This document shows positions 1-64,000 of a DNA stretch of 64,000 nt, piece by piece. Source of the stretch: Bispira polyomma (Eukaryota); contig OZ287748.1 of NCBI GenBank assembly GCA_965649765.1, forward strand, positions 11,594,001-11,658,000, given 5' to 3'. The position numbers were made by a program, and so were the translations under genes. Numbering within the stretch: the first letter of the stretch is position 1; the number at the start of each line of letters is the position of its first letter. The notes under the pieces are model-generated. The model did not search any database and was not told the DNA's origin. It saw nothing but the letters and a program-made list of their open reading frames with translations.

Positions 1-2003
1 CAAGTGTGAAGGTTCAGGAATGCCGGATCCGGATGGAACCGGAGGTTCCACGGTTGTCTGAGTAAGTTGTGGCGTGGAGGTAGCAGTAGAGGGACTCGCA
101 GTGATAGGTCCACGAGGTCCCAGAACCAGGGCATTCCCGGCCACCCTGGGGCTATGAGAAGTATCCTGCACCTGTGGGTGCGTACTTTGTTGATCACCTT
201 GGTGATCAGAGTTGTCGGGGGATAACAGTAAACGTCCAGGTTGTCCCAAGATATGTTGAGAGCATCCACTGCCCAGGCTTGTGGATCTGGGAGTGGAGAG
301 ACGTATATCGGTAGCTTGTAGTTCAAGTTTGTTGCAAACATGTCCACATGTGGGGTGTACCACTGGCGACACAGGGTTTTGAAGATCCGAGGGCAGAGTG
401 ACCACTCTGTCTGGATGACTTGGTTCTTTCTGGAGAGAGCGTCGGCGATGACGTTTCGACATCCGGGAATGTGACGAGCTCTGAGAGTCACGGCTGACTT
501 GTGACACAATGTTTGTATCCTCCAGACTAGGGCACACATCTCCATTGAGTGTGTGCCTCCCTGCTTGTTTATGTAGGCTACCACAGATGAGTTGTCTGTT
601 GACAGAAGGACTCTTTGACCGGTGCACTGAACCTTGAAGGCCTGTAGAGCCCGATAGACGGCCTTGAGTTCTAGGACATTTATGTGTAGATCTTGTTCGG
701 ACACTGACCATCCGCCTCTTGCTGTGTGATAATCCAAGTGAGTGCCCCAACCTTCGTTTGAAGCGTCTGTAAAGAGCAATGTATTGTGCTCGAGAGGATG
801 GAGGGAGTCTCCCACCAACACGTTTTTTGGATCCAACCACCATTCGAGGTGAGCCTTGAGGAGAGGGTCCACTGGAATGAGTTTGTTTAAGGTTTCTGGG
901 AACCTCCAGTGGTTCTTCAGGTGCCATTGTAGAGGTCGCATTTGAAGGCGACCCCCAGGAACTTGTTTTTCTGTTGACGCAAGGAGGCCGATAAGAGACA
1001 TCCAGAGTCGCACAGACACCTGAGCGGTGATGAGTATCCGGTTGATCATATCCTGTAGCTTGCACAACCGGTCTGTTGTAGGTAGTACCAGTCCCCTCTG
1101 TAGATCGAACTGGTACCCGACGAAGGTAAAGTTCTGTGAGGGGATAAGTTCCTTTTTTTAAGACTTTTTGTAATTGATGATCCAGCCCAAATCTGTGATG
1201 AGGGAGATCAAGGTCTCTGTGCTGGCTTGGCATTGAGCCGCTGAAGGTGCTCTGATAAGCCAGTCGTCCAAATACTGATGCATCCGAACTCCCAAAGAGA
1301 GGGCCATCAGTTTTACTTCCTTGACTAGTAGAGTGAACTCGTGAGGGGCTGTTGCTAGTCCAAATGGAAGAGCCCTGAACTGGTAGGACTTGCCTCTGTG
1401 GTGGAACCTGAGGTATTTTTGAGACCTGGGGTGAATAGGGATGTGTAGATAAGCATCCGTGAGGTCCAGTGAGGTGACCCATTCCCCCTGTTGTAGGGAG
1501 GCCCGGATAGATTCCGGGGTCTCCATGCGGAACTTGTGGACCTCGAGGTATTTGTTGATAGTACTGAGGTCTATGACCGGTCTCCATCGGTTGCCCGGTT
1601 TGGGTACAAGGAAAAGACGACTGGTGTATCCCAACGAGTTTGTCTTTTGCACCGGTACGACTGCTTGTTTTGACAGAAGGTCCACCACACAGTTGTGTAA
1701 GGCTTTGTCTTTTTCTACTCCCGTGTATCCGCTTATGATGTATGGGAACCGGGAGAGAGGAGGCTTTCTCCTGAATGGAAGGGAATATCCTAGTCTTATG
1801 ATATCCAGTTCTCTTTGGATTATTCCTTTTGATGTCCATTCGGGCACAAAATGAAGCAAACGCGCCCCAACCCCTAAGGGCGTCTGCTCCGGTGGATTCT
1901 CATTTGGATGAGCCACCGCGGCCTCCACCACGAGAGAAAGGCTTTTTGAAGCCTCCTCCTGATCCTTTGTCCGATCCATTGCCACCACCGCCTCCACGGC
2001 CAC
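1..2003 (-). pseudogene. DIRS pol: reverse transcriptase, RNase H and Dam-like methyltransferase domain; in-frame TAA at 1158-1160
   Basis: RT motifs LDLTDAYLHIP, LPFGL, YLDDWL. After the stop the same frame stays open to base 1, with FTDASNEGWG, HINVLELKA, TDNSSV, HIPGCRNVIADALSR (RNase H) and VDMFA, YCYPP, APGWPGMPWF (MT-like). Confidence 0.93.
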
Positions 2004-4690
2004 CCCTATAGGAGTTATTTCCCCGCCCCCGGGAAGACCGACCGCGTCCCCCCTGGTAATAGGGTGAGGACCGGTTGCCGCGGTATGAGCCCTTGGATGA
2101 GCTACTTTTGCTTTTGTAGTCCCCTGAGGAACTGCGGTTTGTGTTATAGCGTTTATCGTTCTTTATGGCCTCCTGGGCCTTGGTGACAACCGCAGGGTCG
2201 AATAGATCAGTCGATTGGTATGGAGATGACCTCAGGTCGGATTTTAAGTGACCTGGCACAAATGGGTGCAGATTTGTTAACACGGCATCTCTTCTAAAGA
2301 GAATTGTGTTAGCCATCATTGTCATTATGTCTGCGTGGAGGTGTCCCACGACCCGGGACATGCTAATCATGACCCTCTGTGCAACAGCTAGGCTTTCTTC
2401 TTTAAGAGCCGGGTCCTATATCGGTAGCTTGTAGTTCATGTTCTTGGCGGGCCTTTGTGATTGCTATCTCAGCAGCTCTAGAGAAGTGCGAGTAGTGGTT
2501 GAGAGCTGAGAGCCACTCTTTTTGTCTACCCTCCCACTGCCGCATTTGCTTTTGAGACACATGACAGGCCGGAGTCTGTCTGGGGTTGTTCTGCTCTATA
2601 TCTCGGAAATTGGAATTGAGCAGTTGAGGTGTAGATGACCACGCAGCGTCTTGTATGGGATAAAATTTTACATCCGACCTGGGCATTTTAAGAATTTCTC
2701 CTTGTTGAAGGCGCCTAGACTCTCCACCGGTAGGGTGAGCAGTTGTAGCGAGAGTAAGGGCCTGGAATTTTGAAGCCAAGTCTAAAGCCGGTAGCTTGAG
2801 AGATGGGGGCAATACGGAGTCCTCCGCTGCGGGCTGTGCCCGAAACAGTGACGTTGAAGAATCCTCCTTAGGAGTTTCTTTTAGTTCTGGGATGTCAAGT
2901 ATTGTCCTAACAGCCTTCAAAGTTTCTACATATGTAGGGAAGTATGTATACTCGTCCCTAGTTGTGGTGGCGTTATCGTCCTCAGAAAAATTTCGGTGGG
3001 AACGCGAGGAATCCCGAGAGGTTCTTCCCGGTGTAGGAGAATTTAAATGTTGGCCAATCTCCTTTGCCCTTTTCCTTGCAGCGATAAACTCTGCAGAGTG
3101 TTCCTCCTCATTTTCATCTGAGACTTCGCCTGCCTCGCGTTCTGGGTCCCGTGCAGGGGGAGCCCCTAGAGAAGCTGAAGGTTTAGCCTTCTGTTTGGAT
3201 TTAACCGGTTTTGCCGGTTCATAGTCAGATGAGTCACTTGAAGAGTCCGAGGATGACGAGTCTGGGGTTCTCTTCTAATGACGACTCTTTTTATCCTTTT
3301 TATGCTTTTTCTTTTGTTCTTTCTTGAACTTCCGCTCATACCTGGCCAAGGTTTTAGGTGACATATATTCCATTTCCTGATCTGGGTCAGGAGTGGCTTT
3401 GTCCCATGATATTTCTGGCTGTGTATCCATGGGGGCCTTGGTATGGTGTAGGCCATAAGACCTATCCGGTTGTTCGAACAGAGGCTCATGGTAGCCCCTA
3501 GTATGAGCTTGTTGTTGGGTGGATGTTGATAAGACATCACCGTACTGGTCACGAGGCTGTTGAGCCGGAGTGAGGCCGCTACCTGGTGTGAGAGGCTCCC
3601 TCTCACGGGTTTGGTTTTTAAGATAGGATAGTTCCTTCATGAGCATTTGGAGTAGTAGATCAGACTTTGCCGTCTGCTGTTGGAGCAAATTGTCGGTACG
3701 CTGCTGTTGCAGGTCCATTTTGCCGTGCAGAGAGAAGAGTTCAGTGGTGAACTGATTTCTCAAGTTATCTACGAGAGCACGCGACTGTGTCATCGGTGTA
3801 GCAGGGGGTAGTGGAGGTAGTGGCTGAATACCGGGTATACCCGGTGCTGGGCCTAATCCTGTCACGTTTTCCAATGGGATCTGTACATCTACCCTCTGAG
3901 GATAAGGTGGCTGAAAACCACTAGTGGAAGCCGTGGGCTGAGGTTGTTCAGCAGGTTCATCGAGGAGGACGTTGGCTTCAAAGTCTGAAACCTCCATGGC
4001 TTCTGCACTGGTGCCGGTGCCGGTTAGACCGGTAGCACCACCGGACCGGTTAGGCGAGTCTAGCAGGGTATCTTCTGGGGATGCCAGAGGGGCCCGTTTC
4101 TTTTCCTGCCGTTGTCGGTAGGTGACTCTTGATTTTATTTTTGTTCGTTGATCATCTGTGAGGCTATCACAAAATTTGCAAAAATCTGACGGATTCTTGG
4201 CACAAGAGTCCTGTCCTTTTCCAGCCTGTCGGCAGGTAGGACACCACCCATGATCATCCCATGAGGCAAAGAAATGGCCACAACGGCCCTGCTTTTGCCC
4301 AGATTTTGTGCCACTAGCTTGTCTAGGAGGCTTGGGAGGAGGGGTGGCAACACAGATGAGTAAAAGGGCAGCGCATATCAGGGATATGGCCACAATAGTC
4401 AGGATAGCAAGGGGAGGAAGCTGTGGTGAGGTAGACTGTCCAGAGACATTGGCTCTACACTCCACTGTGCTGAGTAAACTCAGCCATAAGAAGACCCAGA
4501 GAACTGAGCTCCTGCTTTCCCCTGAGGGTGAGAGCACCCCCACAAGATGCAATAAACTCGGAAACCGAGTAGCCATCTTGTATCCAAGGAAGATAAGGCC
4601 AGAGCTGAAAGCTCTGCAAAACCCCATGAACCCTATCCAGGTGGGACTAAAAAAGTCCAGCATGATCCATATACAAAGAGCTAACTCCAT
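1900..4690 (-). pseudogene. DIRS gag-like ORF1 (~920 aa reconstructed), with in-frame TAG at 3275-3277 and frameshift at 2417-2438
   Basis: Zn-finger-like CGH-x7-H-x2-CPTC...C...CKFC, Lys/Ser-rich linker, RRDAVL motif and RG-rich C-terminus. The ORF-track pieces 3275..4690, 2402..2920 and 1900..2370 join up. Confidence 0.85.
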
Positions 4691-5249
4691 GATAACAATT
4701 CACATTAAAAACCTGTAACAATCTTTAAGAATATTCAAATAAAGTTCGTAATCTGAACACGATGTCTTCAAAATGGCGACCAGTAAAAGAATGGTCGTTT
4801 GCGTAGCTTCTCGCGCAGGGTCACGTGATGTCCCGGTCCCCGGCGGACTGACTCTCGTCGGAGGCGACCGGTACATAACCCCTTTTCTCTTAGGGATTGG
4901 TCGTCACCGGCAGGCGAACTACCGGTAAGCACACAGTTTCACTGGGTAAGTAATTGTATTGCAATAAAATTACCCTAATTTGTACATTACCCAGGGCTCA
5001 CTATAGTTGTTATAGTCCACTAGTTAAGGTCTTCACACACTACAGCGAGGCGACTACTAGCAAGCCGTTAGTAAATAGTTGAGAAATCAATAATCTGTGT
5101 GCAACCTTTCACATTCTTTGCAAAATAAAGTACTAGACTAAGTGAGGTGAGGTGTTCTAAACAAGACAATTTGTGTCCGTGGTACCAAATATAGTAGTAG
5201 AGAAAATTGTATTCAAGAAAGTATACATTAACATTCATGGTTTTATGCA

Positions 5250-5497
5250 AGTCTGAGTTCTTATTTGGGGTGTAACAGCAATGAAACCAGTGGCTTTGCT
5301 GATACACACCACTGACTAGTACACATACTGCCTAGCAATAGTGTAAAAACTACTTCTATAGAAGATAGATTTAAGGATTTAGTCGTAGATAGTCTGAGTT
5401 CTCATTTGGGGTGTAACAGCGATGAAACCAGTCGCTTTGCTAGTACACACCACTCACTAGTACATGCTGCCATGTGATAGTGTACAGACTACTTTTA
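5250..5497. repeat. Intronic direct duplication (~107 bp homology, 141-bp period)
   Basis: agtctgagttct...ggggtgtaacagc...actagtaca at 5250 and 5391. Confidence 0.85.
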
Positions 5498-6498
5498 CAG
5501 TCAAATCCCTTTCAAGTAGAACTCTGATAAGTAGAATTATCTGTTAAATAGAACCTATTTTAAGGTCCCATTGCTATATTATTCTAAATTCTAATTAAAA
5601 TTGACCCTGTTAAATAGAAGTTCTGTTAAGAAGAAGAAATCCTGATGGTCCCTTCATTTTCGACTTGACAGGGTTTTACTATATAGTGTTAGCTTTAACG
5701 GTTTAATTGTAGATAATGTGTCAGTCACTGCACCTCTCATCATGAGTGACTACACCCTTTTAACCCTTAAGTCTACCACTCAATGGGGGGGGGAGTGTAA
5801 TATTAGAAACCTTCATGACCCCATCATTAAATGCAATGTAATAAGCACCAAATCCATAGGAAATCAATGAAATACCTAGATCCTTTTGGAGCAAACTAAT
5901 TTGCAATATCATGCCCAAAGCTGTGCCACCGGACTGCAATAAATAAACTCACTTTCTACATCATTTACTTCTTCCCTGCTTTAATGTGTTAATGGTTGGC
6001 ATAATAGTAAGCAATGCCACAAGCATAACATGTAACACATTCCAGCAGCAAATGTCCCCTCCCAAAAAGTTTTTGCCAGGAGGCAGACAGGTGGGAGAGC
6101 GAGGGGGGAAGGGGGGGGGGCATTACTTGGAATTACTGCACAGAAGTTTAAAATATTGGACTCTAGTATAAAACTGGACTATTTATGACTTTTTAAATGA
6201 ATGGAAAAGTACTTCTTGTGGGCACTTTAATGGAATGTTTTAAATACCTTGCCAAACTCAGAGATATACAGATTTGATCCATGACTATATACTAAACACA
6301 CCCATCTCAAAACAAGTGGGGAAAATTCAACTGTATTTGTATATAACCAGAACATGTTACATCTGGTTGCTCATTGCAATTGAAAGTAGAAAGCTTCACA
6401 ATATAAGGTTATCTCAATTTATTCTGTGCTTTTAAGAAACCAAGATAATTCATGTTTCAAGTAGAATGTGACTTATATGATTATCATCACTTTAAGGT

Positions 6499-6749
6499 CC
6501 AGGGGCGGTGTTCACAAATGTTCTTTAAGTCTTGATATAGTCCTACACTTAAAATTGTGTCTAAAATATTTAAGACTGTTGTGTGTTAGTATTTGTGTTA
6601 AGAGCACAGTTTTAACACTAATATCAAATCTCTTTTTAATGCCTCGAGGACCAAGACCAAATCAATTCTTTAATGAAAAAGCCTAGATAAACATCTTAGA
6701 TTTAAGATTAAAACTCAGCTAAGAACATTTGTGAATTCTGAGTCCCTGG
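6499..6749. mobile_element. Harbinger-like MITE (longer family)
   Basis: TIR ccaggg...ttcacaaatgttctt / aagaacatttgtgaa...ccctgg; relatives at about 9820-10109 and 43481-43900. Confidence 0.65.
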
Positions 6750-7744
6750 GAAGAACTAGATAAATGCAACACAGAGTAACAGGAATTAAATTAATGCTTG
6801 TAGTTTCCTCACCTTAGTTTATAAAAATGCAAAACATGGATTTTCAACTAATACTAAATGATACCAAAAAGCTAATTCAGAAAATAATAAAGAATAGAGT
6901 CATTAAACCAAGATAAATATATATATTTTTCATTACAGAACATTATTTCTGGCTTCAAGGTAAGGGAAAAACACCCCAACACCTATAAAACTAATTTTTA
7001 AAAATCCCAGGTAATGTAACCATAAAAACATGTCAAAGTTAAATAACTGGCAGATATTTGGTGTGCCCTAATTAATTAATCACAGGAAAGCCGGTAATGA
7101 CAGGAAAGCTCCGGGCTATTTCTCTCTTTAACATGTGGCATATAATGACCCTAAAATGGAAAGGCAACACACAAATAATGTGCTACCTTTAATCAGTTTT
7201 TATGATCACATTACCTTTTTATGTGAAGCATGTATTCAGTAAAATGATATGGGAAGCATTTTATTTCATTAAAGTTACAGAATAACAGCAAATTGTTTTA
7301 AACTACTCAAGTGATCACAATAGTGTACTACAGGTCAGAATCATTTTTCATTGCCAGTTTTTTATGGTTAATTTATTGGGTTCTTTTTTTGTGTCCGTCA
7401 CTGCAAAATCATGCAAGCTTAATTTCTTAATGCTATCATAAGTGCTAAATCCTGAAATTATGGTTTGTTTATTGACAGTGAAGAGAATGTCTACAATAAA
7501 TATCCTCCGTATTTGTATATTAATTTAATATGCATTAAAAATTACTTCATCAAAAAATTAAATTTTTTAATCATATGACTATTATATAGAAGGAAATCAC
7601 TTTAAATTAGGGAAGGGCTATTGTGTATTCTCACCGGATTTTCTGTCCAGTATAAATTGGAACCCGACAATATCCGTTTTCGGATAATTATACAGATCCT
7701 GATCCGGATGGGGTCCAGTGTGTTTCCACCTTAACACTTTCATC

Positions 7745-7960
7745 TCCCACTACCTCTGCAATCATGAGTTAGAATCTCGGCCATGGCATGTATGTGGGAA
7801 AGTAGGCAGTAGACTTGCTGAAGGCTGGTGTGGTTTGCAAATTCAGAAATCTTGACCAACTATATACTAGCTATGTTGCCTTTCTTCACCAATAAACTGC
7901 CTGACAGCATATAATATGCAGTTGTTTTCAATCTTATATTGTAGCAGTCGTTTAGAGTTT
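7745..7960 (+). mobile_element. Degenerate SINE
   Basis: gagttagaatc B-box relic and tatgtgggaaag core. Confidence 0.6.
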
Positions 7961-8295
7961 TAGTATACCTGGGGTTTAATGTGAACCATACAACATAGTT
8001 CAGTTTAAATTTGCCTAACAACCGCTCTAGACATATCCATGGCAGGCAGACCACATGATTCGTTAGATGAACTGTGTACACAGATTATCTTGTCCCAAGC
8101 TGATGTAGTCTCAACCTGGTTGGTGTTTTGACCTCTATAATAATCATGTACTAATAAATTGTGTTTTGTGTTAATACATCATGGATCCTAATCATCATCC
8201 CATGTGTCAAAGAAATATACAGTATCCCCCCATATTTCATGACTTGCTGGTGTTTAGCACTGTGTCGTCGTCCCCCTGTGGGGTTTAAGACTTAC

Positions 8296-8447
8296 CCCAT
8301 CAATCATGCCTTGGTGTTGTTGTATTCGGACTGCCAGTAGGAAGGCAAACAGAAGCTTGTGCTTCTCAAACAGGGACCTGCACACATTGCTGTAGAGGCT
8401 GAAGGTGAAGTACTCGTTGATGTTCTTGGTCCTCTGAGGGATGTTGT
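8296..8447 (-). CDS. DNAH1: Dynein HC exon: DNIPQRTKNINEYFTFSLYSNVCRSLFEKHKLLFAFLL...MIDG
   Basis: TTTCAG acceptor, GTAAGT donor, 152 nt. No further exon found between 1 and 8295. Confidence 0.96.
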
Positions 8448-8679
8448 CTGAAATAACAGTCCACAATTCACTAGACTAAAAATACCTATTATATTCAATT
8501 AGTACAATAAAAACAATATATAAAATCATGTGCTTCATTTATGGCTCTGAGTCCTGTATTATATATATATCTTCTATATATCCAAAGAACCTATCCTTGC
8601 GAACATTCATTTTGCTAGAGCTTTAAACGCTGAATTTAAATAAATAATCAGATTTTATTTATCTTCTCTCTCACCAGAG

Positions 8680-9016
8680 TTAGGGGCCAATATACCGGTC
8701 TGATTTTTGCTTCCGAATCCATCATCCGATGTCCATCAACCAACGTCGAAATTTGCAGATACACTATATCCAAAAAACTGGCCGTTTTTCTAGTATTCAT
8801 GTTTTGAAAAAAAATAAAATCTAAAACCTTTAAGACCTTCCCGTCCATCATCCGATCTTGAACCGATTTTGAACATTCAGATCCAAATTTGGAAGTGACT
8901 TCAGCCAGGTGTATCCTACTTCTCTGTTTTCTTTGATTAAAATTTTTCGGATGACAGAAACGAATGTCAAATGACCGATTTGGAAGCAAAATCGGACAGG
9001 TATATTCACCCCTTTA
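8680..9016. mobile_element. MITE with ~38-bp TIRs
   Basis: aatataccggtctgatttttgcttccgaatc pairs with gatttggaagcaaaatcggacaggtatatt. Confidence 0.7.
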
Positions 9017-10799
9017 AGGAGACCTTAGATTTTGAGCTTGAGTAGTGTCAAGCTTGAGCTGTTTTGTAAGATACAGCTCCAGATGTATTGTTCTATTGGA
9101 ACAAAACTGGACACATATTTTTTAGACCTGGAGAGTTGCACAGGTACTGTGCATAAGGCACTACATCTAACCTCCTCTAAATATATTATCCTGATTGCTG
9201 TCACTAAGTTACAATGACTTTAACAACAATTATTTTACTCACTGTAGCTTTACTTTTATATCCAAAGATAAACCTTCAGCAATTATTGATCTACTATTTG
9301 AACTTTAGTTATTAAATTGTAAATTGCTAACTTGTAGCTAAACATGCTACTTCAAACATGTCTAAAGATTTTTGTATATTTTATTATTCTAAAATAAAAT
9401 ATTTTGTGACTCCTAGACTATTACTTTTAATTTAATGGAGGTACACTCTGCATTGGTCATAAAAAAAGCTGAAAATAATTTGTAAGAAAAAAATCAACTT
9501 AAATACATCTTTATCAATTAGTATTTCATTACAAAAATGTATCATATACACACATCATATATGCAGGAAATAAATGAATAAAGAACCTGAAAGATAAAGA
9601 ATAAGAATCAATAGGGGTGAACAGTTTTAAAGGGTAATGGGTTTATGGTAACTAGGTGTGGTATTTTTACAACACTGATATGTACAACAACAACAGGAAC
9701 AACATGATTACACACAATCATTATAGGCAAGCAGCACGGACCATCATCTCTACAGTGATAAAGCTCCGAATTAGCCTTAAATCAGGGTTATAGAGAACAA
9801 CGCTAGCATGTGTAAAAATCAGGGACCATATTCATGAACCAGTGAAATTCTATTTCTGACTTAGATTTCAAGTATGTTCTTGATTTTTTTAGTAACTTAG
9901 ATCCAAATGTATTCACGAAAGAAAACTTACTTACTTTGGAGAAAAAACTTACTTAGATTTTAAGTGAGCAGATGAGGTACCTTGACATTTCTTTCCTAAC
10001 TTGAATTTTTAGTAAAATGTAAATAAGTACAGTTTCTCATTTGTTTATTGAATACAACTTCTGAGGTGAAATTTTTTTAATCACTTGTTCGTGAATATGG
10101 TGGCCCCAGTTTATTGATGACTGAACCAACTATTTCTCCTTAAATAGAGCTCCGATTATTTGTTACAAAGTTGTTTTCTTGACATTGCTGTGTAAACCTA
10201 AACAAGACTAAGTGAAGAGTTAAAGCTTGATCTGTGTGAGTATATATGATGGTCCCTACTGCCTTGATAGCAATTTGTGGAAATATTAAATACAAGTATG
10301 TAATATCTTTGTATATGTAGCCAACACCTTCATAGAAGAGAGCTCATGCACGGAGTATAAAGAGATAGAATGACAATGAAGTTAAAATCACCAGACACCA
10401 GAGTATATACCTCACACCACTAGTTAACAATTCTTTAAAAAAAGAAAATGCCCTATTGTATCATGATATTAACAACCACAACCATAACCACTCTTGTGTC
10501 TTTGAGCAACGCCCTAAAAAAAGGCAATAGACTTCCTAGTTTCTTCTCTCAGATCCCCACTTAGAAAGGCCTGGATATTTAGGGCTTAACCGTAGCTGTG
10601 CTATGAAAAGATCTTCCAGTGGAGCTTTCTAGATCACAAAGATCACTTTTCAGATTCAGGTAAAAACAGCTCTTTAAACTAGTCTATTCTTCTCCTCGGT
10701 TGTTTGTTGGTCACATGCTACATCATTCCTTACGACCTGCCTATGACTTTGGATGCTTCCTTTGCCTGATCAATCTGACGTTGTGCTTTAGAAGATGCC

Positions 10800-11032
10800 A
10801 GGGGCAATGATTGCCTAGTGGTTATAAGTATCTGCTTTGAAATCACTGGCTTCTCCCCTCTGGGGATTGAATCCCACAGATTCCTTCTTTGTGTGTGAAA
10901 GTTTGTGAGGTACTTGCCGTGGGTCAGTGGTTCACACAGTGGATTTAGCACTGGTTCCCTACAACACTAAACCTGGCCGTCGCAATATGACACAAGCTGT
11001 TGAAAGCGACGTAAAACCCAAATAAATTCAAA
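10800..11032 (+). mobile_element. tRNA-derived SINE
   Basis: A box TGCCTAGTGG, degenerate B box, 13-bp TSD tttagaagatgcc (10787 and 11033). Confidence 0.85.
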
Positions 11033-12737
11033 TTTAGAAGATGCCCAACATCAATAATTGGTGTTAAAAATTCATAATACCATACCAAGCAAATGGCTTG
11101 AATAAGTACCAACTGTCCATCTGTCTAGATAGTATTTCGATGTCACAGAACTACAACTGAACTGCTACATGCCTATCCTTTGGGAAATAACATGTGTATT
11201 AACTGGTTCCTTTGATTAGTCCACTTCATCTTAGATGTAAGTGAATAGGATAATCAGTCTGTGTGATTTAATATTTCAGATCTTCTGTATTTTTAATACT
11301 ACAAGGAATGGACATGGATCAAGAGATGGAACTAAATTGATTTATGTAGCTAACCCCTTGATGACCTTGTTGTCATGTCTGTCGGTGAGCAGTCAACAGT
11401 ATGAAATATTTTTGTTGTCAAAGTATTTTCCCTCGGTATAGTATATTTACTCTCCATTGGTGACAAATGGGTTAATGCTGACCATATTGTGAAGTCAATG
11501 TAAACAACTACAACATCTTTAGCATTCCAAGGATTAAACCTGTCCAGAGATGGTAACAACTCCAGATTCTAAAATTGTGAACATGTTCCAAACCAAATTT
11601 GGCACCTATAAAATATAACTACCGGTAATTCAGTTTTGGTTATTACAAATGTGTGTGTGTAGGTTTATGATTATGTATTACGAAATAATTTACTGCACAT
11701 ATATATTCAATTTATTACAAGCTACTACACTATAGCAGGTTTTTGTTTCATCCAAATGGTCATATTGCTCTGTGGTCTTTTTTATCTTTATGGCCCAACA
11801 GCAGAAACATCTGACATGCATTAGCCTGAATCAAAATATACTGGTCAAGTATTCATACAAATGTGCACCTGCCAATAATTTGCAGAATCTTAAAAAACAT
11901 ATACAGCAGAATTTGATCAAAACCTTTTTGAAGTTTGCAGAATTATTGACATCCCACTGATTTGCAGCATGTTAGGGAACACGACAAATCTCGGTAATCT
12001 GGACAGGTCACGCATTGTTTATTTTGGAGATGATATAGAGGAGCTTTGTAATGACATGGTAATGACTCTAATGAGAGCAATTAGTAGCAGTTACCAAAGC
12101 AAGAAATCTAAGGCTAGAGCCAGCTATTGTTTCCCTTACACAAGGACTACTAGAGGAAGTGGTCTGAATCTCTACGTGTTTTACTGTAGAAAACTGAAAA
12201 AGGTGGTAAATAATGAGGCTGGTACAGGTGTCTTTTAAGTGTTCTCACATCAATGCTGCACTGACCAACGACAATACATTGAGAAAAGGGCAAACATTTA
12301 CAAGAACAACACAAAACAACACCTCTCCTAATACTTCTGTGTGGCACCGGCAGCTCTAATTACTGAACCGGGAAACGGGTAACATGACACTGCTACAAAA
12401 CACACATCATTTAAAGCTCCTTTTGTTAAAAACCTTTGCTGTCTTATTCAGGGTATGAAAGGATTGCGGAAAAAGAACTCTGATCATCGATCAATTTGCA
12501 ACTAAAAACAATCGACTAAAAAAACAAAGTGTTTCAAAAAACATAGAAAACTACTGCCATTCAGATTCAGTACAAATACAGGGAACTTCTTTTAAAAAAA
12601 GTTGGAAGCAGCACGGGACAAAATTCATAATAATGGATGTCACACATTGACAGATTGTACGTAAGAATACAGTCATCCTGTCACTTTGTGTAAAAATGTT
12701 TGTATCAATCATTCATATTAAATTTTAACAAGATGAT

Positions 12738-14576
12738 AATTGCGACCAATTTGGTCGCTTAATTAGGTAGGGCTCTGACTTGGGATAGAGGAAACGTCTG
12801 ATAAAAAAAACGGCCCGAAAATAGTGAACCATCAGTAAAATCAAAGGGGTGTCGAAATAGGTACAGTGTCTAGTATCTTCTATTTTCACTCACACTACGG
12901 CTGCGAAATTGCGTGTTTATGTTTTCGTCCTCATTTTAATTTTTTCTAAATCCCAAAATAAGAGATTTGCTAGCAGAAGTGGTGTCCGTTAACAGAAAGC
13001 GTGCGCTAACAGGACGTTTGATGATATATAAACAATCGTTTACAATATAAGCCAATGTTTTCATTTTGACTCGTTTTGGAGGGGATAGTAAAAAATTTAA
13101 AATGTAGTTTATCCTACATATTACCGAATGAAAAGCTGGTATAACTTGAAATAAGTCAAATAAGGGTCAAATATATACGTTTTATCATTTAGTTGTTGCA
13201 ATTTTTTATTTTTTGGGCCGTTTGTGATACATGTTGTCACACACAGGAAGTCCGCCATTTTTTCTCGATATCGTTTCATTTACTGGGTTTGCGTTTACTC
13301 TGACTGGCCATAGAAATACTCGTTACTACACCCCATTCATAAAAACGGACACGTGATCTGAACATACCGCCATTTCAGTCAATCTTGTCTCGCCTACAAC
13401 TATATGCTGATATGGGCCCATAACAGCTTTCCGTTTCGGCCATTTTATACATATATTGAAACGATATTTTAAAATATGTACATCTCAGCGAGTATGGGAT
13501 GTAATTGAATTTTGTAAAAAGTTTCAGAAAGTGTACAAATTACTCTTTATAGTCATATGAATCTTAAAATTGTAGCTTTACTACTACCTTCACAGATCTC
13601 GGCTCATTTTCATTGACTTAATAAAAAATTTAGCGAATCCACACTTTTACCATCTTTTTGCACACACGGATCACACAATAAATAGAAACTTTACCTTTGC
13701 AAGCACATATAATCCTAACAGCAATGAAGGTTGTACTTACTGCATATTATTGGGTGCACTTTAACTATATATCGATAAGCAATCGTTTTTTCCATCTTTC
13801 TTCCTTCCTTCAAAGGGACACAATGGAAAGACATTACTGCATATTGCAAGTTCGTGTTCAATTTCGGAATTACAAAATTAAGCTCTTCTTTAACCCCAAA
13901 ACTATAAATATCCCTTAATTATTTAATAATTTCCATTTAATATGTTACCTACTTACAATAGCTCAAATATGAAAGCATATATTCTGAAGCAAATGGATGT
14001 TATCGGTTTACTTATTTGGAACTACTGGCATTTTAAAATTGCATAGTCATTCCTGGTTTCTGTTTTAATCAGTCCAGCTATCCCCTAAGATCAAAGACAT
14101 TTTCGGAAAGTTCCGTTGTTCTAGCAAGGTCTTCGAGAGAATAAATTAGAAAGAGTGTATTGATCGTTTCACTGCGCATGCTCGGAAGATCACGTGACCT
14201 TACTACGTACTCCCATTTTCATTCACAAAAATATCCATCAATGAAACAGCTGATTAGATCACCTTATTTATTCTCACAAGACGGAAAATAGATTAGAAGC
14301 CTTGAACAAGTGAATGACGTCACAGTCTGAAAATGGTTTACAAACTTGTCTTTTTGTGTGGTAAATGGCTGAAAAATGGCTGTTTCTCCCTCAATTCTGG
14401 TTGAATTAACACGAATTTACAAACGGTGCCTCTTTGAAACCGACTTAACGTGTATGCCAAATATGAAAGCCGAGGTCCTTTTAAGTTCTGAGATTACATT
14501 GTCCCAAAATAGTTGCTAGGCTGTTGCTAGGGCCAAGTCATTATATGAAATTAGGTAGGATGCCTACCTAATTTAA
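12738..14576 (-). mobile_element. Non-autonomous Helentron-type element (HINE/DINE-1-like architecture)
   Basis: Subterminal IR AATTAGGTAGG at 12761 pairs with CCTACCTAATT at 14563. A 12-bp hairpin lies at 14548-14574 and a stem-loop GCGACCAA-T-TTGGTCGC at 12742-12758. Confidence 0.7.
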
Positions 14577-17500
14577 AAACGCAATGTATTCAAGATTACA
14601 AATTTTAGAATATACTTCTTTGGAAGTAATTTATTCCACTGTTATGTAAGTTCTTAATTGTGTTTTTTTTTTTTTTGGTTATGTCAGCTTTTGTTATATC
14701 GCAAACCTGAAACGATGAGCAAAAATACTAATGAATACAGAATAAAGCATATTGACAATGTTTTTTTGTGCATTCTATTAATTTACTGAGTCATAAGTCA
14801 TCCAATATCCTCATGCTCTTTAAAGGCCTCACGTTACAAAGGTTAGGGCATTAAAAACAGCAGCTGCAAAAGGTGTTTGAAAAAGGTGTTTGTCAAAGTT
14901 TGCATCGAACCAATACAACTTGGGTCAGGCGACAAGATTACACAGAAGCAAAAATCTTTGAATGATTGCAGATTCCAAAGGTGAATAGAACAGTTGGTAG
15001 CCATAAAGCCAGCAAATTGCCGCCCAGAGGTGATATGATTCTACCCCTAGTTTGTCCACTTACAGCCCTTTAGTGGAACAGATTGAAGATCTAGTTACCA
15101 ATAAGGTTCCAATTTACTACTTATTTTCTCTCTTTACTTCCTGCTGATTTTTAAAATACAAATTAAAAACTGGTAATCAAACCTTCACAAATCCAGAGAT
15201 ATGGAAAAAATTGAAATGAGAGAACAAACTGATTTTCGATAATAATGTATGTAGACAATAAAGGGACATCGGACAAGGAAAAGCATTGTTAACATTTTAC
15301 ACCAAATCACATGTCTGATAAAACAGTCAATCACTGCTCCATAAACTTTACCTGTAAACATTTTAAAATGTATGTTCTAAAATCGACACTGTACATCTAC
15401 ACCAAAATTAGTTACATGCATTGAATCAATTCCTCTTTATCGATGATCAAAGGGAAAATGAATGTATAGAAAGACCACCTGATACAGCTACTGATAACAC
15501 TGATTTTCTCAAAACTAATTGCTATCCACACTTAAATCATAACTACGTACTGAAAAGGAAATATGAGAAATATACTAAATCATAGTTTTCACTGTACTAT
15601 TTAAGACAATTTAATGATACATAAGAAAGAATTAGGGATAACTAATGCATTTGACGTTTAAAAAAAATTCTAACCACAGAAGGAGTTTGGTTACCCGACC
15701 TCTGTTCATCTAAAAATTTGGATTAATCAAACCAAACTGATGTCTCTTAATATTATGGACATGTTTATCATCCACTATTGACTTCGTGAAAATAAAGGAT
15801 TTTCGTGAAATATTCTTATTTAAGTTGAAATTACATTAATAATGTACAAACTAACATCAACTGGAATCATTTACTTTAATAAGAATTACTCAATCTGACT
15901 GCAATTTGCATTTTGTGTGCGTCTGTGTGACCTAATATGTATTAATGCTCAATACTTTTTAACAGACCCTTTTTAATGCACATGTATGTAGACAGGAAAT
16001 ACGTGACAATTGAAGGTTTTTGGAACGTAACAAACTTTGGTACTAATGTTGAAATTCAATTTTTGAATAATGAATTGTTGAACATATATTTACCTTAATA
16101 GTAATGCATTAATAAATTATATTACCCTATAATATGTGATAGGTATTTTAGAGTGATTCTTTAGGGCTAAATTTGAAAATTCTTCAATGTTTCCTGAACT
16201 GTCTGTTTGACCAAATGTCATATCTTCAGCCAACATGTGGATAACTTGACTTCTTCTGTACATATATCTTCCACAAATGCTAACTGAAATCTTTTTGTTT
16301 TATTCATGTAGGAAATGTACCTCTCAAAAGACAGATGTTATTTTAACTTGGCTGTAACCTCCCAAACACAAAGAGATTTTAATACATTATTAAGGCCACT
16401 GGTACAATACTTAAATATGACACAATGATGGCATTATATCTCATACTTATATGATGTGTCATGAAGATATTATCTGACATTTAGACCATGCCATATGACA
16501 TTTATTACTGTGCAACATTGAAGCTACTAAAAGTAAGAAGCTGCTGAGGTACAGCATTTAAGTATATTTTACTTTGTATACACATATAATATATGATATG
16601 ACCATATACTGGAGGTAAAACTAACAATTTTGGACCTTGTCAAATACACTCTACTTTCACAGAGTTAACACTAACTCGGACCCTAACCTATACTGAGAGT
16701 GAATTTCCAGGTTTAAGCCTCTCTCTTTTATTTGTGTGTCTTTGAATACTTTCAGAAACCTCTAGATATGGGCTCTCCAGCAGTCTTTATCCTTTACAGA
16801 CAAAGAAACTCAGCAGCACGCTCTGTTCCGAACCCTTTCTTTCCTAGCTATTAAAAACTGTTCAGTCTTTTGTCATAAAATCTGAACCTTTTACATTGAG
16901 TTTTATTCAGAAAATTGGTTGTCCCAGGTGGAAGAACTGTTGAAAAAATTTGCCCAGGACAGTTGTCTGTAATAAGAGTTAGTGTTACACATTGGCCCTT
17001 GACTCGCGATGCCAAAACTTAATGAACAGATTGAGACTGTTCTTGAGATATCACTTCCAATATTTGCTTCAAAACTTGCAACTTACAAAACAAAAAAATT
17101 TGTGAGACAAACACAAAAGGGATTGGGAGGGTGTTGGGTGCCACTTATGACACAGCAACTAGCAAGAGGTGAAAACTGTCGCCACTTCGTGGTAATTCTT
17201 GCTATCACATTGTTCGTTATATAGTTTTTACAACAGAACATTAACACCTGTAGGAAAAGGGGCTTCACTTCAACCAACAGTTGACATGTTTATGCTTTCA
17301 GCAAGGTTACTTGGTTGACCAGATTAGTATGAAATATCCATCAAATTTACTGTTATACACTGGGGTCAAGATTAAAGTGATTATTACAAAAGAAATAACA
17401 TATATTGTATACCTTAATGTAGGGTAGTAATTATAACATTGTTTTTTTCTCAGAATATACAGGTTGCATTCCTGACATTTTATTTTACATATAAATAGAT

Positions 17501-18470
17501 ACAATGGCGTGATTATAAACAACACTGGTAACTGCTATTATAACAGAACTGAAAAAGCTGCTGAAAAAATACCTAACCAGAAGAAAGAAAGGATAATATA
17601 AATCACTATGAGGACAATTTTCATTTTTGTCAAAAGAAACAGGTAGACAGGTAAAAAAAGGTTATAGTTTGGGAAAAATCAACAACTAAAGACAGTTTTA
17701 GGATATATGTGTGTGTATGATTGATAGGAATGTGATCTATGTATAGAATATACACATGGTTATAGCAACCCACTGGCAGAAAAATTGTAGATTTGTTTGG
17801 GGATTTCGTTGCTTCGGTGCGGGTTTTCCCGATCAAACCAACCAGTTTTCTTCTCTTGTTGTGGTTTTGTTCCATCTAGGGGTAGACAATATTAGCACAA
17901 ACATGATTTACACACATTCTCGTCCATGAAAAGGTCACCAAAATAACGGAAGCCTGTATGTGTTAAGTGAATAGGTTGCATATAAACGGTCAATACAAAT
18001 GAAAACAAACATACACTAATTACACCTAGTGTCCTAAATGTACTCCTTTATCACAATGAGATCGTTCGATTTTGAACATTCTATATAATCCAAAAATAAA
18101 ACTTGACAAAAAATAAATGAAAGTAAACAACTTGGAATAATTTGTATTTAGAAGTGCCGCCCATGCACCCTAGCCTAGGGGTGCAATTGCTTGGTGACAG
18201 TTGGTGTTGATAAATTGGTCACGTGACAGTGTTCTGAGTAATATTTCAGATTGATATTCCGTAAACACTAAACAGGTAATTAAACTACATTCACTTTTGC
18301 CAGTAAATGAACATAGTTTTAAGTAAACATACATGATGTAGTTTCAGGTGCGATATACAAGATCCAACTCATATCCTGAACGTTGCGAAACTTTAGCAAT
18401 GGCCAAAAAGGTGCCTTTGTGTTTAAATAAGAACAATGACATAGTACTGGGTTATAGGTATAAAATAATA

Positions 18471-18576
18471 CCGGAGTTTAAAAAATGGACTTAGCCTAGT
18501 CTTAGGCTTAAAGCTAGCACAAACGTACACTGATCTAAGCCTAAGACTTGGCTAAGTCCCTTCATGAATACAGGTC
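18471..18576. mobile_element. PIF/Harbinger-like foldback MITE
   Basis: ggacttagcc...tcttaggctta / taagcctaaga...ggctaagtcc. Confidence 0.75.
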
Positions 18577-18970
18577 TAGAAAGGTATGAAAATGATTGTT
18601 ACCGTCTAGTTAAGTTTAATGATGAATCTCCTATAAAGCTTGTTTGATGATATGATTCATGCATATTTCAACCGTCTTACTTTCAAAGTTTAGGGATATT
18701 TGAAGAGCTATTTAATGGGCTTGGAGTCACATGTTCAGAATTGTCTATGAGTGGGGCTTGAGGGGGAGGGCACAACATACAGACATTTCATCTGGAAGCA
18801 TCTGGCAATACATAAGCTGGGTCTGTAAATGTTATTCCTAACCTGTCCATCTGCCACTGTTATAGATAGGGGAGTAAGCCTTATTACTGGCAAACAGTAA
18901 GGGACCCACTTGTAATGTTTACATTTAGTGTCTGTGATCTCCAAAAAACTCCTGCACATTGTGTACCAAC

Positions 18971-19193
18971 TAGGGCTGCAAAAGAGTACTCGAGTATTTA
19001 GTAAAAAATGGTGTAATGAACCTAAAATGAAATCGGAGTACAAAAATTAGGACAAAAAAAAGAGTATATCATAAATAAAACCATGCAAGTTCTGGCTATT
19101 TTTTACGCTAAAAAGAGTACTGGTACTCAATAAAGAGTAGAGTATTGCTAGAAGAGTACTCGGGTATAAAACTTACTACTCGCTGCATCCCTA
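18971..19193. mobile_element. hAT-like MITE
   Basis: TAGGGCTGCA / TGCATCCCTA termini, TSD gtaccaac / gtagcaac. Confidence 0.8.
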
Positions 19194-19939
19194 GTAGCAA
19201 CCCTTCCTGAACTGGCAACCTACAGCTAATTCAGGCAAATATTCAAGGTCAATGTGTAAGAGGGCTACAATTAATGGACAATTCTTTGCATCAGAGTTCT
19301 TTTCTTTTAAAAATTACATCCTTTCATTCTTTTCATCCCTTCAAAAAATTATAGTTGTGGTTTGGTTTGATTAATAATTTTTAATTGTGATACTTGTGTA
19401 CACTAAAACACATGAGTTTTATAGAGGTTTCTTAACAGTTTGACAAAGTTTTCCTTTATTTCCAAATATCACATTCTTTTCCCCCCATTAACGACACCCT
19501 CCCCCCTTCCAATTTTCCTATGTCCTGTCTGTTATAAAGATTAAATTTACAAGAACTCATTACAAAAATAAATGACTGGTAGATCGAGATCTCTGAAAAG
19601 GAGATGACACAATTCCAGTCAAGTAATCTGCGCCCCTAGTGGTAATCTAAATGTGTGAACCAATTAGAGTTGTGCTACTCCCGAGCAGAATACCTTTCAG
19701 AATACTATATCAGCCTCTCAGCTTGCCCTGTGGTGTCAGCTTATAAGACATACTATGTCACACTACACAGGTCGTGATTTCACGATGATGTACTGCCAAT
19801 AACCTGATAAAGTCCAATTTCAAGGATCACTATTGCCATTTAGGACGGTTATAAAACAGTGAGGTCAGGGAGTTCATTATTTTAGACACAGTGTATATAT
19901 GTTTTTAGTTAAGAACTATATAACCCCATCACAAACCAG

Positions 19940-20158
19940 GGCCTGTATTCACAAAGGGACTTAGCCAAGTCTTAGGCTTAACTTCAGCACAAACGTATAT
20001 CCCGTCGATGCCTATGTGGGAAAGGTGGTAGTTCTATACTGGGGGCCGCTGGTTTCAGTGCAGAACCTTGATCAACTGTATGCAGTGTTTCCTCCAGCGT
20101 TTCCAACTACCTGTCCCAATATAACCTAAACAGGTACTAGAGTGGACGTTAAATATCC

Positions 20159-20192
<34 letters not shown>

Positions 20193-20212
20193 CACCTTCG
20201 TGAATATGGGCC
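19940..20212. mobile_element. PIF/Harbinger-like MITE interrupted by a SINE
   Basis: TIRs ggcctgtattcacaaagg / ccttcgtgaatatgggcc, CAG TSD. Confidence 0.8.
19999..20191 (+). mobile_element. 5'-truncated SINE of the same family, nested in a MITE
   Basis: About 90% identical by eye to the 3' part of 37693-37975; 27-nt poly(A). Confidence 0.9.
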
Positions 20213-21120
20213 CAGGGATATTATAGGGGGACTTTTACCATAATAGGAGATGTAGGAATACCAAAGCCAAGCCAGAGTGTTTCTACCTTTCAAACATGCC
20301 TGAATATCAGCAGCTTGGAATGGGTGATATTTTATTCTGACATGCCAAAGTAAAATTTTATTTTTATACAGGTAAATTACAGTGGCACCCTGTAAAGCTG
20401 AATCTGAAAAGACCAAAAAAATACTGAACAGGTAATTCTACTTTATCAGAGTTCTACCTAAAGGGTTTTGACTGTATATTGCTCTATACTGGGGAAATAC
20501 TTAACTGGATGTAAGAAACTATTATGAAAGAAAACGGTCTCAGCTATTTTTATGTTGCAGTCCTAGATTTGACCATACTTTTGAACCAATCAGAATCGGC
20601 GATACAAGCTCGACAAGTCAGAATGAAATAATTTCTCCCAAACAATAATGTGCAATGTGTTGAATAGTTTTTCAGCATAACTGTGATCATCCTACCCATA
20701 TGTGTCTTGGATTAGACTTACTTTACCTTTGACAAAATGTCACATATATTACAGAAACACAGCAAACAAAACAGCAAACAGACCATTAAAATACAAGAAG
20801 TACAACATTATTCGTCAAAACCTGAATCTCATGCGAATATTAATATCATAATATCAAAGAACAAAGCACAGCAAAACAATTGACATTTTTACTCTGATTA
20901 TTTCTTTTTTTCTTTTTAAAAATGTACATAGCCACACAACAAAATCTACACACCCAAACTGTGAACATGAAGTGCTTTATTTACACATAAAACATGACTT
21001 GTACTGTTACGAGTACCTGTACAGATACTTATTTATGTCAAATACAGACATATATTCTCTATACGACCCAAGCTTTAATGTTAGTTTCATACAGGATGTG
21101 TTTTACCATCTGAAACATAC

Positions 21121-21316
21121 CTGCTCGCTCTGCGTTTGAGATGCCTCCCAAGAAGATCTTGATGAACCATTCAAGGGAGTACTGGTACATGGGGTCAATG
21201 TTTGCCAGATCTGCCACACAGAAGAACAGGATTTGTGTGTTGACAGCCACTGGGATATACTGGCTTCTGGTCACGTCGATGTCCTTCTCTGTCTGCTCAG
21301 CTATCACCACCTTAGC
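21121..21316 (-). CDS. DNAH1: Dynein HC exon: AKVVIAEQTEKDID...IDPMYQYSLEWF...NAERA
   Basis: TCCCAG acceptor, G|GTATGT donor, 196 nt. Confidence 0.96.
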
Positions 21317-21356
21317 CTGGGAAATACAGGGAGAAGAGTCGCTTAGTTATAATTAG

Positions 21357-21593
21357 TTGAGGTTTAATGTTGATTTTCAAACACATCTTTCGACATATCA
21401 TGAATGGACAGTTCACTGGTAGAAAAAATCAGAGAAGGCTATATGTAGTTGGTGAGAGTTTTCTGCTCTGTAAACTGCCGGCCTTCAGCGAGTCTACTGC
21501 CAACTATCCCAAATACACAACAAGAATGACACTTAAACCCCACGACGACAGTCGGAAGGCGAGTGTGTCACCACTATACCACTGAGGACTCCC
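21357..21593 (-). mobile_element. Degenerate SINE
   Basis: Core ggcagtagactcgctgaaggc (minus strand) shared with the copy near 7745-7960. Confidence 0.6.
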
Positions 21594-23357
21594 AGTGTGA
21601 TCAGATGCTAACATTAGTCTAGACATGGCTTACTTGGTAAAACACAGATGTTACAATCATAAAAGTCACGGCCACATAATACAAATAGCTGCAGTGTCTA
21701 CTAAAAGTATCAATTACCTTATATAAGCTATATCACAAGCTGGTAAAATGAAAAGTTGGGTGGTGTTTTTTTTTTCTTTTCTGTGGTTATACATGTAATT
21801 AGTTTAATGTGGTTAATCTCAATAAAAAATAATAGAATATTACATAAAAAAACCATATCGATTTTTTGTTCACTACAAAAGGCTTTTAAGGTCTCCATAA
21901 TATTCTATCAGACATTAAGTCTCCATAAGCCAAGACCCCACGGCACATGCTACGGGCATAAAATTGTATTTTTTATATAGAAAACGAACGAAAAAGTATG
22001 TACTTAAGTCAATCAAAGTTGTGTCATGGGAGTTTTACTTTACAGTTTGCCCATTTTGTGGTGGTGGTGGGGGGGGGGGGGGGGGGTGAAAGGCTGAAAA
22101 GATCATTAATCAATAGACAGATGAACCCATAAAACAACAAAACTTATTTCCTACATCATCAATTGGAGAACACTATAAAGCTGGATCTCAGCATTAAAAG
22201 ACTGAAGGCTGCCATTTGCAAGATGTAAGCAGTAATTGATGTCCTGATATCAAAGGGAAAAGAACCTGCCGAGTCTCAGTGACTATAGCTGTGGTCCTCT
22301 TACATGATCTTCAAAGCGCTTGGAAATACTTTTGACACAAAAATTCTCACCAGGTGACCACCATGAACAAAGAATGTCTATGTGTGAAGTTATCCCAGAC
22401 TAAGTATTAAATAATTTGTGATGTAATATGATAAAATGGGAAAAATAGTGATATTTCTAAGTTAGGGTGCCATTTCTAAAAAAAAAAACGGCGACATTTA
22501 TATGATAAGTGAGAGACCATTATTCTTGCAACCCTTTTTGGGGGCTGAATCTACTGCCAACTTCATTGTTATGTAACAAAAGAGACTTTTCCACAATAAA
22601 AATACTGCACACGGTCTTGGACAAGTACTAGACTGGTACTGGAGATGTTTTTACCAAACCTTCTGTAATGTTACACTAAGTCTTAAGAAAACAGTTGATG
22701 GGGATTATGGCGCTTAAAATACTGTATGGCCATGCAAAGTCGGGGGCTTAGTGGCATGCTTTGCAAGAGACTCGCTTTAAATAAGACAAAGGACGTTGAT
22801 TAAAATTGCAAAAGGAGCATTAGTTAAGACAATCAAGAGGACTTAACCCTACTAGCCCGGGACAATCTTTATAGATGAAATCTACACATAAATAATGGCA
22901 CTATCACCAGAGTGCTGTTATACTCTTAATGACAAACTGCACTATTTAATTAATGTTTCATGGGTGAGAAACATTTTTTAAAAAAAGATGTATTTTTCAC
23001 ATATCGCTGACTAGCTACAGCTGAAAGAATAAATTAGTATTCTCAACATGATATAAATAGCACTTAGAAGTTAGTGAGTGAGTATTATAGGAGTTGGCTA
23101 AAGTTGAATTTAAAAACAAATGTTGAGGCCGTTTGAATCTATGGTTATAGCCTCAGTGATATATTATTCTCCATGAAAAAAAAACTCTTCAAAGCTTAAA
23201 ACAGTCTCTGAATTTTGTAGACCACATATCTATGTAACACAGTCAGAGCTCATTAAAGTGCCACAGAAGGGCCCCATGTGAAGCAGTGATAATACGTAAT
23301 CTCGGTAAGCATCTTATCAGCTTACAGTCTTATAGCTAACCAAGTAATAATTATTAT

Positions 23358-23545
23358 GGTCTCCATTGGCCTAGTGGTTGTCAGAGTTCTTCTGGTCATC
23401 AGAAGGTCCCCAGTTTAACTCCTGGCTAGGGAGTTGGTCTGGTGAACAGATGGTTCCCGTTTCGACTCTTTGTAACACTATAATTGTCATTGGGGGACAA
23501 CATCCTTAAGCAAGATGTGAACATGCCATTGTTTACCTGTGTGAC
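23358..23545 (+). mobile_element. Second SINE family copy
   Basis: TGGCCTAGTGG, agaaggtcc and aacatccttaagcaag match 54262-54442. Confidence 0.5.
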
Positions 23546-25660
23546 AACCAAATGACAATGTATTAGGATATCGTGATTAATGGTTTATCGATTCTGACAT
23601 TGCAGTTTAGAAGAAGTCTGGCATCAAATAAGGCACGTTAAATATCTACAATCCACAAAAATCCAAAGCCTTGCTAAGACATAAAATGTCACACTGGTTT
23701 CACTATAAAATAAATGCAGATGGTCTAGCATTAAGCTGACAAAAACACAACAGTAAAATGAAAATATTTGTGTGAGCAGTATGCATATGTGTTACTTTTA
23801 TCCCATAATACTTTCTGTTTCCTCTGTTATTCCAGCCAAGAGGGCTGGATCTACAGCTTTCTCTATTGCTGCCCCTAGGTTATGTAATAGTGTCCTTAGT
23901 CTAGCTTTTTATAACTTTTATTGAATTTCTTTAGTTGAGTTCATGTGTCTATTCAAACTTATTCTTAACACTTTTGGTACAAAGGGGGCAGTTTAACCTA
24001 GTGTTCCCCTTTATTGATGGTAATTCTCATATAATGTAGCGTTCACACCTTTGCGTTCTATATAGCCCTTTGCTCCTGATGTCAAGAACTTGTGTGATCT
24101 GGAGTAAACATCTAACATCTGGGTATAAACTGGTGAGATCGGAAAGAATGGGAGGTAGAGCGGGAAATTTTGAACATGTTAAAAAATTTCGTGGGTTGCA
24201 TCTAGAGAGAACAAGAGAGAAGGGTTGTGGTCGGGGCTTAAATGGGGCATAAACTGCTCAGAACTTGTGTAATCTTGAGAGAACTGATGCAATCTGGTAT
24301 TACCTGGAGCAAACGTTGCATAAACCTGTGATGGTCTGCTAAGATCTGGTATGGTCTGGACATAAACTGGCCATAAACTTGTGAGGTCTGATAAAAACTT
24401 GGCATATCCTGGGCATAAACTGGACTTAAACAGGGCATATCCTGGGCATGATCTGGTGAATGATATGCAAATGAGGATTTTTACTCATTCTTTCCAGACT
24501 ACCCCAAGTTCTAATTGGGGGCAAAACTGGTGTAAACGTTTCAGAGAATTTGACGGTGTGATCATAACAGTTTTTAGATACATGTAGTATAGTCACTACA
24601 AAACATACAAGTACAAGCTTTTGATAAGAGCCGGACATATATATATATATTTTTGTTTAATTTCACAATTTTTCAGAATTAATCCATAACAAATGAGCAA
24701 TGCAGTATTGATAGAATTAAGTAAAACAATAAATATGAGAGTATATCAATTGCTTGTTAAGGGGCCTTGTTAGTGTAAATAAGATTTGGTGTCAATGAAC
24801 ATCGTAAACAACTCAGTGTGTATCTATTACTTGATTTTTGTATTTATTTCCTTTTTCACATCGTAAACAAATTCGGTGTATTTATGAAATGATCTTTGTA
24901 TTTATTTCTGTTTTTTTTTTAATTGAAAATTAATCGCATCTATTCATTCAGTTATTTTATCACCTCAGTCACCTGTGTGTAAATTCATCTCCCACTAATT
25001 TTACCTGTATTTATTCCCAAGCTAAAAGTAGTTTACTATAATTCGTGGTGTGGCCAAAAAGATAAGAAGAGGGCTTCAAACAAAGGATGACTCCTGTGAT
25101 CAGTCGTCTAATCAGTGTTTAATCTCAAAATGCACAAATAACAAAAGGGAAGATTCTGTAATTAGAACAAAGACACAAAAAGGTGTGATGTAGCAGTTAT
25201 TAAGCCAATGAAATTGGTGGTGCAAAAGCTGTCATAGCAACCCATTATAATTTCCATCATACCAGATTCTACAAAAGAGCAACAGGGCAGCAGCTTATGT
25301 ATGTGAGTGTGTGTGGGGGGGGGGGGGAGGGGATACAAGAAATAATTTCTTAGGGTAAAAGAGTTCTTTAACAAATCCCGTTAAAAGATTGATGTATTAG
25401 TTAAGTATGACAGATTTTATATCACAGTAATCCTGGTTGATTTTAGGAAGAAACAGGGTAATAAAAAACAAATTACATGGGGGGAGAAAATTAGATGCTG
25501 ATATTCTCCGAATAGTAATATAGCCTAGTGTAAATAATAAATAGATACACAGGTAAAAATTAGTCATTGGGGAATACTACATTTGTTTTTATTAATATTA
25601 TTATTATTTAATTTTTAACGCGCTTAATTGATGCCAGGCATCTTCTAAAGCGCAACAGAT

Positions 25661-25769
25661 GGGGCCGTATTCACGAAAGGACTAAGCCAGGTCTTAGGCT
25701 TAAATCAGTATACTTTTGTGCTAGATTTAAGCCCAAGACCTGCCTTAATCCTTTCGTGAATACGGGGCC
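25661..25769. mobile_element. PIF/Harbinger-like foldback MITE inserted in an L2-like 3' tail
   Basis: ccgtattcacgaaagga / tcctttcgtgaatacgg; same interior as the 18471, 19940 and 35883 copies. Confidence 0.8.
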
Positions 25770-27304
25770 AGAATCATTGGTCCAATCATTAAGTTCATGG
25801 ACATTGCTAAGACGTAAGGAAGGAAGTGGGAGATTTTTTGTTTGTTTTTAGCTTCTTGTTACAAACACAATAAGGACTTGACATTTTACAAGTTCTTTTC
25901 TCAGAAGTATCCAGAATTACCACAGCTGAAGTAAATAGGCCCTGAAATACAAAAAGCCTTAAGACCAAAACACCATTACAGTTAAGTTAACAAGATGAAT
26001 TAGTTTAAGACACAAGAAACTTCTATATATGGAGGGAACACACTTCAGGTTCTCAAGACTTAATAGATTTCTTGTTTGATCTCAGTTCGTTGGGATGGGA
26101 GGGGGAGGAGGGGGGAGAAGTTTGTGTCACAGTGAACCAGGGTGCAGACATATATCGGGGATCACAAAAACAGCAATACTTCAGGCAACATAGACTAAAA
26201 GTAAAGTGACTTACTTTACTCCCATTAGCCATATATTCTCTCCAAAATTCTCACTACTCGCACTCAATTAGCTCAAATTAAAAAGTTCTTCCCAACCTCC
26301 GGGAGTGAAATTTGGTCAAAATGTGAATTGCATATTTGAATTTTGCACAGACAGCTCTAATAAAACGACTGATCACTTCAAGTACAGGGTATTTCCATAC
26401 GCCAGAGTTACATACAGCCTTGAGTTGAATCTCAGTTGGAGCTTCAGTTTCATGGGGAAAAACACAGGGGCCCACACATGTCTCTTACAATTGGAAGGGG
26501 CCGAGAGACAACAAAAAGACAACACTAAAAGTTTAATGTGAGCTGGCCCCTATGTAAGTGATCTCAGTTAACACATCGCCTATGTTAGAGAAGCTGGCAG
26601 GAACATAGTACTCAACATTTTTTTTTTATCCTCTGAATAGCGCAAGATGCCTCATGGTGTTTAGACGTCTGGGAGAGAAGACAAAAGACTATAGGCCTGT
26701 GTTTGGTATAAGAGACATATATATCCCCTAACAAGTGTCATCTATGTCTTCTTTAAACTGATCTGTCTAAAGTTAAGCGTTTACCATTTATCTGCAAAAC
26801 CATGTCTTTATTTAAATAGAGGTCTGTGATGAACTAACCACATGAAAGTTACATATATTTGTCTGTCTTTTAGTGAAACTTGCAATCCAGTCTTAGTCTT
26901 CAGGTGAGAGCATCAAACAAAATCCTTGCCGTGTATTATGGATAAAAAATATTTTTTTTATGAGGGCACAGCATAAACTACTAACTTTGTTGCTCAAACA
27001 TATTGGGATTTACCTAAAAAATGTTGCATATCCAAAAAATATTTCTTGCATCTATCTCTTTTATAGGCCTCTAATCTCAATTGAGGATCTGCTTTTCTGA
27101 TAATATTCAATATTTTATCAGACAACATACGTATTAAATGATTATGACATCCAGTATTTAAGTTCATAGAATTGCTACCCATAACCACCATATATTGCTG
27201 ACTAGGTAGTAGTCAACAGTATATCATAAACCCCACGTGTGCACAAAGTTGGTTTGATGTTCATAACACAAGTGGGTGTATTTGCTCCTTTTAAGTTGTA
27301 TCCC

Positions 27305-27510
27305 GCTCAGTCAGCACATACAATTAACAATGACTGGCCTCTTGCCACTGTGGGTTCGAATCCTGCTTCTACCTGGGTGTGAGGAAAGTTTATCAGGTAG
27401 TTGCCTTAGATCAGTGATTAACAGTAGCTACAGAACCGGTTTCCTCCAAAGTTAAAATAGGCCGTTGTAATACGACTTAAAATGTTGAAGGCAGGTGAAG
27501 CTGTTGAAAC
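27305..27510 (+). mobile_element. Degenerate SINE
   Basis: B box GGGTTCGAATCC and a core similar to 10800-11032. Confidence 0.7.
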
Positions 27511-27597
27511 CTAAACTAAATTCAAAGAATGATGTTTGTGACTTCGGCCCCTGAACTGGTAGAGCACTTGTTTGCTGGTGTATGAGCAGGTATTTAC

Positions 27598-27800
27598 CTT
27601 GATCTCTTGGGACTTGATCTTGGAGGCTTCTAGGGTGGCTATGAGATCCAGGTCATCCACTGGACTGCCCTCTGAAGCACTCAACCTCTTCAGGATCCGG
27701 TCCTCTATCTCACTCAGCTCAGACTTCATCTTGGCGTTGGAGATGATCAGCTGATTCTTGGCCTCTTCCAAGTCAGGACGTTCTTCAGCCACCACAATAC
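27598..27800 (-). CDS. DNAH1: Dynein HC exon, strut/buttress: IVVAEERPDLEEAK...SQEIK
   Basis: GCCTAG acceptor, GTAAAT donor, 203 nt. Confidence 0.96.
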
Positions 27801-27879
27801 CTAGGCAGACATAGAAGTGGTTTAGAACACATTCTCTCACCACATATACTTATATAAGTTACAGACTGTATTGTATTAT

Positions 27880-28310
27880 GGATTTATAACACACCTTATT
27901 GATGTGAGCCATCTTCTAAGGCGCAACAACACAATCAGTTAACCAGTAGAGAAGTCCAAAAACATAGCAAAGGTCGTAAGGAAGGATGTGGGGTGTACAA
28001 GGAGGGAACTAAGGGGATAGTTTGAAAAGGTGGGTTTAAGCATTTTCCTAAAATCAGGTGTTTCTAGCTCAACAGGGAGCCTGTTCCATAACATGGGGGT
28101 CAGCAATAGATAAAGCTATAGATCCAGCCTTCTTGGTAGGTTTAACTAGAGGAAACAGAAAATCTCTTTCCCCTTTTAAGGTCACTGAAAAAAAGGCCAG
28201 CAGCAATGTAGGAGGGCTTTTGAGAGATGATCTATCTAGTAGACAGTAAGATAATAAGAGATTTAAAAAAAAAATCCTCAAAACACTTGTGTATTCAAAG
28301 ATGGCCAACT
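27880..28310 (-). mobile_element. L2/CR1-group LINE 3' fragment
   Basis: Decayed C-terminal RT-ORF motif (AGSIALSIA.P) and 3' tail; related pieces at 23815-23900 (+) and 25600-25830 (-). Confidence 0.6.
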
Positions 28311-28636
28311 GATGAAATAATGTTATTGATTGTTATTGGTCAAGTGACCAGTAGGGAGGTAAAGGAGGAGTGCACTAGTGTATAGGTTCACATTTTTTAC
28401 CTAAAAAAATGTACCTAAAAAAAGTGTTACTCTGCGTTGGCCAGTGGCGCTATTTAGAAAAGGTATTATTCTTGACTAAAGCTAAAAATGTTTCATCAAA
28501 ATATTCAACAGCTCAGCCCATTACCACCCAGATAATTAACTTATAAAGTACATTATTGATTTTCTAAACAGAACAACTTTTTCAGAGACTGTTCTAGGTG
28601 AGTGTGCCTCTTAGATTTAGCAGGGTCACATGCTGT

Positions 28637-29700
28637 CCTTACCTAGTAGCTGGCCATACCTAGTAGCTAGTAGCTTTCCTTACCCAGTAGCTTGCCTTAC
28701 CTAGTAGCTTGCCTTACCTAGTAGCTGGCCTTACCCAGTAGCTTGCCTTACCTAGTAGCTTGCCTTACCTAGTAGCTGGACTTACCTAGTAGCTGGTCTT
28801 ACCTAGTAGCTGGTCATACCTAGTAGCTGGTCTTACATAGTAGCTGGCCTTACCTAGAAGCTGGTCTTACCTAGTAGCTGGCCTTACCTAGTAGCTTGCC
28901 TTACATAGTAGCTGGCCTTACCTAGAAGCTGGTCTTACGTAGTAGCTTGCCTTACCTAGTAGCTGGTCTTACCTAGTAGCTGGTCATACCTAGTAGCTGG
29001 TCTTACATAGTAGCTGGCCTTACCTAGAAGCTGGTCTTACGTAGTAGCTTGCCTTACCTAGTAGCTGGTCTTACCTAGTAGCTGGCCTTACCTAGTAACT
29101 GGCCTTACCTAGTAACTGGCCTTACCTAGTAACTGGCCTTACCTAGTAGCTTGTCTTACCTAGTAGCTGGCCTTACCTAGTAGCTTGCCTTACCTAGTAG
29201 CTGGCCTTACCTAGTAGCTGGGCTCACCTAATAGCTGAACTTATCTAGTAGCTGGCCTTACCTAGTAGCTGGTCTTACCTAGTAGCTGGTCATACCTAGT
29301 AGCTGGCCTTACCTAGTAGCTGGTCTTATCTAGTAGCTGGCCTTACCTAGTAACTGGCCTTACCTAATAGCTGGTCTTACCTAGTAGCTTGTCTTACCTA
29401 GTAGCTGGCCTCACCTAGTAGCTGGCCTTACCTAGTAGCTGGCCCCACCTAGTAGCTGGCCTCACCTAGTAGCTGGCCTCACCTAGTAGCTGGCCTTACC
29501 TAGTAGCTGGTCTTACCTAGTAGCTGTAGCTGGTCTTACCTAGTAGCTGGTCTTACCTAGTATCTGTAGCTGGTCTTACCTAGTAGCTGGCCTTACCTAG
29601 TAGCTGCTCTTACCTAGTAGCTGTAGCTGGTCTTACCTAGTAGCTGGCCTTACCTAGTAGCTGGTCTTACCTAGTAGCTGGTCTTACCTAGTAGCTGGTC
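28637..29700 (-). repeat. 17-bp minisatellite (~60 copies) made from the 5' splice site of exon 29688-29871
   Basis: Sense unit ACCAGCTACTAG|GTAAG, contiguous with the exon end. Confidence 0.97.
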
Positions 29701-29871
29701 CTCTAGTCCACTTGGGGACAGGGTAAAGTTGACCAGTGTGACCTTAGTAGCAACCTCAGGGGTGTAGTGTGGGTTCGGTAGCTTGGTGGTTATGTAGAAT
29801 TTAAAGTCCTCGTGGTATGGAATGACTGCATCACCAAGCTTGATCACTATACTGCCAGCTTGCTTGAATGT
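29688..29871 (-). CDS. DNAH1: Dynein HC exon, AAA5: TFKQAG...FYITTKLPNPHYTPE...GLEDQLL(G)
   Basis: TTGCAG acceptor, first G|GTAAGA donor at 29687, 184 nt. Confidence 0.95.
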
Positions 29872-30036
29872 CTGCAAATAAACAGGACGGTATAAAAACA
29901 TTTATAACATCATCACGAAGACTTGATCACCATACTGCCAGCTTGCTTGAATGTCTGTAAATAAACAGGACGGTATAGAAACATTTATAACATCATCACC
30001 AAGGTTGATAGCTATACTGTCAGCTTGCTTGAATGT
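29829..30036 (-). repeat. 82-83-bp tandem repeat (2.5 units) containing the 3' splice site of exon 29688-29871
   Basis: cagcttgcttgaatgt occurs three times. Confidence 0.93.
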
Positions 30037-30421
30037 GTAAACACTCACCGGGATAACATATTAGTGCAGTGTAAATGTACTATCCAAACACGATTTGATA
30101 AATGGATTTTGTTCTGATTATGCAAGAGGCATTTTAGTACATAAAAGTTAATGTAAAAATGGTTGAATTGAGTTGATAAAATTGAAAAAAGAAGGATTTA
30201 CAGGCATAATAGCTGTTGAAATGACAGCATTTTTGTAAAAATAAAATGTAGGGTTAAATTTAGGTATTTTGTTTAAACAGAAAGCACTTGACTTGGGTTA
30301 CTGTGACACCATAACTTCTTAAAAGACATATCTGTCCGGTGCTTATTTTGGTTGTAAAAATTAAATTCCACAATATATTTCACAGAATGGCCACAAAAGA
30401 CAGAAGAATTAAGTAAATCAC

Positions 30422-30571
30422 CTGTTTCAACAAGATGGGCTCCAAAGCTGGATCTAATTCTTCTCTGACATTTTCTAACAGACACGGCTTGCCAAACCTG
30501 ACTGCATTCTCTAAGCTTCTCAAGAAGTCTTTGTCTGACAACTTAATCACATCTAACCCGTTTTCTTTTTC
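30422..30571 (-). CDS. DNAH1: Dynein HC exon, AAA5: [13 protein letters not shown]...[12 protein letters not shown]
   Basis: TGACAG acceptor, GTGATT donor, 150 nt. Confidence 0.95.
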
Positions 30572-31464
30572 CTGTCACACACAAAAACAACAAAAATTCA
30601 TTACATTAGTGCCAAGTAATAATAAGTGATAGTCACTTCAGAGAGCCTGATGTAGAGATATTAGCCTTTAGAGATTTTGTAATCTTACAAACCCTATAAA
30701 GTAGCTTTATGTCTGGCCTTTTCATAGAAAAAAATGCCATGTTCTTTATTACACATCACACTAATAATATTATAAAACCAAACTACAGTGTCACAATAAC
30801 ATATTTGTTTCACACTTTAGCCCCACTTTTTAAGCTATTTGTCACTGTAAATCAAATTTAGGACAACGAGCATAGCATTGAAGGGTTAAATGAATAAATT
30901 TTCTACTCAAAATTTTTTTTACTGCTGGAGAAATGACTTTAACACCTCGAATGCTTGGACTAACAAGTAGAGATAAAACCTGCTTCACAAAGATAATAGA
31001 CCTTTGAAAATACTGGACTTTATTGCATTAAATACAAGAATGGGCTGTTGTTTAAACTTTTTACAATATCTTAGACTGAAAAGTAAGATATCCTCTCATC
31101 AATGGATAAAGCAAATAGGACATTTATAGATAGACAATAATAAATGCTTACTAGATTTAATATATGTAAAAATACATATTAAACTTCATTTAATAACTAA
31201 AGTAAAGCCTGAGGAAATATAGCAAGAACTGGTCTGCAGGTCATCAAACCACCATCATCATTGTATACATGGATAAACAACCTATATTCATTCTTAGAAC
31301 ATTATTTGTGGTCTGTATCATATGTGCGCAAATGTCTAGTTAAAAAGGGTCAACTTACCAGATACTTTTGATTTTTTGAAATTGATTTTTTTTAATTTCT
31401 TTTTTTATATAGTAGTCACTAATACTTTTAAATTTTACATATCAATTTAGTGGTGCACACTCAC

Positions 31465-31710
31465 CAGATTTTTGACCCATTTATTGGCCTGTCCCTGTGG
31501 ATCAATAAATAAAGGCCAGCGTTTAGAGAACTGTACTATGACCCCATTCTCTACGCTCAGGTTGTCTTTAGGCAGTCCAGCGATCTGCCAACTTCTGACC
31601 TTGACTGGGTCACTGAGTGTGCTCAAAATGTCACAATTCTCATTGTGAGGGACCTTCTTTTCTTTCAGGTGTTCAATCCAGTGGGCGACCATATTGTTAC
31701 GGTATTTCCC
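31465..31710 (-). CDS. DNAH1: Dynein HC exon, AAA5: GKYRNNMV...GLPKDNLSVENG...RWPLFIDPQGQANKWVKNL
   Basis: TCTTAG acceptor, GTGAGT donor, 246 nt. Confidence 0.96.
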
Positions 31711-31749
31711 CTAAGAAACAAACACAAATTGTAAAATAATTTTTAGAGT

Positions 31750-32050
31750 AATTTATCCTTTTGTAATATAAATACTACTTACCTTATCCCCACAATATGC
31801 TATTATTTTATTTGAATTAAACACCCGACCAGACAGACTTTTTTATAATGATTATGCTTGTTAATCTGTCTCTGAATCTCACAGACAAAGTGTGCTGCGC
31901 ATGCGCAGGAAGTGTCCTCACTTCCTTATGGGACGTGTCACCTTTACATTTGATTTGATCGCCATACACTTTTTGGGTCAGGCGGTTACTTCAAAAAAAA
32001 TAATACCATATTGTGAGGATAAGGTAAGTACATTTGTCGCAATAAAAATA
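31750..32050. mobile_element. Miniature inverted-repeat element with TACTTACC / GGTAAGTA termini
   Basis: 35-bp IR starting at 31776 and ending at 32030 (2 mismatches); internal TGCGCATGCGCA and GGAAGT...ACTTCC. Confidence 0.7.
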
Positions 32051-32609
32051 CGTACAGTAGAACCTTTATTATCAGAACTTCTAATTTATGGATATTCAAT
32101 ATTACAAACTCATTTCCACACTCCCAAAATTAGGATTTCCTTTTTTTTTTGTACAGAAATGCCTAATTCAGGTTTATGAACATTCTAATACAAACACATT
32201 CTTGCTCTCCCAACCCGTTCGGATAATAGGGTCCCCAATGTACAGAATAAAAGAAGGAAAGTAAATGTTCCATGTAGAATGAAAACCAGTTCCTTAAATA
32301 ACTACACATGGAAATGTTATATTTACAATATTTGATGCATTGTGACAGTGTGGTAATACGCTGAAAAATGCAATTTACTCAAGTCAATAAACGTGATAGA
32401 TCTTAGTCAAGTACTGTTAACAGTACCACACATCAGCTTCACTATAATAAGATAGTCTATCACCCAATTAGGCTATCTGTCATTCTCAATATAAAGGGAA
32501 ATACCACTTGCCCTCAGTGCCTGAAATTTTACATTTTTTTGGTGGTTAAGCATAAAAGCTAGCAAGCTTGACTCTGAGACAAATGGAATACTTAAAGAAT
32601 GAAGTACCA

Positions 32610-33084
32610 CTTACAGTAAATAGCTGTAGGTAGGTAATACTTACAGTAAATGGTGCCAGCCAGTAATTACTTACAGTAAATGGCCCCAGGTAGGTATTTA
32701 TTCACAGTAAATAGTCCCAGGTAGGTAATACTTACAGTAAATGGTCCCAGGTAGGTTTTATTTACAGTAAATGGTCCCAGGTAGGCAATACTTACAGTAA
32801 ATGGCCCAGGTAGGCATTACTTACAGTAAAGGGCCCCGAGTAGGTTTTATTTACAGTTAATGGCCCCAGGTAGACAATACTTACAGTAAAGGGCCCCAGG
32901 TAGACAATACTTACAGTAAATGGCCCCAGGTAGGTTTTATTTACAGTAAATGGTCCCAGGTAGACAATACCTACAGTAAATGGCCCCAGGTAGGTTTTAT
33001 TTACAGTAAAATGACCCCAGGTAGACAATACTTACAGTAAATGGCCCCAGGTAGACAATACTTACAGTAAATGGCCCCAAGTAG
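32610..33084 (-). repeat. 30-bp minisatellite (15 extra copies) made from the 5' splice site of exon 33066-33476
   Basis: Sense unit TACCTGGGGCCATTTACT|GTAAGTATTGTC. Confidence 0.97.
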
Positions 33085-33476
33085 GCCACAGTTCCTGAGG
33101 ACACCAGAATGTCTCCTATGATGTTTCCTATGACACGTTCCAGTGTGGCCACAGATTCCTGCCATCTTCCTTTCTCATCAGCCAGGCCTCCAATCAGTTT
33201 ATCAGCCCTCACTAGCCTGCCCTCACATTCGTGAGTCTTGTTCTGAAGCTCGTCCTTCTTACGTATACAGTCCTCATACTTGGCCTGTAAAGTGGCGATA
33301 CCTTCCTCCACCTCAGCCAGACGTTTTCGAGCTGCGTCCAGAATCCTTTGCGTCTCTGCTAACTCCTCCTGGGCAATACGCAGTGCCTCCCTTTTGGGAG
33401 CTACACCTTTGGCCACAAAGTGGTATTTGTGCATGGCTCGTGCCCACTGGCAGATGGACGTACAGGCCTTGGACAC
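33066..33476 (-). CDS. DNAH1: Dynein HC exon, MTBD/CC2: VSKACTSICQWARAM...LIGGLADEKGRW...AYLGPFT
   Basis: TTACAG acceptor, first GTAAGT donor at 33065, 411 nt. Confidence 0.95.
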
Positions 33477-33977
33477 CTGTAACGAAGACATGATAGAAAT
33501 ACAGTAGACCCTTTATTGTAGGAAATTAATTTTTTAACATTCTTTATCATAGTTGATCACCTCAACATTTTTGCAATATTGTAGTACATACTGCTTTTTG
33601 AAATAACAAGGTTGAACAAACCTTCTTTCAAAGTATTTAATTGTACTTGGATTTTTGGCTTTTCTAGAATATTCAGCCCAAATCACTTTTTTGGGTGTTT
33701 TTTGAGTCCAGTTTATTGTTTGTAAACAAACATGTACATTTCTATTTAGAATTATTAAATTACACCAGTGAGCTGATGGAAAAGATACTGTTTTGCTATA
33801 TTTTATTGCCAGAAAGCAAGAAGGTTCAGGTGTTTACTTAATTGGGTGAACTACCATGATACAAGAATCTATCTCTATGTGACGACGGCCAGATTGTCTG
33901 GTACATATTCTTACTGTGTTGTTACCAAGGTATGAATCTTTCAAACAGACACCCTTTACAGCAGTAATTGTACCTAC

Positions 33978-34151
33978 CTTAGCGATGGCAGCAGGTGTAA
34001 AGTTCTCATCATCTATGTAAGGCTGGATTTTGATGATCACTGAGTCCGGGATGTTGTCTTTGTCATACTTGAAGAGACTTTCCAAGAATTTTCCCGGATC
34101 CGCCAGCAGAGCTTTGCCTGGGTCCCAGTAGTCATCCACTTTTGTACCAGG
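33978..34151 (-). CDS. DNAH1: Dynein HC exon, MTBD: PGTKVDDYWDPGK...YDKDNIPD...AIAK
   Basis: CCTCAG acceptor, GTAGGT donor, 174 nt. Confidence 0.96.
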
Positions 34152-34994
34152 CTGAGGATACAAACAATTACTACCCTAATCAGACACATTCAAGTCGCTA
34201 AAGCTTCTAGATGGATGGTTTTACTATTTCAAGCTTACTGGTTACAGAGTATTTAAGGTAGAAATGAAAATAATGGATAGGGTTGCAACTTAAATTCTTA
34301 ACAGTTGTAAACATTTATCACTTGGAAATGACTACTGAATAATTTCAAATGGATTTTTAAAGTTAATTCACTAAGATAAAAATTTAGAAGCTATTTGTTT
34401 AAGGCCTGTCTGTAAATTTCGGCCATCTTGGATTTGACAGGAAATCACATAGTTCTATTATTTTTTAAGATATCTTAAACAAAGAATAGTTCAGACCTGT
34501 TTTTAGTCATAATGAAATGTCAGGTTATGATTGATGTTTAGCAAAAGGCTATAAGATAACATATAACAGAATTAATAGTGGTCTAACTCCGGTTGATCTT
34601 TTCCTGCGTGTGTGCAATAACTCTACATATACTGTACATATACAGAACTTACAGCAGAAAGTGCAGACGGGAGAATATTTCATTTTAATTTGCACCGGCG
34701 TAAAATGTATTAAAAAATTATAGTTATTAGTATTTACCGGGAATTTTAAAGATTTTTAGTCTTAATTTAACGCAATATTTCAGATAGAAAGTTGATAAAA
34801 AAATTAGGTTGACGTAAATTATAAACCATAAAAAAACAACAATGGTATAATAAACTCTATTTTTACTGCCCTGTAAATATGGATTTACAGTTAATTCTTT
34901 GTGACAAAAAAAATTTCTTCTTTATTTGCCGTAATATATATGCGACGTAGAAAATACTTAGATTTTAGTAACAGCCAGCTTAAACTTATACATG

Positions 34995-35341
34995 GGTGGG
35001 ACTTGTTTCCATCTAGCCTTGACCTCGACCACTTGAAAATTTATATGGACTTTCTATTGGTTTTCTTGGTGGCCGAGGCCAAGGGTAAGTTGTGGCCAGG
35101 CATCCTCTGTGACCAGGCATCTTCTGTGACCAGGCATCTTCTGTGGCCAGCCAGGCATCCTCTATGGCACACATGCCAATCAGTATGCAAAAGAATAGTT
35201 CAATAGGAGAAAAGGTTCATGATCAAAGTTCAGTCGTGACCAGGAGACAAAGGTTAAGGTGAAAAAGTGAGTTGATTACAAACGATGCATTTTGAGCTTT
35301 TGCCAGAAGCCTGTAATCCTCGTCTCAGTGCGAGGACTAGT
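34995..35341 (+). mobile_element. Helitron/HINE-like 3' fragment with short internal 17-bp repeats
   Basis: Ends in hairpin TCCTCG-x8-CGAGGA then CTAG|T; shares a ccttgacc block with 46860. Confidence 0.4.
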
Positions 35342-35378
35342 ATAGTGAGAGTTGCACTCAAGTGTAGTGTCTTTATAC

Positions 35379-35569
35379 CTTATCTCCTGCAACCTTCTTT
35401 GGTTTGACTCCCCTCATGATACACACAGCCTCTATGACCATCTTGACTCCCTCTGGGGGCCTAGTCATGGCTCTCACTTCAACCACATCGTTCTTGTTGA
35501 GGGACTTAAGACTGGCCAGGGCAGCATCCAGGGCAGGTAGGGCCTCATTCAGGTCTCTCTGAGCAGAGT
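35379..35569 (-). CDS. DNAH1: Dynein HC exon, CC1/MTBD: DSAQRDLNEALPAL...VIEAVCIM...AGDK
   Basis: TTGCAG acceptor, GTATAA donor, 191 nt. Confidence 0.95.
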
Positions 35570-35882
35570 CTGCAAACACAAACACCAGTGTCTTGTATAC
35601 AACACTCACACTGAGGGGAAAGGACAGAACCATTTGGATCAACAGAGCCAGCCCAGTATTTAACATACCCACCTATAAGGAGGGCAGAGGCAGAAGAGGC
35701 AAAAGAGGGTTAATAAAACTTTCTAAATTTTCTGTCTAAATGCATTCATTTACTAGTTTTGAATTGTAAATCTCATTGTAAATTAATAAAAACCCATCAT
35801 GTGTATACATATAATGCAAGAAAGTGAAGGACAAGATCTACACAGATCTTGCTATAATCTCTGTGACACCCTTATAGTACAG

Positions 35883-35967
35883 GGCCCGTATTCACAAAGG
35901 GACTCAGTATACTTTTGTGTTAGATTTATGCCTAAGACCTGGCTATGTCCCTTTGTGAATAAGGCCC
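35883..35967. mobile_element. PIF/Harbinger-like MITE
   Basis: 20-bp TIR GGCCCGTATTCACAAAGGGA, CAG TSD (35880 and 35968). Confidence 0.85.
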
Positions 35968-36010
35968 CAGACCTGCTATAAAACCTATGTGACACCCTAT
36001 TAGTACAGAC

Positions 36011-36215
36011 CTGCTATAGCCTGCGTCTCCTTAGCTTTGAGCATTGCTCCTTCCTCTTCCTTGACCACCAGTTCCTTGGTCTCCTCAGCAACCTTGGTAT
36101 CCACCTCTATCTGCTTCATGGTGCTGATGGACTCCTGTACAGCTTCCTCCAGCAGTGGCTTCATGGTCTCCAGCTCCTCCTGTAGTTTGGCCACCTCCTC
36201 CCCTGTACTCAGTAA
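36011..36215 (-). CDS. DNAH1: Dynein HC exon, stalk CC1: LLSTGEEVAKLQEEL...TQAIA
   Basis: TTGTAG acceptor, G|GTCTGT donor, 205 nt. Confidence 0.94.
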
Positions 36216-36487
36216 CTACAATACAACAGTTACTGTGCACATATAGTCCCACAGAACAAGGCCACCCCCTGTACTCAATAACTATAATACAACAGTTACT
36301 GTGTACATATAGTCCCACAGAACAAGGCCACCCCCTGTACTCAATAACTATAATACAACAGTTACTGTGTACATACAGTCCCACAGAACAAGGCCACCCC
36401 CTGTACTCAATAACTATAATACAACAGTTACTGTGTACATACAGTCCCACAGAACAAGGCCACCCTCTGTGTACTCAATAACTACAA
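36190..36487 (-). repeat. 66-bp tandem repeat (4+ units) containing the 3' splice site of exon 36011-36215
   Basis: gtactc anchors at 36205, 36271, 36337, 36403 and 36471. Confidence 0.96.
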
Positions 36488-37286
36488 GGGTATACAATAG
36501 ACTACAGTACACCAGCCAATGTACACGGTCAGCATTAAAAAAAATTTCTTAAATCAGAAATTTAAAATTTCCAGTTGATCATGTTTATTGTGAATCTTAT
36601 AATGGCTGAGGCTGTGCTCTGAAAGGATTAAGTGACAAGAAGTTGACATCCACCAGAAAAATGGGTTTAATGTGTAATATTTATTTAAGTGTATGAAAGG
36701 TCAGTACTAGTATGTCAAACGTAAACAAATGAGTCTTGATGAAAGGATTACCACTACAACACTGAAGGGATTACATCTATTAACTGAAATGTCAATCATT
36801 AAGCAAGGAAAAGTGTTTCTTAGAAAGTCAGTGGTATACACACCCCCTGTACTCAGGAACTACAGTACATCATCACCAAACTAGAGAGTAAAGCTTGTCA
36901 AATGCTTTAAAGTAAATCTATTTGGCTAAAAAGCATCCAAACAGCCAAAAATGCTGTCTCCCCATCCCAAAACAGAGTAAGACTATACATTTACATGTTT
37001 TAGTCAGACCCCTAAGTGGGTGGAGTCAAGGTGTACAAGGTGTAACGCCCAATTATGATGATGGTATAACATAAAAGAAAAACTAAAATTTGTAGGCTCA
37101 GATCATGCTACGGCATAAAACCATTGTAAAACAGTTACTTTATTATTTTCTTTAGAAAAAGAAACAACAGCATCATCCAGACAATTTTTAGAGGATACTC
37201 AGTAAGGGTTGGGTTAAATTATTTCCGAGAAAGTGGTAAAAATGCTGTCGCTGTCCCAGGTAGTTTCAGGTAGTTTCGGTACATAC

Positions 37287-37478
37287 CTTGTCCAGACCAG
37301 TCTTTGTTCTCCTCTTAGCAGTAGTGAGGGATAACTTCTTCATCCCAATCAGCTTGGCAAAGATCCCCAGCAGCTCCAAGTAACTGGTAGGCGTCACGTA
37401 GTTATGGCGACCCAACTCAGCCAAATACTTGGCTGAACCACTGGCCACTGAGGAATGGATTTCTTGGCACATCAGAAC
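37287..37478 (-). CDS. DNAH1: Dynein HC exon: VLMCQEIH...RHNYVTPTSYLELL...KTGLDK
   Basis: TTGTAG acceptor, GTATGT donor, 192 nt. Confidence 0.96.
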
Positions 37479-37692
37479 CTACAACAATGTGGCACTTCGA
37501 TCAAAGAACCTATGGGGTTATCTAGATCAAACATCCTACTTGACAGTTCAAGGGATTTTACTGCATCACCATAAAATTAGTTATATCATGGTACTATACT
37601 GGTGAATGTTTCGTGTGTTTGTGTAAAATTGAATTTTACATAAAAACTTTATTTTAAAAAAAAAAACCATTATTATTATCATTTTAAAATGA

Positions 37693-37975
37693 TTTTTTTT
37701 TTAAATTTGGATATTTAACGTCCACTCTAATACCTGTTTATGTTATACTGAGACGGGTAGCTGGAAACGCTGGAGGAAACACTGCTGATCAAGTTGATCA
37801 AGGTTCTGCACTGAAACCAGCAGCCCACAGTAAGGAACTACCACCTTTCCCACATAGGCATCGACAGGATTCGAACTCACGCCGTCCAGAGGTACAGTTG
37901 ATTGCCGCCCAGAGGTACAGTTGACCAGTGATTGTGAAGCGCAATGCTTGCTAAGCACTAGGCCACCGCGGCCCC
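37693..37975 (-). mobile_element. tRNA-derived SINE, full length
   Basis: A box TGGCCTAGTG, B box GAGTTCGAATCC, A tail, TSD attttaaaatga (37681 and 37978). Confidence 0.9.
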
Positions 37976-38343
37976 TTATTTTAAAATGAACTACATATAA
38001 TAAAGTACTGGTAAGCTACCCAACAAGCAACATCTATAATACATGTACATACCACTTTTTGATTCAATTTTATTATTCAAACTTCTCTTATCTGAAGATT
38101 TAACATTATCATTTCATTTTTACTCCCTCAAATGCTCTCCTAACATGTTCGGATAATAGTGGTAGTATGAAAATGGCAGATTCGGTACGAAAGACACTTC
38201 ACCTGTGATTTGTTGTGTACAAAATGGCTTTCACACCTCACTATGAGGCGGTGTTTTGAGAAGACATTTATAGTGTATATTAAATGAATTTTAACCAGTG
38301 AAGTCTGACATGGCTACAATATGATATACAAGCATCATCCTAC

Positions 38344-38597
38344 CAGGCCATCCATGACTTCATCAGTACAGTCCAGGTCAGGAATGTCATTCAAGAACTT
38401 CAAGGCCACAGACTTGAGGGCATCAGCCGGCCACGCACTGAACCAGTCGATGGTACAGCAGTTCACTAACGCCGGGAACTGACGCAGGCGGGCACGGAAG
38501 ATCTCACCCAGAGGACTCATGGTGACCACGCTGTGTAAGTTGGATCTCACCCTCTTAGTGTAGGTGGCATACAGGTTGGTCTTGGTTGGCTGTAAGC
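38344..38597 (-). CDS. DNAH1: Dynein HC exon: LQPTKTNLY...FRARLRQFPALVNCCTIDWF...MDGL
   Basis: CTTTAG acceptor, GTAGGA donor, 254 nt. Confidence 0.96.
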
Positions 38598-38990
38598 CTA
38601 AAGTACAGCAAGGGGAAACGTTGTCAACATAAATGTGTCATAAAAGGTATAGAGGGCAAAGCTGGTTAACAGCAACATCTTATAAAGGGTAGTACGTACT
38701 TAGGGAAACTTAGTCAACATCCATGTCCTATCAAAGGTACAGAGGGGACAGCTGGTTAACATCAACGTCTTTTAAAAGGTAGTAAAGCTTATTTAATTTA
38801 TTTTCATTTGTGATTTATACAAAATATGATAGGCACTGAGGTAGCACTTCCAGAATTAATTTTTGAATAAAATCTTTATTTTGTTATGGTAATGCAGTAG
38901 AACCTCTGCACTCAAATTATTCTTTCAAATATTTTTTGAATACTAAAATACCTTTTCTAACTCTATCTTTTTTATGTAGTGTCTATCATA

Positions 38991-39510
38991 TAGTACTGCC
39001 ACTCGCTGGTGAAATTTTTTTCGATTATCGCTTACATTTGCCAACCGACTATCGACAAATAGTGACATACACTCCCCAAAATTAAACCACCTGTTAAAAA
39101 AAACTATTCTTATCTTTATATGATAGATTATCAGTCACAAATAATAACATTTTTTGTTTTTTTTTTAACATATTCTTCCCACTTCAAACGAAAAAAAAAC
39201 ATGGCTCCAAAAATACTATATAATCCCAGATACATTTGCTAGGTGGTGCTCTTGTATAAGTTCCAGTGTGAAGTTGTAAACAATATGGAAATAAACCAGA
39301 AATGAAGTATTGGCTGTCAATTATGTTTAAAATACCTTTTAAAATTAATTAAAATGATATAAAAAGACACAGACATTGCTGTAAAAAGATTAGTAAAGTG
39401 TATTATGTGTTATGAATTTGCTATCGGATCCTAATTTTAATTTCGACATTTGCCAGTTTCAAGTCTTGCTAGCGATAGTATCGGAAGTAGCGAGTGTCGC
39501 GACAGTACTA
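38991..39510. mobile_element. hAT-like MITE, same family as 62002-62469 in opposite orientation, nested in a Tc1/mariner-type MITE (38895-39568)
   Basis: TAGTACTG / CAGTACTA termini, degenerate 8-bp TSD, colinear interior. Confidence 0.8.
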
Positions 39511-40093
39511 TTATTATACAAACAAAATTTTGATCCCCCAATATGTTTACATAATTGAGGTTCTATTGAAAATCTATATTTGATAAATCAAGACACAGAT
39601 ACTTGTTAAGGACATGGGTTTTTATAGTTACTAGTTATATAAGTTTAGAGTTTAGACACAAAAAAAGATTTTGGTGTACCCAAGCCAATAAGACATCTTT
39701 TAAAGCCAACAATCAGAGAGGTGGTAGCAGACAGACTGCCAGTTGTCAACCTTGTCGCACTACTGCAGAAGTAAAGTAATTGGGGATTAAGTATAGAGGA
39801 ACTTGACAGTTTAAGGTTGCCTTAGACGAAATAAACATAAATGACAAGATGATAATTTTATGAAGATTTCACGTTTATTTCCATTTTGGGCTAAGGCTAT
39901 TCACCTACTCAACAAAATAGTATGTTAGACATCAACTTAGTATGAACTAACTTTGCGCTATGAGCCCAATATATCTCATACACTGCTATGCTGAATTGAA
40001 ATTTGAATCTATTTTGGTAAACAAAGCAGGCTAGAAGAAGTCTGTGTGTTGCTTTATGTACAAGTTCTCTTGACTAATGTGGCAAACTCTTAC

Positions 40094-40220
40094 CAATATC
40101 CTGCACTACAGGCTTCATGACTGTGTAAATCTGGTCCAGTTCATCAAAACTGTACAAGTTGGGCACATCCCCAGAATTCAAGATGTTGTTGATGTCTTCC
40201 AAGAAAGCCTCACTCTTAAT
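40094..40220 (-). CDS. DNAH1: Dynein HC exon: IKSEAFLEDINNILNSGDVPNLY...VQDI
   Basis: CCTTAG acceptor, G|GTAAGA donor, 127 nt. Confidence 0.96.
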
Positions 40221-40815
40221 CTAAGGAACAGAAATATTTTTTAAAAAACACAGTTTTAAATACATGTAAAGATGTGTCTTTGATATCTGACTTTTTTTTC
40301 ACATTTTCTGAAGTTAGAACAGTCAACTCCCTTTAAATAGAATTCTGTTATGTCAATTTGCCACTTATCTGGAGGACAATTTGTAGTCAGGCTAAAACAT
40401 TTTTTTTTTTTAAAAAAAATCTACTTTCCCAAGTGGATAAAATAGTAAAACTACCCGTGTGTTTTATATCCTGGAGTCAGATATTTTTTCAATATACATC
40501 ACAAGGGTGGTTTTTCTCCTATTATCCACTTATAAAATGTTATTATCATACTTATATAGGTGAAAATATAACACAAAACAGCTATAAAAAAAGCTCCAAA
40601 ATATCAAAAAAAAGTGACATTTAAAACAGATTTTGAATCACCAAATATAATGCTACCAGTTTTTCATATATTGATCTTTTAAGCAGTCAGACAGTTAATT
40701 TATTATGAAAAATGGTTATTTTCTTGGTACATTTTCTTTCATTATATTTCAGGTAATATTTGGTTGCCAGTAGTCCAGTACACTTATAAGGCATTCTACC
40801 CATTGAGGTACTGAC

Positions 40816-40951
40816 CTGAGTGTCTGAGAACAAGAACACTGTGGAGACGTTCTCCAGACCCGCCTTCATCATCACTTTCTTCAGGTCTTCCTTCCACTCA
40901 CTCACACCGTAGTTCTTGGACAACTCAATTTGGAAGCAGTCATACTCAGAC
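40816..40951 (-). CDS. DNAH1: Dynein HC exon: SEYDCFQIELSKNYG...FLFSDTQ
   Basis: TTGTAG acceptor, GTCAGT donor, 136 nt. Confidence 0.95.
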
Positions 40952-41845
40952 CTACAACACAAATTACTCTTACACAAGCCGCTCACTACTAGTAAGTTTA
41001 TTACAGGGAGACAATTATAATTAAGTCACTCAAATAGTACAATAAAACCTCTTTTATTCAAACTTCTATTATCCAAATTAATTTTTGATTTTATAAATTC
41101 ATTTTCAATCTCCTAAATTTGTGTTTTCCTATTATTTTATACTAAAATACATCTTTTATTTAACGAACCTTCTATTATATGAACAAATCTTGCTATACAA
41201 ACATGTTCGTATAATAGAGGTTCTATCTATTGTGTTGTATAATATATTTTTAACATGCTTTATTGATGCGACATATTTTCGAAAGCACAACAACTGAATC
41301 AATCAACCAATCATGTGTCCTACAACACATAATCGGGCTCGTCATCAGTAGGCAATGGTGTGTTGTCATCTTGCCTAATACTATTATCCCACTGATGAAC
41401 ACTATCGGCATCACCAGGAGCCGAACCAGGAACCTTCTGATCACCAGGCCAACTCCCTGACCACTAGACTATAGGAGACCATACTACTACTATAGTTATT
41501 CAATATCTAAATGCTATTCATCTGATAAATTTCTCACTTTTTTTTTTAACTTAATTCTTTTAAGTCTATAAATAAAAAACAAATTAAGTAATACATCCTA
41601 CTATATACAACATAGTTTTATTTTTGGTTAAAATTGATTGTCCAAATTTTCAATGTTTTATTGTAAAAATAAAAATTTAGTAATACATACTATATACAAC
41701 ATATTTCCAAAGCATTTTGGAGGCCCATGTTCTGAAATTCTAGCATTTTTTTATTATCGAAAAATGAGTAGGTAAAAACGCCTACAACCTTTTAATCATC
41801 TAGATTTAGATGTGTACAAAATGTCATAAAAGACAGTGAACCTAC

Positions 41846-42042
41846 ACATGAGCAGCTAGCCTGGTTAAGCTCTGTCGGCCGCTGCCACCCATCCCTAACA
41901 GTAGAGCATTGCCCATGGGCTGTCTGATGATGCGGGCAATACGGGCCAAGTGACGGATAGCATCCATAAAGAGTACCAGGTTCATGACTGAGGTGTTGAC
42001 CTGGTTGTAGTCTTCTAAGTAGTCCTCTACAGTTTGTACCAT
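41846..42042 (-). CDS. DNAH1: Dynein HC exon, AAA4 Walker A: MVQTVEDYL...LVLFMDA...GMGGSGRQSLTRLAAH(V)
   Basis: GTACAG acceptor, GT|GTAGGT donor, 197 nt. Confidence 0.94.
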
Positions 42043-42365
42043 CTGTACAAAAACACACACAAGTAGGATGTGGTCATGATGGAAATGGCCAGTTTTATAC
42101 TCAACAAACAAGAACCAGTGAACAGAACCTTGTAATGTTTGTACCAACTGTACAAAAACACACACAAGTAAGATGTGGTCATGACGGATGGCCAGTTTTA
42201 TACTCAACAAACAAGAACCAGCGAACAGAACCTTGTAATGTTTGTACCATCTGTACAAAAACACACACAAGTAGGATGTGGTCATGACGGATGGCCAGTT
42301 TTATACTCAACAAACAAGAACCAGTGAACATAACCTTGTAATGTTGGTGCCTTCTGTACAAAATT
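42032..42365 (-). repeat. 103-105-bp tandem repeat (3+ units) containing the 3' splice site of exon 41846-42042
   Basis: Sense GTTTTTGTACAG|ATGGTACAAAC recurs, with variants, at 105/103/103 spacing. Confidence 0.96.
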
Positions 42366-42495
42366 ACACAACTAAAATGTCATAAGGCTTGATGGTCAAT
42401 TTCGAAAATATTCTTAATCTTAAATTTTTCTGTCAAGCAATTTAACTGGCTAAAAAATTTTTCTTAAAGAATCCTATTGGCTAAGACTAGCCTAC

Positions 42496-42729
42496 CTTTG
42501 GGTGGTCCTTCACTTCCTGGTATGGCCTGTTATCTACATTGGGTGTCATGAAGTCTCCATAGATGAGAGCATCCTCTGACACAACTTCCTCAAATTTGGT
42601 ACCAAAGTTCTCTTCCATCTTCTGCTTGCAGAGGTTATCAAACCAGGTGCGGTCTTCCTCATTCACCAGACGGTCCTGATAGACTCGGCAGCTCTCATGG
42701 TACCACAGACGTAGTAGATCATTTAAGCC
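42496..42729 (-). CDS. DNAH1: Dynein HC exon: GLNDLLRLWYHESCRVYQDRLVN...KDHPK
   Basis: TTCCAG acceptor, GTAGGC donor, 234 nt. Confidence 0.96.
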
Positions 42730-43924
42730 CTGGAAAACCATAGTAAAAAGAGTTAAAAGTGACAATGCCTGGGGTGTTGATGCTCAAGGCAGCTCTCATG
42801 GTACCACAGACATAGTATAACATGTAAGGTCTGAGAAATTATTAGTAAAATGGGTTGAACACATGTACAGTGAATTTTCGTATTTTCGGCCTATCTTGTA
42901 TTTTTATCCCAAGCCCCCATATGTCACTTTTTGGCATATACGTTTCTGCTTGGGCTCAAGAAACTGCAGCAGGACGTCAAAGGAAAGGGTATTATTTTTG
43001 TATTTTATAGAAAATGTTTCGCAAGCTGCATGGTTTAGTTATTTGCTTAATAGGCCAAAAATACACTACACCACCATAACAACAATATTTGGGCCTTAAT
43101 TATACTCAGATAAAGCGGTGGTTATATTTTGAAACGACTCTTCAGAAGTAGCTATTGAAAGGTACATTTTGCTCCATGGAAAGATTTTATTACCCCTTCG
43201 CCACCAATGTAACAGTCTTCCATAATACCGAAGATAAATTATTGCCTTGCTTGTAAATACCGATTTGATGCAAGAGATATCACTTGAAACTTGTTTCTCA
43301 ACTTTGATCTGATCTTGATCCTTGTTTTGTGAATACTGCCCCTGGTGAATACACCTTAATAAGTGGCGACTGCTACTCTATGCTATAAGGTATTTAAGAG
43401 TTTAAAGTTACAAATGAAGAACAAGAGAAGTAATGAAGACAGAAACTGAAAAGAACTAGACGTATACTGTTAAAGTTCAAAGGTCATACTCACAAAAGCT
43501 CTTAGTCTGAAGCTTATGATTTGGGTCTTTTATTTTGGCCGAAAAGGTTAAGATTTGGGTTTTTAGTCCTAGTGATAATAAAAAAAGATCTTTGGTCAGT
43601 GGTAATTTTGCTCCTGACACTAAGCTTAACAGTAGGACTGAAACAATTATTAAAAACATGTTTTTTTTTGTGATTTGGTAACCAGTATATATTGTGGTAT
43701 AAGCTTTAATTGTAATAAAATTAAAGAAATTTTAATAGAGTCAAACCTTTTTATTGTGTCCCTATTGTATCTTTGCAATTTATTTGTAAAACAAAAAGAA
43801 ATAAAAAAAGATTAACTGTAGGCCGTCTTTAATGTTTTAGACATAAATGTTAAGCTTAAAACTAAGTTAAGACTAAGAACTTTTGTAAATAAGGGGCCCC
43901 AGAATTAAAACAGAGGGACAGCTA

Positions 43925-44101
43925 TATACCCTAAACTCTCTCTGAATAGCCCATGGGCTTTTAACTTGAATTTATAGAAATGTAAGGGATGGCCTCTAAA
44001 GAGGATGTGGTTTTTCCATTAAAAATTTCAACAATATTTACAGAAAATTAGGGGTGGGCTATTATGAAAGCATGGGCTATTCAGAGAATGCTTAGGATAT
44101 A
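43925..44101. mobile_element. TA-flanked MITE
   Basis: TIR tctctgaatagcccatg / catgggctattcagaga. Confidence 0.7.
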
Positions 44102-44474
44102 TCCAAACATAATGATACCTGACACCTCACACAGCATTAAAAGACAAAAAAAAACACACATATGTCTACATGCTAACTGTATTCTGTGATGAAGAGGCTT
44201 CTGTTTAAGTTCTATCCATACATTAAGATGCTACACATGTGTTTCGTGTCGTTAAAAAATATGGGGAATTTCCATGTTACAGGAATTCGGAATTGGGGAA
44301 AAATAGCTGAAGCCCATATTTTATGAGACAAGTGGTTTCTGTACAGAAGCCTTGCCAGTCCAGACATAGTACTGTAGTTTGAGATAAAAAAAAATCAAAC
44401 TATTACAAATACAAAATATATTTAGGCATCAGCATTTATTTAGTGTTAAATGACATGATTTCAAAAGCTATGAA

Positions 44475-44661
44475 CTGACCTGATTTGGGTTAAATGTCGC
44501 AAGGGGAGGGGGGGGGGGGGGAGTGCATACTAGTTGGTCAAGATTCGGCACTGTAAACCACTGGGCATCGGCAAGTAACTGCCATCTTTCCCACATAAAA
44601 TTGGAGCCGAGATTCAAACACACAACCTCAGAGGTGGGAGGCCAGTTTATTAACCACTACA
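44475..44661 (-). mobile_element. SINE (related family)
   Basis: Shared core tatgtgggaaag...cagttacttgccg; 14-bp TSD tcaaaagctatgaa (44461 and 44662). Confidence 0.8.
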
Positions 44662-46849
44662 TCAAAAGCTATGAAAGACAATATAGTCGTTAAGTACACA
44701 AGGCATATAGACATTAGATATCAACACAAAATATTAACAATATTGAAACAATTAGCAACAGTATTTTTGGAACAGAGTGTATTTAATAATGATATATATT
44801 GACCAAAAAAAAAAATGAAAAATACAGTGACTATTTAGCATTGTCTAATAACACTCCAGAGTTTTTGAAACTTGTCCACTAAGAAAAAAAACACAAAATG
44901 TAGAAAAAAAAATCTTTCTAGTTAAAAATTAATCAAACAAGTTAGAAGAAAAAAAAAGGAAAAATTAAAACACAGCAACAAACTACACAAATTAAAGGCA
45001 CAATGATGGCCAAACAGATGATTAGAAATATTAACATAAAGAATAAACAATAGTGAACTTGGTGACACTTTTTATCTGGTGAAATTACATACAATATTTA
45101 TCTGTGAAGTGACAATACCAAAATATGTTTGCTACATTTAAAAAAATGTAAGACAATTTCATTAATGTGCTGGTATTTTACCCATATATGGCCGAGCAAC
45201 TGTGGTTTTTACAAACACAACTTTAAACTACATATTGCAAACAAAGTGTACAGAACTTAGATAATAACACAGTCCAGGTGCAATGTAAATCAATGAGGTA
45301 AACTATATCAAATATAAACTGGATTGTTAATTTTCTTAAAAAAAACACCTTGAATATTTTAAGACTTAGGAAATACAACCAGACTTACAATTTGGTACTG
45401 TAAAACAGAAAAAATGTAACAAAATATGATTAGATACAAAGAATTAAAAAGAAGCATATAATTATAGCAAAGGCATATTAATACAGGACAAAGTAGGCAA
45501 CAGTTTACAGAAGTTAATACTGAAGTTGGTTTCTAGACTAAAAGTAATACATTTCTTTGTGTATGAATGTCCCCATAAACTGTATCATATGACAGTATCC
45601 AATACCCATCTTGTTTTTGAAAAGGTTCCAAAATCAACACCTGTCAACCAATTCCAATAATAAAACTGAATCTAAAGCTTGGAGAAAATATCTGCCATAG
45701 TTTACCCCAAAATGAAAGAGAGGGTATATTGGAAGGACATGATACGAAATATTCCAGAAAATATTGAATCTCAAATAAACAAGGTGGGTATTTCAACAAT
45801 CTTAGAGACGCCCATGTAATTGAAAATTAGATGCTATCTAGAGGATGTGAAAAATTAAAACAAAAGACAAAACAAGTGTGAATACCATGAAAGCAGGATG
45901 TAAAGTGATGCCAGCTGGTAGAATGTTTAAAATCTCATGTAGTTCCAGAGAAACATGCTGTATGTGAGTTAAAATCAGCTTTTACTGTTGCAATGTTGGA
46001 ATGAGTGACAAACTGGTTTAACATTCATAGACTCCATTAGTACAGAGAGTATATTGGAGTGAGCACCGTTACGGAATTGATTAGATTAGATTAGATATTG
46101 CTCAGAGAATTGACAGCATGGAAAAAAGTTTGCTTGTTTAAATACAATAGTTTTGGTAAAAGACAACATACTTTTTAGTAGTCTGATATTAATGTTAGTT
46201 ACGGAAAAAAGATCGACTATTAATACTCATTTCTTTCACTAGTATACATGAATCACTTTAGAAGATAAAGTTGAAAGTTAATTTCATAGCAGCCTTAAAT
46301 AACATCAAAAGTAATGATTAGTAGGTAGTTTAGATGTGATATGCGTCTGAATCAAGCATAACAAATTAATACCACTGGGGTGTCATGTGATAATATTTGT
46401 AGAAGATAATGCAACAAATTAAAATTAAAGTACAACTCACAGGCAAATGCAAAATTATAGTAAAAAACTATACGAGATCAAAAAGTAGGAGGAAAAAAAG
46501 GCTAAATATATCTAGATCACAGTGAAGCTAGACTACATATAAAGTTAAAGGCTTCCTTGTTACAACGACATTTTTTTTTATTTGCCTTTTCAAAATATTA
46601 TATTACATTAGTGATATAAATGAAAGTATACATCAAGTAAACCACAGTTTTTTTTGAAGAAAACAGCAACATCTGATAGGAGATAAACCAGAGGACAGTG
46701 AAAAGCTAATATACATATGTTTACATATATTGAGTAGGTTATATGAAAAATGATTCCATTCTGTTGATGCCGGCAGTATGTGGCACACTTTGCTGCTGTA
46801 GGTTAAAGCCTAGTCCTAGGAGTAGAACAACAGTGGTGGCGCTGATTTC

Positions 46850-47095
46850 GACCTACCCTTGACCTTGACCACCAAAATAGAATCAATAGAACTTAATGTA
46901 AACTTCATGGTGGCTGAGACCATGGGTAGGCTGAAAGTCGGCACCATCCATGAACTCAGAAAATGGGCCTCAACCAAAAAAACTTTGTCATAGATTCATT
47001 ACTATATGTAGTAGAGCCTACCCGTGGTCTCAGCTACTATGGAGTTTACAATGACTTCTATTAATTTTATTGGTTGACCAAGGTCAAGGTCGTCC
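46850..47095. repeat. Foldback element with ~75-bp arms
   Basis: gctgagaccatgggtaggct pairs with agcctacccgtggtctcagc; pairing extends to tgaccttg / caaggtca. Confidence 0.8.
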
Positions 47096-47151
47096 TAAGT
47101 CTCCTTGGTCTCTCCTCCTGATTATGTCAGTACACAACTGTTTACACTTAC

Positions 47152-47330
47152 CTCCAGTTTGCCCACGTCCATCATGAGAATACCCTGGAAGACCTTGGAG
47201 AGATCTCGCAGGTTGAAGGTGTAGTGTGACTTGGCTGGTGTGGGAAGTAACTGAGTGATGATGGTGTTGTGGACATCTATACACGTCTTCACCATCGTGT
47301 GATTGTGTTCTACTAGGGGCTGACTCTGGA
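47152..47330 (-). CDS. DNAH1: Dynein HC exon: QSQPLVEH...LLPTPAKSHYTFNLRDLSKVFQG...KLE
   Basis: CTATAG acceptor (the only phase-compatible AG nearby), GTAAGT donor, 179 nt. Confidence 0.92.
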
Positions 47331-47539
47331 CTATAGAGGTAATAATATACAGTAAAACGTGTATAAGATGTAGTGTGTGACTTGGCTGGGGTGGGAAGTA
47401 ACTGTGTGATGATGGGTGTTGTGGACATCTACACACATCTTTACCGTCGTGTGATTGCGTTCTACTGTATTGTCTTGTTGTCCAACTTTGTACTTGTTCA
47501 GATAAACCAGCACAAGTATGTAATTTAAACCAAAAATTT

Positions 47540-47718
47540 TAAACATAAAAGAATATATTCTCCCTATTGAGGTTACTGAAGGAAAGACAAGTAGCAAGGT
47601 AGGAGGGTTGTTGAGAGACAAAACAGCTTTGAAAGTTGTGACATGGATTTTAAACAAAATTCGATGATAAATTGGAAGTCAATGTACTTTTTGAGGTACG
47701 GAGAGAAAACAGTTTCTT
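47540..47718 (-). mobile_element. L2-like LINE fragment
   Basis: Translates across a small frameshift as SPYLKK.H*LPIYHRILFKIHVTTFKA, resembling the LHWLP..RI.FK motif. Confidence 0.6.
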
Positions 47719-48371
47719 TGGTCTACGACTAGGGATAGGATCAAATGATAGAGGGCTGCCATGTTGAAGCATCAGGCTGGAATTGAACCCAGATCTTCTC
47801 CGTTTCTAAGTGAGTGCGTTACCCACAGTGGCCACCGATACATAGTCTTGCATATTATACCGTAAAACTTGTCCATGTGACCACTTTCAAAGGGTCCTTA
47901 TATTAAACTTGATCTTTATATTAAACTTGAGCGTCAGCCAGTGACCGCTATTGTCCACTCCTGCGACCTGGAGGCTTGTATATTATAAGGATTATATACG
48001 ACGACGGCATCTGTAAAGGTGATGTATTTGAAGGAATTTCTTATAAATTCTCTAGATATTGCCCACTGTTGTGCCAAACAATTTTTAATGAATCCTGGAA
48101 GGTGATTGTAAATGTCTAGTATAAGATTGACTTTTGTACATTTACCAACAGTGCAGTAAAGTTACAGCCATACCTCAATAATAAATGTCAACACTTATAA
48201 GTACTAAACACTCACCTAATTCTTTGCATACACATTTTATTTCTTTTAATTATAGATATGCATTAGGAGAAAATGTTTGCTTCAAACAATTCACGATGAG
48301 TAAGTATTTACACCTAGCTCTTACTGTGCTGAAATAGTCCCTAAAAGTGGAAAGTTCCATCTAGTACTCAC

Positions 48372-48570
48372 TGATCCATGACTTCAGGATGGTACCGAAG
48401 ATAGACGTCATACTGAGATCCTCTAACTCTGTAAAGGAGATGTAGTTAAAGTGGCGCATGAGGCGGGGTGTGATGGGGTTACGCCCTCCACCAGGGGGAC
48501 CCATAGCACACACAAAGTTCACATCCACCAGGTTCCTGAAGTCTCCTACAGCCTTCCTGTCATACCAGCC
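48372..48570 (-). CDS. DNAH1: Dynein HC exon: GWYDRK...AMGPPGGGRNPITPRLMRHF...ILKSWI
   Basis: TTCTAG acceptor, A|GTGAGT donor, 199 nt. Confidence 0.96.
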
Positions 48571-49110
48571 CTAGAAGCAAGTGAACAGTTTTACATCGGT
48601 TCAATTAAAATTTCCATAATTAACGCTTTTAATAAACACAGTTTTGCTTCAATTCTACACACGATATATAGCACAAAATAAGAAATATCCATACATAAAA
48701 TACAATTAACTGGGGACATTATTTACCAATTCTAAAATTTAAAGAATTTTCACAAAAGGTAACCATGGTATATTTTGTCGTTTCCTTTAATTTTTAATAA
48801 AAACAATTCTGTTTCAATTTTAATATCTTATTATCATTCTGTAGAAAAGTTTTTGTATCAACTAAATACAATGGGCATATATGGAGAGGAAGTCATAGGG
48901 GGTTACAGACGTTACAGAACAGTCACCCTCTCATTGTAATTGTCTGGTAATCCAAGTAAGAATTTTATAGTACTAACACATTTGCAAATGCGAAGGTACA
49001 CAAAATGGTTAATATTACCATAAAGCCGATGACTGCAGTCATTTCCATAGTAACTTGGGTATCAATGTAAGCCACATATATATATAGATATATGTGAAAG
49101 TGCCACACAC

Positions 49111-49243
49111 CTTGAAGTCCATCCACTGGCGTATGAGTTCAATGGGTGGCTGTGCTCCGTACACCTCTAGTGCTGGCATGTTCAAGTCATCAATGAAGAA
49201 GATCATCATCTTACCCAGTGGTGGTCCAAATACTCCCTTACGC
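49111..49243 (-). CDS. DNAH1: Dynein HC exon, AAA3 Walker B: [11 protein letters not shown]...FIDDLNMP...QWMDFK
   Basis: TTTCAG acceptor, GTGTGT donor, 133 nt. Confidence 0.96.
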
Positions 49244-49996
49244 CTGAAATGGGCCACGTTATACACTCACATTATACTACTATACCAAATATATAGTATG
49301 TTTTAAACTGGTAAACTTGAAGACGTGATCGTGCTAAACTAGAAAATTCAACAGCATTGAAACCAGTGATTAAAATTGAATGTTTATAGTCATAGGTTAT
49401 TTCTAGATTCAGGAATTACACATGGCCTTCACTTGAGCTTAAATATCTTTCAAGAATATGGGCTTGAAAGATAAGGCCATGTAGAAGTCCTTGTATATGG
49501 TAACAAGCTACACCTGTGGTCATTTATAGAGCTTTCAAACCTTAATTAAAATAATGATGTCTAATTTCTTAATATGTTTACTGTCAATAGGGTTTTGTAA
49601 ATCATATCGGTTCGTATGATTTTAATATTGATTATACGGTACTTAAAGAAAAGAGATACTGGGTGAAAGAATTTAACTAAATCTGATACAGTTAGCCATT
49701 CATAATGTTCTACTCCTTTAATGTTGTATATCCAACTACAGCTGAACCCCTTTAAATATAACCCTGTCAAGTAAATTTTTTGCTTATGTAGACAGACAAC
49801 CTTTAGACTACTCTGATAAGTGGAAACCATCATCAAATGAAGGTGTTAGTCCTGGTCCCTTGAGGTTTGACTTAATACAAGATCCAACTATGCATCGTTT
49901 ATCAACTGTTGTACAGAATTTAAATTTGACCAGACCATTTCTCTTTACTGTGTAAGTATTTTGTAGCCTTGTTTCTCTATATACACTCAGGTTCAC

Positions 49997-50157
49997 CTTT
50001 TGTCCAACTTGCCATCAATAAGATCCTGTGTCTGGTTGGCGCTCGTTTTGGCAGAGAAGGCCATGAATTCAGGGACAAATTCTACTGGCATGTTTCTCAC
50101 CAGTTTGTCAGCAATGGCCAGAGTTTTACCAGTTCCAGTTGGACCCACACACAAAAC
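49997..50157 (-). CDS. DNAH1: Dynein HC exon, AAA3 Walker A: VLCVGPTGTGKT...FSAKTSANQTQDLIDGKLDK(R)
   Basis: TGCAG acceptor, AG|GTGAAC donor, 161 nt. Confidence 0.96.
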
Positions 50158-50545
50158 CTGCACAATCAATATAACATTTTATTATCCAATGCGACATCAG
50201 TATGATGTTTTTCATGGTTGATATGGGTCAGGTGTGACAATGAACCGATATGAAAACTGCGGTATTTTTAACGTCTTTAATTTTAAACAATGTTGCAGAT
50301 ATAAAGTTGATAAATAGTGTGGTTAACATAAAATATGGACCTTAAACAACATAATGGTATATTGAACTAGATTTTTAATACTTTCTAAATATGTGTTTCA
50401 AGTTAATCATTTAGATACCAACTCTATACTTCTTGGCTTATAGATCTGCATTGTGTTGTCATAATTGGAAGGTTTTGAAACATAAAAAAGCTAGGCAGAG
50501 GTTGCGGTGTGTGTATAGTTAAGTTACCAAAGTCTGTGTACTTAC

Positions 50546-50686
50546 AGTTTTGTTATTCTTCAGTAATACCTCCAGGAGGTAAGCCGTGCGGATAGTGTCA
50601 ATGGTGGGCACTATGATGTCAGCAAACTTGGTTTCTGGAGGGACACTGTACACTTCCAAGCCTTCCATCCAGTTCACCCACTGGAC
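50546..50686 (-). CDS. DNAH1: Dynein HC exon: VQWVNWME...DIIVPTIDTIR...NNKT
   Basis: CTGTAG acceptor, GTAAGT donor, 141 nt. Confidence 0.95.
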
Positions 50687-52129
50687 CTACAGTCAAAGAG
50701 ACACGTGTGCATTGACAGGACAATCCTTGTTTTCTATGTGTGTCAATATTAATACATGGTTAATGCTCAACAAGTCACAGAATGGCGTGTACAATTCATG
50801 CGTTACATTTAGGTCTACACACATATGCCACACATTTCCATTAGCCTGCGCTTTCCATGTAGCAGACAATTAATTCCCAGCATCCGAATTACGGTGTTTG
50901 CCTATAGTCGATTTGACAGGCCTGTTTTCATGCAGGAGAGATTCATGGATTATCAGGATTTGGAAAAACTGTGAACTTTGTTGGAGATTTTATACAGTAT
51001 TTACAAGCTGACAGGTATCGTCAGTGGCTGAAATTGTTGGCGTTGGCTACAAAAGGAAGATCACTAAGATGTATACACACAAATCTTTTATAATTAACTT
51101 GGACTTACAGTCTATACAATAACATTGTAACATACATAAGCTTTATATTTAAAATTATCAAAATGACATTCTTGTATGTATACCATTCTAAAGTGGATGT
51201 CTGCAGGGAGTAATAATTATTGAACAATGTACAGGTTATAACAACTGCAGATATACAAGATGGTAGAATTACAATGTTTATTTTTATAAAAAAAAATATC
51301 TGAACTTTTTAGACAGTGACATTAAGAATAAATTCTAAAAAAAGAAATTATTCCTGCTATATTTTTACTTTTAATTCATGTAAATTTACTCATCAGTTGT
51401 CAAGCTGTACTGCAGCTTCTTCATCTTTCACCTATTATATTTAAGTTTGCCCAAATTTATAAAATCTAATAGTAACAGTAATAAATAATAGGCATAATAT
51501 AACATAAAATATACACACTACCAGAAAAACTGGTAATATACAGGAAAAGTACATGTAAAGTCAGGAAAAAGGTATAGTTTCCAAGATACTTAAAGTTTAA
51601 ACTTAGACTATGAACTAAAACGACAACAAAGACTGAATACTGTATATTATACCTACATAAAGTCATTTTAATTATAGAAAACAGTGTCATAACTTTTAAC
51701 CAAGCACCAAATTCAACATATTATCATGTCTCGACGATGTACCAATTTCCTGCCCATTCTACTTTCCGGTCTAAACAATTTTAATCTCTCAATTAAGATG
51801 CTTTATACATAGATATGCCAATATTAACTTTGAATCTTTTAAATAAGAACTATTAATTAATTTAAATACACATTTTGGTGATAGAATAGTGCTCTCAAAT
51901 GTGTTTGACTGCTATGACAAAAAAGATGTACACCACATTTTTAATAGACTGGAAAGTGGTACAACCGTCATACACTTGTGTCTTGCACTGCACCATGTGT
52001 AAATGTGTATGAGTAAAACAGTCACTTAATGTGTGGAATAATACTGACAGTGCAAATTCACCCGTGGTTGATTTTACCAGTGCTAAATATAAAACAGTTT
52101 TGAAAAAAGAAGCATTCAGACAGCTTCTG

Positions 52130-52475
52130 AAATGCCCTCAAGTTAACTCCTTAGACTAAGATGAGGTCAGCAAGGTCATCTTATAATATTTTTGACAACA
52201 CCATCGAAGGCCTAGTTGTTCCGACGATTAAGTTCCTTTGAGGCAGAGGTTATATAAAGGGGGTCTGAAGAGTCAAGGTCACAAATTCTGGACTAAAGGT
52301 CAGTGGTCATTCCATGAGACTGCACATCTGCAGCCTCAAACTCTAATTTGTACCAAATAATCATCTGTTTTTATGTAAGGCACAATTCTACCAGTTCTGT
52401 CCATACATTAAGTTTCTCTAATTAAGTTTTCGAAAAAGATTCGGGTAATGCAGACATCGTCTGCACAAACAAAAT
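52130..52475 (-). mobile_element. Highly decayed non-LTR RT fragment
   Basis: CADDVCIT (YADD-like) followed by VTL and LNRRNN relics. Confidence 0.35.
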
Positions 52476-53958
52476 ATGGTTTTGCTTATAACTTCAAAAA
52501 CATGTGAAAACAAATCAACACTTTCAAACACATGTAGAGTCAACCTAAATATTACAGTCTATTCCAAGTTCCAGTCTAAACCTTTTAACATCATATCAAG
52601 AGCTTTGAATATGAAAATGCTTACAGAAACTTCAAATCTTGAAATAGAAATATTGTTTATTATAAATACTGCTTTTTTTCCAAAAAAAGATACACATTCT
52701 CAAATGTTGTTTACTGCTGTACGGACGTGGCATGAAAGATTTTATCATTTTGTTATTAGACTGGAAAGTGGTTGAACCATTAAGAAACAAGAAAAGACCA
52801 CAAGAGCACATAGTCTTTTCTGGCTAAGAATATCAGAATAAACCTCTTCAAGATATAATGTCTTCACAGATAGGAACAGCACTAGGGTTAAATATACCAT
52901 TGTCAATGAGTTATCATTTAGATGTATTAATGTTACAAGGAAAGGCCGAATAGAGTACACTGATGTACACTTATCAGGTTAGACAATGGGTCCTGGTTTT
53001 TAGAATGAAACAAATGACATTTAGCTCCTTTACGTCCTGAATACAGCCAGAGAAAAGTTAAATTGAAAAACATTTTGTAAATTTTATCCCATAACATTTT
53101 AAAGGCATGAAATCCAGAACATTCAGATTGTGGAAATATTTGTAACACACACATTAAAAAGTGCTGAAAAAAAACCCCTAATTAAAACACCTAATTACAT
53201 TAAAGAACTTTAAGCTATAAGAAGTTACCTTGCTGTTTGCTATGATGCGTTCTGAAACCTAATTACATTTGACAAAATTGTTACAAATAATTCATTCCGT
53301 AAACCGTAACATATTGCAATACTAATATATATCCTGTTTAGATGATTATAATTTATAAATTAGAAACAAATCAAAATACAATCAGATTACATTAGGACTT
53401 ACCATAAAGTGAGCAAAACCATCCAAGAAGAGACATACTAATGTCTTCTACTGGCCTTTGTCAAACACTTTAGTATATTACAAACCATGTAGTACTACTA
53501 CACCATTTTAGCTAAACAGCAGAAATTTAATTTTACAAGAATCTAGCAGAATCTCAATTGTATAAATAGAGAAGATGTATGATATAAACTTGAAATTTTC
53601 AATAATATATATTCAGCAAAACAACACCTGACGGTGTGTATATTGAATGATGGGTTCACATCCCTTTTTCATGGGCAAATCCCCCTGGATTGCTAGGATT
53701 GCTAACCCTATAAAGTCCCTTAAATATTTTGCGTTTCAGCACGATGAGTTCCCCTTTTGAGGAAGAAAAGGCACCTACAAAGATTTAGACTAGATTTAAA
53801 CATTTAAGCAAAAGTCCTGGACCAAGAAGTTAAAATTTTAATGTAAAAATTAACATATGACCTTGCTATAATTAACAAATTTGTTAACATTCGTTCTCCA
53901 AAGGTACATTAATATATGGCTAATCATAAGGACAGTGGGCCACTCAAACCAACCCTAC

Positions 53959-54072
53959 CTGTCTTCCCTTTAGTTCCTCTTCTTCATCTTCTTCCATAGC
54001 AGGCAGTGAAATCCCTGCATCATCAAGTTTGTAGTCAAAGACCAACCCTTCCTCAGGGAATGTCATCTCAAT
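53959..54072 (-). CDS. DNAH1: Dynein HC exon: IEMTFPEEGLVFDYKLDDAGIS...LKGRQ
   Basis: ATACAG acceptor, GTAGGG donor, 114 nt. Confidence 0.94.
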
Positions 54073-54233
54073 CTGTATAAACAACGGTACACCTTAGTCA
54101 AAGACCAAAACGTACTTATGGAATGTCATCTCAATCTGTATAAACAATGGTACACCTTAGTCAAAGACCAGCCTTACTTAGGGGGATGTCATCTCAATCT
54201 GTAAAAACAACTATACATCTTCGTCAAAGACCA
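54032..54233 (-). repeat. 63-bp tandem repeat (3 units) containing the 3' splice site and 41 nt of exon 53959-54072
   Basis: tagtcaaagacca (last copy tcg-) at 54032, 54095, 54158 and 54221. Confidence 0.95.
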
Positions 54234-54261
54234 ATCTTTTGCGTATTTAAATATATTTCCT

Positions 54262-54442
54262 ATGGCCTAGTGGTTAGGGAGTTGGTCTAAAAATTAGAAG
54301 GTCCAAGGTTCTACTCTTGGTACCGGCCGCTAGTTTTATTGGTGGGATAACATCCTTGGGCATGATGTGTTTGCCTAGTGGTTCGGATGACACTAGGTCT
54401 TATCTCCAGTAGCAGGCTAAAGATCCTTGAGGACGTTGATAA
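54262..54442 (+). mobile_element. Second SINE family (possibly CORE-like)
   Basis: TGGCCTAGTGG A box and aacatccttgggca motif, shared with 23358-23545. Confidence 0.55.
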
Positions 54443-54713
54443 ATGGTCATCTTCAAGCCTCTCTCTTTAGTGAGGGGAATGACAGTACCTGATGCAGTAA
54501 CTGCGGGTTAATTGGTGCTCTAGATATCAGGTGAAGATAAATATATGTGCCAAGTATAAATATGAATACAAATATATTTTCGATCAACAGTTCTTGATTT
54601 TGATTTCCAATAGGCCTTTTTAAGATCCAAAATGAATGGTGTTTTGGTAGCCAGTTTGCCATAAAAAACTAGAAGAACAAGTACGATTTTTTTCAATGAG
54701 ACCATGGGCCTAC

Positions 54714-54872
54714 CTTATTTTCCTTGCAGTGTTCTCTGAGCCACTTGTCAAACTTTTTCCTGCCGTCGTTGTCTGTGGTAGAGCCCAGGGACCAGACAAA
54801 GCTAAACATGAACCAGGGCTCAATCAGCTCTCCAATACGAGCAAGGCGATCTTCTGGGATAGGACGGTCACC
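54714..54872 (-). CDS. DNAH1: Dynein HC exon: GDRPIPEDRLARIGELIEPWFMFSFVWSLG...CKENK
   Basis: TTGTAG acceptor, GTAGGC donor, 159 nt. Confidence 0.95.
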
Positions 54873-55299
54873 CTACAACAACGCAACATCTCTTAAAAAA
54901 CTAATATTTTATACAACAAGCAACTCTAACTATACATCATTCTAGCAAAAAAACATTTCTAGCACAGCTAACTAAAATTACTGATAGTCCACTATCTTGC
55001 ATAGAAATAGAAAAGTGTTGTGAGAAAAAAAAAATTCTATTTACACTTAAGACTACACTGGGAATAACTTAATGCACAAAAAATTCTCATCAAAGTACTA
55101 TTTCTTTACTATTTTTAAGTATGCAAGATGTCAGATAACAAAAATAGTACATAATACTGAATGAAAAAAAAATATATATATAGTAAAGAGCTTAACATAT
55201 ATTGTAAATAGCTTAATGTGTTTACAAGTGATATAAAGTTACCACCTATAACAATTGCTACAACTGTCTTTCCTTAGTCCCAACCAAATTCAGACTACT

Positions 55300-55451
55300 G
55301 GCCGGATCAGACGACGCAGTAAAATTGCATAGCATGAACCATGACAGTGCTCTAATTCCATGCTACAATATCAAAGGGAATTGCCGACATTCTTACATTT
55401 TATGTACCAAATTTAAAATTGCATACAACCAGTTGCATCGTGTGAACTGCC
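55300..55451. mobile_element. MITE (Harbinger-like termini)
   Basis: ggccggatcagacgacgcagt pairs imperfectly with agttgcatcgtgtgaactgcc. Confidence 0.5.
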
Positions 55452-56115
55452 TTTATAACAACATTATAGTTTGAAATATTTCACTACCAGAATGGCAACA
55501 AGATATATTTGGAGACTTTAAACAGAAATTATATTTGGTAACAAAATGTTTAGGTAACATATCAAAGGGATTGATTAATATAAGTATATAGGTATTAGAG
55601 ATGTGGGTCAGGTGATATGAAAAACAGTAATTATTAGTGGACAGATACACAACAGAGATATCAAATAACATTAATAGAATTTAATACAATATTATAAAGA
55701 TCATTTAAATCAGAGATGTTATGCTAAAACACACAAAACATGAATATTGTTTGTAATTTAAATGAGAACTTTCTCACTATCTTTAGAAAATGTTATTATT
55801 TTAGTTTCAGTGGTCGCTTTTTGTACACCAAATATAGATAGTATAAATATGTATTAATTTCCTAATACGTAAAAAAAAATTTAAATTACCAGTAGGCAAA
55901 TGTTAAAAGTTAAAATTTTTGTTGCTAATAAAATTTTACTAATTTTGATGACAAGTTATTAATAATGCAAAAAAATTGAAAAAATATGGTGAAAAAATGA
56001 TTGAGTGAATTGACTTAAAATTGGTCACTAAGAATGATTGTTTTAGGGTAAATTTAAAAAATCAACAAAAAACTATTTCACAGCTCTTCAATATTTTAAC
56101 TGCTAAGTTAATATA

Positions 56116-56257
56116 GGAATAAAAAATACAAACTCGTGTTTTATGAGCATTTTAAACAATTCCTGGGGTTAAATTAATACACTCACCCTGATGGATTAAT
56201 TTAACCCCAGAGATTGTTTAAAATGTGCATAAAACACAAGTTTGTAATTTTTATTCC
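56116..56257. repeat. 142-bp imperfect palindrome
   Basis: ggaataaaaa...ctggggttaaattaat / attaatttaaccccag...tttttattcc. Confidence 0.9.
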
Positions 56258-58454
56258 GCTTCCAAAATGATAAACCATTATTTGTTATTGTCATGAGCCC
56301 ATGATACTTAAAACGTGTTACTACTACTTAGGCGGTTTTATGTTGTGGCTGTTTCATAATAAATATATGACAACTGAGTTTGAAAGTATTAAAATTTTTA
56401 AATTACAAAAAAAAATGCAGATTATTTATTAAAAGCTTACAATTTATTGAAGGTAAAAATTTCATGGGAATGCCTATTTTATTGCCATTATTATGCTTTT
56501 CGTTTCATTAAACTCCCTTAAGAAATAGCTGACATTTAAATTTAAATACGCAAGGGCACCAAGGGTGATTAATGGAAGAATGTAAACAACCTACCCTGCA
56601 TTACACTGCGTGATTTATGCAGATTTAAACCATTGCGCAAAAAAATGTGCTCACAGACGTTGCGCACCCTACCATTTTAAAATACAGTATATTATATTTC
56701 TGTCCCAATTTAAAAGACTTTGTCATTAATAATAAAGCTATGACATCACAAGCTGTGTATATTAGATAATTGTATTCTAGGTTACACACATAATATTAAT
56801 CAACACATAGGCGGCTATAAATCTGACATGCAAACCTTCAATCAAGACTCTCATTTTATTGTTGAGATTACCATAAGGCATACAGAGTAATGAAAACATT
56901 GTCCTGAAACTGTTACTGGCCCACTTTAAAAGTACGTTGTCTTTATATACAGTGTTATGGTAGGATTTTTTATGGAACTTAAACCATAATCTGGAAACTA
57001 GGATTTAAGTGGCCATACAGACTGTTTACACAAAATATCAGATGTAGTGGAGCAACCATTTTATTTATTATACAAATGCCAAAGTTATTTGACAAAGTCA
57101 AATTTTTTTAAGAATGTGACCAAGAAAAATCACTTAGTCCATTAAAAATAAGGCCAACATTCACATAAAACAAAACCTAAAACTCCACAAAAATGATAAA
57201 TAATAGGGTTGTTTTCACAAGACAAAACAATTTAAGACAGTAACAGCCATCTTGTATTCTGAATGTCAGCAAAATCACAATCTCCAAAATCATCTGAGCT
57301 AGAGGACAATAATTTAATGGTAAAATTATACAAGAAATGGGTGAACAGAGAACTATATCTATAGTAGTTGTCCTGTTAGTATCTTAACAGACATAAGGTG
57401 GGTAGTAGTGGAGATGATAACCTTCATGCCACTTCTAATGTGATAAACAAATACAGTCAGACCTGTGTCTAACGGCTTATGCCAAGGGTGCCGGTGCCAA
57501 GGGTATGGTCTCTGAACTTACAGCAAGGATCAAAACCTTATACCCTGCAGTATGAAGCCCACCAATACTCTTACCTTTTAGGACACAGAGACCACACACT
57601 GATGGGATAACTGATGTATCAGATAAACAAAGTCTATTATGCCTTCAAAGTTAAAAAATAGAATTTCATCAAATTATTCTGTCTATGAGAGTGTCACAGT
57701 TTCAGTACAACAGCTTTCACAATACCACTAACTTTATGTATACTAATTACCAGTAACACATTGTACAAAATAGAAAACAGTCTTTGACCTCACAGGCAAA
57801 AAGCATATGTTTTATATGACGATCGCTATATGAGGGATGGACACAATATTTTGATAAACTGAAATTTACAAATTTTTTTTTTTTTTGAGGGGGGGGGGGG
57901 GATAAACATTGTTATACAAGTGATTATCGGTTAAATGTTAAGGGTCCATAGTAAGAGGTCATTGTCAGACTGTTTTCAGCATGCTTATAAATAGAAAACA
58001 CACAGATGGTTCATTGCTACAAAAAAAAAAAAACTCAACCACCGGTTAATCAAGAATCAAGAAATACACAGTTTATATTTTAAAGATCATTCTGAATACA
58101 CAGGGTCAAGGTTGGTCATGGGTGGGGAATGGCTGGGGATAATAGTTACAATATTACAATATTGAGTATATGCGTCCCACAACCAATCTTACCGATTTGG
58201 CAATGCGCTTCCCCATGATTTCAAGATACCTCTGCGATGTGAAGCAAATATCATAGAAAGAGTTTGTACATACATTGTATTATTATTACAAAAGACAACA
58301 ATAACTGGCATAGTTCTTCTCATTCTTCTAACACTGACAGCATTCTGCGTGCACACAAGCTACACCAAATGTTATATCATGAATTAATAGCATCACGGTT
58401 TGATAGTTTCATATATACTGAAAACCTTAATGAAAGACAGCATTGGGCAAAGTA

Positions 58455-58593
58455 CAGTAAAACCTATATTATCCAAACTTCTGTTATCCAAATTGTTAAC
58501 TTTTTATTAATTCTATTTTACCTCTCCCAAATTTGTGTTCGTCTTATTGTATTGTCCAAACAAAATCTGTTTAGATATGAATAGGTTGTACTG
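58455..58593. mobile_element. Tc1/mariner (pogo/Tigger-type) MITE
   Basis: TA|CAGTAAAACCTAT ... ATAGGTTGTACTG|TA; relatives at 5498-5681, 32055-32240 and 41040-41227. Confidence 0.75.
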
Positions 58594-58635
58594 TAGTTTA
58601 GTGTTGTTAGTAACATTGTTTTGGAATATACTCAC

Positions 58636-59010
58636 CTCACTTATACATAGTGTGTATTTATAACAAAAATATACTACTACTGCAAAAAAAAAAAATCCTG
58701 GATTATTGTAAACTGAAATCAGGTTAAATATGGTGTCCAAGGCTTCCCACATGTAAACAGCAACACCAAAGAGAGAAAGTCCAACGAACTGAACAACATA
58801 CAAAATGTACTCCACTAAGTCAAAGAAAATAGCTTGAAACAGGCTTATGACTTAAATTAGACTTGTCATGTAACAAATACAGCATGAAGGAATGTTCTTA
58901 AAGGTAAAATTTGAAATAAAAGCCCACACAATATATTGACAACATAGCCAGATGAGATTACAAACAATAGGAATGTCAACAAAGCCAAGCCAAGCAGAAA
59001 TTTCATACTT
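58636..59010 (-). pseudogene. Possible tetraspanin (TspanC8-like) gene relic, two exon-like pieces
   Basis: EISAWLGF...NLIW, then cag|FVGLSLFGVAVYMWEALDTIFNLISVYNNPGFFFFAVV...CISE|gtgagt; similarity judged by eye only. Confidence 0.35.
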
Positions 59011-61502
59011 CAAATTACAAATATTTCCTTCTTGTAAACAACGGTTGAACAATGGAGTATGGAAGAAGTAAGATGCCTACATAAAGGTACAGCATAGAGA
59101 TATTGGGCAATGAGCTGATTAACAGAATCCAACAAAATATAGAACAGCAATAATGTTGTGCATATATTCAAATAAGCATGTGTAATACCCACTTAAGTTA
59201 TTAAAACTGTTTGGGAGAAAAAAAGATTTTATTCAGATAATAAATGTTGAAGTAAGGTTTTAATTAAGGTAAATTTATGAAAATTGCTTGCAAAATTATA
59301 GTCTTAAATGACCATCAATTTCAATCTTGGGCCCATATTTACAATTTATATATCAGACTGCCTTTTTTAGAAAGAAGCCAATCAGATTTCTTGAGACAGT
59401 TTGACCAGCAAATCAAATTTCTTGAAACCTGGTGTGTCATCATAAAGGATTGTATGTTACTAAGATTGTGACCAAAAACTAGACAGCAATGCTGGAACTA
59501 AAACTAATCTAACCTTATCAAACTTTAATCTACATTAAGGTGGATTGTAAAGCACATTTATCATGATCATATTTAAGTCTTGTAACGTCCTTTTCTGAAA
59601 GTTAGCCATTATTATCCCAAGAGACCCAGGAATGAATATGAAACTAGGGAGGGAAAGCAAATGAGTATGTCTTTGAGTTTTCTTCTAAACGATGACAAAC
59701 CCCAAATAGAAAGTCTGCAGATTTTAAGAAATGTCTATGCCAAAGATATATTATAAGCTTGACAAACTTTGATTTAAAAGCTTTGAAGTTGAAAAAGATA
59801 TACATGTACTGGGTTAAATATGGCAAGCACTGAAATGGCTGTAAAGCTTTGCGCAAGACTGGGTCTTTTACGAGCACTGGAACAATGAGACATCAACTAC
59901 ACAAAGCAACTACTACAACGTAATGGCCACAAAATTTTTAGCAAACTAAAAAACAAAATACAAGCTGTAAAATGAAGACTAAAAGATTACACTAAACAGC
60001 TAGTTACCAGCTGCTACCTACAACTTCTTATAAGCACTAAAAATTATACATGGTTAGACGGTTTTTAAAGATGAGTTAGAAAAACTGCTGAATGCACTGA
60101 TAGTCTTACCACACGTCGCTGGTTCCCCTACATTAAATACGTGTCAGTTATGGATAAATTACTTTGTTGTCACAACTGACTCACACAGATATTGAAAAGC
60201 AATTGTTCCATGAATTTTCTAGTCAAAAATGTTCACTTTTCAGATAGTACATATAATTATAATCATTAAAAAATTTGGTGATATTTGACTTTGTGAACTA
60301 CATTACAAGTATATATAATAGTACAACCTCCTATCACTACTTACAGTACCATCAGATTCAGTTCCACACTTGTTATCAAACTCACACCATTTTGCTGCAG
60401 TCACGACATTTTTATCTTAGTCAAAGCATAAAATTTTTGCTAGATTTTTAAGATTTCCTGAACTTTCCATGACCCCTTCTTGTTTTGTATGGCCTGTGGT
60501 GGACCAAATATTCTGTCCCATGTAGGAAGATTCCTTGCTGTTATTTTGACGACAGAATCGCCAGTCGGCTAGCTATCAGTCAAAAAACAGTCATTGGTGT
60601 AGTCCCGTAGCAGTAGTTGGGAGACTAGTGGAGCTATGTGTGTTTGATCGAAGACCTGCTATTTCATGAATACTACCCATGGAAAATACAATTTCAAGAG
60701 AACCTTCTTTTACCCTCTACAGAGAACCTATCACACAAAAGAGCCACTGATTTTTTTGCCCCCAATTTATGTGTGTCTGTCTGGGAATTTAGTTTTATGA
60801 ATTAGCAACAACAAAAAAATGAAATCACTGCACACAAAAACATAATTGTCCAAGAATATTCATTAAGTCTAGTTATGAAACAAGATTTTATGCTTTACAA
60901 TCTATAACTCTTTATGTATATAATTTAAGGGTTCAGTAACATAAACACAAACAGCAATCACAGATGAACGGCATGAACTACATTACAAACAAAAGAATTT
61001 CTTTGGTTCTGCACCATTTTACGTTTATGGTACGATTTATCTGTGGTGTTATGTGTGTTTACGTTACTAAAGCCTCAAGGAAAATTTGTGAAAGTATAAC
61101 AACTTAAAAACAACACGTTACAAAGCAAACAAAATCTGTATGCAACTCAATAATGTTTAAAGTAAATTAATGCACCAATGACAAGCTTCAAACCAACACA
61201 AACATTAATGGAACAAAACTGTTAAAATACGCAGTTCAAAAACAGACACTATAACATCCCTTATAACTCTCAATACATAATTGTAACTCAATATTTCTGA
61301 ATAGAATAAATCACACATTCTAAAGCAAAATTTAAAAAAAAAGACAAACAAATAACTTTCTTTTTCTACTTTAAACTGAAAATTATAATCAACTATCATA
61401 CTCTTCTAGCACAGCAAAAAAACCACAGCAGACGAATATAGCTCTATGTGTAAAAATATATGTACTATTATTCCATGACTCTATAGAAATGGGTTGCTTT
61501 AC

Positions 61503-61622
61503 CTCTTTTGGTATGAAGGGTGCAAACAGGCAGTCTAACAGTTTGAAGAGGGAACAAGCCAAGTTACTGTCCATGGTTGGGACGTACTCCTTTAGATTCT
61601 TCCTCAAAAACTCAATGGCTGG
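61503..61622 (-). CDS. DNAH1: Dynein HC exon: PAIEFLRKNLKEYVPT...FAPFIPKE
   Basis: TTTTAG acceptor, GTAAAG donor, 120 nt. Confidence 0.94.
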
Positions 61623-62001
61623 CTAAAAAAAAACAAAACCCAACAAAGATATGGGGTTATTACCAAGACAATATGTACTCAAATCTATTTTATCCACATG
61701 TCTTAATATCCAAATAAAGTTAACTTGTTTGGTAGTGTAATCGTTTGACACCTTCCAGTTTTATGTGAGGGGAAAAGAAACAGAATCCGATTTACCTATG
61801 GGCAGTAATGACGGTGTGCATTTAATCATCTCAGATATTGTGTGCGCAGAAAATAACAAACAGCAAAGCTTGTTGTGTTAGAATTTTAAATCAAACTGTG
61901 GGAAAATATTATTCCTTTGAAATACAACCACTTTTGTATCACAATTGTGTGTATACTAATTGATAAATGTGAGCTGGTATTATCACTCAACCAATAAACA
62001 C

Positions 62002-62469
62002 TAGTACTGTCACGACATTCGCTATGGTCGAATAATTTGGCCGGCACGGTCTATTTTGAATGTCGGATTCAGTCAAGAACACATAATAAAACCTTTTTAC
62101 AGCAGTTTCTGTGTAGTTTTTTGTGTCATCTACCACTAATTTTGGAGGATATTTTAAACATAATTGACAGCTTACATCAATAGCATTGTTTACACAGTAA
62201 CTTCTCTAATAGCGCCACCTACCGAATGTATATGGGCTATCATTCTCCCCAGTATAGATGCAATGTTTTTCTTTTCATTTGAAGTGAAGTTGAAATAATA
62301 TGTTAAAAACAGCAAAAATTCTCTGCTTATTTGTGAATTACAATCTATCATGTGAAGGTAAAAAGGGTTTCTTTTTATTAACAATTTGCTGACGTTTGGG
62401 GAAATGTATGTGGATATTTGTCGATACTCGGTCGGTAAACGTGAGCAATAATTGAAAATGGCAGTACTT
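62002..62469. mobile_element. hAT-like MITE
   Basis: TAGTACTG / CAGTACTT termini, perfect 8-bp TSD ataaacac. Confidence 0.85.
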
Positions 62470-62521
62470 ATAAACACCCATGTAATAATTCTAGTCATCA
62501 GTTAGGTGGTGGGATGCTTAC

Positions 62522-62695
62522 CTCTAGGAAGGCATCAAACATTGTCTGTAGCTTTTCCTTATATGGGTAGATGTTGTCTGGTAGCTTCTTTAGCCAGCAT
62601 TCCACAAATGGGGGAATACCCAAAATACTGGGCTCTAAGTACACCATACCACAACGACTCACAGTGGCAGGGGAGGCGACAGCCAGATCTTGTAC
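62522..62695 (-). CDS. DNAH1: Dynein HC exon: VQDLAVASPATVSRCGMVYLEP...FDAFLE
   Basis: TTACAG acceptor, GTAAGC donor, 174 nt. Confidence 0.96.
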
Positions 62696-63130
62696 CTGTA
62701 AAACATACATGTAATTAAGTAAAAGCCTATTGTAACCCTCTAAGTACACAATACCACAACGACTCACAGTGACAGGGGGGGCTTAAAAGCCAGATCTTGT
62801 ACCTATGAACATTTACTTCACTTGACATATACCTTTACATTTTATTAACTGACTTTCCACAGCCTTCCATACTTTCTAATCTTTTCCACTTGTGTGTACA
62901 ACATTTATCAATGTGACTGTAGATCTTACTGGACTTGGATTATGGACCTTGGGTTGGCACTACAGTTCTACTAAATAATTTCAATATACCTTGGATCTTG
63001 GCACATACTGGTATCCTAGTTGACACGGCAACTCTGTATCTTAATGTTATAAGCTAGACTGTACCCATGACATTACACTGTTTTCAAGGTAAGTCTAATG
63101 ATCAAACTTCATCTGACAATGTATGTGTAC

Positions 63131-63329
63131 CTCAAACATCATGGTCATCTGGTCACTCAGTTTGATGATTTCTCCAGAGCTCAGACACAGCTTCTTGTTG
63201 TCATCCAGCACAGTGTTCATACTCTCAATCCAGACAGCGTCCACAGGACCATCAAACATGTACCACCTCATATCCTCATTGCCAGAGGACACACCCAGTC
63301 GGATCAGAGCAGGCAGGATACCATCAGTC
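63131..63329 (-). CDS. DNAH1: Dynein HC exon (AAA2 Walker B region): [10 protein letters not shown]...[31 protein letters not shown]...MMFE
   Basis: TTTTAG acceptor, GAG|GTACAC donor, 199 nt. Confidence 0.96.
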
Positions 63330-63700
63330 CTAAAACAGAATTACCATCAATCCTGTAGGACTCACATAATTACCATCAGTCCTGTAGTACTCACAGAATT
63401 ACCATCAGTCCTACAGTACTCACATAATTACCATTAGTCCTATAGTACTCACATAATTACCATCAGTCCTATAGTACTCACATAATTACCATCAGTCCTA
63501 CAGTACTCACAGAATTACCATTAGTCCTATAGTACTCACAGAATTACCATCAGTCCTATACTACTCATACAATTACCGTCAGTCCTACAGTACTCACAGA
63601 ATTACCATCAGTCCTATAGTACTCACAGAATTACCATCAGTCCTATAGTACTCACAGAATTACCATCAGTCCTATAGTACTCACAGAATTACCATCAGTC
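63319..63700 (-). repeat. 29-bp minisatellite (13 extra copies) made from the 3' splice site of exon 63131-63329
   Basis: Sense unit ATTCTGTGAGTACTATAG|GACTGATGGTA. Confidence 0.97.
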
Positions 63701-63891
63701 TATGAGGCCATGTAAGTTTATCCCTGAACCACGTTTGAGTGACACCGCTGTGGCAATGGTTTGTCAATGGTGGCCCATGAAACTTATATGTCCACGGACG
63801 GACTCTGTTGTGGGGAAGGGTATAATAATTGCATCAACTAGACAGTAAGACTTGTAACATCTTATGTAAACAATAGTCTGCCAGAACCTAC

Positions 63892-64000
63892 CACTCGTGA
63901 GTCAGTGGGTCAAACTCTCCATACAACTGCCCCATGGTGATAGACTTGGGGTTGAGGACATAAGTGTGGACCTGTTCAAAGTTTGTGCCATCTGGGGCAA
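63892..64000 (-). CDS. DNAH1: Dynein HC exon (partial, AAA2): [35 protein letters not shown](W)
   Basis: Donor TG|GTAGGT at 63891, phase 2; runs off the window. Confidence 0.95.

Follow-up and report, generated by a model that had tools for sequence, protein, structure and literature searches.

A predicted signal-peptide and transmembrane leader under purifying selection on ORF1 of a clade of DIRS1-like retrotransposons

The window analysed here is a 64,000-nucleotide stretch of a 1.035-Gb assembly (G000:C1:11594001-11658000). On its minus strand it carries the 5′ part (~5 kb) of a 7.07-kb DIRS1-like retrotransposon, whose GC content is ~50% across window 1-4970 versus ~35% elsewhere. The features of the element are collected in Table 1. 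The window copy is not intact: ORF1 is disrupted by a stop at 3275-3277 and a 22-nt insertion near 2439, and the Pol ORF by a 9-nt insertion that brings in a stop near 1161. Dynein heavy chain exons lie at 32997-33512 and 41842-42300 on the minus strand (Pfam MT and AAA_8), with a further probable exon near 8331-8450, and the element, which is on the same strand as the dynein heavy chain gene, is likely to lie in its intron or just downstream of it. A 74-nt direct repeat (92%, spacing 141) at 5250-5464 is found just upstream of the element.

Table 1 Features of the retrotransposon in the window
Feature	Position in window	Strand	Detail
Left inverted terminal repeat (~200 nt), starts ATT	4767..4970	-	Repeat match
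Acceptor-like YAG in 5′ UTR	4711..4718	-	AG at 4713 kept in 11/12 aligned copies
ORF1 (Gag-like)	1900..4690	-	920-930 aa where uninterrupted
H1 (M1-K38), moderately hydrophobic helix	4577..4690	-	Strong start context at M1, atcATGG
Predicted signal peptide M39-C78, second start aagATGG	4457..4576	-	h-region and -3/-1 site
Polar linker, predicted lumenal ectodomain	4412..4456	-	NVS sequon 4442-4450
Predicted stop-transfer transmembrane helix, residues 94-115	4346..4411	-	Kyte-Doolittle 19-mer mean 3.09
TPPPKPPR basic/proline juxtamembrane motif	4322..4345	-	At the start position of leaderless relatives (M-[AS]-[ST]-P)
N-terminal zinc finger of DIRS ORF1	4169..4282	-	C-x9-H-x2-C-x2-C-x9-C-x7-C-x2-C
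Pol ORF (RT, RNase H, methyltransferase-like region)	1..2162	-	Pfam RVT_1 E 3.5e-18

The first 43 nt of the left inverted terminal repeat (ITR) are complementary to an internal complementary region (ICR), and its nucleotides 11-204 match the right ITR at 95%, ~6.8 kb downstream and past the window start (L021). The tyrosine recombinase (YR) ends a long ORF that overlaps the Pol ORF, and its end likewise lies beyond the window start. For checks of element structure, 20 copies were retrieved whole. All 20 have ITRs of ~200 nt that are 93 to 97% identical, an ICR that matches the left end, NTT termini (each begins ATT, TTT, GTT or CTT), and the same layout of ORF1, Pol and overlapping recombinase; the ICR matches the right end over 63 nt (L021/L025). 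Pfam matches in copy L025 include RVT_1 (E 2.9e-21) and RT_RNaseH (E 1e-5), and its 988-aa ORF matches Phage_integrase (E 1.1e-4, under the Pfam cut-off) as well as SAM-like domains. No Pfam match to a methyltransferase (MT) domain was found after RNase H in L025; the region at the expected place carries motifs that we take to be MT-like. A Pfam search of ORF1 returned nothing above the cut-off. The ITRs, ICR, NTT termini and ORF layout are features of DIRS1-like elements in the accessible text of PMC3266345, and ORF1, RT/RNase H with a candidate MT region, and the overlapping YR ORF are likewise shared with them, as far as the accessible texts describe (PMC3266345, PMC7192593, PMC9210276). 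The element is a DIRS1-like retrotransposon, and the DIRS identity proposed in the first-pass annotation is borne out by its ITRs, ICR, NTT termini, RT/RNase H and recombinase ORF.

In the window copy, the minus-strand ORF at 3275-4699 has M1 at 4690, and residue 137 is the first Cys of the zinc finger. The first-pass annotation had described about 135 open codons before the finger, and 136 are counted; the signal-like stretch, the NVS sequon, the hydrophobic helix and the PPPKPPR motif (4322-4342) that it reported are all present. The h-region, VLWVFLWLSLL, is at 4472-4504, and a -3/-1 site, V-E-C, stands just before R79. Methionines occur at residues 1, 10, 22 and 39 and next at 232, in agreement with the gap from residue 39 to ~230 already pointed out. 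H1, read from M1, has a Kyte-Doolittle (KD) hydrophobicity of ~1.4-1.5 and contains Asp and Pro. An AlphaFold model of the leader is of low confidence (pLDDT 49.6).

Leader openness and dN/dS in other copies had been proposed as checks, and both are now available. The frame is open from M1 through to the finger in 16 of the 20 nearest copies. In subfamilies A-C, 55 distinct copies were compared: 52 have an open frame across residues 1-115 and 47 across the control residues 116-230, counts in which intact copies are favoured because copies were picked by similarity. NG86 dN/dS for residues 1-115 is 0.29-0.70 (12 pairs), and 0.04-0.39 for the finger region. Between subfamilies, leader values are 0.29-0.40 (p ≤ 2e-3), and Fisher tests on residues 1-115 give p values of 1e-6 to 2e-3 in 4/4 pairs. 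By segment and pair, dN/dS is 0.12-0.87 for the helix and 0.02-0.28 for the zinc finger; H1 alone has dN<dS in two of four pairs (p=1.6e-3), the other two being not significant. Variable columns in the leader number 54 of 115 at the second codon position, and 86 and 92 at the other positions. An antisense ORF at 4254-4718 was rejected as a by-product: it is interrupted by stops in 10 of 16 other copies, and its openness in the window can be put down to how rare Tyr, His and Gln codons are. Since second codon positions vary least and the antisense frame is so often interrupted, selection acts on the sense protein.

These comparisons bear on the possibility that the leader is a T-rich 5′ UTR, hydrophobic by chance and non-functional. 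The UTRs of leaderless relatives (family F of the same genome, described below) are indeed 42-47% T, and 11 database matches have hydrophobic gene-caller extensions before a normal or apparently mutated start. However, T in the leader is not spread evenly and is enriched at codon position 2 (0.43-0.44), the start codons are conserved, and indels between subfamilies, whose lengths in the UTR are not divisible by 3, keep the frame in the leader except in decayed copies. When A-versus-D divergence was simulated neutrally, an open frame with both hydrophobic segments was left in ~1/10,000 runs. Together with the dN/dS values, these observations largely refute a chance UTR, to which we assign hardly any probability. 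On this evidence the leader is confirmed as coding and under purifying selection.

Ten leaders were scored for anatomy: those of seven subfamily A-D copies, one family E copy and two ENA proteins that come from other samples. An h-region is found in 10/10 (KD 10-mer 1.87-2.85), as is the helix (KD 19-mer 2.39-3.43), and the cleavage-like site reads VEC, VEG, VEA, VYA, VES or VET; for P0007 the script chose the second VET, and we read the first, right after the h-region, as the site. Signal peptidase sites follow the -3/-1 rule, which this V-x-small motif fits, and the motif is accordingly a predicted signal-peptidase site. The polar linker is ~14-19 aa long in the scored leaders, begins with R, K, A or S, and is fast-evolving, with dN/dS near or above 1 in most pairs. 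Net charge is +3 to +6 over the 25 residues after the helix and -1 to +2 before it. Signal-peptide and stop-transfer anatomy, as the first-pass annotation had read it from one copy, is thus conserved across families. Its N-glycosylation sequon did not hold up as a functional part: of 41 further copies scored, just 9 carry NVS, and these are all near relatives of the subfamily to which the window copy belongs.

Start codons are conserved along with the layout. M1 is ATG in 11/12 aligned copies and M39 in 12/12, and the older subfamily D (54-60% identity over the first 200 aa) retains M1, M39 and the same arrangement. We consider it probable that a cleaved signal peptide followed by a stop-transfer helix makes a type I Gag that is tethered to the ER or nuclear envelope and exposed to the cytosol, a topology based on hydrophobicity, the -3/-1 rule and charge. 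A rival reading has two products or an inverted topology: M39 would give the type I form, and initiation at M1 would make H1 a first membrane anchor, so that some ORF1 would be multi-spanning or, like glyco-Gag, lumenal; or else the released 78-residue signal peptide would have a function of its own. Both M1 and M39 are conserved in strong context, H1 is selected in some pairs, and an H1-like stretch lies ahead of the h-region in family E, P0152 and P0007. Against an H1 anchor stand its only moderate hydrophobicity, with the Asp and Pro noted above, the basic cluster past the last helix, which favours a cytosolic C-terminus, and the zinc finger and RG-rich tail, which would presumably suit the cytosol. 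We judge this rival, with H1 insertion or two products, unlikely and retain the type I topology.

Whether the leader could be bypassed depends on start and splice signals. The acceptor-like CAG at 4713 that the first-pass annotation had pointed to is present, but it is upstream of both start codons and so cannot remove the leader. The working Gag could nonetheless be leaderless, through splicing, an internal promoter or a non-AUG start, the anchored form then being a minor accessory isoform. Most homologues function without a leader, and a TAG acceptor with a pyrimidine tract lies just before the finger (4323) in 8/12 aligned copies, those of subfamilies A-C. However, all four D copies have GAG at this site, splicing to 4323 from the strongest donor downstream of M39 (4557, on average 6.1 of 9 matches) would break the frame, and the only phase-compatible conserved GT (4685) is weak, matching 2-4 of 9 positions. 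No shared acceptor in matching phase was found before pol in three validly placed copies. Several D and E copies have Mets within the helix; among aligned copies there is no conserved in-frame ATG near the finger and no Met that would restore a leaderless Gag, so the earlier argument that an AUG-initiated, unspliced Gag includes the leader stands. Splicing-out of the leader is unsupported by sequence, and a predominantly leaderless Gag seems to us as unlikely as insertion of H1; the leader-bearing, type I protein remains the preferred form.

To place the leader among relatives, a profile search was run over 1.84 billion representative proteins, and it returned 380 zinc-finger homologues at E≤0.001. 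Among the best 150 of these 380 matches, 139 have a recognisable finger, and 107 of the 139 start ≤30 residues from it; leaderless homologues typically begin MSSPGQKRGSC-like. A hydrophobic upstream stretch was seen in 14 of them. In 11 of the 14 a normal or apparently mutated start is kept at the finger, and these extensions look like read-through of T-rich UTR. The full leader layout is found in the ENA proteins P0003 (cluster member P0152) and P0007, and weakly in P0092; in P0007 a Met at the helix end could start a leaderless form. A word-index homologue search returned no sequence for full ORF1 and, for P0007 and P0003, no sequence other than the query, metagenome and viral contig scans found no relatives, the ESM Atlas gave no usable match, and PDB sequence searches gave none.

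Within the genome itself, family E (L093-095, apparently one duplicated insertion) has 67% Pol/recombinase identity to the window family and carries a shorter leader of the same design that ends VYA|R. Family F comprises 14 decayed copies without such a leader, nearly all with a Met right before the finger. An unrooted Pol+YR tree of 13 copies separates seven leader-bearing from six leaderless copies with support of 1.0, and the leader-bearing clade has at least 130 recent copies beside its decayed leaderless relatives. The leader is likely to be a derived addition, given the leaderless sister clade in the same genome and the 107 of 139 homologues that start near the finger. It was probably added at the old start, since leaderless proteins begin M-[AS]-[ST]-P and an [ST]P motif that follows the helix lines up with this beginning. 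The T-rich UTRs of family F make recruitment of the leader from UTR plausible, though unproven. A zinc-finger tree did not separate one clade from several for the ENA and own-genome leaders and was uninformative because its midpoint root fell among own-genome copies.

In the type I mechanism, translation would begin at M1 and/or M39, and SRP would carry the ribosome together with the element RNA to the ER. Signal peptidase would cut after V-x-[C/G/A/S], before R79, leaving a tiny lumenal linker followed by the stop-transfer at residues 94-115. The basic cluster would fix the C-terminus on the cytosolic side, with the zinc finger and the remaining 800 residues in the cytosol. Gag, RNA and enzymes would in this way be concentrated on the ER or nuclear-envelope membrane as a site of replication or assembly, and RNA capture and reverse transcription would be concentrated at the tethering membrane. 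As no recognised protease is encoded by the element, the tether would stay in place unless cleaved by a host enzyme. An env-independent exit, in which the cytosolic helical domain of membrane Gag polymerises, bends the membrane and wraps RNA or cDNA into vesicles that pass from cell to cell, e.g., from soma to germline, is a speculative extension that we think improbable, if slightly less so than H1 insertion or a leaderless Gag. No canonical late-domain motif was found in four uninterrupted ORF1s.

The leader on ORF1 sets this element apart from DIRS1-like elements as described: the word "transmembrane" does not occur in the accessible text of PMC3266345 and PMC9210276, and transmembrane segments go unmentioned in that of PMC12440569. 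Searches of the open literature turned up no report of a DIRS Gag anchored in a membrane. An analogy with gammaretroviral glyco-Gag had been suggested. The accessible text of PMC12530543 describes MLV glycoGag as an additional isoform with a CUG start and a predicted type II topology that places glycosylated Gag outside. In both, Gag is extended at its N-terminus by a segment that contains a membrane helix; unlike glycoGag, the leader here has conserved AUG starts with no normal downstream start, a predicted cleaved signal with cytosolic Gag, and an unconserved sequon, and its charge distribution argues against a glycoGag-like type II topology. Since glycoGag is a CUG-initiated extra isoform of predicted type II topology, the analogy is a loose one and does not survive in any close form.

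Ty1 offers another precedent. According to the accessible text of PMC3945221, Ty1 Gag is targeted by SRP to the ER and enters the lumen, and retrotranslocation has been proposed. Co-translational delivery of Gag and RNA to the ER to nucleate assembly would be shared, whereas a permanent anchor is predicted here in place of lumenal entry. The Drosophila MDG1-group sORF2, which is FAST-like, is a separate protein of 63-107 aa whose structured ectodomain, ~30 aa long, exceeds the linker here in length; it has amphipathic motifs and, in many cases, a myristoyl site, as far as the accessible text of PMC11952523 describes it. The predicted processed form of the leader resembles sORF2 as a small N-out single-pass module with a juxtamembrane basic patch in an env-less element. 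The sORF2 module is encoded upstream of gag, whereas here it is fused in frame to a 930-aa ORF1 behind a signal peptide, and the linker here is 14-19 aa, polar and unconserved, unlike the sORF2 ectodomain. From sequence comparison, we regard the leader as genuine and under selection, a variation at clade level on a known element class, with a predicted function. The leader provides a simple handle for localising DIRS ORF1; a leader-bearing clade beside decayed leaderless relatives in one genome makes a natural comparison. The leader would be a further example of a structural protein from a retroelement gaining a signal for ER entry, and is relevant to how retrotransposons may spread independently of env.

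DIRS ORF1 is without clear homology to retroviral Gag in the accessible text of PMC4495291. We modelled the C-terminal domain of ORF1 (window ~2150-2560, minus strand; L025:6645-7442), with a mean pLDDT of 54.8 and confidence only in a helical hairpin. A weak match to LAP2alpha (2v0x) was obtained (Foldseek rank 3, E 1.0; VIA Z 6.8, 125 aligned, rmsd 4.0), and no Pfam match to a LAP2alpha-type domain was found in ORF1 of L025. A weak match is expected, the LAP2alpha domain having a DIRS origin (PMC4495291, accessible text). ESCRT-III cores take all of the top five places among the VIA matches, at Z 9.8-10.3, values that the tool's calibration puts in the noise range for helical bundles, and this resemblance, like the LAP2alpha match not significant, may be taken as only a lead.

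Several minor features of the element were also recorded. The 22-nt ORF1 insertion matches a 26-nt stretch of the same copy's pol region (window 294-329 and 2407-2442), which suggests a template switch. In families A and E the ORF1 stop (1897-1902, minus strand) forms part of an ATGA tetranucleotide, and the recombinase ORF of 988 aa continues in the ORF1 frame directly after it; readthrough or reinitiation at this stop is possible. The ITR at 4944-4953 has TACTTACC; read in reverse complement, as GGTAAGTA, this forms a perfect splice donor in the right ITR and the ICR, and it is also kept in leaderless family F. Two head-to-tail copies are present at L035 (C12:20032000-20041900), and L040 has an internal duplication of ~1.3 kb in pol.
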